64,000 bases of DNA from positions 736,001 through 800,000 of the forward strand of contig BK006948.2 of the NCBI GenBank assembly GCA_000146045.2, read 5' to 3'. The notes under the pieces were generated by a model. It made no database searches and was not told the origin of the DNA. It saw only the letters and a list, made by a program, of their open reading frames with translations. Positions within the stretch are counted from its first letter, which is position 1. Every line of letters starts with the position of its first letter. This stretch comes from TPA_inf: Saccharomyces (taxonomy: Eukaryota). The position numbers and the translations under genes are program-made. Of this stretch, positions 1 to 64,000 are shown in pieces.

Positions 1-436
1 TCAAACAAGATTGATGTTTGGAATATGACTCAGGACCTTATCTTTATCATAGTGAATGAATTAAGAAAGCAAAGGATTTCAATGGTACAGAATCTAACTC
101 AATATATCGCTTGTTATGAGGCATTATTAAATTATTTTGCCCTGCAAAAGCAGATAAAGAACGCGTTACCTTGTTAATAGAATTGTTTTTCTCCTATTAT
201 ACAAACACTTTTCGTTTTGATAAATTACATAACCTCTCGTTGCATTTTATTTCATTATATAGATACATTAAAAATAAAAAAAAATAAATCTACAATTAAC
301 AATCTCCTCATAAAGAAACACGGGTTTTTTTACGTACTCGCAACTTCATATAATGTTTTATTTTTGCGATATCAGCTGCATATCTATATGTCATATTTAT
401 AAAATCGCAGAGATGTCAGTACCCATAACTGAATAA

Positions 437-1726
437 TTAGGTCCATCTGTGCGCTTCGTTATCACCACTCCAACTTCGTTCAGTATATCCCAATTCCTCT
501 TTCACTCTCTTCACAGTGGCAGGATCTCCCATATTTTTACCTAAGTTATCAGAAATTTTGATAGCGTGATTACCATTTACTTCTAATAGTTTGATAACGA
601 TGTTTAACGGCTCACTTTTAACCTGGGGTTCTGACTTCTTACGAAAATCATTAGTAAAGTTTGTGCCAATACCGAATGTGGCTAGCATTCCATTCTCTTT
701 AGCTGCATGGGAGTAAGTTATTGCCTTTTCGACGTTCAAAGAATCGGAATAACAGATAATCTTCGAGAATTTAGGCAATTTCAACACGTCATGGTAATGG
801 TGGGAAATCTTTTTGGTATACTCAACTGGGTCTCCAGAATCTTGTCTAACACCGACGTAAGCATCAGAATATGGTGGACGGAATGATTTTAAAAAGTCAT
901 CAGTTCCAAAAGTATCCGTTAATGCTAAACCAGCATTTTTTGCACCAAAAGTATTGATCCAACAATCCATTGCATTTTTATTGGCATGCAAATAATCTTC
1001 ACTAATAGAAGCGACTCCCATAACCCACTCGTGAGCCACAGTACCGATTGGCTTGACTCCATATTTCTTGGCAAATAAAATATTTGATGTGCCTAATAAT
1101 AGCGATTTGTTTCTGTCTGGGTTACCGTTCACAGCTTTCATGATTCCTTGCATAATTAGATCTTGAGCCTTCAGAGATCTACGACGTCTTGTACCAAATT
1201 CACTGAATCTAATACCATTATCAAACAAAGTTTCCGCCTTCTTCTCAGCTTGTTCTAATTGGTTTTCGTAGTCCCAGTCGATGTCAACAAATTTAAAATA
1301 CGCTTCTGATATTAGGGACAGTAAGGGGATCTCATAAAGGATAGTATCCTTCCAACTACCACTGACTAAAATTTTCAATTTGTAGTGGGTGGGCTTGCCC
1401 TCGATTTCTTCTGAAGTGAAGGAAATCTGCTCTTCAGGGTGTAGTTTGTAATTAGAACTGCTAATATACTTAATATATGCCGATGGCAAATATGGGATTT
1501 CCTGTTTTAAGTATTCAATTTCCTCTTCTGTGAACCTCAAATTTCCCAAATACGAAAATTGCTCTTTCAACCAATTAATGGCTTCCTTATTGAAGGTCAA
1601 TTGGGACGACCTGTTGGTATATTTATAAGTAACTGTAACATCTGGAAAATTAGTGAAGACAGCAGCATGCATCGTAATCTTGTACATGTCTGTGTCCAAA
1701 AGAGACTTTATCACTGGTTCTGACAT
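437..1726 (-). CDS. NPT1: Nicotinate phosphoribosyltransferase (429 aa). The track ORF extends to 1756 via upstream codons; trimmed to the ATG giving MSEPVIKSLL.
   Basis: Translation recognised as yeast Npt1 (MSEPVIKSLLDTDMYKITMH...). NAPRTase family length. ATG verified at 1724-1726 on the minus strand. Confidence 0.9.
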   Translation of the reverse strand: MSEPVIKSLLDTDMYKITMHAAVFTNFPDVTVTYKYTNRSSQLTFNKEAINWLKEQFSYLGNLRFTEEEIEYLKQEIPYLPSAYIKYISSSNYKLHPEEQISFTSEEIEGKPTHYKLKILVSGSWKDTILYEIPLLSLISEAYFKFVDIDWDYENQLEQAEKKAETLFDNGIRFSEFGTRRRRSLKAQDLIMQGIMKAVNGNPDRNKSLLLGTSNILFAKKYGVKPIGTVAHEWVMGVASISEDYLHANKNAMDCWINTFGAKNAGLALTDTFGTDDFLKSFRPPYSDAYVGVRQDSGDPVEYTKKISHHYHDVLKLPKFSKIICYSDSLNVEKAITYSHAAKENGMLATFGIGTNFTNDFRKKSEPQVKSEPLNIVIKLLEVNGNHAIKISDNLGKNMGDPATVKRVKEELGYTERSWSGDNEAHRWT

Positions 1727-2319
1727 GGTTATCTTGCTTGGCGAAAATAGGTACAAAAGGCTAAATCCACCTTTCTTCTAAAATATTATCTACCGTTTGT
1801 TTCCTTACAGTGACGAATTGAAACAAAAAAACTGATGGGATCCAATTTACGTTTCGATAACTGTTGAAAGGCTCGTCATTTTGGTTAGTCAAAGACAACA
1901 ATTCTTTCATTTGCGAGTTTTTCCAGTCTTATAAGAACGGATCTGACGAATTTTTCACCCAGGCGCAGCAGCCATTTTTGTTGATATTTTGACGAATTTA
2001 CAACGTAAAAAAGTAAGATGAAGGGTTCATATATGCAAAAGCAGACCTGATAAATCTTTTCATATTCTTGAGGTTTTTAAGCCCAAAATAAGCTACTATC
2101 AGCACTCCGATGGCTACTACACTGGAAGTGTCAGCAATTGAGAACACAAAGATCACGTTGAACGAAAAGTAATTTCTCACTCGTTGTATTTGGTAAAAAA
2201 AATTTCATAAGAAAAAAAAAAAGAAACATTGAATAAAATCACAATGGGATGATAGTTAAAGTGTATTCAAACTGTAGAGTGTAGAACGTAAACCTCAATA
2301 AGCAAAATAATAATACAAA

Positions 2320-2532
2320 ATGATTGTCCCAGTCAGATGTTTCTCATGCGGTAAAGTTGTTGGTGACAAGTGGGAAAGCTACTTAAACTTGTTGCAAGAA
2401 GATGAGTTGGATGAAGGTACTGCATTGTCAAGATTAGGTCTAAAAAGATACTGCTGTAGAAGAATGATTCTAACCCACGTCGATCTTATTGAAAAGTTTT
2501 TAAGATACAACCCATTAGAAAAAAGAGATTAA
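2320..2532 (+). CDS. RPB10: RNA polymerase subunit ABC10-beta (70 aa), a zinc-binding CxxC...CC motif protein common to Pol I/II/III.
   Basis: The 70-aa translation [33 protein letters not shown]... matches Rpb10 in full. ATG at 2320. Confidence 0.92.
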
Positions 2533-2923
2533 GTGTTCCTCAATATGGCTGTTTTTGAACTTTTCTTTTCCTTGATGGATGAAAAAAAAAAGATGAGAGC
2601 GGTCATGAATATAGAAACGATAACCATTTATTCTCACACACTAAAAGAACTACACGACAACCAGATGTGTCTCTGCATACTGTAGGAATACCATTCTCTT
2701 CCAAAATAATAGAAAATAATATATATATATCTTTTGTTTACTCTTCAAGACGATAAAGGAAGTATGTAGATGTTACATCGTGCGATATAAGAGACTTGTA
2801 TACTATAAGAAAGAGCTTAGATGAAGGGTATGCCTTTATTTTTTCAGAAAAATACACCCTAGTAATTATATAACGGTAAAAAATGCTATTTACAAATTCT
2901 CTAATGACACTATTTATTTTACA

Positions 2924-5632
2924 TCATAAATTTTTGGAGACGCCCTTGTAGCTTTTCTTGAAAACCAAGATTGAATCTATTTTCTCCAAGGCTAATTCTA
3001 ACAGCTCCTTTCTCTTTTGCAATTCAATATGCCTTGAAATCTTCGGATCTTCCTTAGCAAACATTTCCACTTGTTCATCTCCCAACAATGTTAACCTTCT
3101 GTCTAATTCAATAGGGAAGTTATAAAAAAAATCGCTTAATAATTCAACGTTAAGGAATAAAACAGCTGTGGAGGTCAATTTATCACTAACTGCAGATAGA
3201 AATACCTCTGGACAACGATCCTTCTCAATTGTCGAATGACATTTGTTTTTCAACATTTTTAATCTGAACGATAACACTTTGCACCTTTTATCCAGGAAAA
3301 TAGCTTCAGAGCCTCTTTCCAATAGTAATTTGGACATGCCGAGTGTTTCTTTTTGCAAATTTGATTCATTTTCTAAATAGCCCATTACATTTGCTAATTT
3401 CTTACTGCCAACGGCATTTTTGATTGCCTGGTACCTTGAGTTACATTGACGTAATTCTTCCTTTATTAAATTAATGGAATGTTGACGAGCAAGGCTCCAG
3501 TCTCTTTCTTCCAAATCAATTTCATACTTGAAGGGTTTGATACAGTTCTCAACTTGATCAGCCGTTGAATAGTATTTACTGTTTAGAACGTTAATGGCTG
3601 TATTGCTAACAAGGTCTTTGATCAGTTCATGGTTTTTTAGTTGAGTAGACTCCAGAATGTTATCTAGCTCCTTTAAAATTGCATTGGTAGTAAGCATTGT
3701 AGATAATCTACCAATGCCCATTTTAGTTAAGCCGGATGATGCGAGTTCCAATTTTTTATGCCAATATAGCATATCGGTATCACTTTCCAGCTTAGAGGAA
3801 GATAGATCCTGAAGATTATCATCCTTCCAATACCGTGTAGCCAAAACATCTAAAACTTTCTGATCCAATTCTGCTCTCAAGATTGATTTCAGTTCATTTC
3901 TATGAAATTTTTCCTGAAACTCTTTAATACCCAACTTTAGTACATCTATATTATTCAAAAGGTATGATTTAGGAGTTAGATGCCTGTCGTTAAACTCTAC
4001 TTTAAACAAATAAGAAGTATCATCCAACTCTTGTTGAATAAGTGTTGAAGTCGGCTCCAGCGCATTTGACATGGAAATCTCCAAGATTTTGATCAACTTT
4101 TCTCTCAATTTCTTAGTGGAAACTTGGCAATTGGTAAAATACTTTTTGTTTTCTTTGAAATAAGCTTTTTCAAATTGATGAGACACAATTTGTTTTAAAC
4201 CATTGGTATTTTCTTCTCCGCTACTTTGGCCGTGCTGGCCTTTTGAAAATATCCCACTTAATGACGAAGAAGGTGCTTCACCGAAAAGACCTAGGTGTTT
4301 TCTGTTTATACTACTTGGTGTCTTAGTAATCACTCCTACATAGCCCATACTGAGAGGATATTTTTTATTATTCAAGATGCTTCTTGCTTTTTCAGGATCC
4401 ACCAAATCCAGTTTGGTAATGACACCTATCGTTCTCAAGCCTTTAGGATCTGCCGCTTTAGAAGCTTTCAAAGCAGAACTATTAGCCAGGTCAACATCCG
4501 CAGCAGAAATTGCTAAAATAATATTAGGTGCAGTCAAATATTTTTCGCAGAGGTCACGGATTTTTGTTTTCAGTTCTATTGGCTGGTCTGCCGCTTCCAC
4601 TTGTATATAGCCAGGTAGATCCACCAATGATAAATCTGGAACGCGGGACGATTTGATTGTCAATTGAATAGGCTCCTCTGAAACAGCCTCTGAAGTCGGA
4701 ACGGCCATGTTCAGTTCCATTAGCATTCTTTTCACCTCTTTAAAGTCCTTGATATTGTATAGACGCATGCTTGGAAAATCAGCTGTTACATTATTCGAGT
4801 TAGGTGTATTGACCAAAGTCAATTCAATGGGTCTTCTTGTGACCATGTTGGAACCTTTTGGTAAGAATTCCCTCCCAACAATGGATTCTAGTACTGAGGA
4901 TTTACCAGACGATTGTGAACCTATCACGACAATAGATGGTAAAGTTAAATGTGCAGAAGAAGAGTCCACTTTATTCAAAATAGTTCTAATTTCAATCATT
5001 TGTTTGGTTAAGTTTAACATTTCGTCTTGCGTTGTATCTACAGAATCGTTTTCATCATCCTCGTCATCATCATCTTCGTCGTCATCATCTTTAGGATCTC
5101 CTTGCCTCTTACTTTCGTCATCGTCGAGTGATGTAGCGGCTATTAGAGTAGCAGTTGGCACCGTTCCATCGTTTCCATGACCACCGTCTTGTGACTTATC
5201 ACCGGAAAACATTTTATTAAACTTTTCCTTCATCGATTCACCTAAATCCTTGATTCGATCTAGTTTGTCCTTAGTAAAAGAGCTAGCTTCTTCCATCTTA
5301 TAAGCTATATAACTCCCTGCAGCAGCCATCCCGCCACCCACATATATGGGTAACCTAATAATTTTAGATATAATTTTAGGAAAATGTGATATCGATCTCC
5401 TGGTGATAACAAAACTCAAAGCATTGGCATGTGCTGATCTGTGAACATTGCTCATGCGGCTGTGTAAGTGCACCAACGGACTTTTGATGTAAGGAGAGCT
5501 ATATAGTATCGCCGGATGCGTAGCAAGCTGTCTTCTCAGAATTAAAAGCCGTACTGGGCTCGCATTCATCCTTACTAATGTGTTATAGTTCGCCACTCTT
5601 GGGATGGCCCTTAATGAAGTAGAATTACTCAT
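2924..5632 (-). CDS. MGM1: Mitochondrial dynamin-like GTPase (fusion, cristae). The ORF is 902 aa from the first ATG (5632). A second in-frame ATG at 5569 gives 881 aa starting MNASPVRLL.
   Basis: Dynamin GTPase motifs (GSQSSGKSS P-loop, DLPG, TKLD) and recognisable Mgm1 sequence. N-terminal presequence region and an acidic D/E tract. Confidence 0.9.
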   Translation of the reverse strand: MSNSTSLRAIPRVANYNTLVRMNASPVRLLILRRQLATHPAILYSSPYIKSPLVHLHSRMSNVHRSAHANALSFVITRRSISHFPKIISKIIRLPIYVGGGMAAAGSYIAYKMEEASSFTKDKLDRIKDLGESMKEKFNKMFSGDKSQDGGHGNDGTVPTATLIAATSLDDDESKRQGDPKDDDDEDDDDEDDENDSVDTTQDEMLNLTKQMIEIRTILNKVDSSSAHLTLPSIVVIGSQSSGKSSVLESIVGREFLPKGSNMVTRRPIELTLVNTPNSNNVTADFPSMRLYNIKDFKEVKRMLMELNMAVPTSEAVSEEPIQLTIKSSRVPDLSLVDLPGYIQVEAADQPIELKTKIRDLCEKYLTAPNIILAISAADVDLANSSALKASKAADPKGLRTIGVITKLDLVDPEKARSILNNKKYPLSMGYVGVITKTPSSINRKHLGLFGEAPSSSLSGIFSKGQHGQSSGEENTNGLKQIVSHQFEKAYFKENKKYFTNCQVSTKKLREKLIKILEISMSNALEPTSTLIQQELDDTSYLFKVEFNDRHLTPKSYLLNNIDVLKLGIKEFQEKFHRNELKSILRAELDQKVLDVLATRYWKDDNLQDLSSSKLESDTDMLYWHKKLELASSGLTKMGIGRLSTMLTTNAILKELDNILESTQLKNHELIKDLVSNTAINVLNSKYYSTADQVENCIKPFKYEIDLEERDWSLARQHSINLIKEELRQCNSRYQAIKNAVGSKKLANVMGYLENESNLQKETLGMSKLLLERGSEAIFLDKRCKVLSFRLKMLKNKCHSTIEKDRCPEVFLSAVSDKLTSTAVLFLNVELLSDFFYNFPIELDRRLTLLGDEQVEMFAKEDPKISRHIELQKRKELLELALEKIDSILVFKKSYKGVSKNL
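5046..5099 (-). repeat. MGM1: Coding GAT/GAC/GAA-rich tract encoding KDDDDEDDDDEDDEND in MGM1.
   Basis: Seen directly. Its antisense reading frame gives the spurious poly-Ser ORF 4707..5180. Confidence 0.85.
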
Positions 5633-6909
5633 GCTTTCAGAGTATTATGGTGAATATGCGAGGCTATATTATAAGTACGAAAAGAATGGAAAAGCCTAAG
5701 AATAAAATGATATCTGTACTACCCAAAAAGAGGCTTTTTCGTGTTCTCCCGTTAACTGGTGTGAACCTTCCTAGCTGATTATGTCTTGCCTTTCAATAGA
5801 ACGCTACTATTTTGTTTTTAACGGTACAAGGAAATATTAACAACTTGCATATTGATCATCGAATACGAAGCGCTGAATGAGGGTTAATTTCATAGTAAAT
5901 CTTTCATGGACAGAAATATTTGAAATATATTTCCTCAAAGAGTACACTAGATCCATTCATATTTTAGGCTTCCTATGGAAACCGTTTTTTCAAGGATAAA
6001 CCCCGCCATATGTTCTTTGCGAAGTCTTTTGCAGTTAAAACTAATTACAACTCTGTTATTTACTGACACCTGCGTTAAAATTTTATCACAATATGTCATC
6101 CGCTGAGAGAGATGTACTATTTATAATTACTTAAGAGCGACTACTTCATTTACCATTAGCGAGCAGAAGAACAGCTTACTTGTCGATGTTCTTCTCTGGC
6201 TAAATGAAATGTCAATTATTGAGATTGAGATGGGTATGTATGATCGGATTTTGATATCAGCCGATGAGACGAAGATTCAATAGCTTCAACCGTCCCTGCG
6301 GGGGGTACTTACCTTTTGTAACCAGTACCCTGTGCAAATTCTCGGCGTGTACTACCTCTTTTGGGACCACAACCCTTTGTACGCACTTTCGTCAGATGCA
6401 AATTTTTACACGCGTTGAAAAATGTTTCAGGAAGAGATACTGCGTAAAAAAAAGACACATGTGTTACGCAGGAAAAAGTTTGTGAGGCTTTTTGCCTTAA
6501 CAGATTGACTTGTAGCCCTGTTAGGTTTACCCAACAGTTGTTTTTCTGTGTGTCGAAAATTTTTTCAGATTGTTTTCAACTGACACTTGCCTGTTTCATA
6601 TTAGTTGTAACTTAAACTTTCAAACATAAAACTTTTTTGGAAGTCCATCCTTCACATGACTTGAATCCCTTCAATATCGAAACAGTATCCTCAAAATCTC
6701 TTATCACTTTTCTAATTGTTTTCTTCCCCTTTTTGTAGTAACTCGCTGTAAAGCACATTTTATTCATAATCTCCTTTGTGCCAGAACTCAAGGTCAATAG
6801 GCCAGAATTATTGGAAGGAAAGAGGGAAGAAAATACGATATTGCTAGTTCATTAAGTCAAGGAAGAAAATACTCAAAAAACTGTACAGCTCAATCAGGTA
6901 CACATTACG

Positions 6910-8181
6910 ATGGCAGCACATCAGATGGACTCGATAACGTATTCTAATAATGTCACCCAACAGTATATACAACCACAAAGTCTACAGGATATCTCTGCAG
7001 TGGAGGATGAAATTCAAAATAAAATAGAGGCCGCCAGACAAGAGAGTAAACAGCTTCATGCTCAAATAAATAAAGCAAAACACAAGATACAAGATGCAAG
7101 CTTATTCCAGATGGCCAACAAAGTTACTTCGTTGACCAAAAATAAGATCAACTTAAAGCCAAATATCGTGTTGAAAGGCCATAATAATAAAATCTCAGAT
7201 TTTCGGTGGAGTCGAGATTCAAAACGTATTTTGAGTGCAAGTCAAGATGGCTTTATGCTTATATGGGACAGTGCTTCAGGTTTAAAACAGAACGCTATTC
7301 CATTAGATTCTCAATGGGTTCTTTCCTGCGCTATTTCGCCATCGAGTACTTTGGTAGCAAGCGCAGGATTAAACAATAACTGTACCATTTATAGAGTTTC
7401 GAAAGAAAACAGAGTAGCGCAAAACGTTGCGTCAATTTTCAAAGGACATACTTGCTATATTTCTGACATTGAATTTACAGATAACGCACATATATTGACA
7501 GCAAGTGGGGATATGACATGTGCCTTGTGGGATATACCGAAAGCAAAGAGGGTGAGAGAATATTCTGACCATTTAGGTGATGTTTTGGCATTAGCTATTC
7601 CTGAAGAGCCAAACTCAGAAAATTCTTCGAACACATTCGCTAGCTGTGGATCAGACGGGTATACTTACATATGGGATAGCAGATCTCCGTCCGCTGTACA
7701 AAGCTTTTACGTTAACGATAGTGATATTAATGCACTTCGTTTTTTCAAAGACGGGATGTCGATTGTTGCAGGAAGTGACAATGGTGCGATAAATATGTAT
7801 GATTTAAGGTCGGACTGTTCTATTGCTACTTTTTCTCTTTTTCGAGGTTATGAAGAACGTACCCCTACCCCTACTTATATGGCAGCTAACATGGAGTACA
7901 ATACCGCGCAATCGCCACAAACTTTAAAATCAACAAGCTCAAGCTATCTAGACAACCAAGGCGTTGTTTCTTTAGATTTTAGTGCATCTGGAAGATTGAT
8001 GTACTCATGCTATACAGACATTGGTTGTGTTGTGTGGGATGTATTAAAAGGAGAGATTGTTGGAAAATTAGAAGGTCATGGTGGCAGAGTCACTGGTGTG
8101 CGCTCGAGTCCAGATGGGTTAGCTGTATGTACAGGTTCATGGGACTCAACCATGAAAATATGGTCTCCAGGTTATCAATAG
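6910..8181 (+). CDS. STE4: Heterotrimeric G-protein beta subunit of the pheromone pathway (423 aa), a WD40 repeat protein.
   Basis: Translation recognised as Ste4 (MAAHQMDSITYSNNVTQQY... N-terminal coiled coil, seven WD repeats, C-terminal WSPGYQ). ATG at 6910. Confidence 0.9.
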   Translation: MAAHQMDSITYSNNVTQQYIQPQSLQDISAVEDEIQNKIEAARQESKQLHAQINKAKHKIQDASLFQMANKVTSLTKNKINLKPNIVLKGHNNKISDFRWSRDSKRILSASQDGFMLIWDSASGLKQNAIPLDSQWVLSCAISPSSTLVASAGLNNNCTIYRVSKENRVAQNVASIFKGHTCYISDIEFTDNAHILTASGDMTCALWDIPKAKRVREYSDHLGDVLALAIPEEPNSENSSNTFASCGSDGYTYIWDSRSPSAVQSFYVNDSDINALRFFKDGMSIVAGSDNGAINMYDLRSDCSIATFSLFRGYEERTPTPTYMAANMEYNTAQSPQTLKSTSSSYLDNQGVVSLDFSASGRLMYSCYTDIGCVVWDVLKGEIVGKLEGHGGRVTGVRSSPDGLAVCTGSWDSTMKIWSPGYQ

Positions 8182-8534
8182 CTTCGAATTGGAAATACTG
8201 TGAGCAGTAATTATCAATGGATGCTATTATATAAATATACATACCTACACCCATCCCATATTTACATAGAATAACAACAGTAACATTAGTTCTGTGGAAG
8301 CGCAAAAACGTCCTTTAATAAAGTAAGTCAAAACATTCAACAATGAAAATTCAAAGCATTGTCATTTGCTTCCTTTTTCTCTTTGGATAAACGAAACAAA
8401 AACGAACAAAAGTGTCATGCACTCAAAAATTCTTTTCAATCGTTTTGGAAACAGTATTATTCACTGACTTATTTGACCAACTTGCTAGAATCATCTATGT
8501 TTTCAGGCATTGTTTAATTTCATGATGGCTGTCC

Positions 8535-9281
8535 CTACTTTAGCTTGTTATGAGCCTTCACTGGCTCGTCCTTATGTATTGCGTCTGACCCAAAATTTGT
8601 CCTTTCTTGTTTAGTGGAATTTTTGTTCGGTAATTTCAAAAATGCCTGAATTTTCATTAACAAATCATCTGGTAGTTGTGTTATAAACATAAAAAACTGC
8701 TCCCTTCTGGGATGATTTTCAATTGCTCTCTGTACTGCAGGATCATTCAATATCATCTGAACCACGTCCGTCATCATATCCTCATCTATAAGCGCAAGGC
8801 TTTTAATCCAGGGCAAATCGGCTATACGAAGAGACATTTCTTCCTCCGGAGACACTACTTTCCACGGGAGATCAAAATATTTAGATAGTTCACTATTGAG
8901 ATGTGAGAATTCATGAGGCACATCAACGGTATAGTCAACTGCATATGCATCATCTTCAAACGTTAAGTCATGTTCAATGCTAAACTTTCCAGCGTTACCT
9001 ATAAAAAAGCATTCTATTTTTAAGTTAAACTCTCCCCAACCGGTTTCCTTGATAAAAAATGGCAGCGAGTTCAGTCGTCTTTTGGGCTGTTTGAAGCTAG
9101 AGTGCAAATGGTAGATGCATTTAGAGAGGATGGTAGGCTCCACTTCCTTTCCTGTTGCATCTAACATGAGGAGTTCCATCTGCCACCGACGTAAGGGAAG
9201 TTCATTTCCCCGGATGTTTTGTTCCGGTATTATAACCTGTTGTGTTTTTACTCTGAAAGTGACTTCTATTGAATGATCCAT
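8535..9281 (-). CDS. SAS5: YEATS-domain subunit of the SAS acetyltransferase complex (248 aa). Track ORF trimmed to the Met giving MDHSIEVTFRV.
   Basis: YEATS-like N-terminal domain. Position between STE4 and YOR214C matches the chrXV order. ATG verified at 9279-9281 on the minus strand. Confidence 0.75.
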   Translation of the reverse strand: MDHSIEVTFRVKTQQVIIPEQNIRGNELPLRRWQMELLMLDATGKEVEPTILSKCIYHLHSSFKQPKRRLNSLPFFIKETGWGEFNLKIECFFIGNAGKFSIEHDLTFEDDAYAVDYTVDVPHEFSHLNSELSKYFDLPWKVVSPEEEMSLRIADLPWIKSLALIDEDMMTDVVQMILNDPAVQRAIENHPRREQFFMFITQLPDDLLMKIQAFLKLPNKNSTKQERTNFGSDAIHKDEPVKAHNKLK

Positions 9282-9592
9282 AAAAGAGCGTCTATTATAT
9301 GGCACCAAAAAAAAAAAAAAGGGCTTTTGGAGTCAAGAGTAAAAACAATTTAGTCTGTAGAAAAACTTGAGTTGCTGCACTTCCTCTTCACCCGAACATG
9401 GCTGTTCTAGTTTGTTGTCGTGCAACTCTCTAATGGTGATGACTTATTGATGTGGCTTTGATTTTTTCTTGCCCGTGTAACGCGACCGCGCCAGCTGTAA
9501 ACGTCACTAAATAATACCATTAATTGGTCATTTGCTTATATGTTATATAAATGCTTTCTCTATCAAAACTTTGATTATATGACTGCCGAACT

Positions 9593-10303
9593 TTAAGGGT
9601 GAAGTAACAAGTACAGACCAAATAGAAAAGATAAGATTCCCATCGACGGCATTAAGGAGGATGATGAATTTTCGTATCCCCCAATAGTTGTAATATTTCC
9701 CGGGGTGATTGTTGGGAAAATCTCAACGCTGGTAACACCCGTGGATAAAGCTAAACTTGTCGTACTAGATAAATAAGAAATGGTGCTCGTTAATGTTGCA
9801 GTACTTGTCGGCATTTCACTATTATTGATGATGCTCATATTAGTTACTAAAATATCTTCATACGCGTAAATTTTCGGTTTCGGAATCTCTTCAAATACCT
9901 CGTCTGCCCCGACTTTCTTCTGTATGCTGTCTTCCATAATTTCATGTAGAATACTTTCAATTTGAGAAAACTTTTTGTGCTCCACTATTGTTAGAGGATC
10001 TTCCAACAGAAAATCTATAACAGATTTGGAAGCAAGGACCGTATCGGTATGTTCTTGAGAATCAACAGCTCGCGGCTCCTCCGGTAAATCTGCTAATACT
10101 AAGTATGGATTAAACTCCATTTGATTTAGCAGAGCTGGTGGTAATGAGTTTTTATCCAAATGGAAAACTAAAGGACCAGGTTCATTTTGTCCTGTTTCAT
10201 CTTCTTCATACTCATCTGATGTAAAAGTAATTGAGTATTTGGTAGCAAACACTTGTGCCATAAAAAAGGCGAAGAAAAGGGAGGATAGATATAATCCTAA
10301 CAT
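9593..10303 (-). CDS. SPR2: Secretory/GPI-type protein, YOR214C (236 aa). N-terminal signal peptide, C-terminal hydrophobic tail, S/T-rich region.
   Basis: Signal peptide MLGLYLSSLFFAFFMAQVFA and C-terminal hydrophobic segment. Assigned as YOR214C by position. The symbol SPR2 is from memory and less certain than the ORF itself. Confidence 0.6.
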   Translation of the reverse strand: MLGLYLSSLFFAFFMAQVFATKYSITFTSDEYEEDETGQNEPGPLVFHLDKNSLPPALLNQMEFNPYLVLADLPEEPRAVDSQEHTDTVLASKSVIDFLLEDPLTIVEHKKFSQIESILHEIMEDSIQKKVGADEVFEEIPKPKIYAYEDILVTNMSIINNSEMPTSTATLTSTISYLSSTTSLALSTGVTSVEIFPTITPGNITTIGGYENSSSSLMPSMGILSFLFGLYLLLHP

Positions 10304-10724
10304 TTCAATAAGGATCAAAAAAGAGAATGGGATACAAAACTTTACTTTCCTTCCTTTCGTGCTAGTTACTGGCTTGGTGTTGTTCTTTAGTTATGTGTAG
10401 CAATGTTAGCTGCTGGTTTTTTGTCTTGGATAACTACAAATACTTTCAGGAAAAGAATAATTTATACATTATACAAAAGCGGCCTCTTTTATAAACAAAG
10501 GGCAAATGACAGTTAGCAAGACATATCATGGTTGCCATGGGACACAAAAACGTAGCCACAAAAAAAAAAAAAAAGGTGAAAGGAAGCGAGCATTAATTTT
10601 TTATTTTAATATGTAACTGTGATATGTATTAACAAAGTATCTTTCATAATTTTTGACGAATATTTTTACTTCTTTTTTACTATTGAAGGTTGGGCTGTGA
10701 TTCATCGCGCAGAAAACAAGGACC

Positions 10725-11282
10725 TCATTTGAAAATTTCCTTGAATTGCTTAACAATGCTATTTTTGATGGCAGTTGGAGATGTCTTCCATTCTGTTGGC
10801 AATGACTTCCAGTCGATTTCTCCCATGATTTCCTTAATTTGAACTTTTTTTTCACCTGCCTTTGTTTTGAGGGCGTCCAGTAATTTCTTCACATTTTGAT
10901 CAATATCAAGCTCTGAAGACACTGGCAATTGGTCCATATATTTCTTTATAATGTCCATTTCACCTTGCTCTTTGGCCACCAGATCGTCCCTCTTGTTAGC
11001 AAGGAACTCATTGATCGAGTCCTTTCTTTGAGATATTAACTTGGAGTACATGTCGTACAGGGAGTACTCATCAGCGCTCTTCCCTTTTAAAGCAATTTCT
11101 TTGTTTTTTATGGCAGATAACATATTTCTGATTGCTGTCTTCTTCATCTCATCCTTGGCAATCATAGCCTTTTTCAAATCTCCTTTCAATAGGCTGACTG
11201 CAGCCGTGTAGGCTGGAGAACTGTTATAACGAATGAAGGTTAGTCTATTTGAAACAAGTGGCCTAATTGATTGTCTGAACAT
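10725..11282 (-). CDS. AIM41: Mitochondrial protein with a GatB/YqeY-like domain, YOR215C (185 aa).
   Basis: YqeY-like sequence with an N-terminal presequence ([19 protein letters not shown]). Assigned by position and length. Confidence 0.7.
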
Positions 11283-11524
11283 CTTGGAATAGTGTTATTT
11301 GCTGTATTCCCCAACTTTATCCCAAAGTCTTTTTTCTCCAGTTCATTACTTCTGTAAAAAATGTTGCAGATCCTTTTTCTTCCCTTTAATTTTGAGTCCT
11401 TCCCCCCGAAAAGTCCCAGATGCCGGGTAGATGTGATTTATATCATTTATCGTTTATAGAGTATAAATTGGGTGATGCTACACTAAGTACGTATGCTCTT
11501 CTGAACTAGACTTAGTTTGCCCGA

Positions 11525-12979
11525 TTAGTCTTTCTCACTCTCTTTCTCGAGGTAGTTGGTCCAAAGCGATACAAAGCTTTCCGTTCTCGATACAGCGCTT
11601 GAATTCTTAGACTCATTATTCGAGATCAAGCCGGCCTGTTGTTTCTTATCTTCATCCCAGTTTAAGAAATTGGACAGTAATTCAAGAACTTCAAACTTTC
11701 TTGGGTCTGCTCTGGGTATGGACACGAAAGATATCAATAGATTGGATATCAGTTCTTTATCAACGGATTCAGAATCGCTTGATTTCTTCAACATGGCCAG
11801 TGCCTTTGTTAAATGCTCATTTAGTATAATGGCTTCGTGACGTAGTTTTCCGATCTGTAAGATGTGCTGCTTAGATTCTTCCTCATATTTTTCCTTCATA
11901 GAGGCGTCCTCCTTCATGGCTTCTAGCTGTTTTTTCATGCTTTCTAAAGCTTCTGTGTCATTGTTGTGCGTTTCTATCTCCGTGTCAAGTTGGGATCGTA
12001 AAGATTTGACTTCCTGGTCTCTCTCTCTAGCCTCTTCTTCCCTTTTGTTGTCAACTTCTTCTATCTTCAATTCCAGATCATTTAGAGAATTCTTTAATAC
12101 TGCTTTCTCCTTTTCATGGGATTCCAAAGCCTGTCTCAATTCATCTCTTTCTGTTCTCAAGTCAGATATATCTTGTTTATTATTTTCTAAGATTATCATG
12201 AGTTCCTGAACTTGGAGATTTAATTGATCTTTTTCCTTCCTGTAAGTGTTAAGTTCCTTACTATGTTTTTCAATTATGTCGTGTTTTTCATCTTCCAAAG
12301 CTTCTATCCTTGATTCGTATTCCAAAAAAACCTCTTCTGTACTTTCTTGCTCCTTTTCTAGGTTTTCTAACTCTGTATTTAGGGTCACAATCGTGGATTG
12401 TAATTCAGAGTTTTCGGTCTTGGTAGCTTCAAGTTTCTTCTTCAATTTCAGATTTTGTGATTCATATTCAGTAAGCTGCTCCTGCACTTCCTCTAATTGT
12501 TTTTGTGCTTCTTTCATCTTATTAAAAATTGATTTCATAGAAGATATCTTGCTCAATAATGTGTCATACTGTGTTTTGAATTCGTCTCTTTCCTTAATAA
12601 CATTTGCTAGTTCATTTTTGAAGTCTTCATTAGGCGTTTCTTGATCCTTCTTGTGGCTTAGTTCCAATTTTAAACGTTCAATTTCTTCCCTTAGTTCCTT
12701 CATCTCATCACCAGCCTTTTTGTCCTCTAAAGGATTTATGGTGTCTACAGTCAGGCCGTCATTTACTTTTTGTTTGTCTACTCCTTCAGAGAGATCTTTC
12801 CCCTCATCGTCCGGGCTTGCCACGATACCATCAGCCTCTGGATCTGTGGACATTTTTGGAGGAACGGTGACGTTTACAGAATTGATGATTTCTTCAGGTT
12901 TATTGACGGTTTCATCAACGTCCTCCACATGAGGATGACTCTTGGCCTTCTTACCTGTTTTCTTCTTATTTTTACCCAT
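11525..12979 (-). CDS. RUD3: Golgi matrix coiled-coil protein (golgin, GRIP-related), 484 aa.
   Basis: Long E/K/L/Q-rich coiled coil with a C-terminal GRAB/GRIP-like region. Length and position match YOR216C. Confidence 0.8.
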   Translation of the reverse strand: MGKNKKKTGKKAKSHPHVEDVDETVNKPEEIINSVNVTVPPKMSTDPEADGIVASPDDEGKDLSEGVDKQKVNDGLTVDTINPLEDKKAGDEMKELREEIERLKLELSHKKDQETPNEDFKNELANVIKERDEFKTQYDTLLSKISSMKSIFNKMKEAQKQLEEVQEQLTEYESQNLKLKKKLEATKTENSELQSTIVTLNTELENLEKEQESTEEVFLEYESRIEALEDEKHDIIEKHSKELNTYRKEKDQLNLQVQELMIILENNKQDISDLRTERDELRQALESHEKEKAVLKNSLNDLELKIEEVDNKREEEARERDQEVKSLRSQLDTEIETHNNDTEALESMKKQLEAMKEDASMKEKYEEESKQHILQIGKLRHEAIILNEHLTKALAMLKKSSDSESVDKELISNLLISFVSIPRADPRKFEVLELLSNFLNWDEDKKQQAGLISNNESKNSSAVSRTESFVSLWTNYLEKESEKD

Positions 12980-13300
12980 TCTAATTAAAAAAAATGCAAT
13001 TGTTTGAGGGGATCAAGTGGAAAGTATACACAAGCATCTACTATATAGCTGTTTATACAAGATTTTCTTGTTCTTCATGAATGGTCTTTCTGTTTGTTTC
13101 CATTTTTCGTATCGAAATGAGCACGAAATTCAAAAAGAAGTACTGAAAAAAAAATCAACATGAGAAGGAACAGCCGATCTCTCAGCGAAAACAGTGGCTT
13201 CGTTGAATACGCTGCTTGATCCTTACACAATAAGGAATTGGGTATCTCGCAGTTAATTTTATAACTTCAAGTCACTTCATAATAAACTAAGCTGAAGAAA

Positions 13301-15886
13301 ATGGTCAATATTTCTGATTTCTTTGGTAAAAATAAGAAATCCGTAAGATCGTCAACATCCAGACCTACGAGACAGGTGGGTTCGTCTAAACCAGAAGTTA
13401 TCGACTTAGATACTGAATCTGACCAAGAATCAACCAATAAAACACCAAAGAAGATGCCTGTAAGTAATGTAATTGATGTATCAGAGACACCTGAAGGAGA
13501 AAAAAAGCTACCTCTTCCCGCTAAGAGGAAGGCCTCTTCACCAACTGTAAAGCCAGCAAGTTCAAAAAAAACCAAACCCTCCTCTAAAAGTTCAGACTCG
13601 GCTTCGAATATTACGGCTCAAGATGTACTAGATAAGATTCCATCCTTGGATCTGTCAAATGTTCATGTGAAAGAGAATGCTAAATTTGATTTCAAAAGCG
13701 CAAATTCAAATGCGGATCCAGATGAAATTGTTTCTGAAATAGGTAGTTTTCCAGAAGGAAAGCCAAATTGTTTATTAGGTCTAACAATTGTCTTCACAGG
13801 TGTTCTGCCAACCTTGGAGCGTGGTGCATCGGAAGCTTTAGCGAAAAGATACGGAGCAAGGGTTACTAAATCAATTTCAAGCAAAACTTCTGTAGTAGTC
13901 TTAGGTGATGAAGCAGGGCCAAAGAAACTAGAAAAAATCAAGCAATTGAAAATCAAAGCCATAGACGAAGAAGGCTTTAAGCAATTAATTGCTGGGATGC
14001 CTGCTGAAGGTGGTGACGGGGAAGCTGCCGAAAAAGCACGTCGAAAATTAGAAGAACAGCATAATATTGCTACCAAAGAAGCAGAATTGCTTGTTAAGAA
14101 AGAAGAGGAAAGGTCGAAGAAGCTTGCAGCCACTAGAGTTTCTGGTGGCCATCTGGAGAGAGACAATGTGGTTAGGGAAGAAGATAAATTGTGGACAGTA
14201 AAGTACGCACCAACGAATCTACAACAGGTCTGTGGTAACAAAGGAAGTGTAATGAAATTAAAAAACTGGTTGGCTAATTGGGAAAATTCAAAGAAAAATA
14301 GTTTTAAACATGCTGGTAAAGATGGCTCTGGTGTTTTCAGGGCTGCAATGTTATACGGTCCTCCTGGTATTGGGAAGACAACTGCTGCTCATTTAGTTGC
14401 ACAAGAGCTTGGGTATGACATTCTTGAACAAAACGCTTCTGATGTTCGCTCTAAAACTTTACTTAATGCCGGTGTTAAAAACGCTCTTGATAACATGTCT
14501 GTAGTGGGATATTTCAAACACAACGAAGAAGCTCAAAATTTGAACGGGAAACATTTTGTCATTATCATGGATGAAGTTGATGGTATGAGCGGAGGCGATA
14601 GGGGGGGAGTTGGCCAGCTGGCACAGTTTTGTCGTAAGACGTCAACTCCATTGATTCTAATTTGTAATGAACGTAATTTACCAAAAATGAGACCATTCGA
14701 TAGAGTATGTCTTGATATCCAATTTAGAAGACCTGATGCTAACAGTATCAAATCAAGATTAATGACAATTGCGATCAGAGAAAAGTTCAAACTTGATCCA
14801 AATGTCATTGATAGGTTGATACAGACTACAAGAGGTGATATCCGCCAGGTTATTAATCTACTTTCAACGATATCTACGACTACTAAAACCATAAACCATG
14901 AAAATATCAACGAGATCTCAAAGGCATGGGAAAAGAATATTGCCCTAAAACCCTTTGACATTGCCCATAAAATGTTGGATGGACAAATATACTCAGACAT
15001 AGGTTCAAGGAACTTTACACTGAATGATAAGATCGCATTATATTTTGATGACTTTGATTTCACACCCCTAATGATTCAGGAAAACTATTTATCTACAAGA
15101 CCAAGCGTTTTGAAACCCGGCCAGTCACATTTGGAAGCAGTTGCTGAGGCGGCTAACTGTATTTCATTAGGTGATATTGTCGAAAAGAAGATTCGTAGTA
15201 GTGAGCAATTATGGAGTCTTTTGCCTTTGCATGCTGTTCTTTCATCTGTTTATCCAGCATCAAAAGTTGCCGGCCATATGGCGGGAAGAATCAATTTCAC
15301 AGCTTGGTTGGGCCAAAATTCTAAATCTGCCAAATATTATAGGTTACTGCAAGAGATACATTATCATACAAGACTAGGTACATCTACTGATAAAATTGGA
15401 CTAAGGCTGGATTACCTACCAACTTTTAGAAAAAGATTATTGGACCCATTTTTGAAGCAAGGTGCTGATGCAATTTCATCTGTCATAGAGGTAATGGACG
15501 ATTACTATTTGACCAAAGAAGACTGGGATTCTATTATGGAGTTTTTCGTAGGTCCTGATGTGACCACAGCCATTATCAAAAAGATACCAGCTACGGTTAA
15601 AAGTGGATTCACGCGGAAATACAACAGTATGACACATCCAGTCGCAATTTACAGAACAGGTAGTACTATTGGTGGTGGTGGTGTTGGCACCAGTACTAGC
15701 ACCCCCGATTTCGAAGATGTCGTTGACGCAGATGACAATCCAGTTCCCGCAGATGATGAAGAAACACAAGATAGTAGCACAGACTTGAAGAAGGATAAAC
15801 TTATCAAGCAGAAAGCCAAACCTACGAAGAGGAAGACTGCCACCAGTAAACCTGGTGGTAGCAAAAAAAGGAAAACGAAAGCATGA
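13301..15886 (+). CDS. RFC1: Replication factor C large subunit (861 aa). BRCT domain plus AAA+ clamp-loader ATPase.
   Basis: Walker [14 protein letters not shown] box and BRCT-like N-terminal region. Recognisable Rfc1 sequence. ATG at 13301. Confidence 0.92.
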
Positions 15887-16213
15887 TTTATTCATACACT
15901 AAGATTATAATTACACTTTTCTTCTCATTGATTTTGTGAGCCGTTCTATCACAGATACGAAAACTGTGTGGTGATAATAGCTCGATGGGTATCATCACCG
16001 CCCTATATAAAATACTCTTATTAGTATAGTACACAAAATAATGTACCTGTACGTACAACCGTCGTTAAATATTACATTTATTAGGTCTAACATTTGTACC
16101 TAATATGTCATTCCAAAATTATGCGTTGCAATTGAGAAACTTCATATTATTATATTATTAATCGCGTGTTTGTCTCTATCGTTATCGTTAATATCGCAAT
16201 CATCCATAAAGTT

Positions 16214-19009
16214 TTATAAATGCAAAACTTCAGTGTTGTCAAAGCGTTCAGCAAAGGCATCCCTTAACCAATAGTATAGTTTTTGGAATACAATTCTTTG
16301 AGCGTTGTGGTACCGGATGGAATGATCAGAGTCTGGAAAAATGTGCATGTCATAGTTCGTCAATCCCAATAGATTCAGTTGATCAACTAATCTAAAAGTA
16401 TTTTGTATGTGAACATTATCATCGAAAGTTCCGTGCACAATGAAAAGACGCTTTAAAGATTCGAATGATTTGAAATTTTGGATGGTGGATACTTCAAAAT
16501 AGCCTTCATGGTTTTCCGATGGTTGGTTCATATATCTTTCCGTGTAAACGGAATCATACAATGTCCAGTTTGTTACTGGCGCGACAGCCATGGCGTATTT
16601 AAATGTGTCGCCGTTGTCTAATTCCACGGTTTTCAAGCTAGTAAAACCGCCGTATGACCAACCCCAAATAGCAATTTTGCTTTCATCTATATGTTGGCTA
16701 TTCCTTTGTATGAATTTTTTTGTGACTTCAGTAATGTCTCTAGGTTCCCAATATCCTAATTTTTCGCGGGCCCATGATCTAAAACTCCAACCTTTACCCC
16801 CAGTTCCTCTGGGCTCTATTTGTAGGACGATAACATCTAATCCTGAAACAACTGCTTGTTCAAACGCAAGAGACGACTTGGTGGTAAATGTTTGAGATCC
16901 TGGACCACCATAAATGTTGACTAATATCGGGTATTTTTTTTTAGGATTTAAATTGGCTGGTTTGATCTCAATGTAATTTATTTCTACGCCATCGTCTAGG
17001 ACCATGGTTTTATAGCTTGTAATAGGTAAATCGTAGTTCTTTATTTTTTCCTTGAACTTTTCATCCTTCGTCAGTTGCAAGATTGAATCATCGTGAATTT
17101 CGGCAACGTTCAAAACCCTTGTAAGCGGACCAGCTACTTTAATAGGTGTATCAGGCCCCAGTTTTTTAGAAATAGCATATCTCGCACTAGAACTTAATTC
17201 GAAGTCATAAAAATCGTATTTGTCTGATGGGTTTTGTAAACTTTGGAAAGTATTCTGAGTTGTAGAATCCGTAAGGCTGATACTATAAAGGTGTTGTGAC
17301 ATGACACCAATCTCATTGGCAGTAAAAAATATAGTATCTGTTTCATATTCGTAGCCGACTATTCCATTTCCAGTCACTTCCCAGTTCCCTTTGGTCAACT
17401 GGATAGGCTCTTTGGCAAAAACGGTTGGGTAATAAAAGAGATGACTGAACCCTCTACTGTCTGCATGAATATCAATGTACCCATAATCCATTCTTTTCAA
17501 CTCTGGCTTTGGGGGGATGCTTAAAATATCCTTCGTCTTTTCGATCCATCCGTTGAACAGGTTTGAATTGGTGTTCCTCACAGTAAGCATTTGAGATGAT
17601 GGTATATCATACACTTTTACGTCTAATATCTTAGAGTTTCTATCGGTGATTTCGAACCTGAATGTATCTGGACTAATCCATTTTCCGTTATACAGAATGG
17701 AATCCTTCTGACCACCAGTATTAATTGAGTAAATTATACCGTTCTGTAAGTTAACGAGAAACAAGTCGAACTGTGGATTTTGGAACCCTGGCTTCGGGTA
17801 TTTGATTTTGGTGTCGGAAAGGTATGCTTCGTTCATATTTGTGTAACGGTTTAATCGGATATCGTCAACACTGGTGTCATTGAATCTTGCAAATACAGCC
17901 TTCGAATCGTCTGGAGCCCACCATATTGCTTGATCAGAAGCAAGGACCTCTTCTTCATATATCCAGTCTGGTTTGGCATTGAATATATCCTTGGAGCCAT
18001 CTTCCGTTACCTTCTTGGCAACTCCGCTATTTACTTGTTGCAGAAACAGATTGTTCTCGTAAACAAAATAGATATAATTGTATGCAGGAGAAAAATGCGC
18101 ATAGGAAAGTTTTGATAATCCAAGTTCATAATTATCATCTGATTTTTCGGGAGGTAATATCGGTTCAATATTACCTGTGTTTAAGTCTTTGATCCAATAA
18201 AACCCCTTCGAGGAGTGTCTAAACTCAGACTCTAAGTTAGTTCCAAATATAAGTTTATCCAATTTATAATTAATTTGGACAGTACTTACGGTAAATTCTA
18301 CTCCTTCATATAGGAACCTATTGCCCCCAAGGTTTACTTCAAAAGTCTCATCAAATAACTGCTTTGCAATAAAATTCGTATGTCCATCAATTTCTTTTGT
18401 AGTAAAATATAGCCCCGGATCTGAGTCTTGGCCTAATAAGCGCTGTGGTGGGTCAATAAAGTGGAAAGTATCCTCAGGGATGGCAAAATCTCCGTTCAAA
18501 ACGTTTTCAATTGAGAAAGATCTTTTGCCCAAACTAGAATCTCCTGCAGATGTCTTAGGACGCGTGATTTTGGTAGGTAGAAGTTTTGAAGGTATTAGAA
18601 TAACAAGTAGAACTAAAACTGATAGTGCTATTAATGTAAAGACTAAGACATAAGATCTTTTCTCGGGCAGAGACCATTCTCCCCATCGACGATTAAATTT
18701 GTTTACACTGAAAAAGGAATGCGTGTGATGCTGGTTTTCAATATCATTAAACTGGAAGCTTTCTCGTCTGGGACGCATTGAGTATTGTTCCTGGAGAAAG
18801 GGGGTTTGAGGAACATCTGTAACATCTATTGTAGCTTCTGTCGGTCTAATCTCGTTAATTGTATGTCCATTCTCGTTACTTTGAGGATCTGTGTTAGCTA
18901 CACTATCGTTATTAGGAAAGAATGGCTTATCCATGGAAGAGTTTGAACTTTTCCTTTGCGGAAATAAATGACTATTCTTCCTTTTATGCGAATGAGTTGA
19001 AGCAGACAT
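16214..19009 (-). CDS. STE13: Dipeptidyl aminopeptidase A (931 aa). Type II membrane serine peptidase of the S9B/DPP-IV family that processes alpha-factor.
   Basis: Single N-proximal transmembrane segment, GWSYGG catalytic serine motif and DPP-IV-like beta-propeller region. Length matches Ste13. Confidence 0.9.
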   Translation of the reverse strand: MSASTHSHKRKNSHLFPQRKSSNSSMDKPFFPNNDSVANTDPQSNENGHTINEIRPTEATIDVTDVPQTPFLQEQYSMRPRRESFQFNDIENQHHTHSFFSVNKFNRRWGEWSLPEKRSYVLVFTLIALSVLVLLVILIPSKLLPTKITRPKTSAGDSSLGKRSFSIENVLNGDFAIPEDTFHFIDPPQRLLGQDSDPGLYFTTKEIDGHTNFIAKQLFDETFEVNLGGNRFLYEGVEFTVSTVQINYKLDKLIFGTNLESEFRHSSKGFYWIKDLNTGNIEPILPPEKSDDNYELGLSKLSYAHFSPAYNYIYFVYENNLFLQQVNSGVAKKVTEDGSKDIFNAKPDWIYEEEVLASDQAIWWAPDDSKAVFARFNDTSVDDIRLNRYTNMNEAYLSDTKIKYPKPGFQNPQFDLFLVNLQNGIIYSINTGGQKDSILYNGKWISPDTFRFEITDRNSKILDVKVYDIPSSQMLTVRNTNSNLFNGWIEKTKDILSIPPKPELKRMDYGYIDIHADSRGFSHLFYYPTVFAKEPIQLTKGNWEVTGNGIVGYEYETDTIFFTANEIGVMSQHLYSISLTDSTTQNTFQSLQNPSDKYDFYDFELSSSARYAISKKLGPDTPIKVAGPLTRVLNVAEIHDDSILQLTKDEKFKEKIKNYDLPITSYKTMVLDDGVEINYIEIKPANLNPKKKYPILVNIYGGPGSQTFTTKSSLAFEQAVVSGLDVIVLQIEPRGTGGKGWSFRSWAREKLGYWEPRDITEVTKKFIQRNSQHIDESKIAIWGWSYGGFTSLKTVELDNGDTFKYAMAVAPVTNWTLYDSVYTERYMNQPSENHEGYFEVSTIQNFKSFESLKRLFIVHGTFDDNVHIQNTFRLVDQLNLLGLTNYDMHIFPDSDHSIRYHNAQRIVFQKLYYWLRDAFAERFDNTEVLHL

Positions 19010-19327
19010 TAGGGGCTTTCTATATTTTTTACACGAATAACACCCTAACTAAGTTTATTGAGGTCATGAGGCTGGAAGAAAACAACAAAACAAAATAGGT
19101 ATCTAATTTCTGTCATTTCATACTTAAAAGACTCTAGGTACAATCACCTTTGAAGTTGTTTGTTATACCGTGAAACAAATTTCATCGGCCGGGTGGCTAT
19201 GCGTAAAGCCGCGCCTTGATAGAATAAGGAGAGAGGCTTATACTATATACCTTGATGCTACAAAAGCATATAATGGTAGCAATCAAAAACCAAAAAAAGA
19301 TACATTAGCGTTAGAAAATCGGGAATT

Positions 19328-20125
19328 ATGGCAAACCAAAAGCAAATGAGAACTCAAATACTAATCACGGACATTCCTAGTGGCAAATTTACTAGTAAAT
19401 GGCCTACACAACTGGAAAAAACTTTATTCAAGGAGCAATTTCCAAATTTACAAAGTCACTTGCAGTATTACACGCCGTTGCCATTTTTAAACAGAATTAT
19501 AATCATATTTGATAATGAAGATGACACGCTGCAAGTGTTTAAGTTCTTACAGGAATTGTTAGCTAAGGAGAATAGCGGTCCGATGAAGTTATTTGTAACT
19601 GAGTCCCTTTTAAATAATCAACATCCGCGATCTCGTTCCACGGATGATGCTGTTTCGTTGCAAGATAATAACTTGGCACTTTTGGAGGATCATCGCAACA
19701 AACCGCTCTTATCTATTAATACAGATCCAGGAGTCACTGGAGTAGACAGTTCATCCCTCAATAAGGGAGGCTCTTCATTATCTCCGGATAAATCATCTCT
19801 AGAATCGCCCACAATGTTGAAGCTTTCGACGGATTCAAAGCCATTTAGTTACCAAGAACCGCTACCAAAGCTTTCTAGGTCGTCTTCTTCAACTTCGAAC
19901 CTCTCATTGAACAGAAGTTCACAGACATCATTACCTTCACAACTAGAAAATAAGGATAAGTCAGCGTCAGGCACCAAATGCCTTTTCGCCTCTAAGCCAC
20001 TAGGATTGACCATTGATACTTCTACTAGAAGTAATGCTGCATCGTGTACCGAAAATGATGTAAACGCTACTGCCTCAAATCCTCCAAAAAGTCCAAGCAT
20101 AACGGTTAACGAGTTTTTCCATTAG
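19328..20125 (+). CDS. RCN2: Regulator of calcineurin 2, YOR220W (265 aa).
   Basis: Length and position match. Ser-rich C-terminal half. No other recognisable domain. Confidence 0.65.
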   Translation: MANQKQMRTQILITDIPSGKFTSKWPTQLEKTLFKEQFPNLQSHLQYYTPLPFLNRIIIIFDNEDDTLQVFKFLQELLAKENSGPMKLFVTESLLNNQHPRSRSTDDAVSLQDNNLALLEDHRNKPLLSINTDPGVTGVDSSSLNKGGSSLSPDKSSLESPTMLKLSTDSKPFSYQEPLPKLSRSSSSTSNLSLNRSSQTSLPSQLENKDKSASGTKCLFASKPLGLTIDTSTRSNAASCTENDVNATASNPPKSPSITVNEFFH

Positions 20126-20475
20126 AGCACTAGAGCATAACTAATACTATAAATTAGACAAAGCAGAAAAAGGGAAAAAGGTTCATGCTATGATAATGTA
20201 AAGAATATGCGTAGAGATATCTATATATCCATTTATACGTTTATATACTTGCGTGTTTACTTTGTATGGCATAATAACATGTATGTTTGCATTAGGGATT
20301 TGTTTTAGTGTATCCAAGAGCGATTAGTATAGAAGGAATGTATGTATGTGTATACGATATTTATATAAAGGGAAGTTGGCTAATTTTTTGCACACTTTCG
20401 TCCTCTTTCCATTTTCAATGAATGCGTAGAAGCACAGACTGGGAGTGGAGAGAGTTCGCAGTTTTGATCTCTTTC

Positions 20476-21558
20476 TCAATCTTTGTTCTCCTCTGCCGCC
20501 TTGTGATAAGCGTCTATAGTTGCTAAAGAGGTGTATTCTATAGTGTCCACTTGGGGACAATTTCTCCGAATAAGGTTATAAATCACATTGCCCGGGCCAA
20601 AGCAAATACTCTTATCAATTTCCACTGGGGTTCCAGAGTTTATGGTATCATAACACATGGTGAATTGCACAGTCCTGCTTGAACACTTAACGAATCTATC
20701 TAGGGCATGATGAATATAGTAAGATATATTACCATCTAAGTTAGCTATTATTGGATGGTTCAACTCCATCAACGTGTGAGTTCCGTTTTTCTTTAATATA
20801 TCCCAAATGTAGTCATAGAGTGGTTCCTGAACGGGCCTCAACACAGTGCTATTATGGAAGGGGATGTTGTATGGGTTAGTTAATTCTGTAATTCTTAAAC
20901 GCGGGAACCTTAAGTTCAATTCTGTTCTTAAGGACTCTAAATCATCAACCAGACCGGTGACTACACATTGCTTTACTGAATTTGCATTTGCTACAGAAAT
21001 GGTATTTTGTGAAGATGATAATAAATTAGGGGAATTTAGTAGTTTTTGCACTTCTTGCGGTAAATCTGTGGCCCTCGGAGAAGAGAGTGCCCACATTTCA
21101 AATTTGTTGGATCTGTTGATATTGTGGGCTACTAAGTACTTTTCAGTAGATGTTACCATTAACTTATTTCTAAAATTAGCAATATCAAAAAGATCCTTTA
21201 ACGAAAACAGTGAATTAACACTCAGACATGTTAACTCGCCTAGCGAGTGACCCAAAAGGTAACATTGTTCATTGTCTTTCTTGTCGGGGGAATCGATCTT
21301 AGTCATATTTTTTGGTGCTTGATCTTGAGGATCAGAAGGATTCGAGAGTATCTGGTACAATTGATAGAAAAGGTTGGAGCAGACTGCAATGCTTCCGGGG
21401 CTGGAAGGGTTCTGGAAGATGTACTGCAATAGATCATTTGATTCCTTGCCGTTCTGACTCAGTATTGTTTGGAATTCTCTTGATTTGTTTCTTATTATCG
21501 CTTTTAATATCGAAATGGAGATGGAGGTCCCTTGACCTGGGAAGGTTAGTAGCTTCAT
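20476..21558 (-). CDS. MCT1: Mitochondrial malonyl-CoA:ACP transacylase (360 aa).
   Basis: FabD-type acyltransferase motif GHSLGE. Length and position match YOR221C. Confidence 0.85.
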   Translation of the reverse strand: MKLLTFPGQGTSISISILKAIIRNKSREFQTILSQNGKESNDLLQYIFQNPSSPGSIAVCSNLFYQLYQILSNPSDPQDQAPKNMTKIDSPDKKDNEQCYLLGHSLGELTCLSVNSLFSLKDLFDIANFRNKLMVTSTEKYLVAHNINRSNKFEMWALSSPRATDLPQEVQKLLNSPNLLSSSQNTISVANANSVKQCVVTGLVDDLESLRTELNLRFPRLRITELTNPYNIPFHNSTVLRPVQEPLYDYIWDILKKNGTHTLMELNHPIIANLDGNISYYIHHALDRFVKCSSRTVQFTMCYDTINSGTPVEIDKSICFGPGNVIYNLIRRNCPQVDTIEYTSLATIDAYHKAAEENKD

Positions 21559-22329
21559 ACAAACGCTTATATATGTGTACCACGATCAGAAAAGTGCAAA
21601 ACGCTTTGTTACTACCCTCAGTGTACGTTATTGAATAGTTCTAATATGCAGCAAGTTACTGGTAAGCTTTGTTTTACCCTTGAGTTCGATACTCAGTTTA
21701 CTTCCTCCATCGGAGGTTGAAATGCGCCTTGTCATACGGCCAAAAAATGCCATGTAAGAAGATGACACTTTCTGCATTTTGAGTATATTTAAGGGCCTAT
21801 AATTTTCTTCCAACTTTCTCAAGACAAGCATATTGTGTACTTTCGGTTTAGCAAGCCTTTTTACTTCGTTAACACAAGGCGATGCTAACGTGTGTTTACT
21901 GTTTTAGAAGATCGGCATTTATCAAATGTAAGGACAATGAGACATGGTTGACCAATTAGTTCTTCTCAGATAGGAGTTCTAGTTCTTCTGCATACTACTT
22001 AGTCCTCTTCTGTCGTTGACATTCAATTGCTTGTGCATTTCTAACATGAAATAGTGGTACTACGAATGCTATTATTCTATGCCAGGCAAATTCCTCTGGA
22101 ACTTTTTTTTTTTCAGTTTTTTCGTGGTGAGCTTTTTTTGCCTGTCTATCTCGAAAGATCTTGTTGTTGATGACTCAGTGCAGTCGCGATCACTTTCGAC
22201 TCGACATGCATTTGCAAGTAATTCTGTTATAAAACGTTCTCTTCGTTTTTTCAGTCTGAAGCTCTTCTGCACTTTTTTACTGGGTTAGATTCTATATAGT
22301 CAAGTAATTCGAGGTAGCATCAAAGTAAT

Positions 22330-23253
22330 ATGTCATCAGACTCAAACGCAAAGCCATTGCCTTTTATATATCAGTTCATATCAGGTGCCGTCGCCGGTAT
22401 TTCTGAGTTAACTGTTATGTATCCGCTTGATGTTGTTAAGACAAGATTTCAACTGGAGGTGACGACGCCTACTGCCGCTGCAGTAGGAAAGCAAGTAGAG
22501 AGATATAATGGTGTCATCGATTGTTTGAAAAAAATTGTAAAGAAGGAAGGGTTTAGCAGACTTTACAGAGGTATTAGTTCACCAATGTTGATGGAAGCAC
22601 CAAAGAGAGCCACCAAATTTGCATGTAACGATCAATATCAAAAAATCTTCAAAAACCTATTCAACACGAATGAAACTACGCAGAAGATCTCCATTGCGGC
22701 TGGTGCATCTGCTGGTATGACAGAAGCTGCAGTTATTGTTCCATTTGAATTGATCAAAATCAGGATGCAAGACGTCAAGTCCAGCTATCTTGGACCAATG
22801 GACTGTTTGAAAAAAACAATCAAAAACGAAGGTATTATGGGGCTATACAAGGGTATCGAATCTACCATGTGGAGAAACGCTCTTTGGAATGGTGGCTACT
22901 TCGGTGTTATCTACCAAGTGAGAAATTCCATGCCCGTAGCAAAGACAAAGGGACAAAAGACCAGAAATGACCTTATTGCAGGTGCGATCGGTGGTACGGT
23001 CGGGACCATGCTTAACACTCCCTTTGACGTGGTGAAATCCAGAATCCAAAGTGTGGACGCGGTCAGCAGTGCTGTTAAAAAATACAACTGGTGCCTACCT
23101 TCGCTATTGGTCATATACCGTGAAGAAGGCTTCAGAGCATTGTACAAAGGTTTCGTCCCCAAAGTATGTAGACTAGCACCCGGTGGTTCATTAATGTTGG
23201 TGGTTTTTACCGGTATGATGAACTTTTTCAGGGATCTGAAGTACGGACACTGA
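22330..23253 (+). CDS. ODC2: Mitochondrial 2-oxodicarboxylate carrier (307 aa) of the mitochondrial carrier family.
   Basis: Three mitochondrial-carrier repeats with PxD/ExxK/R signatures (PLDVVKTRFQ, PFELIKIRMQ, PFDVVKSRIQ). ATG at 22330. Confidence 0.88.
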   Translation: MSSDSNAKPLPFIYQFISGAVAGISELTVMYPLDVVKTRFQLEVTTPTAAAVGKQVERYNGVIDCLKKIVKKEGFSRLYRGISSPMLMEAPKRATKFACNDQYQKIFKNLFNTNETTQKISIAAGASAGMTEAAVIVPFELIKIRMQDVKSSYLGPMDCLKKTIKNEGIMGLYKGIESTMWRNALWNGGYFGVIYQVRNSMPVAKTKGQKTRNDLIAGAIGGTVGTMLNTPFDVVKSRIQSVDAVSSAVKKYNWCLPSLLVIYREEGFRALYKGFVPKVCRLAPGGSLMLVVFTGMMNFFRDLKYGH

Positions 23254-23325
23254 TATTTATTGTATATAGAATACCTCTTTCCTCTTCAATCTTAACTACG
23301 TTATTTCTACGTCAAAATAAGAATA

Positions 23326-23529
23326 GCATGTCTGTCCTACCAGCCCTTGCATAGGCGTCTTAAAATGTTGAGAAGCCTAAACTTCCCTCAATTTCCTACA
23401 CAAAAGGGCATTAAGATGAACAAAATGATGATCTCTCCGATGGACTTGACGCTTATACCAAAAGAGACTCGATATAAACAACACGGTTTTATAGTCCTGG
23501 ATTATTAATCCGCACGATTAATTTTGTAT
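23326..23529 (-). ncRNA. SNR35: H/ACA box snoRNA candidate matching snR35 (about 204 nt). snR35 guides pseudouridylation of 18S rRNA at the site later hypermodified to m1acp3-pseudouridine.
   Basis: Remembered chromosomal coordinates map here using the SNR17A anchor. The minus-strand RNA ends ...GGACAGACAUGC, so an ACA box sits exactly 3 nt from the 3' end. A 5' hairpin (GGAUUAAUAAUCC) and an H-box-like AGAUCA are present. A Reb1 site lies upstream. Confidence 0.55.
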
Positions 23530-23673
23530 GGTTTTTTTTTAAAATTTGAAATAAAAAGAGTAAATATACAAGAAGTAAAACCGAGGTAGTACTCTTTAGA
23601 AATTCTTCATCTCTTTTTATAGTTGCACTGGGAGGAAAAAAAAATATATATATACTATCTCCATTACCCGGAG

Positions 23674-23681
23674 TTGAATAT
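23674..23681. promoter_or_regulatory. Reb1-binding site consensus TTACCCGG with an adjacent (TA)n/TATA-like stretch. It lies in the promoter region shared by SNR35 (minus) and DSC3 (plus).
   Basis: Exact TTACCCGG at 23674-23681. aaaaaaaaatatatatatac at 23638-23656. Reb1 sites are typical of yeast snoRNA promoters. Confidence 0.4.
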
Positions 23682-23781
23682 AAAGAACGGCGTATTAGGG
23701 TCCCTTGAGTTATTAAAGAAGACGCTTGTGATATAAACCAAGCAAAGAGAGAGGTGAAAGGCAGCATACATTGATAAAATT

Positions 23782-24660
23782 ATGTCCGCAGAACCATTAT
23801 TACCCACACATAACGGATCGCAGGGAGGGGAAGTGAGGTCCCCAGATCAGAAGTTCATTGTGATACGGTTTTCCGACGTATCAGTAAGGGATCTGCAGTT
23901 GAACATATCAAATGTACCATTTTCGAATATAAATACCCACTGGCTACGTCGGATGTGTAGAGAATTGAGGCCCCAACAAACACAAAAAAGAAGACTGAAG
24001 TTTATAAGGAACGGGAGTATTCTGAATACGCATTCCAAGATTGCTGAGGAACTGACGCATTACTTCGATACTGCTAATAACTCTAACGTCGCAACAGGCA
24101 CCAGCGTGGCACCAGAGCAGAACAACTACTATATTCATTGTATAATTGGTACAGAGGAGCTGACACAAGCAGAGTTAGCCAACGAAGATCTAAAGGACGA
24201 TGCAACTCCGTCCAATGACTCCATGACCACGCAGGCCATCGGGTTTGATAGGCTACGATCCGTGGGATTTACTGAGCAAGAAATCGAACTGCTGAGGCAA
24301 CAGTTTCGGGCCACGTATGGAGATTTGGAGGAGGAGGAGGAGAGACTTGCTCAAAATGGCAACAGAGATGATGAGGGCCATGACATTAGACAGTTGGAGG
24401 AACAGTGGATGGAAAGCGGGAGTGGGACCGCTCAGGGGAATGGGGCCGGAGGCGGCAATGAAGACAGGTTTAACTCTGTGCCGATCGCTAACATAAAGCA
24501 CAACAAAGACTTGCTTTTAGGTATATGTGTCGGATTCTTCTTCGGCGTCTTTGGTATACTATTAATGAAGTTTGATGGATTGTTCAACAGACGGCAAAAA
24601 ATGGCGATTTTTGCCGGTGTGATTGTTAATGTTATGTTTTGTCTTGTGAGAGGTTTTTAG
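23782..24660 (+). CDS. DSC3: Subunit of the DSC E3 ubiquitin ligase complex, YOR223W (292 aa). C-terminal transmembrane segment.
   Basis: Length and position match. UBL-like N-terminal region. C-terminal hydrophobic helix LLLGICVGFFFGVFGILLM. Confidence 0.7.
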   Translation: MSAEPLLPTHNGSQGGEVRSPDQKFIVIRFSDVSVRDLQLNISNVPFSNINTHWLRRMCRELRPQQTQKRRLKFIRNGSILNTHSKIAEELTHYFDTANNSNVATGTSVAPEQNNYYIHCIIGTEELTQAELANEDLKDDATPSNDSMTTQAIGFDRLRSVGFTEQEIELLRQQFRATYGDLEEEEERLAQNGNRDDEGHDIRQLEEQWMESGSGTAQGNGAGGGNEDRFNSVPIANIKHNKDLLLGICVGFFFGVFGILLMKFDGLFNRRQKMAIFAGVIVNVMFCLVRGF

Positions 24661-24824
24661 TAGTGAGGCGATTAGATGTCGTTTTCATGTACAATAATGA
24701 TATTATTTTTTTTTTTTCAATTTTTAGTATTTTACATGGCATTCTTACACTTTTATAAAGTATTATTTATATTACTAGTAGCAGTAAGTGATCGCCCTTT
24801 TTTTTAGCACTCGGTCCAATGCTG

Positions 24825-25265
24825 CTAACGACGAATCAAAAGATAAGCGTTCTCTTGCTTCAAGTTATTCAAATTTCTATAGTTACCTTCTAATCTCATT
24901 AAGAGGCCACCGAATGAGTAGTAAACGGCAATTAGATCCTTGCTTACTTCCTCAAACTTGTAAGCGGTACCATACATGACGTAATCATAATCATCTGCAA
25001 GGGATCTGTCACCAGCCTGTGGAGGTCTCCAGCTTCTTGTCGCAGAAGAGTCGTTAGCTGGGGTGTCTTCGAGGTTTAAAGAGGATGCAATAGTCACTGT
25101 CAAAGAATCTTGTGCGGCGACGGGAAACAATTCAACATTTATATCCAAGGTTAGTTTGCATTGGTCCTGAGTGGTAGATGCGGCTTCGATACGGCAGACT
25201 TTGTTATAACGACCGGGATCAACTTCCGAGACTTGGAATATATCATCAAATAGAGTGTTAGACAT
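24825..25265 (-). CDS. RPB8: RNA polymerase common subunit ABC14.5 (146 aa).
   Basis: Translation [30 protein letters not shown]... recognised as Rpb8 (OB fold). Confidence 0.9.
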
Positions 25266-25613
25266 TGCTGCGGTTGTTATGGAAGCAATGAGCTGGCAAC
25301 TGGGCTTTTATAGCTGCCATCACAGTTTAAATATTCTGAAATTTTTCATCTTAGTTTTCGCTTTAGAAAAAAAAAAATGTGAAAATGAAAGATGAAAATA
25401 AGACCTGGAGAAAACCTATCACGTCTGACGAACATGAAAAAACTAAGTCAAAATTTGATACATAATGTCACTAGTATTATGACTGTTTCTGATATTAATT
25501 ACTTATTATTATACCTAATTATTCTTTTAACCCTTTCTATAAAACAACCAGAAAAAAAAAACCGGAAAGAGAGGACCTCTTGTATTTTATCATATTATCG
25601 TATCGCCTCTCTT

Positions 25614-26084
25614 TCAATGCAAAACGGAGGGGTTCCTCTTTGTTTTGTAGTCCTTGATTGCCGCCTTGATAGCGTCTTCTGCAAGCATGGAACAATGCAG
25701 TTTTACTGGAGGAAGACTTAGCTCCTTCGCGATTTCCGTGTTTTTAATTTTAACGGCCTCATCAAGTGACATACCGCGTACCAGCTCGGTCATGTAGGAG
25801 GAGGAAGCGATGGCAGACCCACACCCGAAGGTCTTGAACTTAACGTTCTCGATAATACCCGATTTATCATTCACCTGTATTTGTAGTTTTATCACATCAC
25901 CACACGCAGGGGCGCCCACGATTCCTGTGCCGACATTAGCTAAGGACTTATCCATGGACCCAACGTTTCTTGGGTTTGTGTAGTGGTCAATTACCTTAGG
26001 ATGGTAAAGTCTTTTGGCAGCTCTTGTTATGTGGGAGCCCGTGAGAGGCTTGAAGTGGGCAGGATTAGCGAGTCTGGCGAACAT
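25614..26084 (-). CDS. ISU2: Mitochondrial Fe-S cluster scaffold protein (156 aa), IscU/NifU N-domain.
   Basis: IscU signature with conserved Cys (GAPACGDV, LPPVKLHCS). Mitochondrial presequence. Length matches Isu2, not the 165-aa Isu1. Confidence 0.88.
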   Translation of the reverse strand: MFARLANPAHFKPLTGSHITRAAKRLYHPKVIDHYTNPRNVGSMDKSLANVGTGIVGAPACGDVIKLQIQVNDKSGIIENVKFKTFGCGSAIASSSYMTELVRGMSLDEAVKIKNTEIAKELSLPPVKLHCSMLAEDAIKAAIKDYKTKRNPSVLH

Positions 26085-26824
26085 CTATGCTGTGCTATGT
26101 TTGTTGGTGATGTATGAGCTGTAATGAAACCTCAGCGTTGTCTACATATGCTTCTTTTGCTGTTGTTATATACTGCTATACTGCTGCACCGGCCGGCCCC
26201 AGGTGCTTATTAATAGTAGGTTCCGCATAGGGAAAAAACGAGGGCGCCAAAAAACGTTGGGCCTGAACCGGACTCTGAAACAATAGAATCATGGTGACTC
26301 GGATATATGCAGTATGCTGTGTATCTGTATTATGGGTGTACATATATAAACATCTGACCACTATAAAGTTGCAGTCATAATTCCATACCATGCCTTTCTA
26401 GACTGGGAAGGTGCGGACCCTGTAATGAAATAAGAATAATTCCATAGTGGTTTGGCGTTTCCTTTTCCGGGTTATGCTTAATTATTTCTTGAGTTTGTCT
26501 GCCTTTTGTTTTTGCTTAGTAACGTTAAGGGGCAGGTTAAAGAAGCGACATGATTGACAGTTCGATGGGTTAAGGTGGAAAGCGAACCCTCTATAACTTA
26601 CATTTGACTCTTCCATTTGGTTGCAGTTGCCACATTTCTCGAGAACTAGCCTGTTCCCGTTTTATTACCACTTGCATTACGTATTTTCTCCTTTCCTCCT
26701 CGCACCAGTTCCCTTCCTTCAGTGATACTGTCGTCTAATATTTGACTGAGTCCCTTCCTTTTTTCTTCATTCTCTTTGGCCATTGTATATGTATTAATTT
26801 GTATCTGGTTGAATCTAGTCTGAC

Positions 26825-29800
26825 ATGAGCTCCAAGTTGAAGTACACTGATATAGATGTGCCATTGGACTGGTTGTATAAGGGGAAACGAAGGAATAGGA
26901 CCAAAAGTGCGGCTTCCACGCGCACTTCAGAAGCTACCACCACCTCTGTAAAGAAAACTGCTACTTTGCCATCAACCGCAGCTGTTCCTACGAAAACTAT
27001 AGCTTCTCCTCAAAGGCCCCTGAGCGGCCAGAATGTAAATAACGAATTATCCAACTCTAAACCAGCAGTATCCGCCGAGAAGGTTTCGCAGCAAGGACAA
27101 GTGCCCACTAGGAGGACTCGTTCTCACTCAGTATCGTACGGCCTACTCCAGAAGAAGAATAATAACGATGACACCACAGATTCTCCTAAAATATCTCGAA
27201 TTAGAACGGCACAGGATCAACCTGTTAAGGAAACAAAAAGCAGCACCCTTGCGGAACCCATCGTTTCAAAGAAGGGGAGAAGTCGTTCTTCTTCTATATC
27301 AACTTCTTTGAATGAACGATCTAAGAAATCTCTGTTCGGTTCTTTGTTCGGGAGAAGGCCTTCCACCACTCCCTCGCACGTTGTTGAAAGACCGTTGTCT
27401 TCTCAGAATGACCATAAAAAAAGCACAGAACTCCCTCCTATAGATACCAGACAGTCAAAGATCTCCACCCCAACTAGTACTCCTACCACTGCATCTTCCA
27501 AACCCAGTAGTTCTGGTGGGAATAGACATTCTGATGGATCTCTTACTTCAAAACTTCTAAGTATTCCTCATAACATCTTGGAAACCTCTTCTACGAATTT
27601 TAATGCCCACCACCATATCCAGTCACATCATAGTAGTGGTCGTGAACAAGACTCGCCCCATTCTGAATCATCAGACCTCCCTCCCATTTTAGAAAAAGAA
27701 ACTACGCAAAAACAATTACAGAAGGTGTCAAAGGTAAATTTGAAAAGGGTTACTATTGCAGTTCAAGAATTTAACTCAGATCCCCCACAACAACTACCTT
27801 CTAGGAAGCCTAAAAGGGGTAATGTTCTCATACCAGAAGATATGATTAGTGCCCCCCCACTAATCTCTCTGGGAATTACAAACAGCAGCGATCAAAGCAG
27901 TTTTCAGTCCAATATCTCTCCCTCATATTCAAAAGATTCTAAAGAATATAAATTAGCTTTGGAAAATTTTAAAAAAGCAGCTAAAGAAGCCGAAAAACAT
28001 CAAAAGGATGCGTATTATGTTGCAGAGCGAATGGCTCAAGAAGTGGCAAACTATAAGGCCAGGCAATTGAAGACATCGCCGTTAACTGGAGCAACTAATT
28101 CAGCAGCAGATTCAGCGACGGATCAAGAATCCTCCTCTCTAGATGCTAGAGCTTCTAAGCTTCATATCGATAAACCGATCAATGTAGGTGCACATCCTTT
28201 CGAAACACATCAGGATGATAACATTAAATACTCTTCTCACCTTGAACAAACATTGGACGTAGCTTACACTAGATGCTGTCATTTGAGAGAAATTTTACCA
28301 ATACCGTCCACTTTGAGACAGGTCAAAGGTAAAACCGCACCTTTGCAGACTTTGAAATTTTTGAATCCAAAACCAACCTTAGTGGATATATTATCATTTT
28401 GTGATTTTATTGCCATAACTCCGATCCATAACATCATTTTCGATAATGTGTCCTTAACCCATGATATGTTCAAGATTGTCATTTGTTCTTTGGTAACCTC
28501 TCCGGTAGTGGAGAAATTGGGGTTAAGAAATGTTGTGATAAACGAACAAAGTTGGAAACTACTTTGCAAGTTTTTATTACAAAATAAAACATTGATCAAG
28601 CTGGATATTTCTCAGACTAAAGCAAGGACAGATTTAAATGATTCTAACTACAGAGACCAAATGGACTGGGAACTATTTTGCGAAGTTCTTAGAAATAGAG
28701 AAGGTAGACCTTTGGAAGAATTGCTTTTGAATGGTTTAAGGTTTGACAAAATGTCATTCAGTCATTTCAAAAATATCCTACTTACTTTCGCACAAATGAA
28801 CCCTAAAAACCCTATTCGTCTCGGGATGGCTAACGTAGAATTCTCAACCGAGTGTTTTGATTTTCTCTTTAATTGGATGTCTGAATATAACGTTCAAGGT
28901 GTGGATTTGGCCTATAATAATTTAGAAAGTTTGGCAAAACGAATGATCAAAAAACTAGCTAGGCTTCCTTATAAGCATTTGGAATATTTTACCCTTAACA
29001 GCACTAATATCACCTCTGTTGATGATATGTCCTACATACTAAAATATCTTTCACGTTTGCCAAGCATAAAATTTCTAGATTTGAGCAACTTGCCTCAGTT
29101 ATTCCCGGGGATTTTAACATCCGGCTATAAGTATTTTCCCCAATTTCCACAACTGAAACGTATTCATTTTGATTTCGACGATCTTTCTATAAAAGAAACA
29201 ACCATGCTTGTCAGCATATTAGCTAAGTGTGAAACCCTCTCTCATGTTTCATTGATAGGACAAAGTCCTATGCCCGATGCAAGTAAAATATCCGACAGTA
29301 CTGATGAACCCGATAAGTCGAAAGATGAAAAGAAAGAACAAATCGTATTTATGAGAAATACGCTTTGGGCCTCATTGTATGCATTTGTTAGGGACTCTCA
29401 CAATTTAGTTAGTTTAGACGTTGACTATGATCAAGTACCAGACGAAATTCAATCAAGAATTGCGTTATGCTTAATGCATAATATGAAGAGAATTATGGAC
29501 TCTAGCTTTAAATTAGATGAATTGACTGTACAAGATGATTTAATATTTGATGGTTCCTTGATAACTGAGACAGCAGAAGAAGTTTTGAAAAGATTAAATG
29601 ACAAATCTTTACTTCAAAATGATGTTGGGAAGAAATATCTTTTAAAGAAATATTTTGAGAAAATGGAAAAGGTACATCATAATGTTCAAAATACAATTGA
29701 TTCTATGTTTGAGAAAAGAAAATCCGGCGAACTGCCACTGCAGGAAAAGGAAAACCTACTAAGGTTATTGCTTCTTGAGAAAAATTTATCAAATATTCTT

Positions 29801-30565
29801 GATATTTTTGCTTCTATGCCCAATATAGCAGATGTCGTACCATTTTCAAAAGCCGATAATAGTTTCCCTAATATTGGGGATAGCACGGTTAGCGCAAACT
29901 ATAATGATGGTATTCGTCCATCTCTAAAACACTTAGATTCTGACAGGTTAATCAACGATGTTTCAATTCCTGAAAACGATTCATCAATTAGACCACACTT
30001 AATGGCCACCGACTCGGGACGAATCATCGATGTGACCACTGGTAAAGCTCTTCTTTTCAAGAGTTCGTCTAATACCTCACTGGCCGGCAAGAGACAGGAA
30101 GAAGAGGAAGGTGAATTACATAAATGGGGTGTGTTTGTACAGCACCAAAGCTCAAGACATAACTCTGGGCTTCCTTCATCCGCCAATTCTTCGAGAATTA
30201 GCGGGTCGTTAACACCAGATAGCAGTGTCGCCGGAGGAAAGAAAGGGGAATCCTCTCGCACATCTGGTACAAGGCCAAAAATCTTACCAAAGATTCCTAC
30301 CGGTGCCGAATTAAGGGATGCCATTATTAAAGCTAAGGGTATTGATTCTGTAGATGATCTGATTAAAAATGTTACCTCTGAAAAGGTTGGATTGGAATCA
30401 TTATATGGAGATGAATTGAACTCTAGAAGCCCGAGTAATGACAGTTTACAAGAATCACAACAAAAGGCGCCTTTGCAGAGGCCCCTTGTTGAAGATGAAA
30501 CAGTGACAAAAAAATATGACAAACTATTGAACGATCTGTCTAATGTTCGTCACAGTAAAACCTAA
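26825..30565 (+). CDS. HER1: Large Ser/Thr-rich protein of the HER1/GIP3 family, YOR227W (1246 aa).
   Basis: Length and position match. Low-complexity S/T/P-rich N-terminal third and C-terminus. Confidence 0.75.
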   Translation: MSSKLKYTDIDVPLDWLYKGKRRNRTKSAASTRTSEATTTSVKKTATLPSTAAVPTKTIASPQRPLSGQNVNNELSNSKPAVSAEKVSQQGQVPTRRTRSHSVSYGLLQKKNNNDDTTDSPKISRIRTAQDQPVKETKSSTLAEPIVSKKGRSRSSSISTSLNERSKKSLFGSLFGRRPSTTPSHVVERPLSSQNDHKKSTELPPIDTRQSKISTPTSTPTTASSKPSSSGGNRHSDGSLTSKLLSIPHNILETSSTNFNAHHHIQSHHSSGREQDSPHSESSDLPPILEKETTQKQLQKVSKVNLKRVTIAVQEFNSDPPQQLPSRKPKRGNVLIPEDMISAPPLISLGITNSSDQSSFQSNISPSYSKDSKEYKLALENFKKAAKEAEKHQKDAYYVAERMAQEVANYKARQLKTSPLTGATNSAADSATDQESSSLDARASKLHIDKPINVGAHPFETHQDDNIKYSSHLEQTLDVAYTRCCHLREILPIPSTLRQVKGKTAPLQTLKFLNPKPTLVDILSFCDFIAITPIHNIIFDNVSLTHDMFKIVICSLVTSPVVEKLGLRNVVINEQSWKLLCKFLLQNKTLIKLDISQTKARTDLNDSNYRDQMDWELFCEVLRNREGRPLEELLLNGLRFDKMSFSHFKNILLTFAQMNPKNPIRLGMANVEFSTECFDFLFNWMSEYNVQGVDLAYNNLESLAKRMIKKLARLPYKHLEYFTLNSTNITSVDDMSYILKYLSRLPSIKFLDLSNLPQLFPGILTSGYKYFPQFPQLKRIHFDFDDLSIKETTMLVSILAKCETLSHVSLIGQSPMPDASKISDSTDEPDKSKDEKKEQIVFMRNTLWASLYAFVRDSHNLVSLDVDYDQVPDEIQSRIALCLMHNMKRIMDSSFKLDELTVQDDLIFDGSLITETAEEVLKRLNDKSLLQNDVGKKYLLKKYFEKMEKVHHNVQNTIDSMFEKRKSGELPLQEKENLLRLLLLEKNLSNILDIFASMPNIADVVPFSKADNSFPNIGDSTVSANYNDGIRPSLKHLDSDRLINDVSIPENDSSIRPHLMATDSGRIIDVTTGKALLFKSSSNTSLAGKRQEEEEGELHKWGVFVQHQSSRHNSGLPSSANSSRISGSLTPDSSVAGGKKGESSRTSGTRPKILPKIPTGAELRDAIIKAKGIDSVDDLIKNVTSEKVGLESLYGDELNSRSPSNDSLQESQQKAPLQRPLVEDETVTKKYDKLLNDLSNVRHSKT

Positions 30566-30691
30566 ATTATTTTATGCTTCTGTCTTTCCTTTCTCTTTCG
30601 ATTATTAGAAGGTGCATCTTTGTATAAATATCCCATCAATAATGTATTCTTAGGAATCTATATATGTATGTACGTTTTATGTGTATATGTA

Positions 30692-30702
30692 TTTTACGTT
30701 TT
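30692..30702. other. Candidate ARS consensus sequence (11/11 match to WTTTAYRTTTW) in an AT-rich convergent intergenic region.
   Basis: TTTTACGTTTT at 30692-30702 with AT-rich flanks, between the 3' ends of HER1 and MCP1. A 10/11 near-match, TTTTATGTGTA, lies about 20 bp upstream at about 30675-30685. Functional origin status cannot be judged from sequence. Confidence 0.3.
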
Positions 30703-30868
30703 TTCATAATCATATACTTTCTGCCGAAATTTTTTGCCTTCATTATGCACACTAATGTTATTAATCAGATAAAAATACAGAAATTTAAAATAAATACTGA
30801 GAATAATATAATTAACTGTTCGAGAATTGTCGCAAATTAATAGCTTCACACTACTCCCACAAGGATTC

Positions 30869-31777
30869 CTAATTCACGTGCAACAGCAACCGGATCTTTT
30901 TGAAAATGCTTTCGAATTGGTTGGGACCCAGTTTCGTAGAATCCTCTTTCATCAATCTAATCAGAGAAACGAACCCAACGAGTGTTAATAGATTGATAGC
31001 TGTGGACCATTTTTTCCTGCTAGTCATTTTTCTAACACCGAAATAACGGCAGAGCCCCGAACCTATATGATATACACCTGACTCGAGGAGAATAGCTAAC
31101 GGCACCAGGCCTCCAAGCCATTTCCACCACCTGTTCTTGCTAGATAGTAATTGCTTTATAGAGGCGAAATCCACCTCAGTAGAGATGGAATTCGGCACCC
31201 ATTTCATAATTAATAAGTGGTATATCAGGACGGGAACAAGGATGTATCCACTAATCACTTGTGGAGGAATGCGGAAGGTCTTATACAATCCAAATAAATA
31301 GCCAGAAATTCCACCAGTTAAACCAATCGAATCTTGGGATAGATCTTGTTCGGCCGATATCTTTAAATGTCGATGTCTATTTCTTCTTGGCTTGTTCCAG
31401 TTGTTCACGATTCGGAGCAAGACACCAGCAGAAACATGAAGAGTAATACCCGCAACTAACAGCTTGGTAGTTATGGACGGTAAAATCTCTCTCACCATCA
31501 TTAAAACGTCGTCAGGAGCAGAATCAGGTGATACTGCCGGCGTGATTAATGTATTTGCTGCATGTAGTGGGAAATACAATGCCATGGGCAGTACCGAAAT
31601 CTTTTGACAGTTCCAAAGGAATCTCCGACATGAACTCCTGGAAAAAGGATACGGAATGCCAAATATTTTTTTCCTCTTATCAGGATTACCATCTCCTTCG
31701 GGGCTATGTGCATTAACATCATGAGGGAGACTAGCAGGGTCTACTGGTTCTGGAGGCACTTCATGCAACTTTATCAT
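30869..31777 (-). CDS. MCP1: Mitochondrial outer-membrane multi-pass protein, YOR228C (302 aa). Trimmed to the Met giving MIKLHEVPP.
   Basis: Five predicted transmembrane segments. Length and position match. ATG verified at 31775-31777 on the minus strand. Confidence 0.7.
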   Translation of the reverse strand: MIKLHEVPPEPVDPASLPHDVNAHSPEGDGNPDKRKKIFGIPYPFSRSSCRRFLWNCQKISVLPMALYFPLHAANTLITPAVSPDSAPDDVLMMVREILPSITTKLLVAGITLHVSAGVLLRIVNNWNKPRRNRHRHLKISAEQDLSQDSIGLTGGISGYLFGLYKTFRIPPQVISGYILVPVLIYHLLIMKWVPNSISTEVDFASIKQLLSSKNRWWKWLGGLVPLAILLESGVYHIGSGLCRYFGVRKMTSRKKWSTAINLLTLVGFVSLIRLMKEDSTKLGPNQFESIFKKIRLLLHVN

Positions 31778-32266
31778 CGTAATAAACAAAACTCTGGGCT
31801 AACTGGTATATGCCCTAGTAATTCGGGACCTGTTAGGAGCAATACAATCTACACAAGGTTTTCCTTACTTATTTTCCAATTGACGACCAACTTGCCTCAC
31901 ACAATTACAGAGCACGTATTCGCTCTCTAGCCACTCTTTTCAAAACAAATTTTAGTTGTGGACCTGGTTAGGATACAATCAGCGATGTCGGAAGACTGAT
32001 GTAGTAGAATTGACTGGAACGCTTCTTCTATAGTCTACACGGAAGCTATACTCCCTTGAATAGATGGTAGATGTTCCGCATAAGGTTTGTCCTTTTGGTT
32101 TTTTAGCCCCGTTCGGGGTTCGAACTGCTAAGTCATATTCCGCACATATGCGTCCGCAGACTCTCATTGGATCATTCTTACCCATTCGGGTCATAATGCA
32201 AGCCTTTACCATTTATGGCACTTTGATTTCCCTTTCCATCTCACATCTTCAATTCTATTGTTTTTG

Positions 32267-32293
32267 AAAAAAAAAAAAAATAAAAAAAAAAAA
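32267..32293. promoter_or_regulatory. Long poly(dA:dT) tract (A14-T-A12) in the WTM2 promoter, a nucleosome-excluding element.
   Basis: Homopolymer seen directly, about 120 bp upstream of the WTM2 ATG. Confidence 0.5.
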
Positions 32294-32408
32294 GATTAAA
32301 GGCAATTAGTTAGCTGACGTATGGAACATCTCTGCTGTACAGCTACATTTACTTATAAGACAAGGAGCAATTAGTAGCGACGGGAGCAAGAACTAAAAAG
32401 GATAGAGG

Positions 32409-33812
32409 ATGGCGAAAAGCAAATCCAGTCAGGGTGCGAGTGGAGCACGCCGTAAACCGGCACCTTCTTTATACCAACACATTTCTAGCTTTAAACCACA
32501 ATTCAGCACAAGAGTCGACGATGTTTTACATTTTAGCAAGACACTGACATGGAGAAGTGAGATTATTCCAGACAAATCCAAGGGCACCTTGACGACTAGT
32601 CTTTTATATTCTCAAGGTAGTGATATTTACGAAATAGACACTACTTTACCATTAAAGACATTCTATGACGACGACGACGACGACGACAACGACGACGACG
32701 ACGAAGAAGGTAACGGCAAGACGAAGTCTGCAGCCACCCCAAATCCAGAGTATGGTGATGCTTTCCAAGATGTTGAGGGGAAACCATTGCGCCCAAAGTG
32801 GATTTACCAGGGCGAAACAGTGGCAAAAATGCAATACTTGGAAAGCTCAGACGACAGTACGGCGATCGCGATGTCCAAGAACGGCTCTTTGGCATGGTTC
32901 AGAGATGAGATCAAGGTTCCCGTTCATATCGTACAGGAAATGATGGGCCCTGCTACTAGATACTCTAGTATTCACTCTCTAACCAGACCAGGTTCATTAG
33001 CAGTGTCAGATTTTGATGTGTCGACAAATATGGATACGGTAGTAAAGTCACAAAGTAACGGCTACGAGGAGGACAGCATCTTGAAAATCATCGACAACTC
33101 CGATAGACCGGGAGATATATTACGTACAGTGCACGTTCCAGGGACCAACGTGGCTCACTCAGTTAGATTTTTTAACAACCATTTATTTGCATCTTGTTCA
33201 GATGACAACATTTTAAGATTCTGGGACACAAGAACAGCGGACAAACCGCTTTGGACGCTAAGCGAACCGAAAAATGGACGACTAACGTCCTTCGATTCCT
33301 CTCAAGTTACTGAAAACCTATTTGTCACTGGGTTCAGCACGGGTGTCATCAAGCTATGGGATGCGCGTGCTGTGCAACTGGCTACTACTGACCTCACACA
33401 TAGGCAGAACGGCGAGGAACCGATCCAAAACGAAATAGCCAAGTTGTTCCATTCTGGCGGCGATTCCGTTGTCGATATCCTGTTCTCACAAACCTCTGCA
33501 ACAGAATTTGTTACGGTTGGAGGAACGGGTAATGTCTACCACTGGGACATGGAGTACTCTTTTTCAAGAAACGACGATGACAACGAAGACGAAGTTCGAG
33601 TGGCTGCTCCGGAGGAACTTCAGGGTCAATGTTTAAAATTTTTCCACACAGGTGGCACAAGAAGATCGAGCAACCAATTCGGGAAGAGGAACACTGTGGC
33701 GCTACACCCCGTAATCAATGATTTTGTTGGCACTGTTGATTCAGATAGTCTTGTTACTGCCTACAAACCATTTCTGGCCAGTGACTTCATTGGCAGAGGT
33801 TACGACGATTAA
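32409..33812 (+). CDS. WTM2: WD-repeat transcriptional modulator 2 (467 aa). Contains a poly-Asp tract.
   Basis: WD40 repeats. Strong similarity to the downstream paralog WTM1 (shared QGSDIYEID, KNGSLAWF, HIVQE[ML]MGPAT, ILKIIDN, TVHVPGT, FASCSDDNILRFWDTR blocks). Confidence 0.88.
   Translation: MAKSKSSQGASGARRKPAPSLYQHISSFKPQFSTRVDDVLHFSKTLTWRSEIIPDKSKGTLTTSLLYSQGSDIYEIDTTLPLKTFYDDDDDDDNDDDDEEGNGKTKSAATPNPEYGDAFQDVEGKPLRPKWIYQGETVAKMQYLESSDDSTAIAMSKNGSLAWFRDEIKVPVHIVQEMMGPATRYSSIHSLTRPGSLAVSDFDVSTNMDTVVKSQSNGYEEDSILKIIDNSDRPGDILRTVHVPGTNVAHSVRFFNNHLFASCSDDNILRFWDTRTADKPLWTLSEPKNGRLTSFDSSQVTENLFVTGFSTGVIKLWDARAVQLATTDLTHRQNGEEPIQNEIAKLFHSGGDSVVDILFSQTSATEFVTVGGTGNVYHWDMEYSFSRNDDDNEDEVRVAAPEELQGQCLKFFHTGGTRRSSNQFGKRNTVALHPVINDFVGTVDSDSLVTAYKPFLASDFIGRGYDD
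32667..32702 (+). repeat. WTM2: Coding trinucleotide repeat (GAC)7-AAC-(GAC)4 encoding D7-N-D4 in WTM2.
   Basis: Seen directly. Absent from the paralog WTM1 at the corresponding position. Confidence 0.9.
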
Positions 33813-34624
33813 AAAAAAAAAAGAGTAAGAAATTAACGTTACCACCTATGGGAAAGGCAGTAACTCACAAGCATTCACGTACATAATTCTGTTTTTTTTT
33901 TTTTTATTCATTTCTAGCACGCTATCGGGGTTATTTTTTTTTTTGTAATATATAGTGATGGTATAATGTTGTATAGATACTGGTATCGCTCCTAATAAAG
34001 ACTCTTTCAGATTTCTGAAGCCAACGAAGTAAGGCCTCAAGAAAAGAGGGTTACCAGTAATTAACCAAGCAATTTCTTTTTTTTCTTTCCAGCAAAGAAA
34101 TAAGACAAAAACCGGCTATATGGAGAAGAGGGAGGATCTAATGGTGACATAGTCCATTTCAAGATTCCCTCTTTCGTTTCTCGGATGAAGCTCGATGTTT
34201 ACAATTCAGAATCTTAAAAGGCTGTCGCTAAGAAAGACCCAGAGGCACATGCAAGATAGTTGTGCCTGTACCACGTGAGAAGGCGGTATTCAATATGCGG
34301 TGCTGTGCTGGCTTCCCTTTTTGGAACGCGCCGGGGTATAACAAAGAAAGGCTAAGTCATACAATAGGCAAAAGACCTTTGTCTTTCCTTTTTTTCCTCT
34401 TTCCTAACATACGGTGGTTTATGTACTATCCCTTATGTAATTGCTTAGCTATACACAGTGAGCACACATAGTGGCGCTCACTACTCCCTTTTAATTTCAA
34501 CTCGTAGATAGTTGGGCTATTTTCCTTCGAATCCTCGTTTATCATCTCATATTTAAGAGTACCATTTCGGGGCTTTTTTTTACCTTTTCCTTTTCCATGC
34601 AGTCTGTCCCCTTAATGTTCTATG

Positions 34625-34642
34625 TTTTTTTTTTTTTTTTTT
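34625..34642. promoter_or_regulatory. Poly(dT) tract (T18) about 160 bp upstream of the WTM1 ATG.
   Basis: Homopolymer seen directly. Further T14 and T11 tracts lie at 33892-33905 and 33934-33944 in the same intergenic region. Confidence 0.45.
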
Positions 34643-34799
34643 CAGTTCTGTAGCTTCCAGTATAAAGGGAGGGAAAAAAGAAGATCCGAAAAGTTTATAT
34701 TCGCCTGAATTGTAGATATTAGATAAGAAAATTAATTATTAATCAACCAATCTTGAAAGATACAAATAAATTGTAACACACTATACATTACAACCAAAA

Positions 34800-36113
34800 A
34801 TGCCAAAAAAGGTTTGGAAATCATCTACGCCTTCCACTTATGAACATATCTCCAGCTTAAGACCAAAATTTGTGTCTCGTGTGGACAATGTTCTGCACCA
34901 AAGGAAGTCCTTGACGTTCAGCAACGTTGTTGTTCCAGATAAAAAAAATAACACTCTAACCTCAAGTGTTATATACTCTCAAGGTAGTGATATCTACGAA
35001 ATTGACTTCGCTGTACCACTACAAGAAGCCGCTTCAGAACCGGTGAAAGACTATGGTGACGCCTTTGAAGGTATTGAAAACACCTCGTTGAGCCCAAAAT
35101 TCGTGTACCAGGGTGAAACTGTCTCCAAAATGGCCTACTTAGATAAGACTGGAGAAACTACATTATTGTCGATGTCTAAGAACGGGTCGTTGGCTTGGTT
35201 CAAAGAGGGTATAAAGGTCCCTATTCACATTGTACAGGAATTGATGGGTCCAGCAACCAGCTATGCCAGCATCCATTCTTTAACCAGACCTGGTGATCTA
35301 CCTGAAAAGGATTTCTCATTAGCCATCTCTGACTTCGGCATTTCCAATGATACCGAAACCATTGTGAAGTCTCAGAGTAATGGTGATGAAGAAGACAGTA
35401 TTTTGAAAATCATTGACAATGCCGGTAAGCCTGGTGAGATTCTACGTACTGTTCATGTGCCTGGTACCACTGTGACTCACACCGTAAGATTTTTCGACAA
35501 TCATATCTTTGCGTCTTGTTCAGATGACAATATTCTGAGGTTCTGGGACACTAGAACTTCCGACAAGCCTATATGGGTGTTGGGAGAACCAAAGAACGGA
35601 AAATTGACCTCGTTTGATTGCTCTCAGGTTTCCAACAACTTGTTTGTTACCGGTTTCAGTACGGGTATTATCAAGTTATGGGATGCCAGAGCGGCTGAAG
35701 CTGCCACCACTGATTTGACTTATAGACAAAACGGTGAAGATCCAATTCAGAATGAAATCGCTAACTTCTATCATGCCGGCGGTGATTCTGTTGTCGACGT
35801 CCAATTTTCTGCCACTTCAAGCTCTGAATTCTTTACTGTGGGCGGCACTGGTAATATTTACCACTGGAACACTGACTATTCCTTGTCAAAGTACAATCCT
35901 GACGATACCATTGCTCCTCCTCAAGATGCCACTGAAGAATCACAAACAAAATCTCTGAGATTCTTGCACAAGGGTGGAAGCAGAAGATCTCCAAAACAGA
36001 TTGGAAGAAGAAACACCGCCGCTTGGCATCCAGTTATTGAAAACTTGGTTGGTACTGTCGATGACGATAGTTTAGTCAGCATCTACAAGCCCTATACCGA
36101 GGAAAGCGAATAG
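34800..36113 (+). CDS. WTM1: WD-repeat transcriptional modulator 1 (437 aa), tandem paralog of WTM2.
   Basis: Same architecture and about 75-85% identity over conserved blocks with WTM2. ATG at 34800. Confidence 0.88.
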   Translation: MPKKVWKSSTPSTYEHISSLRPKFVSRVDNVLHQRKSLTFSNVVVPDKKNNTLTSSVIYSQGSDIYEIDFAVPLQEAASEPVKDYGDAFEGIENTSLSPKFVYQGETVSKMAYLDKTGETTLLSMSKNGSLAWFKEGIKVPIHIVQELMGPATSYASIHSLTRPGDLPEKDFSLAISDFGISNDTETIVKSQSNGDEEDSILKIIDNAGKPGEILRTVHVPGTTVTHTVRFFDNHIFASCSDDNILRFWDTRTSDKPIWVLGEPKNGKLTSFDCSQVSNNLFVTGFSTGIIKLWDARAAEAATTDLTYRQNGEDPIQNEIANFYHAGGDSVVDVQFSATSSSEFFTVGGTGNIYHWNTDYSLSKYNPDDTIAPPQDATEESQTKSLRFLHKGGSRRSPKQIGRRNTAAWHPVIENLVGTVDDDSLVSIYKPYTEESE

Positions 36114-36600
36114 TCGCCATGCTAAACGCGCGGAACAAGGCCATATTTATATATTTAATGCTTTTAACTATTATTAGTTTTTCTCACCCAGGGCTGGTTT
36201 CTTTACCCTGTGTGATGAAAGTGCGCGCCTAAAGTTATGTATGAGCTACTGTTAGTATATTTATTATTCAATATTTAATTAAACAATACTTACTACTGAT
36301 GAAAGATACCGTACACCTGCTGGCGAATAAGTCACTATACACGAGCAATTATATTTCTCAGGTCATTGCGACAATTGAAAAATCGGATCGACTGATTATC
36401 ATTAAGGCGTGTGACGGCTCAGAATAAGGAAGTTCTATTTTAAAGGGCAGCAAAAATTTGGCACAATTTAAAAAGAAAGTTGGTCTCTGGTAGGGTTGGA
36501 TCCGGTTTTTCATAACTTGCGTTTCATTTATGGTTGCGTATTTCTCGCAGTGTACATAGACCAAATTAACTCTATCCTTCCATTGCACAATTTGCCCAGT

Positions 36601-38127
36601 ATGGCTTCACTGTTCAGACCCCCAGAATCTGCGAAATGCAACCCAAACTCTCCTAGACTTAAACTGCCCCTCTTACGAAATAATCAGGTAGATGAAAATA
36701 ATATATACTTGACGTCGAATGGGAGTTCCACCACAGCTTACAGTAGCCACACCCCAGAACCACTGACCTCTTCCACATCGACACTTTTCTCCCAAACTCG
36801 ACTTCATCCTAGCGACTCTTCAATGACTTTAAATACAATGAAGAAGAGGCCTGCACCGCCATCTTTACCTTCGCTCAGCATAAATTCACAGTCTAAGTGC
36901 AAAACACTACCCGAACTCGTACCCATCGCCGATGTGTCTGATGGTAAACATGATTTAGGATTGAAACAGCGTGTGATAGCCGAAAATGAGTTGTCTGGTA
37001 ATAGTGACTTAACCCCTTCATCGATGGCAAGCCCCTTTTCACATACAAACACCTCTTCTCCCTACCTCAGAAATGATCTGAGCAATTCAGTGGGATCTGA
37101 CTTTTCAAATTTGATATCGGCATATGAACAAAGTTCAAGTCCCATCAAGTCATCGTCCCAGCCTAAATCATCTTCTGAATCGTACATAGACTTAAACAGT
37201 GTACGAGATGTTGATCAATTGGATGAAAATGGTTGGAAATATGCAAATTTAAAAGATAGGATCGAGACATTAGGCATTCTAGGAGAAGGAGCCGGTGGCT
37301 CTGTTTCCAAGTGTAAATTGAAAAATGGATCAAAAATATTCGCTTTAAAAGTGATAAACACATTAAATACAGATCCCGAGTATCAGAAGCAAATATTCAG
37401 AGAATTACAGTTTAATAGGAGTTTCCAATCCGAATATATCGTACGATATTATGGAATGTTTACGGATGACGAAAACTCTTCAATTTATATTGCTATGGAG
37501 TACATGGGTGGGCGATCGTTGGATGCTATTTATAAAAATTTGTTAGAGCGTGGTGGTAGGATCAGTGAAAAAGTCCTGGGGAAGATTGCAGAAGCGGTAC
37601 TAAGAGGACTATCATATTTGCATGAAAAAAAAGTTATTCATAGAGATATTAAGCCCCAGAATATTTTACTGAATGAAAATGGTCAGGTGAAACTTTGTGA
37701 TTTTGGGGTCAGTGGAGAAGCCGTTAACTCGCTAGCCACAACATTCACGGGGACGTCATTCTATATGGCTCCAGAAAGGATTCAAGGTCAACCATACAGT
37801 GTCACATCTGATGTATGGTCACTTGGATTAACGATTTTGGAAGTGGCGAACGGGAAATTTCCATGCTCTTCCGAGAAGATGGCAGCCAATATAGCTCCCT
37901 TTGAATTGTTAATGTGGATTTTAACATTTACTCCTGAATTAAAGGATGAACCCGAATCTAATATCATATGGAGTCCATCATTCAAATCCTTTATCGACTA
38001 CTGTCTGAAAAAAGATAGTCGTGAACGGCCATCTCCAAGACAAATGATCAATCATCCTTGGATAAAGGGTCAAATGAAAAAAAATGTCAATATGGAAAAA
38101 TTCGTGAGGAAGTGCTGGAAAGATTAA
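36601..38127 (+). CDS. MKK1: MAP kinase kinase of the cell-wall-integrity pathway (508 aa). The track ORF starts at an upstream TTG; trimmed to the ATG giving MASLFRPPESAK.
   Basis: Protein kinase subdomains (GEGAGGSV, ALK, HRDIKPQN, DFG, APE) with an S/T-rich N-terminal regulatory region. Length matches Mkk1. Confidence 0.88.
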   Translation: MASLFRPPESAKCNPNSPRLKLPLLRNNQVDENNIYLTSNGSSTTAYSSHTPEPLTSSTSTLFSQTRLHPSDSSMTLNTMKKRPAPPSLPSLSINSQSKCKTLPELVPIADVSDGKHDLGLKQRVIAENELSGNSDLTPSSMASPFSHTNTSSPYLRNDLSNSVGSDFSNLISAYEQSSSPIKSSSQPKSSSESYIDLNSVRDVDQLDENGWKYANLKDRIETLGILGEGAGGSVSKCKLKNGSKIFALKVINTLNTDPEYQKQIFRELQFNRSFQSEYIVRYYGMFTDDENSSIYIAMEYMGGRSLDAIYKNLLERGGRISEKVLGKIAEAVLRGLSYLHEKKVIHRDIKPQNILLNENGQVKLCDFGVSGEAVNSLATTFTGTSFYMAPERIQGQPYSVTSDVWSLGLTILEVANGKFPCSSEKMAANIAPFELLMWILTFTPELKDEPESNIIWSPSFKSFIDYCLKKDSRERPSPRQMINHPWIKGQMKKNVNMEKFVRKCWKD

Positions 38128-38572
38128 TCAATAAGCAATTTTTTGCGAACATGATTAAGTTTATTTTACTTTATTTCGCATTTTCCATAAAAAAATTTTC
38201 CTCCATACAAGATTCATACCCAGGATAGCCTAACTAAAATGTATGGCTTTATACAGCTTGACGACAAACTTAATTTGAATATATAGATATATTAATTTAA
38301 TCAGCAGGATTAGCATTTAATGTCTTACATGTCTTTGTATTTGGCATACGTATTCAGTGATATTTTAATACCTCGCAACGCAATTTCCAGCGAGTTTACG
38401 TTTGAAGCAAACGTAACTCCCATGAGTTATACATAACGCCTGCTGCAGCTGAACCAGAACAATATACCGTGGTATTACCGTAAGCATTTGAAAACAATAA
38501 TAAGTTTCCAAGTGCCGCTTTAGATCCAAAGTACAAGGACATATTGTGGAAGAGTAAGTTGAATATTTGAAA

Positions 38573-39259
38573 ATGAGAGCTTTTTCAGCAGCCACCGTTA
38601 GGGCCACAACTAGGAAGTCGTTCATCCCAATGGCACCAAGAACTCCTTTTGTGACTCCATCATTTACAAAGAATGTAGGCTCAATGAGAAGAATGAGATT
38701 TTATTCTGATGAAGCCAAAAGTGAAGAATCCAAAGAAAACAATGAAGATTTGACTGAAGAGCAATCAGAAATCAAGAAATTAGAGAGCCAGTTAAGCGCG
38801 AAGACTAAAGAAGCTTCTGAACTCAAGGACAGATTATTAAGATCTGTGGCAGATTTCAGAAATTTACAACAAGTCACAAAGAAGGATATTCAGAAAGCTA
38901 AGGACTTTGCTTTACAGAAGTTTGCAAAGGATTTATTGGAATCTGTAGATAACTTTGGTCATGCTTTGAATGCTTTTAAAGAGGAAGACTTACAAAAGTC
39001 CAAGGAAATTAGTGATTTGTATACAGGGGTTAGAATGACAAGAGATGTTTTTGAAAACACCCTAAGAAAGCACGGTATTGAAAAATTAGACCCATTGGGA
39101 GAACCATTTGATCCAAATAAACACGAAGCAACGTTCGAGTTGCCACAACCTGATAAGGAACCGGGTACTGTTTTCCATGTACAACAATTAGGTTTCACCT
39201 TGAATGACAGAGTTATCAGACCAGCAAAAGTCGGAATTGTTAAGGGCGAAGAGAACTAA
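38573..39259 (+). CDS. MGE1: Mitochondrial GrpE nucleotide-exchange factor for mtHsp70 (228 aa). Track start 38567 is a TTG; the ATG is at 38573.
   Basis: GrpE family sequence with an N-terminal presequence (MRAFSAATVRATTRK). Confidence 0.88.
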   Translation: MRAFSAATVRATTRKSFIPMAPRTPFVTPSFTKNVGSMRRMRFYSDEAKSEESKENNEDLTEEQSEIKKLESQLSAKTKEASELKDRLLRSVADFRNLQQVTKKDIQKAKDFALQKFAKDLLESVDNFGHALNAFKEEDLQKSKEISDLYTGVRMTRDVFENTLRKHGIEKLDPLGEPFDPNKHEATFELPQPDKEPGTVFHVQQLGFTLNDRVIRPAKVGIVKGEEN

Positions 39260-39845
39260 CCTTGATGAAGAATTATTACTACCTACGACTTTATCTATAT
39301 GTGCCTTTTTTCTTTCTCTGCCTGGTTTAGTTTTATTTACTACGTTTACTTGTATATATTTGTAAACTAATGAAAATATAAAGAAATAAATCTCAAAACA
39401 TGCTTTTATACTGTAAAAACTGGTGTTATATGGGTTAATGAAAGGCATATAATATACAAGGGTGACAAATTTTTAGTACTTTCGTATACATTTTAAAGAA
39501 GACACTTTTGTTTCTTGAGGACTGGTCAATTCCATTTTTATTTTTTTGTAAACAATGACGGCGAGTTTCATTAGGAACGTGAGCAGAAAAATATTATCTG
39601 TTGTAAACAATCGCATCGGTGGGAGAGCATAAACTTCTACTGAAGATATACGGTTTGAAAAGACAATAACGCATTAGTTGTTTTTTTAGTACATATTTTT
39701 TTAGCAAGTTCACTGTTTATTGAGCTTACTGTGATTTTCAAGTAAAACACCTTTTATTTTCTCGAGGAAATCCAGCCACCTTTTCACAGGTAAAGTCATC
39801 GCATAATATTCTATCAGGACATTCCGTATACCTGAATATATATAC

Positions 39846-42248
39846 ATGGCTTCTGTACCTAAACGCCATACATACGGTGGCAACGTTGTCACTGATAGGG
39901 ACCGTCATTCTCTTCAAAGAAACAATGAGATTTTGCATCCTATACATAAAAATCAGCGAAAACATGCTACCTTCGGACCATACATAATCGGTTCCACTTT
40001 GGGTGAGGGAGAATTTGGTAAAGTTAAGCTGGGTTGGACCAAGGCTTCCTCCTCGAACGAGGTTCCTAAGCAAGTGGCAATCAAATTAATTAGAAGAGAT
40101 ACAATCAAGAAAGATGCCGATAAAGAAATTAAAATATACCGCGAAATTAACGCACTGAAGCATTTAACTCATCCTAACATTATCTATTTAGAAGAGGTCC
40201 TGCAGAATTCGAAATACATTGGAATAGTGCTAGAGTTTGTATCTGGGGGAGAATTCTATAAGTATATTCAACGTAAGAGGAGATTAAAGGAATCTTCTGC
40301 ATGCAGATTGTTTGCCCAATTAATTAGTGGGGTCAATTATATGCACTACAAAGGACTTGTTCATAGGGACTTAAAACTGGAAAATTTATTATTAGATAAG
40401 CACGAAAATTTAGTCATCACGGATTTTGGTTTTGTGAATGAATTTTTTGAAGATAACGAATTAATGAAAACTTCTTGTGGTTCGCCCTGTTATGCAGCAC
40501 CAGAACTAGTTGTTAGTACCAAGGCATATGAAGCAAGAAAGGCAGATGTTTGGTCGTGTGGTGTTATTCTTTATGCAATGCTCGCTGGATATTTGCCGTG
40601 GGATGACGATCATGAAAATCCAACGGGTGACGATATTGCTAGACTGTACAAATACATCACGCAAACACCTCTTAAATTTCCCGAATATATAACCCCTATT
40701 CCAAGAGATTTGCTGAGGCGAATACTGGTACCCAATCCAAGAAGAAGAATAAACTTACAAACAATAAAAAGGCATGTGTGGTTGAAGCCTCATGAAGCGT
40801 TTTTGAGCATTCAGCCGAACTATTGGGATGAACACTTACAGAAGGAACGTCCGAAACCGCCAAACAAAGGTGACGTTGGTCGCCACTCAACTTATTCTTC
40901 ATCAGCATCTTCGTACTCAAAAAGTAGGGATAGAAACTCTTTAATTATAGAGTCGACTCTAGAGCAACATCGAATGTCTCCACAGCTTGCGACCAGCAGA
41001 CCAGCATCACCAACATTCTCTACTGGTTCCAAAGTGGTGTTAAACGATACGAAAAATGACATGAAAGAATCTAATATAAATGGCGAGCGTACTAGTGCAT
41101 CATGCAGGTACACACGTGATTCGAAGGGCAACGGCCAGACCCAAATAGAACAAGTATCAGCTAGACACTCATCCAGAGGCAATAAGCACACATCGGTCGC
41201 GGGACTCGTAACAATCCCTGGCTCCCCCACAACTGCAAGAACAAGGAATGCACCATCATCAAAGCTTACTGAGCATGTAAAAGATTCTAGTCAGACAAGC
41301 TTTACTCAGGAGGAATTCCACCGTATTGGTAATTATCACGTGCCTCGCAGTAGACCTAGGCCAACTTCATATTATCCTGGACTCAGTCGTAACACCGCGG
41401 ATAATAGTTTAGCGGATATTCCAGTAAATAAGTTGGGTTCGAATGGTAGGTTGACAGATGCCAAAGACCCGGTACCGTTGAACGCAATACACGATACCAA
41501 CAAAGCTACAATCTCCAACAATTCCATTATGCTATTATCAGAAGGTCCGGCTGCAAAGACTTCCCCAGTAGATTACCATTATGCTATTGGCGACTTAAAC
41601 CATGGTGACAAACCCATAACTGAGGTTATCGACAAAATTAATAAGGACCTTACTCATAAAGCAGCTGAAAATGGTTTTCCTCGAGAGAGCATCGACCCAG
41701 AGAGTACCTCAACGATATTAGTTACGAAAGAACCCACTAACTCCACCGATGAAGATCATGTAGAATCTCAGCTGGAGAATGTTGGCCACTCTTCTAATAA
41801 ATCAGACGCTTCTTCTGATAAAGATAGTAAAAAGATCTACGAAAAAAAAAGGTTCAGCTTCATGTCGTTGTACTCATCCTTAAATGGTTCAAGATCCACT
41901 GTTGAATCTCGTACCTCAAAAGGGAATGCACCTCCTGTTTCATCTAGAAATCCATCAGGACAATCGAATAGAAGTAACATTAAAATAACTCAGCAGCAAC
42001 CACGTAACCTTTCCGACAGAGTTCCAAATCCCGATAAGAAAATTAATGATAATAGAATAAGAGACAACGCACCTAGCTATGCTGAAAGCGAGAATCCGGG
42101 AAGGTCTGTACGGGCTTCTGTTATGGTGTCAACACTACGAGAAGAAAATCGATCGGAATTGTCGAATGAAGGGAATAATGTCGAGGCACAGACTTCAACA
42201 GCAAGAAAGGTTCTGAATTTTTTCAAAAGAAGGAGCATGAGGGTTTGA
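39846..42248 (+). CDS. KIN4: Ser/Thr protein kinase of the spindle position checkpoint (800 aa). N-terminal kinase domain, long S/T/N-rich C-terminus.
   Basis: Snf1/AMPK-related kinase domain (GSTLGEGEFGKVKLG, HRDLKLENLLLD, DFGF, APE). Length and position match. Confidence 0.85.
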   Translation: MASVPKRHTYGGNVVTDRDRHSLQRNNEILHPIHKNQRKHATFGPYIIGSTLGEGEFGKVKLGWTKASSSNEVPKQVAIKLIRRDTIKKDADKEIKIYREINALKHLTHPNIIYLEEVLQNSKYIGIVLEFVSGGEFYKYIQRKRRLKESSACRLFAQLISGVNYMHYKGLVHRDLKLENLLLDKHENLVITDFGFVNEFFEDNELMKTSCGSPCYAAPELVVSTKAYEARKADVWSCGVILYAMLAGYLPWDDDHENPTGDDIARLYKYITQTPLKFPEYITPIPRDLLRRILVPNPRRRINLQTIKRHVWLKPHEAFLSIQPNYWDEHLQKERPKPPNKGDVGRHSTYSSSASSYSKSRDRNSLIIESTLEQHRMSPQLATSRPASPTFSTGSKVVLNDTKNDMKESNINGERTSASCRYTRDSKGNGQTQIEQVSARHSSRGNKHTSVAGLVTIPGSPTTARTRNAPSSKLTEHVKDSSQTSFTQEEFHRIGNYHVPRSRPRPTSYYPGLSRNTADNSLADIPVNKLGSNGRLTDAKDPVPLNAIHDTNKATISNNSIMLLSEGPAAKTSPVDYHYAIGDLNHGDKPITEVIDKINKDLTHKAAENGFPRESIDPESTSTILVTKEPTNSTDEDHVESQLENVGHSSNKSDASSDKDSKKIYEKKRFSFMSLYSSLNGSRSTVESRTSKGNAPPVSSRNPSGQSNRSNIKITQQQPRNLSDRVPNPDKKINDNRIRDNAPSYAESENPGRSVRASVMVSTLREENRSELSNEGNNVEAQTSTARKVLNFFKRRSMRV

Positions 42249-42554
42249 GTTTTCAGTACATAGTTATATCGACAATTACATTATATTATAGAGTGATAAT
42301 ATTATTTTCTTTTTGAATTTTAACAGTCTTTTTGATAGGACACCAAATATTGCTTAACGCACTGCATGTTCCTGGTAGAGAAAGAAGAAGAAAAGTCTTA
42401 CTGTCACTACCTGCAGAAAAGATTGTATGAAACGAAATGGAGTAAGAACTCAAAATATAAACAAAAGAATAAGGATATATATATGAATGCTTATTTTTTA
42501 TATTTTATACAATATTAATAACAATAATTATAATTTTGTTTTGGTTTAACTTAA

Positions 42555-43405
<851 letters not shown>

Positions 43406-44020
43406 TTTATCTATGATTTATCTGGTTCTACTTTTGCAAAGGTTGTTTAAGCAAAGAAACTGTTTTCGGACCTTTATCTGCTATAATAATCGTTTTTTCA
43501 AAATCTGGTGCTAAGCGTAACTGGTGCAAGCCATAGGTAGCCTCACTACGGTACAGAGGTTACTTTGAAAGCAAGAACCCTTCACATGTCACACCTGCAC
43601 GCAGAGGCATGGAGAGGCCAGCACAAACCACCATGGATGGGTAAAGTCATAGAAGGAAAAGCACATGGTACCCAGGCAGAGTTCCCCCCAGCAGTGACGC
43701 TCTGTTGCACTGGCCGGAAGAAGATGGTGTAAAGAGAAGCGGTCTCCAGGCAGAACAAATTCTGATTGCCCGTCTACCGGTAAAGCTTTCTCACAATATA
43801 CCGTACGTTTCAAAAAAAATATTGATTCTTTTTTTATAAAAATATCAGTAGTATGTATGGGCTGATTGTATGGGTTTATACAGGCCGTCAAAATTTTTTC
43901 ACCCCCCCATACCCCACATACCTTTTACTATTAACCCTGATTTTTTTTCTTTTCACATACAGCGCCTTAAGGCGAAGGCAAATCCTGAAAATTTTCTCAT
44001 TTGCTTTCCCCCACCAGACA

Positions 44021-44030
44021 TATATAAAGG
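44021..44030 (+). promoter_or_regulatory. TATA box (TATATAAAGG) about 80 bp upstream of the U3 snoRNA 5' end. Rap1-like C-rich motifs lie further upstream at about 43868-43925.
   Basis: TATATAAA seen directly. The upstream CACCCCCCATACCCCACATACC and TGTATGGGTTT resemble Rap1 sites (ACACCCATACATTT). These are shared with the divergent RPL33B promoter. Confidence 0.4.
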
Positions 44031-44106
44031 CTTTGTATTCTGCTGTCAATTAGATTTAGTACATCTTTTCTCTTATGTTTTCTTCTTGTTTCTACTTAAA
44101 ATCTGT

Positions 44107-44596
44107 GTCGACGTACTTCAGTATGTAATATACCCCAAACATTTTACCCACAAAAAACCAGGATTTGAAAACTATAGCATCTAAAAGTCTTAGGTACTAG
44201 AGTTTTCATTTCGGAGCAGGCTTTTTGAAAAATTTAATTCAACCATTGCAGCAGCTTTTGACTAACACATTCTACAGTAGGATCATTTCTATAGGAATCG
44301 TCACTCTTTGACTCTTCAAAAGAGCCACTGAATCCAACTTGGTTGATGAGTCCCATAACCTTTGTACCCCAGAGTGAGAAACCGAAATTGAATCTAAATT
44401 AGCTTGGTCCGCAATCCTTAGCGGTTCGGCCATCTATAATTTTGAATAAAAATTTTGCTTTGCCGTTGCATTTGTAGTTTTTTCCTTTGGAAGTAATTAC
44501 AATATTTTATGGCGCGATGATCTTGACCCATCCTATGTACTTCTTTTTTGAAGGGATAGGGCTCTATGGGTGGGTACAAATGGCAGTCTGACAAGT
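44107..44596 (+). ncRNA. SNR17A: U3 small nucleolar RNA gene snR17A (C/D box, pre-rRNA processing). Exon 1 is 44107..44120, the intron 44121..44277 (157 nt), and exon 2 44278..44596. Mature RNA is 333 nt.
   Basis: Recognised as U3 (GUCGACGUACUUCA | intron | UAGGAUCAUUUCUAUAGGAAUCGUCACUCUUUGACUC...GGCAGUCUGACAAGU). The intron has GTATGT, the branch point (G)ACTAAC and CAG. The 157-nt intron length matches the A copy. Confidence 0.93.
44121..44277 (+). other. SNR17A: Spliceosomal intron within the U3 snoRNA gene.
   Basis: GTATGT immediately after nt 14 of U3. TGACTAACAC branch region at 44259-44268. 3' splice site TACAG|TAGG. Confidence 0.88.
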
Positions 44597-44905
44597 TAAC
44601 CACTTTTTTCCTTTTCTAAATTGTTTAAAACCAAAGGTTTGGTTTTCAGTTAAGAAATTGGATTAGTTGGTGTGTAAGTATAATTAAATGTAGTCTTGGT
44701 TAGCTTAATGTATAGGTTCTTGATAGTATGACTCCACCTAAAATTCGTCAAGAGCGACGGATGCGAAAACAAAAAAATCGCTTTGCATCCTTACGTGCGT
44801 GAGATGGCATCGCTGGCCAAAGGGAAACGTTTCATTATTTTCTGTAGTTAACATTATGCTTTGCATGATAATAAGAGAAATTGAAGAGCGCAACGAACTA
44901 CGAGC

Positions 44906-45541
44906 ATGGCTGGAGGAAAGATTCCTATTGTAGGAATTGTGGCATGTTTACAGCCGGAGATGGGGATAGGATTTCGTGGAGGTCTACCATGGAGGTTGCC
45001 CAGTGAAATGAAGTATTTCAGACAGGTCACTTCATTGACGAAAGATCCAAACAAAAAAAATGCTTTGATAATGGGAAGGAAGACATGGGAATCCATACCG
45101 CCCAAGTTTCGCCCACTGCCCAATAGAATGAATGTCATTATATCGAGAAGCTTCAAGGACGATTTTGTCCACGATAAAGAGAGATCAATAGTCCAAAGTA
45201 ATTCATTGGCAAACGCAATAATGAACCTAGAAAGCAATTTTAAGGAGCATCTGGAAAGAATCTACGTGATTGGGGGTGGCGAAGTTTATAGTCAAATCTT
45301 CTCCATTACAGATCATTGGCTCATCACGAAAATAAATCCATTAGATAAAAACGCAACTCCTGCAATGGACACTTTCCTTGATGCGAAGAAATTGGAAGAA
45401 GTATTTAGCGAGCAAGATCCGGCCCAGCTGAAAGAATTTCTTCCCCCTAAAGTAGAGTTGCCCGAAACAGACTGTGATCAACGCTACTCGCTGGAAGAAA
45501 AAGGTTATTGCTTCGAATTCACTCTATACAATCGTAAATGA
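44906..45541 (+). CDS. DFR1: Dihydrofolate reductase (211 aa).
   Basis: DHFR family motifs (IVAC..MGIG..GLPW, GRKTWESIP, VIGGGEVY). Length and position match YOR236W. Confidence 0.9.
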   Translation: MAGGKIPIVGIVACLQPEMGIGFRGGLPWRLPSEMKYFRQVTSLTKDPNKKNALIMGRKTWESIPPKFRPLPNRMNVIISRSFKDDFVHDKERSIVQSNSLANAIMNLESNFKEHLERIYVIGGGEVYSQIFSITDHWLITKINPLDKNATPAMDTFLDAKKLEEVFSEQDPAQLKEFLPPKVELPETDCDQRYSLEEKGYCFEFTLYNRK

Positions 45542-45993
45542 AACCTCTCCGCCCGTATATTTTTTTTAATATGTTAAATAGTGATAGAACTGATAAGCCT
45601 CATTTTCTTTTATTGGGCTCCAAGACGCGAACTGTTCGTAGGGTAACCGTTTGACACCTAAACGACCTTTCAGCCTCACCTGCAGTATTTCTTCAACAAC
45701 GCCTGTCGCTATGTTAAATAATAGCAATCGTTTGTGATCACCATTGTCGAATTTGACGCGCTTAAACAAAAACCATTGTTTTGGCCTCGTTCCCTGCATT
45801 CAACAAAAGAGCAAGGTATGCCGTCAAACAGTCGTTAAAAGAGAAGGTTTATAAACTATCTTGTTTTGTACTTTGCTGTCCCGGATCCAGTTGGGTCTTC
45901 TTTTCAACCTGTCTGAGTCCGATCTTTCTTTCCCTACTTGAAGCTCCATATATCTAAGTCATCTAAGTGTATCCTGCTAGATTACAAACGAAA

Positions 45994-47298
45994 ATGTCTC
46001 AACACGCAAGCTCATCTTCTTGGACTTCTTTTTTGAAATCGATAAGTTCGTTCAACGGAGATCTATCGTCTTTGTCTGCACCACCGTTTATTCTTTCTCC
46101 CACTTCCTTAACAGAGTTTTCTCAGTATTGGGCTGAACATCCAGCTTTATTTCTGGAGCCTTCGTTGATTGATGGTGAAAACTACAAAGATCACTGTCCC
46201 TTTGACCCAAATGTGGAATCAAAGGAAGTGGCGCAGATGTTGGCGGTTGTTAGGTGGTTTATTTCTACTTTGAGATCTCAATACTGCTCTAGAAGCGAAT
46301 CGATGGGTTCTGAAAAGAAGCCTTTGAACCCATTCTTGGGTGAGGTATTTGTTGGAAAGTGGAAAAATGATGAGCATCCAGAGTTTGGTGAAACGGTTCT
46401 TTTAAGTGAGCAAGTTTCACATCATCCACCTATGACAGCATTTTCGATTTTTAATGAAAAAAATGATGTTTCTGTTCAAGGATACAATCAAATTAAAACT
46501 GGTTTTACCAAAACATTGACGCTAACGGTCAAACCATACGGGCATGTCATTTTGAAGATTAAAGATGAGACCTACCTGATTACAACCCCGCCTTTGCATA
46601 TCGAAGGTATTTTAGTCGCTTCTCCATTTGTTGAATTAGGAGGCAGGTCATTCATACAGTCATCAAATGGTATGTTATGTGTTATAGAATTTTCAGGAAG
46701 GGGGTATTTCACAGGGAAGAAGAACTCCTTTAAGGCAAGAATTTACAGAAGCCCACAAGAGCATAGTCATAAAGAAAATGCGCTATACCTAATCTCTGGC
46801 CAATGGTCAGGTGTTTCAACAATTATAAAAAAAGACTCGCAAGTTTCACATCAGTTTTACGATTCATCGGAAACTCCTACTGAACATTTATTAGTTAAGC
46901 CAATCGAAGAACAACATCCTCTGGAAAGTAGGAGGGCATGGAAGGATGTGGCAGAAGCAATCAGACAAGGAAATATTAGTATGATAAAAAAGACTAAGGA
47001 AGAACTAGAAAATAAGCAAAGAGCCTTGAGAGAACAAGAACGCGTAAAAGGTGTGGAATGGCAAAGAAGATGGTTCAAACAAGTGGACTACATGAATGAA
47101 AATACATCAAATGATGTAGAGAAAGCAAGTGAAGATGATGCCTTTAGGAAATTGGCGTCCAAACTGCAGCTTTCTGTGAAAAATGTGCCAAGTGGGACAT
47201 TGATTGGCGGCAAAGATGATAAGAAAGATGTTTCAACCGCATTGCATTGGAGGTTTGATAAAAATTTGTGGATGAGGGAGAACGAAATTACTATATAA
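45994..47298 (+). CDS. HES1: Oxysterol-binding protein homolog (434 aa). Trimmed to the ATG giving [10 protein letters not shown].
   Basis: OSBP fingerprint EQVSHHPP. Length and position match YOR237W, the paralog of KES1. Confidence 0.85.
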
Positions 47299-47676
47299 TA
47301 TAAATGTTTTTAAAAGAATAAATATCAAAAATTAATACTAATTGATGTTTGCATTGCTTTTTTTAAGGGAAAATGCAAGCGTTTTTATTTTTAACTTTTG
47401 GTTTTGAAGCTCGTAATTCAACAAAAAAGAATTAAATAATCTTCAAGTCCGATAACAAGATGTAGAAAAAACATCCCAATGAAGTTACAAGTCAAACCAT
47501 TCACTGAGAATTTTTGTAACTCACCACCGATTTTTTGGATAAAATGTATTCCTGCAACTTTTTTTTTTGAAGAGATAAAAAGAATTGAATAGAATATGCA
47601 GTAAAAAAAGAATCTCGAAAAAAAAAGGACAAGAAATCTTAACTACCATCAAACAATTGAAAATTGAATGTACTCA

Positions 47677-48588
47677 ATGGACGAAAAAGTCGAACTTATT
47701 TTAGTGCCATGCCACTCAATATGGAAGTCCTCATCGCATCCTAGTGATAATTCAGTTAATTTGGGTCAATTACCTGAATACTGGCATTTAGCTCCGTTTC
47801 AGTATGAGGGTAATGATCATTTAGCATTCATCAAACATGGCCTAACTGCTATTAAACTACTCCTACAAAGATTCGACACCGCTACCGTTATCTTCAGTGG
47901 ATCCCAAACGAAAAAAGAGGCAGGCGCTATATCTGAGGCACAAAGCTACTATTTTTTATTTGAAAAGTTGATTAGATATGTGATGAGCAATGATAACATC
48001 GATGTTCCAAACTTTGATAACGAGCTGCGTCTTTTATTAAAAGAGGTCAAAAACTTGCTATCAAGTCAAAATGTAAATGTTGATGAATTGTTCTATGGTG
48101 GTTCAATCACTACTGAAGAGTTCTCGCTGGACTCATTTGATAATTTAATTTATTCTATATATAGATTTGAGGAAGTGAATAAAAAATTCCCACAGAAAAT
48201 AACTATAATAGGGTTTGCGTTTAAGATGCCAAGATTCATCAGCTGTCATGCCAAGGCCATTGATTACCCACAATCAAACATAACCTACATAGGAATTGAC
48301 CCTAAACCAGCAAACTACAACCAAACACAACTTTCAAAATACTATGATGATCTAGTACAAATGGAAGATAAAAATGCACTAAGCTTATTTTCTTCAGATT
48401 GGTACGCTACAAAGGATAGATTACTCACCAAGAAAAGATCTCGCAACCCATTTAACAGAACTGCACCGTACGCTCAGAATATTTTCTGCAAAGAAAACGG
48501 CAAGAGGATCGAGGGAATCGAGGATGACGAGGAATATTTTGAAACAAAAATTAAGTGTAAAATGCCATGGTCGTCGCCAAGACAATAA
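47677..48588 (+). CDS. Uncharacterised protein YOR238W (303 aa from MDEKVEL; the in-frame upstream ATG at 47668 gives 306 aa).
   Basis: Long ORF with yeast-like codon usage, at the expected position between HES1 and ABP140. No domain recognised by eye. Confidence 0.6.
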   Translation: MDEKVELILVPCHSIWKSSSHPSDNSVNLGQLPEYWHLAPFQYEGNDHLAFIKHGLTAIKLLLQRFDTATVIFSGSQTKKEAGAISEAQSYYFLFEKLIRYVMSNDNIDVPNFDNELRLLLKEVKNLLSSQNVNVDELFYGGSITTEEFSLDSFDNLIYSIYRFEEVNKKFPQKITIIGFAFKMPRFISCHAKAIDYPQSNITYIGIDPKPANYNQTQLSKYYDDLVQMEDKNALSLFSSDWYATKDRLLTKKRSRNPFNRTAPYAQNIFCKENGKRIEGIEDDEEYFETKIKCKMPWSSPRQ

Positions 48589-48856
48589 ACGTGTGGGAGT
48601 ATTGCAAAAACATAGTATATAAGCGTAAATCACTATATAAAGCCCAAAGAAGTTAGCACTAAAGCATCATTCATCGTTCAAAACTCCTCTCTCAAGTGAG
48701 AGAATTCGGCGCTGAAAAAAAGCTTTGTCAAAACCAAGAAAAAAACGTAGGATTGGACACGAGGTTCTTTTTTTAATGTAAACAAGAAGTGGCACTATAG
48801 CTGTGAAACTTCCAATACAATTGTATACCAAATAAGCTATTACAAATTGATTTAAA

Positions 48857-50744
48857 ATGGGTGTCGCAGATTTGATCAAGAAATTCGAAAGCATCTCAAA
48901 GGAAGAAGGCGATGCTACCGTTGATACAAACAGTTCATCAAAGCCTCTCAAATCAAACGATGAAACCAAAGAATTGCATCAACAAGAGTCTACTGCTGTT
49001 CCGCAAGAGGTTGACGTAAATGAAGAGTTTGAGAATGAACCAGAAACAATTAACAGTAGTAGAACTGCTGAGAAACCATTGGAAACAAACCTCCCAAAAC
49101 CTGAAACTAACGAAGAAGACGAAGAAGAGGGCTCCATGAGCGAGAATAAAATATATTCTAAAGGTGAAAATGCTGACATCAACGTTAATGATTTTCAAGA
49201 ATATAAAGAAATGGAAAATACTGGCGCTGAAGTTCTTGCAAGTAGTGTTGAAGAATCCGATGCTATTCAAGAAGGTGTGGCTGAGGAAACTGAAGGGATT
49301 GCTACTCCTAAACAAAAAGAAAACGAAAAAAATGATGAATCAGAAGAAGAATCTGCAAATAATGCATCTGAACCAGCCGAAGAATATTCTCAATCTGAAG
49401 AAGATGCTGACATCGAGCAATCTAATGGCAAAGAAACTGAAAATGCCGAAAACGCTTCTCAACAAGCTAATGATGGCTCTACAAGTACCACGACTTCTAA
49501 GAATAAGAAGAAAAAAAACAAAAAAAAAAACAAGAAGAAGAGAAATGGAAATGTTAACACCAACGCTAATGTCGACGACAGCACCAAAACCGGTGAAAAT
49601 GATGATACAACCGGCGACACCACGTCATCAACAACCTCCGCCATTCAAGAAGTGAATGATTTGGAAGTTGTTGATGACTCTTGTCTTAGGCATTGATCAA
49701 CAGCATAATAGGGAGCATTTGAAAGCGTTAACTCAGGACGTTAAAGAAGAGACGTTAGAGAATATTGCGCACGAGGGCAGAGGTGATAACACAGGCGATC
49801 AGAATGCAGTAGAAAAATCTGATTTCGAAAAATCAGATACAGAAGGTTCAAGAATAGGCCGCGACTTACCCTTTGAATTTGGAAAACGTAACTTGACCGA
49901 GGAATCTGACGTTTGGGATCATAACGCTTGGGATAATGTTGAGTGGGGTGAAGAACAAGTCCAGCAGGCGGAGGAAAAAATCAAAGAGCAGTTTAAGCAT
50001 CCTGTACCTGAGTTTGACAAAAAACTATACAATGAAAATCCGGCACGTTATTGGGACATTTTTTATAAAAACAACAAGGAAAACTTTTTCAAGGACAGAA
50101 AGTGGTTACAAATTGAATTTCCAATCTTATACGCATCTACCAGAAAAGACGCAGAACCCGTTACAATATTTGAAATTGGCTGTGGGGCAGGTAACACTTT
50201 TTTCCCGATCTTGAAAGATAATGAGAACGAAAACTTGAGGATAATAGCCGCAGATTTTGCTCCAAGAGCCGTCGAATTAGTTAAAAATTCTGAACAGTTC
50301 AACCCCAAGTACGGCCACGCAACAGTATGGGATTTGGCCAATCCTGACGGTAATTTACCTGATGGCGTCGAACCTCATTCTGTGGATATTGCAGTAATGA
50401 TCTTCGTTTTTAGTGCTTTAGCACCAAACCAATGGGATCAAGCCATGGATAACCTTCACAAAATTTTGAAACCAGGCGGTAAGATCATATTTCGTGATTA
50501 CGGTGCATATGATTTAACTCAAGTTAGATTCAAAAAGAACAGAATCCTAGAAGAGAACTTCTACGTTAGAGGTGATGGTACAAGAGTTTATTTTTTCTCT
50601 GAAGAAAAACTAAGAGAAATTTTCACGAAAAAGTACTTCTTGGAAAATAAAATTGGAACTGATAGAAGGTTGTTGGTTAACAGAAAAAGGCAACTAAAAA
50701 TGTACCGCTGCTGGGTACAAGCTGTGTTTGACGTTCCTCAATAG
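48857..50744 (+). CDS. ABP140: Actin-binding protein and tRNA(Thr/Ser) m3C32 methyltransferase ABP140/TRM140 (628 aa). It is made by a programmed +1 ribosomal frameshift joining ORF 48857..49687 (frame A, through CTT) to 49689..50744 (frame A+1).
   Basis: The N-terminus MGVADLIKKFESISKEE is the Lifeact peptide. The C-terminal ORF has a class I SAM-MTase fold (IFEIGCGAGNTFFPIL, ADFAPRAV). The heptamer CTTAGGC sits at the ORF junction, 3 codons before the frame-A stop. The combined length of 277+351=628 aa matches. Confidence 0.9.
49501..49550 (+). repeat. ABP140: A-rich coding tract (AAGAAGAAAAAAAACAAAAAAAAAAACAAGAAGAAG) encoding KNKKKKNKKKNKKKRN in the ABP140 N-terminal ORF. It includes an A10-11 homopolymer.
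   Basis: Seen directly, about 150 nt upstream of the +1 frameshift site. Confidence 0.9.
49685..49691 (+). other. ABP140: Programmed +1 ribosomal frameshift site CUU-AGG-C. Leu-tRNA in the P-site, rare AGG Arg codon in the A-site, slip to GGC.
   Basis: CTT AGG C is in frame with ORF 1, which stops at TGA 49694-49696. The +1 frame reads GGC ATT GAT CAA CAG = G I D Q Q, matching the second ORF (LGIDQQHNREHLK). This is the same heptamer as the Ty1 and EST3 +1 sites. Confidence 0.88.
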
Positions 50745-50994
50745 GAAGTTCTGAGACAAGTACCACCTCCTCTCTCATCATAAAACAAGTAAAAGTTTTC
50801 TCGTCGCGCATATTATTTTGGTGATTGATTGTTTTTTCCTCCGATATCATCACTTATTACCTGTAATTTTATCTTTTTCTACCCCATAGAATTCGTCTTA
50901 TAAGTCTATACCCTCAAAACTATCTATCATTTTAATATTATCTGTCGCTTTAATTGTCTTATTTCTGAAGCTCACTGAAGAACATTGCTTTATT

Positions 50995-52641
50995 ATGCAT
51001 AAAGGAAAAAAAAATTACCCTAATTTGATTACTTCGTTTCGGATGAATTTGAAAAAAATCATATTGAACCATGACCGATTTAGCCATCCAGAAAGATGGA
51101 AAACAAACGCACTCTTAAGGTTCACCTTCGTGTATATAAAATTTCTCTTCGACTTGATGATAATCAAAAATCCATTAAGGATGGTTGGAAAAACTTATCG
51201 AGACGCTGTTACTGCGCTAAACTCTTTGCAGTCCAATTATGCCAACATCATGGCTATCCGTCAAACTGGTGATCGTAAAAACACTATGACATTATTGGAA
51301 ATGCATGAATGGTCTCGAAGAATTGGTTACTCTGCATCGGATTTCAATAAATTAAATATTGTTCATATCACTGGAACAAAAGGTAAAGGTTCTACTGCCG
51401 CATTTACTTCATCAATTCTAGGACAATATAAAGAACAATTACCACGTATCGGGCTATATACGTCTCCACATCTTAAGTCAGTGAGAGAAAGAATAAGAAT
51501 AAATGGGGAGCCAATTTCTGAAGAAAAATTTGCGAAGTACTTCTTTGAGGTTTGGGACCGTCTAGATAGTACAACCTCTTCTTTGGATAAATTCCCGCAC
51601 ATGATCCCGGGAAGTAAGCCTGGCTATTTCAAGTTCCTCACATTGCTTTCATTTCACACTTTTATACAAGAGGACTGCAAAAGCTGTGTCTACGAAGTCG
51701 GCGTCGGAGGTGAATTGGATAGCACTAATATAATTGAAAAGCCAATTGTCTGCGGTGTTACACTATTAGGAATAGACCATACTTTCATGCTTGGTGATAC
51801 TATTGAAGAAATTGCTTGGAATAAGGGAGGAATTTTCAAATCTGGAGCACCAGCATTCACCGTTGAGAAACAACCTCCTCAGGGATTAACAATATTGAAA
51901 GAAAGAGCTGAGGAGCGCAAAACAACGCTAACAGAAGTACCCCCATTTAAACAGTTGGAAAATGTCAAGCTTGGAATTGCTGGCGAGTTTCAAAAAAGTA
52001 ACGCCTCCCTTGCCGTTATGCTGGCTTCTGAGATCTTGCATACGTCCAATATATTGGAGGAGAAGATCAAATGCAGTTCGAATGCATCGATTCCAGAAAA
52101 ATTCATAATCGGTCTACAAAATACTAAGTGGGAAGGCAGATGTCAAGTACTAGAAAAGGGAAAAAACGTTTGGTACATTGATGGTGCTCACACCAAAGAT
52201 AGTATGGTAGCTGCATCAACATGGTTCAGAGATATGGTTCGATTGTCGAAGAGAAAGAAGATCTTGCTCTTCAACCAACAAAGCAGAGATGCCAACGCTC
52301 TTGTGAATAACCTGTACTCATCTGTTTCGCCAGAAATAACGTTCGATGATGTGATATTTACTACTAATGTCACTTGGAAATCAGGCTCATACAGCGCTGA
52401 CCTCGTTTCCATGAACACTTCTCAAGAAGATGTAGAAAAATTGAAAGTCCAGGAGTCATTAGTCAAGAATTGGAACAAAATAGACGATAATCGTGCTAAA
52501 ACGCATGTAACGGCTAGTATAGAGGAAGCAAATGAATTGATTGAAACGCTATACGATGAACCTGCTGATATATTTGTAACTGGTTCATTACATCTTGTTG
52601 GCGGATTATTGGTCGTTTTTGATAGAATAGATGTAAAGTAA
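50995..52641 (+). CDS. MET7: Folylpolyglutamate synthetase (548 aa).
   Basis: FPGS/Mur ligase family with P-loop HITGTKGKGST. Length and position match YOR241W. Confidence 0.88.
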   Translation: MHKGKKNYPNLITSFRMNLKKIILNHDRFSHPERWKTNALLRFTFVYIKFLFDLMIIKNPLRMVGKTYRDAVTALNSLQSNYANIMAIRQTGDRKNTMTLLEMHEWSRRIGYSASDFNKLNIVHITGTKGKGSTAAFTSSILGQYKEQLPRIGLYTSPHLKSVRERIRINGEPISEEKFAKYFFEVWDRLDSTTSSLDKFPHMIPGSKPGYFKFLTLLSFHTFIQEDCKSCVYEVGVGGELDSTNIIEKPIVCGVTLLGIDHTFMLGDTIEEIAWNKGGIFKSGAPAFTVEKQPPQGLTILKERAEERKTTLTEVPPFKQLENVKLGIAGEFQKSNASLAVMLASEILHTSNILEEKIKCSSNASIPEKFIIGLQNTKWEGRCQVLEKGKNVWYIDGAHTKDSMVAASTWFRDMVRLSKRKKILLFNQQSRDANALVNNLYSSVSPEITFDDVIFTTNVTWKSGSYSADLVSMNTSQEDVEKLKVQESLVKNWNKIDDNRAKTHVTASIEEANELIETLYDEPADIFVTGSLHLVGGLLVVFDRIDVK

Positions 52642-52741
52642 TTTGAAAGTAACTTGCACTTTAAAAATCGTACATAATGGACTTCATTTGCATTTATTTA
52701 TTTGTTGAAGAGTAATTTAGTTATCAACTTAAAAATTCGTA

Positions 52742-53857
52742 CTACAAGTCAATGCAAGGCTGGTCTGTAATATCTTTCCCGTACCATATTGTCCATGTTT
52801 TAAAATATTTATTATATAGATATGAGCCCTTTTGTTCGTATTCTTCCATAGCTCTCATAGCACTGGAAATATCGTAAAAGAATATAGATACGCATAATTT
52901 TCTTGATACAATAGGCGTAATTTCTAGAACCTCTCCAAAATTCTGAAAATCTTTTTCTAATTCTTGAATATCAATGTTTTCTAAAGTTTGCCCTTTATTC
53001 AGATTTGATTTGTTAGGCATTGCTGTTGTCGAGCTTTTTTTCACTATCAAACATCTTGATATGAACTTTTCCTCTTCTATTATTCTGTTGACAGATTGCT
53101 CTTTCATTATGTTTTCATATGTGCTCTCGAGGAATATCCATTCTGGTTTTAATTGAACTCCATTAACTTTAAAAATATTTGTTTTTGCGTATCTCATAAA
53201 AGATTGAGCTCCCTCGTAATTTAAGAAGAAAAGATCAACTTTATGCAAAGAACGTTCCGGAGTATCGTACCTATAGACAATAATTCTTTCTAAGGAACCT
53301 CCGCGTACTTGAGACAATACACTAGAGATGCCTGTGCCGCGCGGTATATCGTTTAATGAAATTGATCTTGTTTTGAGAAGAGCGGGATTCTGAGAACCTG
53401 CCGTTTTCTCATCAACAACCTCTGATTCTTCTGAATATACTTTTCCCTTGAAAATTAAATCCTGATTAACGTATTCTCCATTCTCATAAAATTTGTTGAC
53501 GGCTGCTTCTGTTTGCTTATTACTGTCATCATCTATGGGAAAAAAACAACCCTGTGAATGGTGCTGCCTTTTCCAAAGCTGTTGATCGTTTTTATCTTCT
53601 TTTTTTAAACGTCTTTTGTTTACATTTGCCCCAACTGGTGTATATGAATCTGTACCACATGAACCTATCTCACGACCAAACAGATATGCTTTTGCAAATC
53701 GTCTAAAACCTATGAATTCGTTTCCATTCGAACTAGACGAGTCATTGAAAAATGAAAAAAAAGATGATCTTCTCGATCTCAAAGCTTTCTTCCTCAAACT
53801 TCCAGAGTCTTTATGCTTTTTATAAACTTCTGTGTTTGAATAATAGTTCTTGTACAT
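52742..53857 (-). CDS. SSP2: Sporulation-specific protein YOR242C (371 aa).
   Basis: Length and position match. RRM-like central region. Assigned mainly by synteny. Confidence 0.6.
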   Translation of the reverse strand: MYKNYYSNTEVYKKHKDSGSLRKKALRSRRSSFFSFFNDSSSSNGNEFIGFRRFAKAYLFGREIGSCGTDSYTPVGANVNKRRLKKEDKNDQQLWKRQHHSQGCFFPIDDDSNKQTEAAVNKFYENGEYVNQDLIFKGKVYSEESEVVDEKTAGSQNPALLKTRSISLNDIPRGTGISSVLSQVRGGSLERIIVYRYDTPERSLHKVDLFFLNYEGAQSFMRYAKTNIFKVNGVQLKPEWIFLESTYENIMKEQSVNRIIEEEKFISRCLIVKKSSTTAMPNKSNLNKGQTLENIDIQELEKDFQNFGEVLEITPIVSRKLCVSIFFYDISSAMRAMEEYEQKGSYLYNKYFKTWTIWYGKDITDQPCIDL

Positions 53858-54210
53858 TTGACCGGATTAAATGCTTCGTATTTTATTATTATTTTACCTT
53901 CGTTGGATTCCCGACTTCAATACGCGAGAATATATCTGTCTTTTTGTTTATAAAATATTGATAGCTACAGTATAATAATTTTCCTCTATTAGGTCCTTCT
54001 TGTTGAGAAACGTGGTTGTATCCTTTGATAAGATATATCTAGAAGGTGTTGTTTATATTTAAAAAGGCTTTATCTTTGTGTGCGATGCGCAGATACATAT
54101 TTACCGACGCCTGAAGTGACACGACACGGACACAACAATAGTGTATGAGGGAAAGAGCTTCCGACAAAAAAAGTAAACTAATATACATGAATATTGCACC
54201 TCGTATAACC

Positions 54211-64000: not shown

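Follow-up and report, generated by a model that had tools for sequence, protein, structure and literature searches.

The U3 gene and its exon/intron layout

The window, by which we mean the whole 64,000-nt stretch of DNA that was analysed, carries on its forward strand a gene for U3, the small nucleolar RNA (snoRNA) required for cutting rRNA precursors. The gene is split by a spliceosomal intron and consists of the following parts:

44107-44120, plus strand: exon 1, GTCGACGTACTTCA, 14 nt, with the GAC box at 44110-44112 and box A′ (TACTT) at 44114-44118
44121-44277, plus strand: spliceosomal intron, 157 nt, with GTATGT at 44121-44126, GACTAAC at 44260-44266 and ACAG at 44274-44277
44278-44596, plus strand: exon 2, 319 nt, with box A at 44280-44295, box C′ at 44344-44349, box B at 44371-44382, box C at 44515-44523 and box D at 44586-44591

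Joined together (read directly from the sequence and also cut out by script), the two exons give an RNA of 333 nt. A first-pass annotation of the same stretch had assembled a 333-nt U3 from 44107-44120 and 44278-44596, and this proposal proved exact to the base, with the U3 boxes in canonical order. The intron it described, 157 nt long with a GTATGT start, an ACTAAC and a CAG end, can be read in the sequence as well, the wording ACTAAC being correct for the core of the full site GACTAAC. Gene identity, the exact exon/intron boundaries and the conservation of the splice signals were established in this analysis, and a chance match is excluded by the Rfam E-value (7e-56) together with an exon 1 that is identical, and an intron position that is the same, in ten species. 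The best explanation overall, which we hold to be almost certain, is that the gene is SNR17A, the major one of the two U3 snoRNA genes of Saccharomyces cerevisiae. As a discovery this matters little: the gene, its intron, the odd branch site and the processing pathway are already known, having been published since 1990 and entered in the standard annotation.

Family assignment, boxes and fold of the spliced RNA

The assignment to the U3 snoRNA family was confirmed by an Rfam scan of the whole window, in which Fungi_U3 (RF01846) matched at 44263-44596 (plus strand) over the full model (positions 1-274) with a score of 213.5 bits (gathering score 95; E = 7e-56). One other RNA reached its gathering threshold in the window, snR35 at 23326-23529 (minus strand), which brings the total to two. 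In a permissive scan of 43900-44800 (E up to 1) only Fungi_U3 was matched, and because this family came up alone, the region holds neither an embedded snoRNA nor a self-splicing intron. A self-splicing (group I/II) or tRNA-type intron was considered as a candidate and rejected, as the same scan of 43900-44800 gave no structured-family match of that kind.

The Rfam match begins inside the intron, at 44263, because the covariance model is unable to skip 157 nt. The intron tail UAACACAUUCUACAGU is thereby forced onto model positions 1-16, and four non-standard pairs appear in the first helix. A covariance-model match on genomic DNA may thus conceal a short 5′ exon, here by starting at 44263 instead of 44107. 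Taken at face value, this single contiguous full-length match would describe an uninterrupted U3 gene starting near 44263, with 44107-44120 as unrelated upstream sequence. The four non-standard pairs of the contiguous alignment speak against such a gene, as does the predicted stability of the first hairpin, which is -9.5 kcal/mol in the spliced and -6.6 kcal/mol in the contiguous genomic version; the comparative evidence that decides the matter is given in the next section. Duplex prediction against the 5′ end of 18S rRNA (RNAduplex) does not separate the two forms, with -16.7 kcal/mol for the spliced vs. -17.2 kcal/mol for the unspliced one. The intron tail mimics exon 1 by happenstance. Pairing of the U3 5′ domain with the 18S rRNA 5′ end and the 5′ ETS is documented (PMC5832005, PMC3130255).

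The box architecture on which the first-pass annotation had staked its U3 reading was found in the spliced sequence, in the order GAC (positions 4-6 of the RNA), A′ (TACTT, 8-12), A (GGATCATTTCTATAGG, 17-32), C′ (TGATGA, 81-86), B (AGAGTGAGAAAC, 108-119), C (CGATGATCT, 252-260) and D (GTCTGA, 323-328), and all of these boxes are invariant among the nine species of an alignment of spliced sequences (A2). RNAalifold predicted 77 pairs from these nine sequences, with compensatory double changes in 10 of them, all in the 3′ domain. The predicted fold includes the 5′ hairpin M1 (4-7 with 36-39, 11-19 with 24-33), a central stem between C′ and D (columns 96-106 with 337-348) and stems flanking B and C. 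Covariation across the nine species supports the 3′-domain helices joining C′ to D and B to C. No change occurs within the first 87 nt, which can thus neither support nor contradict the helices drawn there.

Syntenic U3 loci in Saccharomycetaceae

The DFR1 protein (encoded at 44906-45541, 310 nt downstream) has clear orthologues throughout the Saccharomycetaceae, and these were used to fetch twelve syntenic loci, each of which (12/12) has one Fungi_U3 match upstream of DFR1. Nine of the twelve have an intron at the identical position behind the same exon 1, their introns measuring 77-162 nt: S. paradoxus, S. mikatae, S. kudriavzevii, S. arboricola, S. eubayanus, Naumovozyma castellii, Nakaseomyces glabratus, Lachancea thermotolerans and Torulaspora globosa. 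The order of elements in these nine is the 14-nt exon 1, GTATG(T/C), the intron, (G/A/C)ACTAAC, a 12-nt spacer, (C/T)AG and TAGGATCATTTC. The intron is absent from the other three (Kazachstania africana, Vanderwaltozyma polyspora and Eremothecium gossypii), in which the genomic DNA runs continuously from GACGTACTTCA (over a longer stretch, CGACGTACTTCA) into TAGGATCATTTC, i.e., through the very junction predicted for the window. Rfam model positions 1-16 align, in K. africana, to GUCGAC-GUACUUCAU, which equals exon 1 of the window plus the first base of exon 2, exon 1 taking up model positions 1-15. These natural intronless orthologues stood in for an Rfam scoring of the window sequence with its intron removed.

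Among six Saccharomyces species (alignment A1), mean pairwise identity is 100% in exon 1 and 94.7% in exon 2, while within the intron it is 100% over the first 15 nt, 45.7% in the middle and 91.5% over the last 29 nt; the promoter and the 3′ flank stand at 62% and 75%, respectively. An intron that is spliced out and constrained in its signals would be expected to show just this pattern. The uninterrupted gene discussed above is hard to reconcile with these data, since exon 1 is identical in ten species whereas the stretch between exon 1 and box A is only 46% identical, and exon 1 directly precedes box A in the intronless orthologues. Exon-1 conservation and the intronless orthologues already refute it, and with the published junction primer and splicing assays also agreeing with an intron, we give it a vanishingly small chance.

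Splice signals and published evidence for splicing

The window intron has its branch A at 44265, and the 3′ splice site (CAG, 44275-44277) follows 12 nt downstream. The distance from GTATGT to ACTAAC is 134 nt; a search with a gapped GTATGT...ACTAAC...YAG pattern whose first gap was set to 40-70 nt found no match, and is uninformative for a real gap of this length. Compared with UACUAAC, the branch site GACTAAC keeps the core ACUAAC intact and has G instead of U at position 1. [quoted passage not shown] Across the ten intron-bearing species, the window included, the 5′ splice site is GTATGT in nine and GTATGC in L. thermotolerans, and the spacing of 12 nt from branch A to 3′ splice site is common to all. 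The spacer itself (ACACAUUCUACAG) is nearly unchanged in these ten Saccharomycetaceae, none of which has U at position 1 of the branch site (G in eight species, A in one and C in one).

Several published primers could be placed on the window. From the study that reported Cwc24p-dependent splicing of pre-U3A in vitro (PMC3454408), the primer U3for132 matches at 44239 and a branch-site mutagenesis primer at 44233, where the G-to-T change designed into it, at 44260, is the only difference; the exon-junction primer GACGTACTTCATAGGATCATTTCTA does not occur in the genomic sequence and matches positions 4-28 of the spliced RNA. The exon-1 and intron primers of a second study (PMC5499572) match at 44102 and 44186, respectively. 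There, RT-PCR products of both spliced and unspliced pre-U3A were cloned and sequenced, and splicing was found to precede 3′-end trimming. The discovery of the U3 intron is credited to Myslinski et al. 1990 (cited in PMC5832005 and PMC5499572). For the window's own strain, splicing is taken from this published work.

Which of the two U3 genes

On one side SNR17A is flanked by RPL33B (minus strand; exon 2 at 42555-42859, an intron of 527 nt, exon 1 at 43387-43405) and the IRC13 ORF, and on the other side by DFR1, with no POC4 between U3 and DFR1. Its paralogue SNR17B lies on chromosome XVI and adjoins RPL33A and POC4. Both genes encode highly similar U3 according to the papers cited, and the RNA alone may not separate the copies, so that the window gene might be mistaken for SNR17B. 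We consider that extremely unlikely, for the window intron has the 157 nt of snR17A and not the 130 nt of snR17B (PMC3454408), the pre-U3A intron primers match the window exactly, and the neighbours are IRC13/YOR235W, DFR1 and an RPL33 gene, with POC4 not between U3 and DFR1; moreover, SNR17A is the copy on chromosome XV (bioRxiv 10.1101/2022.03.10.483001). The copy in the window is SNR17A: the intron length, the exact primer matches, the fitting neighbours and the absence of POC4 all agree, and the name given in the first-pass annotation holds on the strength of the 157-nt intron (as in snR17A, PMC3454408) and of RPL33B/IRC13 and DFR1 alongside. Compared with the published SNR17A (chromosome XV of S. 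cerevisiae), the same 333-nt RNA, 14-nt exon 1, 157-nt intron, GACUAAC, primer sites and neighbours were seen, and no difference was detected. SNR17B shares with it the U3 product, an intron and a branch site with G in first position (PMC3454408), and by description differs in its 130-nt intron, its other neighbours and its minor contribution to 18S rRNA production (bioRxiv 10.1101/2022.03.10.483001). Deletion of both genes is synthetic lethal (same preprint).

Gene order in other yeasts bears on the origin of the pair. The block kinase - RPL33 - U3 - POC4 - DFR1 - OSBP was found in N. castellii, V. polyspora, K. africana and four other species, with one extra gene between U3 and POC4 in E. 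gossypii. The four other species with the block are yeasts that did not undergo the whole-genome duplication. The POC4-containing order fits SNR17A and SNR17B as duplicates from that event, POC4 having presumably been retained only on the sister (SNR17B) block.

Overlapping open reading frames

Two ORFs overlap the U3 gene:

43870-44184, plus strand: IRC13/YOR235W, dubious ORF of 104 aa, running from the promoter through exon 1 into the 5′ part of the intron
44418-44603, minus strand: unnamed ORF of 61 aa with a GTG start, antisense to exon 2

Both had been located correctly and called spurious in the first-pass annotation, which however attached the label YOR235W to the wrong one. YOR235W is the plus-strand ORF at 43870-44184, which matches Irc13p of S288C exactly (IRC13 = YOR235W, PMC3994138); the ORF at 44418-44603 cannot be YOR235W, being a minus-strand frame with a GTG start that is absent from the protein collection. 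The judgement that they are spurious stands, with IRC13 broken in the other Saccharomyces species and the 61-aa ORF matching nothing in a collection of 15 billion proteins.

It could still be argued that IRC13 or the 61-aa ORF encodes a real protein to which the deletion phenotypes belong, as IRC13 is annotated in several S. cerevisiae genomes and its deletion came up as a hit in a genome-wide screen (PMC3994138). In each of the five other Saccharomyces species (S. paradoxus, S. mikatae, S. kudriavzevii, S. arboricola and S. eubayanus), however, the IRC13 frame is destroyed, whether through stops, frameshifts or a lost start codon. The ORF also lies over the TATA box of U3, over exon 1 and over the 5′ splice site, while the 61-aa ORF has its GTG start, its position antisense to exon 2 and its absence from 15 billion proteins against it. 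A real protein in either frame is thus very unlikely. Deletion of the IRC13 ORF takes these SNR17A elements with it and so abolishes the function of that gene, and phenotypes listed under IRC13/YOR235W are most likely due to a damaged promoter and exon 1 of SNR17A.

Promoter

Upstream of exon 1, the following elements were noted:

43852-43877, minus strand: two tandem Rap1-like cores, CAGCCCATACATA and AAACCCATACAAT, directed toward RPL33B in the divergent intergenic region
43899-43922, plus strand: C-rich tract CACCCCCCCATACCCCACATACC, with 3-4 mismatches to the Rap1 13-mer (best 3, at 43899-43915)
43933-43939, plus strand: AACCCTG, candidate Tbf1-type snoRNA promoter element, followed by a T-run at 43941-43948
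44021-44028, plus strand: TATA box TATATAAA, 86 nt upstream of the mature 5′ end (44107)

The TATA box had been placed at 44021 beforehand, and TATATAAA is indeed present at 44021-44028, within a context (ACATATA.AA.GG) that is kept in six Saccharomyces species. Six of the seven bases of AACCCTG are invariant in the same six species (A1 columns A94 and C96-G100), S. paradoxus having AGCCCTG. The element may resemble a Tbf1 site.

The tandem Rap1-like cores have three mismatches each to the 13-mer ACACCCRYACAYM and lie in a region that is partly conserved (72% identity, six Saccharomyces); the core CCCATACAT at 43853-43861 (minus strand) was the lone promoter match of a 9-mer scan and is not significant window-wide. 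A search with the 13-mer ACACCCRYACAYM allowing up to two mismatches gave no match in the promoter, and its window-wide count was no higher than in shuffled sequences. Of the Rap1-like C-rich motifs that had been proposed for the promoter shared with RPL33B, the C-rich tract is present, and partly conserved in A1, but the matches are weak, the best having three mismatches to ACACCCRYACAYM. Given this partial conservation the Rap1-like motifs may be functional, and Rap1 might bind them. TBF1 and RAP1 are named as the chief factors at snoRNA promoters of S. cerevisiae (PMC4138321); RPL33B does not come up in the main text of Knight et al. 2014 (PMC4117944). A scan for sigma-70 promoters and intrinsic terminators, inapplicable to a eukaryotic gene, returned nothing above shuffles.

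3′ trailer

Two features follow the mature 3′ end (44596):

44604-44615, plus strand: U-tracts, T6 at +8 to +13 and T4 at +16 to +19, conserved in alignment A3
44609-44662, plus strand: extended hairpin with an AGGU (AGNN) tetraloop at 44635-44638, presumed Rnt1p (RNase III) signal

The hairpin has a minimum free energy of -20.6 kcal/mol (z = -2.95) and 21 pairs, of which eight form the upper stem. Its CAA-AGGN-TTG is invariant in ten species, among which 11 of the 21 pairs show changes on both sides, with 87% of the cells paired, and 5 of the 8 upper-stem pairs covary. None of 500 shuffles came up to the observed values, and a one-column shift of the partners cut the pairing to 49-60%. As AGNN tetraloops mark most known Rnt1p substrates (PMC4334505), the hairpin is presumed to be an Rnt1p processing signal. 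Rnt1p-dependent pre-U3 intermediates of +58, +18 and +12 have been described, with protection by Lhp1p and Lsm proteins (PMC5499572). The hairpin seems suitably placed for the +58 product, which would end at 44654 (44596 + 58), 16 nt 3′ of the tetraloop, and the U-tracts appear to fit the +12 and +18 species that Lhp1p and Lsm proteins bind according to that study.

Comparison with other introns in or around snoRNAs

The first-pass annotation called an intron in a snoRNA gene rare, which is right for snoRNA genes generally and wrong for fungal U3 genes, as 138 of 310 of these have introns, nearly all in the 5′ half of stem-loop M1 (Canzler, Stadler and Hertel 2017, PMC5832005). Within Saccharomycotina, U3 introns are confined to the Saccharomycetaceae (PMC5832005). 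The window intron resembles those of other fungi in lying in the 5′ half of M1, at a position typical of Saccharomycetaceae and Sordariomycetes, and in its GT-AG ends, RCTRAC branch motif and short distance from branch to acceptor; with 157 nt it exceeds their average of 92 nt (PMC5832005). The intronless genes of K. africana, V. polyspora and E. gossypii fit the remark in the same paper that close relatives differ in intron presence. Intron-encoded snoRNAs, such as snR38 in the TEF4 intron, likewise tie snoRNA production to the spliceosome, but their topology is opposite, U3 being made of the spliced exons while its intron is discarded; the middle of the window intron shows little conservation and was matched by no Rfam family.

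The probable pathway and a possible role of the intron

For the steps from gene to function, we relied on published papers or reasoned from the elements described above; this applies to Pol II transcription, splicing as an actual event, the processing enzymes, protein binding and the role in rRNA processing. RNA polymerase II would start about 86 nt past the TATA box and produce a capped precursor of exon 1, intron, exon 2 and 3′ trailer; the T6 runs within exon 2 (44478-44483 and 44544-44549) would argue against transcription by Pol III. The spliceosome would then take the intron out early via GUAUGU, the weak branch site GACUAAC and CAG, joining the GAC and A′ boxes to box A and so completing the 5′ domain for pairing with the 18S 5′ end and the 5′ ETS. 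In the trailer, Rnt1p would cleave the AGNN-capped hairpin, the U-tracts with Lhp1p and Lsm proteins would shield the +18 and +12 intermediates, and the exosome would trim to the mature 3′ end at 44596. The C′/D and B/C motifs would recruit Snu13, Nop56, Nop58, Nop1 and Rrp9, and the 333-nt U3 would work in the SSU processome for the pre-rRNA cleavages A0, A1 and A2. The trimethylguanosine cap, the binding of Snu13, Nop1, Nop56, Nop58 and Rrp9 and the requirement for cleavage at A0, A1 and A2 are known from the literature (PMC5499572, PMC7144924).

Because the intron ends, the spacer and the non-U branch position are unusually constrained, selection for a weak splice is conceivable, and the intron may be more than passive. 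A selected, weak, Cwc24-dependent splice could tie U3 output, and with it ribosome production, to spliceosome capacity, or it could delay the 18S-pairing 5′ domain until the snoRNP proteins are bound. We regard either role as rather unlikely, and the three syntenic orthologues without an intron stand against an essential one, as does the lack of covariation for a structure in pre-U3. A conserved pre-U3 structure, with exon 1 pairing to the 5′ splice site and the intron tail to box A, was tried as a candidate and rejected: RNAalifold predicts both helices, with a covariation term of +0.2 that gives no support, the pairs between exon 1 and the 5′ splice site being all invariant and the intron-tail helix showing one one-sided change and two breaks. 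The variable presence of the intron among syntenic U3 genes of Saccharomycetaceae makes these loci useful to studies of intron loss.

Presence and absence of the U3 intron

The order U3, DFR1, oxysterol-binding-protein gene was common to all 12 loci fetched from other species, each of which was found via its DFR1 orthologue. In the window, the two genes located 3' of U3 are:

44906-45541 (+), DFR1, dihydrofolate reductase (PF00186)
45967-47298 (+), oxysterol-binding-protein gene

At the syntenic loci the U3 intron was retained in N. castellii, N. glabratus, Lachancea and Torulaspora, while three species carried a U3 gene without an intron:

L010 1706-2010, E. gossypii
L011 3721-4123, V. polyspora
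L012 3890-4194, K. africana

Set against their intron-keeping relatives, these intronless genes imply that the intron was precisely lost several times independently within Saccharomycetaceae.

Branch site and RNA length

The consensus U at position 1 of the U3 branch site was found in 0 of the 10 intron-bearing species (window 44260-44277 and L001-L009, the loci of the other nine), its place being taken by G in eight of them, by A in N. castellii and by C in L. thermotolerans. Between the branch site and the 3' splice site, the 12-nt spacer ACACAUUCUACAG was nearly constant across the same species. U3 introns may be under selection for weak branch sites, or it may be the spacer that is constrained.

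Expansions of the 3' domain make the U3 RNAs of Nakaseomyces glabratus (~441 nt spliced, L007 4145-4742) and V. polyspora (a match spanning 403 nt, L011 3721-4123) far longer than the S. cerevisiae RNA, which has 333 nt. The extra U3 stem described for C. glabrata (PMC5832005) is consistent with this.

Promoter and overlapping or neighboring features

Upstream of U3 lies the ribosomal protein L35Ae gene, which has a spliceosomal intron of its own, followed by a conserved block in the SNR17A promoter:

42555-43405 (-), RPL33B
43405-43387 (-), RPL33B exon 1, ATGGCTGAATCCCATAGAC
43386-42860 (-), RPL33B intron, 527 nt, with GTATGT, TACTAAC and TAG signals
42859-42555 (-), RPL33B exon 2, ending with the stop codon
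43931-43951 (+), SNR17A promoter block, TTAACCCTGA and then a T-run

In the alignment of six Saccharomyces species, the AACCCTG core was identical in five, the exception being S. paradoxus (AGCCCTG), and ranked among the best-conserved SNR17A promoter blocks, TATA box aside. This block may represent a candidate Tbf1-type snoRNA promoter element.

Two ORFs overlap the locus:

43870-44184 (+), dubious ORF IRC13/YOR235W
44418-44603 (-), second ORF

The first-pass annotation had wrongly given the YOR235W label to the second of these. The TATA box, exon 1 and 5' splice site of SNR17A all fall inside IRC13/YOR235W, and the irc13-deletion phenotypes reported from screens (e.g., PMC3994138) are probably an effect of the lost U3A, the snoRNA encoded by SNR17A.

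Elsewhere in the window, the Rfam scan identified the H/ACA snoRNA snR35 (23326-23529, (-); RF01255), which scored 233.5 bits where the threshold is 40 and matched the model over its full length.

What the first reader, a model, noticed from the sequence alone, without database searches (positions are those of the whole stretch)
49685..49691. Programmed +1 ribosomal frameshift joins the two ABP140 reading frames
The two long same-strand ORFs 48857..49696 and 49656..50744 overlap by 41 nt in frames offset by +1. At the junction lies CUU-AGG-C, the same heptamer that drives +1 frameshifting in Ty1 and EST3. Peptidyl-tRNA-Leu is in the P-site, the A-site holds the rare AGG codon decoded by a low-abundance tRNA-Arg, and the ribosome slips to GGC. 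The zero-frame stop (TGA 49694) follows 2 codons later. Joining at this point gives exactly 628 aa, which is the Abp140/Trm140 length. The product is an N-terminal actin-binding region fused to a C-terminal SAM methyltransferase. A naive ORF caller reports two genes here. This is the main non-standard decoding event in the window.
Basis: partly seen in the sequence, partly recalled or inferred. Interest (0 to 1): 0.7.

Follow-up and report, generated by a model that had tools for sequence, protein, structure and literature searches.

The report
Known ABP140/TRM140 +1 ribosomal frameshift site

Summary
ORF1 (48857-49696) and the +1-frame ORF2 (49656-50744) overlap by 41 nt. CTT-AGG-C lies at 49685-49691 with CTT in the ORF1 frame and GGC in the ORF2 frame. 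The zero-frame TGA follows two codons later. Joining at the heptamer gives 628 aa.

That fusion is 624/628 identical, without gaps and straight through the junction (…DSCLGIDQQ…), to the deposited S. cerevisiae Abp140p. The heptamer is invariant and correctly framed in 11 distinct orthologous yeast loci whose flanks have diverged. One lineage (L017) lacks it and has the two halves fused in a single frame. There are no intron signals and no conserved +1-frame ATG.

A strong hairpin (49624-49678, z = -7.2) ends exactly 6 nt before the heptamer. It matches a stimulator published in 2025 that raises frameshifting from about 40% to about 60%. The C-terminal half is a METTL6-like m3C tRNA methyltransferase.

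The frameshift has been in the literature since Asakura 1998.

Verdict: real, correctly interpreted, already known, low interest.

The parts
48857..49687 (+). Zero-frame part of ABP140/TRM140, codons 1-277 (Met1 to Leu277). It is acidic, low-complexity and poorly conserved, with a Lys/Asn-rich tract.
   Evidence: Identical to Abp140p residues 1-277 except for 4 strain differences.
48857..48907 (+). N-terminal 17 codons, MGVADLIKKFESISKEE: the actin-binding motif. From my own knowledge, this is the source of the 'Lifeact' probe.
   Evidence: MGVADLIKKFE, or close variants such as MGVAELIQKFE (L013) and MAVAELIKKFE (L014), is conserved in every orthologue whose ORF1 start is on the contig. [quoted passage not shown]
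49624..49678 (+). 55-nt stem-loop that stimulates frameshifting. The 5' arm falls in the Ser/Thr codons 256-260 and the 3' arm is the VVDD codons 271-274.
   Evidence: Alone it folds at -26.7 kcal/mol, z = -7.16, with 0/200 shuffles as stable. It is the same helix in 95-nt and 201-nt contexts. It is retained in the closest orthologue, L001. It matches the element shown by mutagenesis in PMC12661321 to raise frameshifting from about 40% to about 60%.
49679..49684 (+). [quoted passage not shown]
   Evidence: PMC12661321 states that the stem-loop lies 6 nt upstream and that the spacer length matters.
49685..49691 (+). Shift heptamer CUU-AGG-C: P-site Leu codon, slowly decoded A-site AGG, and the +1 codon GGC.
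   Evidence: for the frames. Invariant in 12/12 distinct loci. [quoted passage not shown]
49694..49696 (+). Zero-frame stop TGA. Ribosomes that do not shift terminate here and release a 279-aa product.
   Evidence: In the orthologues a zero-frame stop follows 2-6 codons after CTT.
49689..50744 (+). +1-frame part: codons 278-628 (Gly278 to Gln628) plus the stop TAG.
   Evidence: Conservation in the +1 frame begins immediately after the heptamer (G-[ILKT]-x-[QN]…HNKEEL.ALTQDVKEE).
49965..50732 (+). m3C32 tRNA methyltransferase domain (Trm140 / METTL2 / METTL6 family). The Pfam SAM-methyltransferase core covers residues 431-591, which is 50148-50630.
   Evidence: Pfam Methyltransf_12, _23, _25 and _11, E = 1e-16 to 4e-9. 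PDB METTL6 chains such as 8owx and 8p7b match at E = 3e-53 over residues 93-348 of the C-terminal half.
49656..49658 (+). The ATG that makes a naive ORF caller start a second 'gene' here. It is not a conserved start codon.
   Evidence: The positions of +1-frame ATGs differ between orthologues. L009 has none upstream of GGC, and its next one is 669 nt downstream.

Best explanation
The window carries Saccharomyces cerevisiae ABP140/TRM140 (YOR239W). It is a single gene whose full-length 628-aa product needs a programmed +1 ribosomal frameshift at CUU-AGG-C (49685-49691).

Mechanism. The steps marked 'literature' were not tested here.
1. The ribosome translates ORF1 until CUU (Leu277) is in the P site and AGG is in the A site.
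2. AGG is decoded slowly because its tRNA-Arg(CCU) is scarce (literature).
3. The peptidyl-tRNA-Leu(UAG) pairs only weakly with CUU and re-pairs one base downstream on UUA (literature).
4. Abundant Gly-tRNA then reads GGC, which fixes the new frame (literature).
5. A 55-nt hairpin ending 6 nt upstream re-forms behind the ribosome and pushes it forward, raising efficiency from about 40% to about 60% (literature; the hairpin itself is confirmed here).
6. Ribosomes that do not shift stop at TGA 49694 and release a 279-aa N-terminal product.

The shifted product joins the actin-binding N-terminus and its acidic linker to the tRNA m3C32 methyltransferase.
For: Shown here:
- Exact frame geometry and a 628-aa fusion.
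- 624/628 identity without gaps to deposited Abp140p, through the junction DSCLGIDQQ.
- The heptamer is invariant, with CTT in the ORF1 frame and GGC in the methyltransferase frame, in 11 distinct orthologous loci with diverged flanks. Most of these are syntenic, with a YOR238W-like ORF upstream and a MET7-like Mur-ligase ORF downstream.
- Annotated full-length homologues from Torulaspora, Lachancea and Naumovozyma read …L-G… at the junction.
- L017 lacks the heptamer and has the ORF1-type LEAVD motif and the methyltransferase in one frame. The fusion protein is therefore the selected product.
- There are no intron signals and no conserved +1-frame ATG.
- The hairpin 49624-49678 has z = -7.16 and ends 6 nt from the heptamer.
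- The C-terminal half matches METTL6 at E = 3e-53.

From the literature:
- The site is described as codons 277-279 CUU_AGG_C with a stop at codon 280 (PMC5009743).
- About 60% frameshifting by dual-luciferase reporter and by ribosome profiling. The stem-loop was confirmed by DMS-seq, synonymous mutants, a synthetic hairpin and spacer insertions. The stimulation is selective for heptamers that allow P-site re-pairing (PMC12661321).
- The tRNA-Leu isoacceptor repertoire correlates with the presence of ABP140 frameshifting across yeasts (PMC12719033, citing Farabaugh 2006).
Against: Nothing found here contradicts it. The limits are these:
- The tRNA side of the mechanism (tRNA-Leu(UAG), single-copy tRNA-Arg(CCU)) cannot be tested from this window, which holds no tRNA gene.
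- AGG is not rare as a codon in the window's ORFs, so the 'hungry A site' rests wholly on published tRNA data.
- By simple MFE folding, the hairpin is seen only in the window, in its closest orthologue (L001) and, with an unrelated sequence, in the K. marxianus-like L011. It is not seen in the other orthologues, so it is an accessory and not universal.
- Against L001, in a fixed register, the hairpin shows 1 compensatory pair, 2 one-sided changes and 3 broken pairs. Stability is recovered only in a shifted register.
Confidence: 0.97

Rival explanations
1. These are two independent genes. ORF2 is translated on its own from the ATG at 49656 (or 49674) or from its own transcript, and the overlap with ORF1 is incidental.
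For: An ATG opens the +1 frame at 49656. Automatic gene callers report roughly 350-aa ORF2-only proteins for many yeasts. Homologues outside Saccharomycetaceae are stand-alone methyltransferases of about 350-410 aa.
Against: The +1-frame ATGs are not conserved in position, and L009 has none before GGC, with the next one 669 nt downstream. The +1 frame opens only 33 nt before GGC, just after a stop codon. Peptide conservation switches from frame 0 to frame +1 exactly at the heptamer. L017 is fused in frame. The reporter controls in PMC12661321 exclude reinitiation.
Confidence: 0.015
2. The frame break is a sequencing or assembly error, or a strain-specific frameshift mutation, in a gene that is normally a single ORF.
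For: A single-base frame break between two long ORFs is what an indel error looks like.
Against: The same break, at the same invariant heptamer, occurs in 11 independent orthologous loci from different assemblies and species. The deposited Abp140p cluster has 112 member sequences. There is no homopolymer at the junction.
Confidence: 0.005
3. The two ORFs are joined at the RNA level, either by a short intron or by transcriptional slippage, and not by the ribosome.
For: Some annotators bridged the break with an invented intron. The K. marxianus P0030 and Z. bailii P0022 models skip the …SLG… junction.
Against: There is no GTATGT, GTACGT or GTATGA 5' splice site and no TACTAAC branch point anywhere in 48857-50744. 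The ORFs overlap; they are not separated by a gap. The junction has no slippery homopolymer. The only long A-runs (49511-49530) lie 155 nt or more upstream of the junction, before a +1-frame stop, and are not conserved.
Confidence: 0.005
4. It is a +1 ribosomal frameshift but by another mechanism. The P-site tRNA does not slip, and the incoming Gly-tRNA binds out of frame to GGC, as in the Ty3/OAZ1-type model.
For: Both mechanisms have been proposed for yeast +1 sites (PMC12661321). Nothing in the DNA sequence alone separates them.
Against: CUU-A allows re-pairing on UUA. In PMC12661321 the ABP140 hairpin stimulated CUU-type heptamers (EST3 rose from 15% to 40%) but not the GCG-type Ty3 and OAZ1 heptamers. 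The authors read this as showing P-site movement at CUU sites.
Confidence: 0.08

Closest known systems
S. cerevisiae ABP140/TRM140 (YOR239W; formerly split as YOR239W and YOR240W) programmed +1 frameshift
   Same: It is this gene. The 628-aa product is 624/628 identical to Abp140p. The heptamer is at codons 277-279 and the stop at codon 280, exactly as described in PMC5009743. The upstream hairpin is as in PMC12661321. The neighbouring ORFs and the snR35 and U3 genes fit a Saccharomyces chromosome.
   Different: Only four amino-acid strain differences from the YJM1450 allele: I65T, Y100D, Y115S and D273G.
Ty1 retrotransposon gag-pol (TYA-TYB) +1 frameshift
   Same: The heptamer CUU-AGG-C is identical, and so is the proposed mechanism: tRNA-Leu(UAG) slips from CUU to UUA while AGG waits for scarce tRNA-Arg(CCU) (PMC12661321, PMC5009743).
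   Different: This is a cellular gene, not a mobile element. The native ABP140 context stimulates frameshifting (about 60%), whereas the native Ty1 context lowers it to about 20%.
EST3 +1 frameshift
   Same: It has the same P-site codon CUU and the same +1 direction, and it is conserved over the same span of Saccharomycetaceae evolution.
   Different: The heptamer is CUU-AGU-U, not CUU-AGG-C. The slow A-site codon is AGU (Ser), and the basal efficiency is about 15% against about 40%.
YFS1 (YPL034W) and LLP1 (YJR112W-A) +1 frameshifts
   Same: They use the same CUU-AGG-C heptamer in chromosomal genes (PMC12719033, PMC12661321).
   Different: [quoted passage not shown] In ABP140 the site follows 276 codons and has a 5' hairpin.
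Human METTL6 / METTL2 / METTL8 and S. pombe Trm140/Trm141 (m3C32 tRNA methyltransferases)
   Same: The C-terminal half is homologous: METTL6 structures match at E = 3e-53, and METTL2 and METTL8 appear among the sequence hits.
   Different: These are stand-alone enzymes without the actin-binding N-terminal extension and without a frameshift (PMC5372738).

Membership tests
Ty1-type +1 programmed ribosomal frameshift site (CUU-AGG-C) | The heptamer CUU-AGG-C is present with CUU as a zero-frame codon. | tested here: met
   CTTAGGC lies at 49685-49691, and (49685-48857) mod 3 = 0.
Ty1-type +1 programmed ribosomal frameshift site (CUU-AGG-C) | The +1 frame is open from the heptamer into a long coding region, and the zero frame closes shortly after. 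| tested here: met
   The +1 frame is open for 351 codons from GGC. The zero-frame TGA follows two codons after CTT.
Ty1-type +1 programmed ribosomal frameshift site (CUU-AGG-C) | The heptamer and the frame relationship are under purifying selection in orthologues. | tested here: met
   All 7 bases are invariant in 12/12 distinct loci with diverged flanks, and GGC is always in the methyltransferase frame.
Ty1-type +1 programmed ribosomal frameshift site (CUU-AGG-C) | Host tRNA repertoire: CUU is read by the weakly pairing tRNA-Leu(UAG), no tRNA-Leu(IAG) is present, and tRNA-Arg(CCU) is scarce. | not testable with these tools
   There are no tRNA genes in the window and the rest of the genome is not available. 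The feature is reported in the literature (PMC5009743, PMC12719033). A local codon count shows that AGG itself is not rare.
Ty1-type +1 programmed ribosomal frameshift site (CUU-AGG-C) | Ribosomes are shown to change frame at the site, by reporter, ribosome profiling or protein evidence. | not testable with these tools
   This needs experiments. It is published for this very gene: about 60% by dual-luciferase reporter and by ribosome profiling (PMC12661321).
ABP140/TRM140 orthologue group | Near-identity of the conceptual fusion to Abp140p across the junction. | tested here: met
   624/628 identical with 0 gaps.
ABP140/TRM140 orthologue group | The N-terminal actin-binding motif MGVADLIKKFESISKEE. 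| tested here: met
   It is present at 48857-48907, and its core, or close variants of it, is conserved in the orthologues whose ORF1 start is on the contig. Actin binding itself was not tested; it comes from the literature.
ABP140/TRM140 orthologue group | A C-terminal SAM-dependent m3C32 tRNA methyltransferase domain. | tested here: met
   Pfam methyltransferase domains at residues 431-591 and METTL6 at E = 3e-53. Catalytic activity was not tested; it comes from the literature.
ABP140 5' stem-loop frameshift stimulator (PMC12661321) | A stable hairpin whose base lies two codons (6 nt) upstream of the heptamer. | tested here: met
   The hairpin is 49624-49678, at -26.7 kcal/mol and z = -7.16, with the spacer at 49679-49684.
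ABP140 5' stem-loop frameshift stimulator (PMC12661321) | Base pairing is maintained by covariation in related species. | tested here: inconclusive
   Only one close orthologue (L001) was available. It has 11 substitutions in 55 nt. Of 22 pairs, 16 are unchanged, 1 is compensatory, 2 changed on one side and 3 are broken in the same register. An alternative register keeps -24.9 kcal/mol, and the 70-nt context has z = -4.1. The K. marxianus-like L011 has a hairpin of unrelated sequence (z = -4.8), and the other orthologues have none by MFE. The paper reports covariation within Saccharomyces.

The most novel reading that the evidence does not exclude
The frameshift might be a regulated switch and not a constitutive event, coupled to the enzyme's own activity. 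The 5' arm of the stimulatory hairpin (49624-49635) is built from the Thr/Ser codon run TTSSTTS (codons 255-261). Those codons are read by the tRNA-Thr and tRNA-Ser species that Trm140 methylates. How fast trailing ribosomes clear this run would decide whether the hairpin can re-form behind a ribosome paused on CUU-AGG. That would link m3C32 status to the ratio of the 279-aa actin-binding product to full-length Trm140.

The Ser/Thr run is flagged as 'of unknown significance' in PMC5009743 and is noted in PMC5372738. That it coincides with the hairpin arm is my own reading. This is speculation and no data here test it.

A smaller open point: an invariant wobble-position T six bases after the heptamer (49697; 12/12 loci) may mean that the functional site extends 3' of the heptamer.
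Probability: 0.05. Interest if true: 0.5.

Novelty: already known. Interest (0 to 1): 0.1.

Why it matters
As a discovery it adds nothing. ABP140 has been one of the standard chromosomal examples of programmed +1 frameshifting in yeast since 1998. Its shift site, efficiency, evolutionary age (about 150 million years) and, since 2025, its 5' hairpin stimulator are all published.

Its value here is as a positive control for the scan. A reader with no tools recovered a genuine recoding event at single-base precision, and ORF callers do mis-split this gene: many of the homologues in the protein database are ORF2-only fragments or models bridged with invented introns.

Why an actin-binding peptide is coupled to a tRNA methyltransferase through a frameshift that roughly 60% of ribosomes make is still biologically unexplained (PMC5009743).

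Tried and rejected
- Heptamer enrichment in the window: not enriched, 2 copies against 4.5 expected. The argument therefore rests on placement and conservation, not on count.
- The second CTTAGGC (minus strand, 5694-5700), tested as a possible uORF-type shift site ahead of the 902-aa ORF that starts at 5632: rejected. Its frame has no ATG, and neither the CTT frame nor the GGC frame is that of the ORF.
- L013 first looked as if it lacked the heptamer. That was an artefact of my search range. The heptamer is at L013:2955, 46 nt upstream of the gene caller's ATG.
- L017 has no heptamer. Its first ~86 nt are an Illumina Nextera adapter chimera, so its N-terminus cannot be read, but the remaining sequence shows an in-frame fusion.
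- Hairpin search in distant orthologues (L003, L004, L006, L008, L009, L010, L012, L013 not folded, L014): no significant structure by MFE with mononucleotide shuffles.
- Intron signals: none.
- tRNA genes in the window, wanted to test the tRNA side of the mechanism: none.
- D'Silva 2011 (PMC3096042) is not held in the library. It is cited only through the reference lists of other papers.
- The bacterial and archaeal genome collection and the phage, plasmid and E. coli collections were not used, because they are irrelevant to a yeast gene.
- No structure prediction was run, because sequence matches to solved METTL6 structures already settle the fold.
Full report
**1. The observation**

ORF1 runs from the ATG at 48857 to the TGA at 49694-49696 (279 aa). 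A second reading frame, offset +1, is open from the ATG at 49656 to 50744 (362 aa). The overlap is 41 nt.

CTTAGGC occupies 49685-49691. CTT is zero-frame codon 277, and AGG (278), CAT (279) and TGA follow. GGC at 49689 is in the ORF2 frame. The last stop in the +1 frame before GGC is the TGA at 49653. Reading ORF1 through Leu277 and then continuing from GGC gives 277 + 351 = 628 aa.

**2. Is it more than chance?**

The bare heptamer is not enriched in the window: there are 2 copies on both strands against 4.5 ± 1.95 expected. The other copy (minus strand, 5694-5700) is intergenic. Its frame has no ATG, and neither of its frames enters the neighbouring 902-aa ORF.

The placement is what is significant:
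- This is the only place in the window, on either strand, where two open stretches of at least 200 codons abut in a +1 relationship.
- The chance that the heptamer falls in frame at one of the ten in-frame positions of the overlap is about 3.5e-4.

**3. What the gene is**

The conceptual fusion is 624/628 identical, with no gaps, to a deposited 628-aa 'Abp140p [Saccharomyces cerevisiae YJM1450]'. The alignment runs straight through the junction …VVDDSCL-GIDQQHN….

Pfam finds only SAM-methyltransferase domains, at residues 431-591. The +1-frame half matches solved structures of human METTL6, a tRNA N3-methylcytidine methyltransferase, at E = 3e-53. The N-terminal half is acidic and low-complexity, apart from the first 17 residues (MGVADLIKKFESISKEE) and a Lys/Asn tract.

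The neighbours fit a Saccharomyces chromosome: a 306-aa ORF upstream with no Pfam match, a folylpolyglutamate-synthase-like (Mur ligase) ORF downstream, and snR35 and U3 snoRNA genes elsewhere in the window. From my own knowledge, this neighbourhood is YOR238W – ABP140 – MET7 on chromosome XV.

**4.

I used the ORF2-only proteins that automatic gene callers had produced from other yeast assemblies to fetch 17 loci, which represent 12 distinct orthologues. In 11 of the 12:
- CTTAGGC is present, with CTT in the frame of an upstream ORF and GGC in the methyltransferase frame.
- A zero-frame stop follows 2-6 codons after CTT.
- Where the contig reaches that far, ORF1 begins with MGVADLIKKFE or MAVAELIKKFE.

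Anchored on the heptamer, all seven of its columns are invariant, while the flanking columns are mostly 30-80% conserved. ORF1 length varies from 38 to 277 codons, so the heptamer is conserved independently of what lies around it.

Peptide conservation switches frame exactly at the heptamer. The frame-0 motif LE[VA]VDD lies before it, and the +1-frame motif HNKEEL.ALTQDVKEE.LE..AHE begins just after it. Annotated full-length proteins from Torulaspora, Lachancea and Naumovozyma dairenensis read …L-G… at this point.

The twelfth orthologue, L017, has no heptamer. After an adapter-derived chimeric 5' end, its DDINGLEAVD…PHNKEELEAMTQDV runs in a single frame and aligns next to the N. dairenensis sequence. 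[quoted passage not shown] It shows that the fused protein, not two separate proteins, is what selection maintains.

**5. Rival explanations**

- *Independent initiation of ORF2.* There is no conserved +1-frame ATG. L009 has none upstream of GGC, and its next one is 669 nt downstream.
- *Intron.* There is no GTATGT, GTACGT, GTATGA or TACTAAC anywhere in the gene, and the ORFs overlap instead of being separated by a gap.
- *Sequencing error or pseudogene.* This is excluded by conservation across 11 independent loci and by a cluster of 112 deposited sequences.
- *Transcriptional slippage.* The junction has no homopolymer. The A8-C-A11 run at 49511-49530 lies 155 nt or more upstream of the junction and is not conserved as an A-run.

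**6.

Folding the upstream sequence gives a 55-nt hairpin at 49624-49678 whose base lies exactly 6 nt (two codons) before the heptamer:
- Alone, it folds at -26.7 kcal/mol with z = -7.16, and none of 200 dinucleotide-preserving shuffles is as stable.
- The same helix appears in 95-nt and 201-nt contexts.
- Its 5' arm lies in the Ser/Thr codons 256-260, and its 3' arm is the VVDD codons 271-274.
- The closest orthologue, L001, has 11 substitutions in these 55 nt. In the same register, 16 of 22 pairs are unchanged, 1 is compensatory (A-U to G-C), 2 changed on one side and 3 are broken. An alternative register still folds at -24.9 kcal/mol.
- L011, whose junction peptide is identical to K. marxianus P0030, has a hairpin of unrelated sequence (z = -4.8). 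The other orthologues show none by MFE.

This is the element reported in PMC12661321 (NAR 2025). That paper describes a stem-loop 6 nt upstream of the ABP140 heptamer and supports it with DMS-seq, synonymous-site conservation, disruptive synonymous mutants, a synthetic replacement hairpin and spacer insertions. The element raises frameshifting from about 40% to about 60%. It stimulates only CUU-type heptamers, where the P-site tRNA can re-pair, and not the GCG-type Ty3 and OAZ1 heptamers.

**7. Mechanism**

Shown here: the geometry, the conservation, the hairpin and the domain identities.

Taken from the literature:
- CUU is read by tRNA-Leu(UAG), which has an unmodified wobble U and pairs weakly.
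- AGG waits for a scarce tRNA-Arg(CCU).
- The peptidyl-tRNA re-pairs on UUA.
- Abundant Gly-tRNA reads GGC.
- The re-forming 5' hairpin pushes the ribosome forward.
- Reporter and ribosome-profiling estimates of efficiency agree at about 60%.
- Ribosomes that do not shift terminate at codon 280.

**8.

1. EST3 uses CUU-AGU-U. It is 'similar', or 'a derivative', and not the same heptamer.
2. AGG is not a rare codon in this window's long ORFs. At 10.9 per 1000 it is second only to AGA among Arg codons. The scarcity lies in its tRNA.
3. What slips is the P-site tRNA, from CUU to UUA, after which GGC is read.

**9. Comparison with what is known, and verdict**

This is the ABP140/TRM140 frameshift itself:
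- It was first reported by Asakura et al. 1998 (reference 13 of PMC12661321).
- Its evolution was analysed by Farabaugh et al. 2006 (cited).
- The methyltransferase function was assigned by D'Silva et al. 2011 and Noma et al. 2011 (reference lists).
- It was reviewed in PMC5009743, with the same codon numbers that I derived.

The finding is real and correctly interpreted, but already known. Interest is low.

Two points remain unexplained, and I did not resolve either. The first is why an actin-binding peptide is coupled to a tRNA methyltransferase by a partial frameshift, which the literature also leaves open. The second is an invariant wobble-position T six bases after the heptamer (49697), seen in 12/12 loci although its codon encodes seven different amino acids.

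Noticed in passing
window 49697 (6th base after the heptamer): T is invariant in 12/12 distinct ABP140 loci, although it is the wobble base of a +1-frame codon that encodes seven different amino acids (D, N, V, T, P, I, S). Background T at third positions is 0.33. In the zero frame it starts a triplet that reads TCA (6 loci), TAA (4), TGA (1) or TTG (1). It may be a relic of an ancestral zero-frame stop or an extended 3' context of the shift site.
   Followed up: partly
window 49511-49530: An A8-C-A11 run encodes part of the Lys/Asn tract KNKKKKNKKKNKKKR in ORF1. The basic tract is conserved in most orthologues, but there it is encoded mainly by AAG and the long A-runs are absent. From my own knowledge, A-runs of this length can cause ribosome sliding or polymerase slippage. 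Any +1 slip here would end at the TGA at 49653.
   Followed up: partly
window 49164-49655: The +1 frame, which is the same frame as the methyltransferase, is also open for more than 163 codons upstream, inside ORF1. A single stop (TGA at 49653) separates it from ORF2. PMC5009743 mentions this '171 codon ORF' as of unknown significance.
   Followed up: no
window 49622-49639 (codons 256-261): The Thr/Ser codon run TTSSTTS is flagged in reviews as unexplained, given that Trm140 modifies tRNA-Thr and tRNA-Ser. It coincides with the 5' arm of the stimulatory hairpin. The hairpin may explain part of its conservation.
   Followed up: no
window 5694-5700 (minus strand): The only other CTTAGGC in the window lies 62 nt upstream of the ATG of a 902-aa ORF (5632 down to 2924). 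Its frame has no ATG and neither of its frames matches the ORF, so it is a chance occurrence.
   Followed up: yes
window 23326-23529 (-) and 44263-44596 (+): Rfam finds snoRNA snR35 (233 bits) and fungal U3 (213 bits). The U3 match spans 334 nt against a 274-position model.
   Followed up: no
L017:1-86: This metagenome contig begins with unrelated sequence joined through the Illumina Nextera mosaic end AGATGTGTATAAGAGACAG, so it is an assembly chimera. The gene caller's 'VYKRQ…' start of protein P0010 is translated adapter sequence.
   Followed up: yes
L014:120-240 (also L015, L016): This ABP140 orthologue has an ORF1 of only 38 codons (MAVAELIKKFEDIAKEITAPVVYDTTTMADDELEQNQL), yet it keeps the actin-binding start and the CTTAGGC shift site. 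The long acidic linker is therefore dispensable, but the motif and the frameshift are kept.
   Followed up: partly
proteins P0038 and P0040 (Wickerhamomyces and a relative), P0069 (Hanseniaspora): Outside Saccharomycetaceae, the Wickerhamomyces-type homologues start with a different amphipathic N-terminus (MGLKKF[FI]K…). They carry the acidic repeat region and the terminal Lys/Asn tract at the C-terminus, not the N-terminus. The Hanseniaspora homologues (577 aa) start MGVADLIKKFD and are annotated as single ORFs. Whether they need a frameshift could not be checked without their DNA.
   Followed up: no
proteins P0022 (Z. bailii) and P0030 (K. marxianus): These public gene models appear to bridge the frameshift with invented splice junctions, because the …SLG… junction peptide is missing. 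P0030 is additionally fused to an upstream 4'-phosphopantetheinyl-transferase-like ORF (PF01648). Many database entries are ORF2-only fragments of about 350 aa. These are annotation errors caused by the recoding event.
   Followed up: partly
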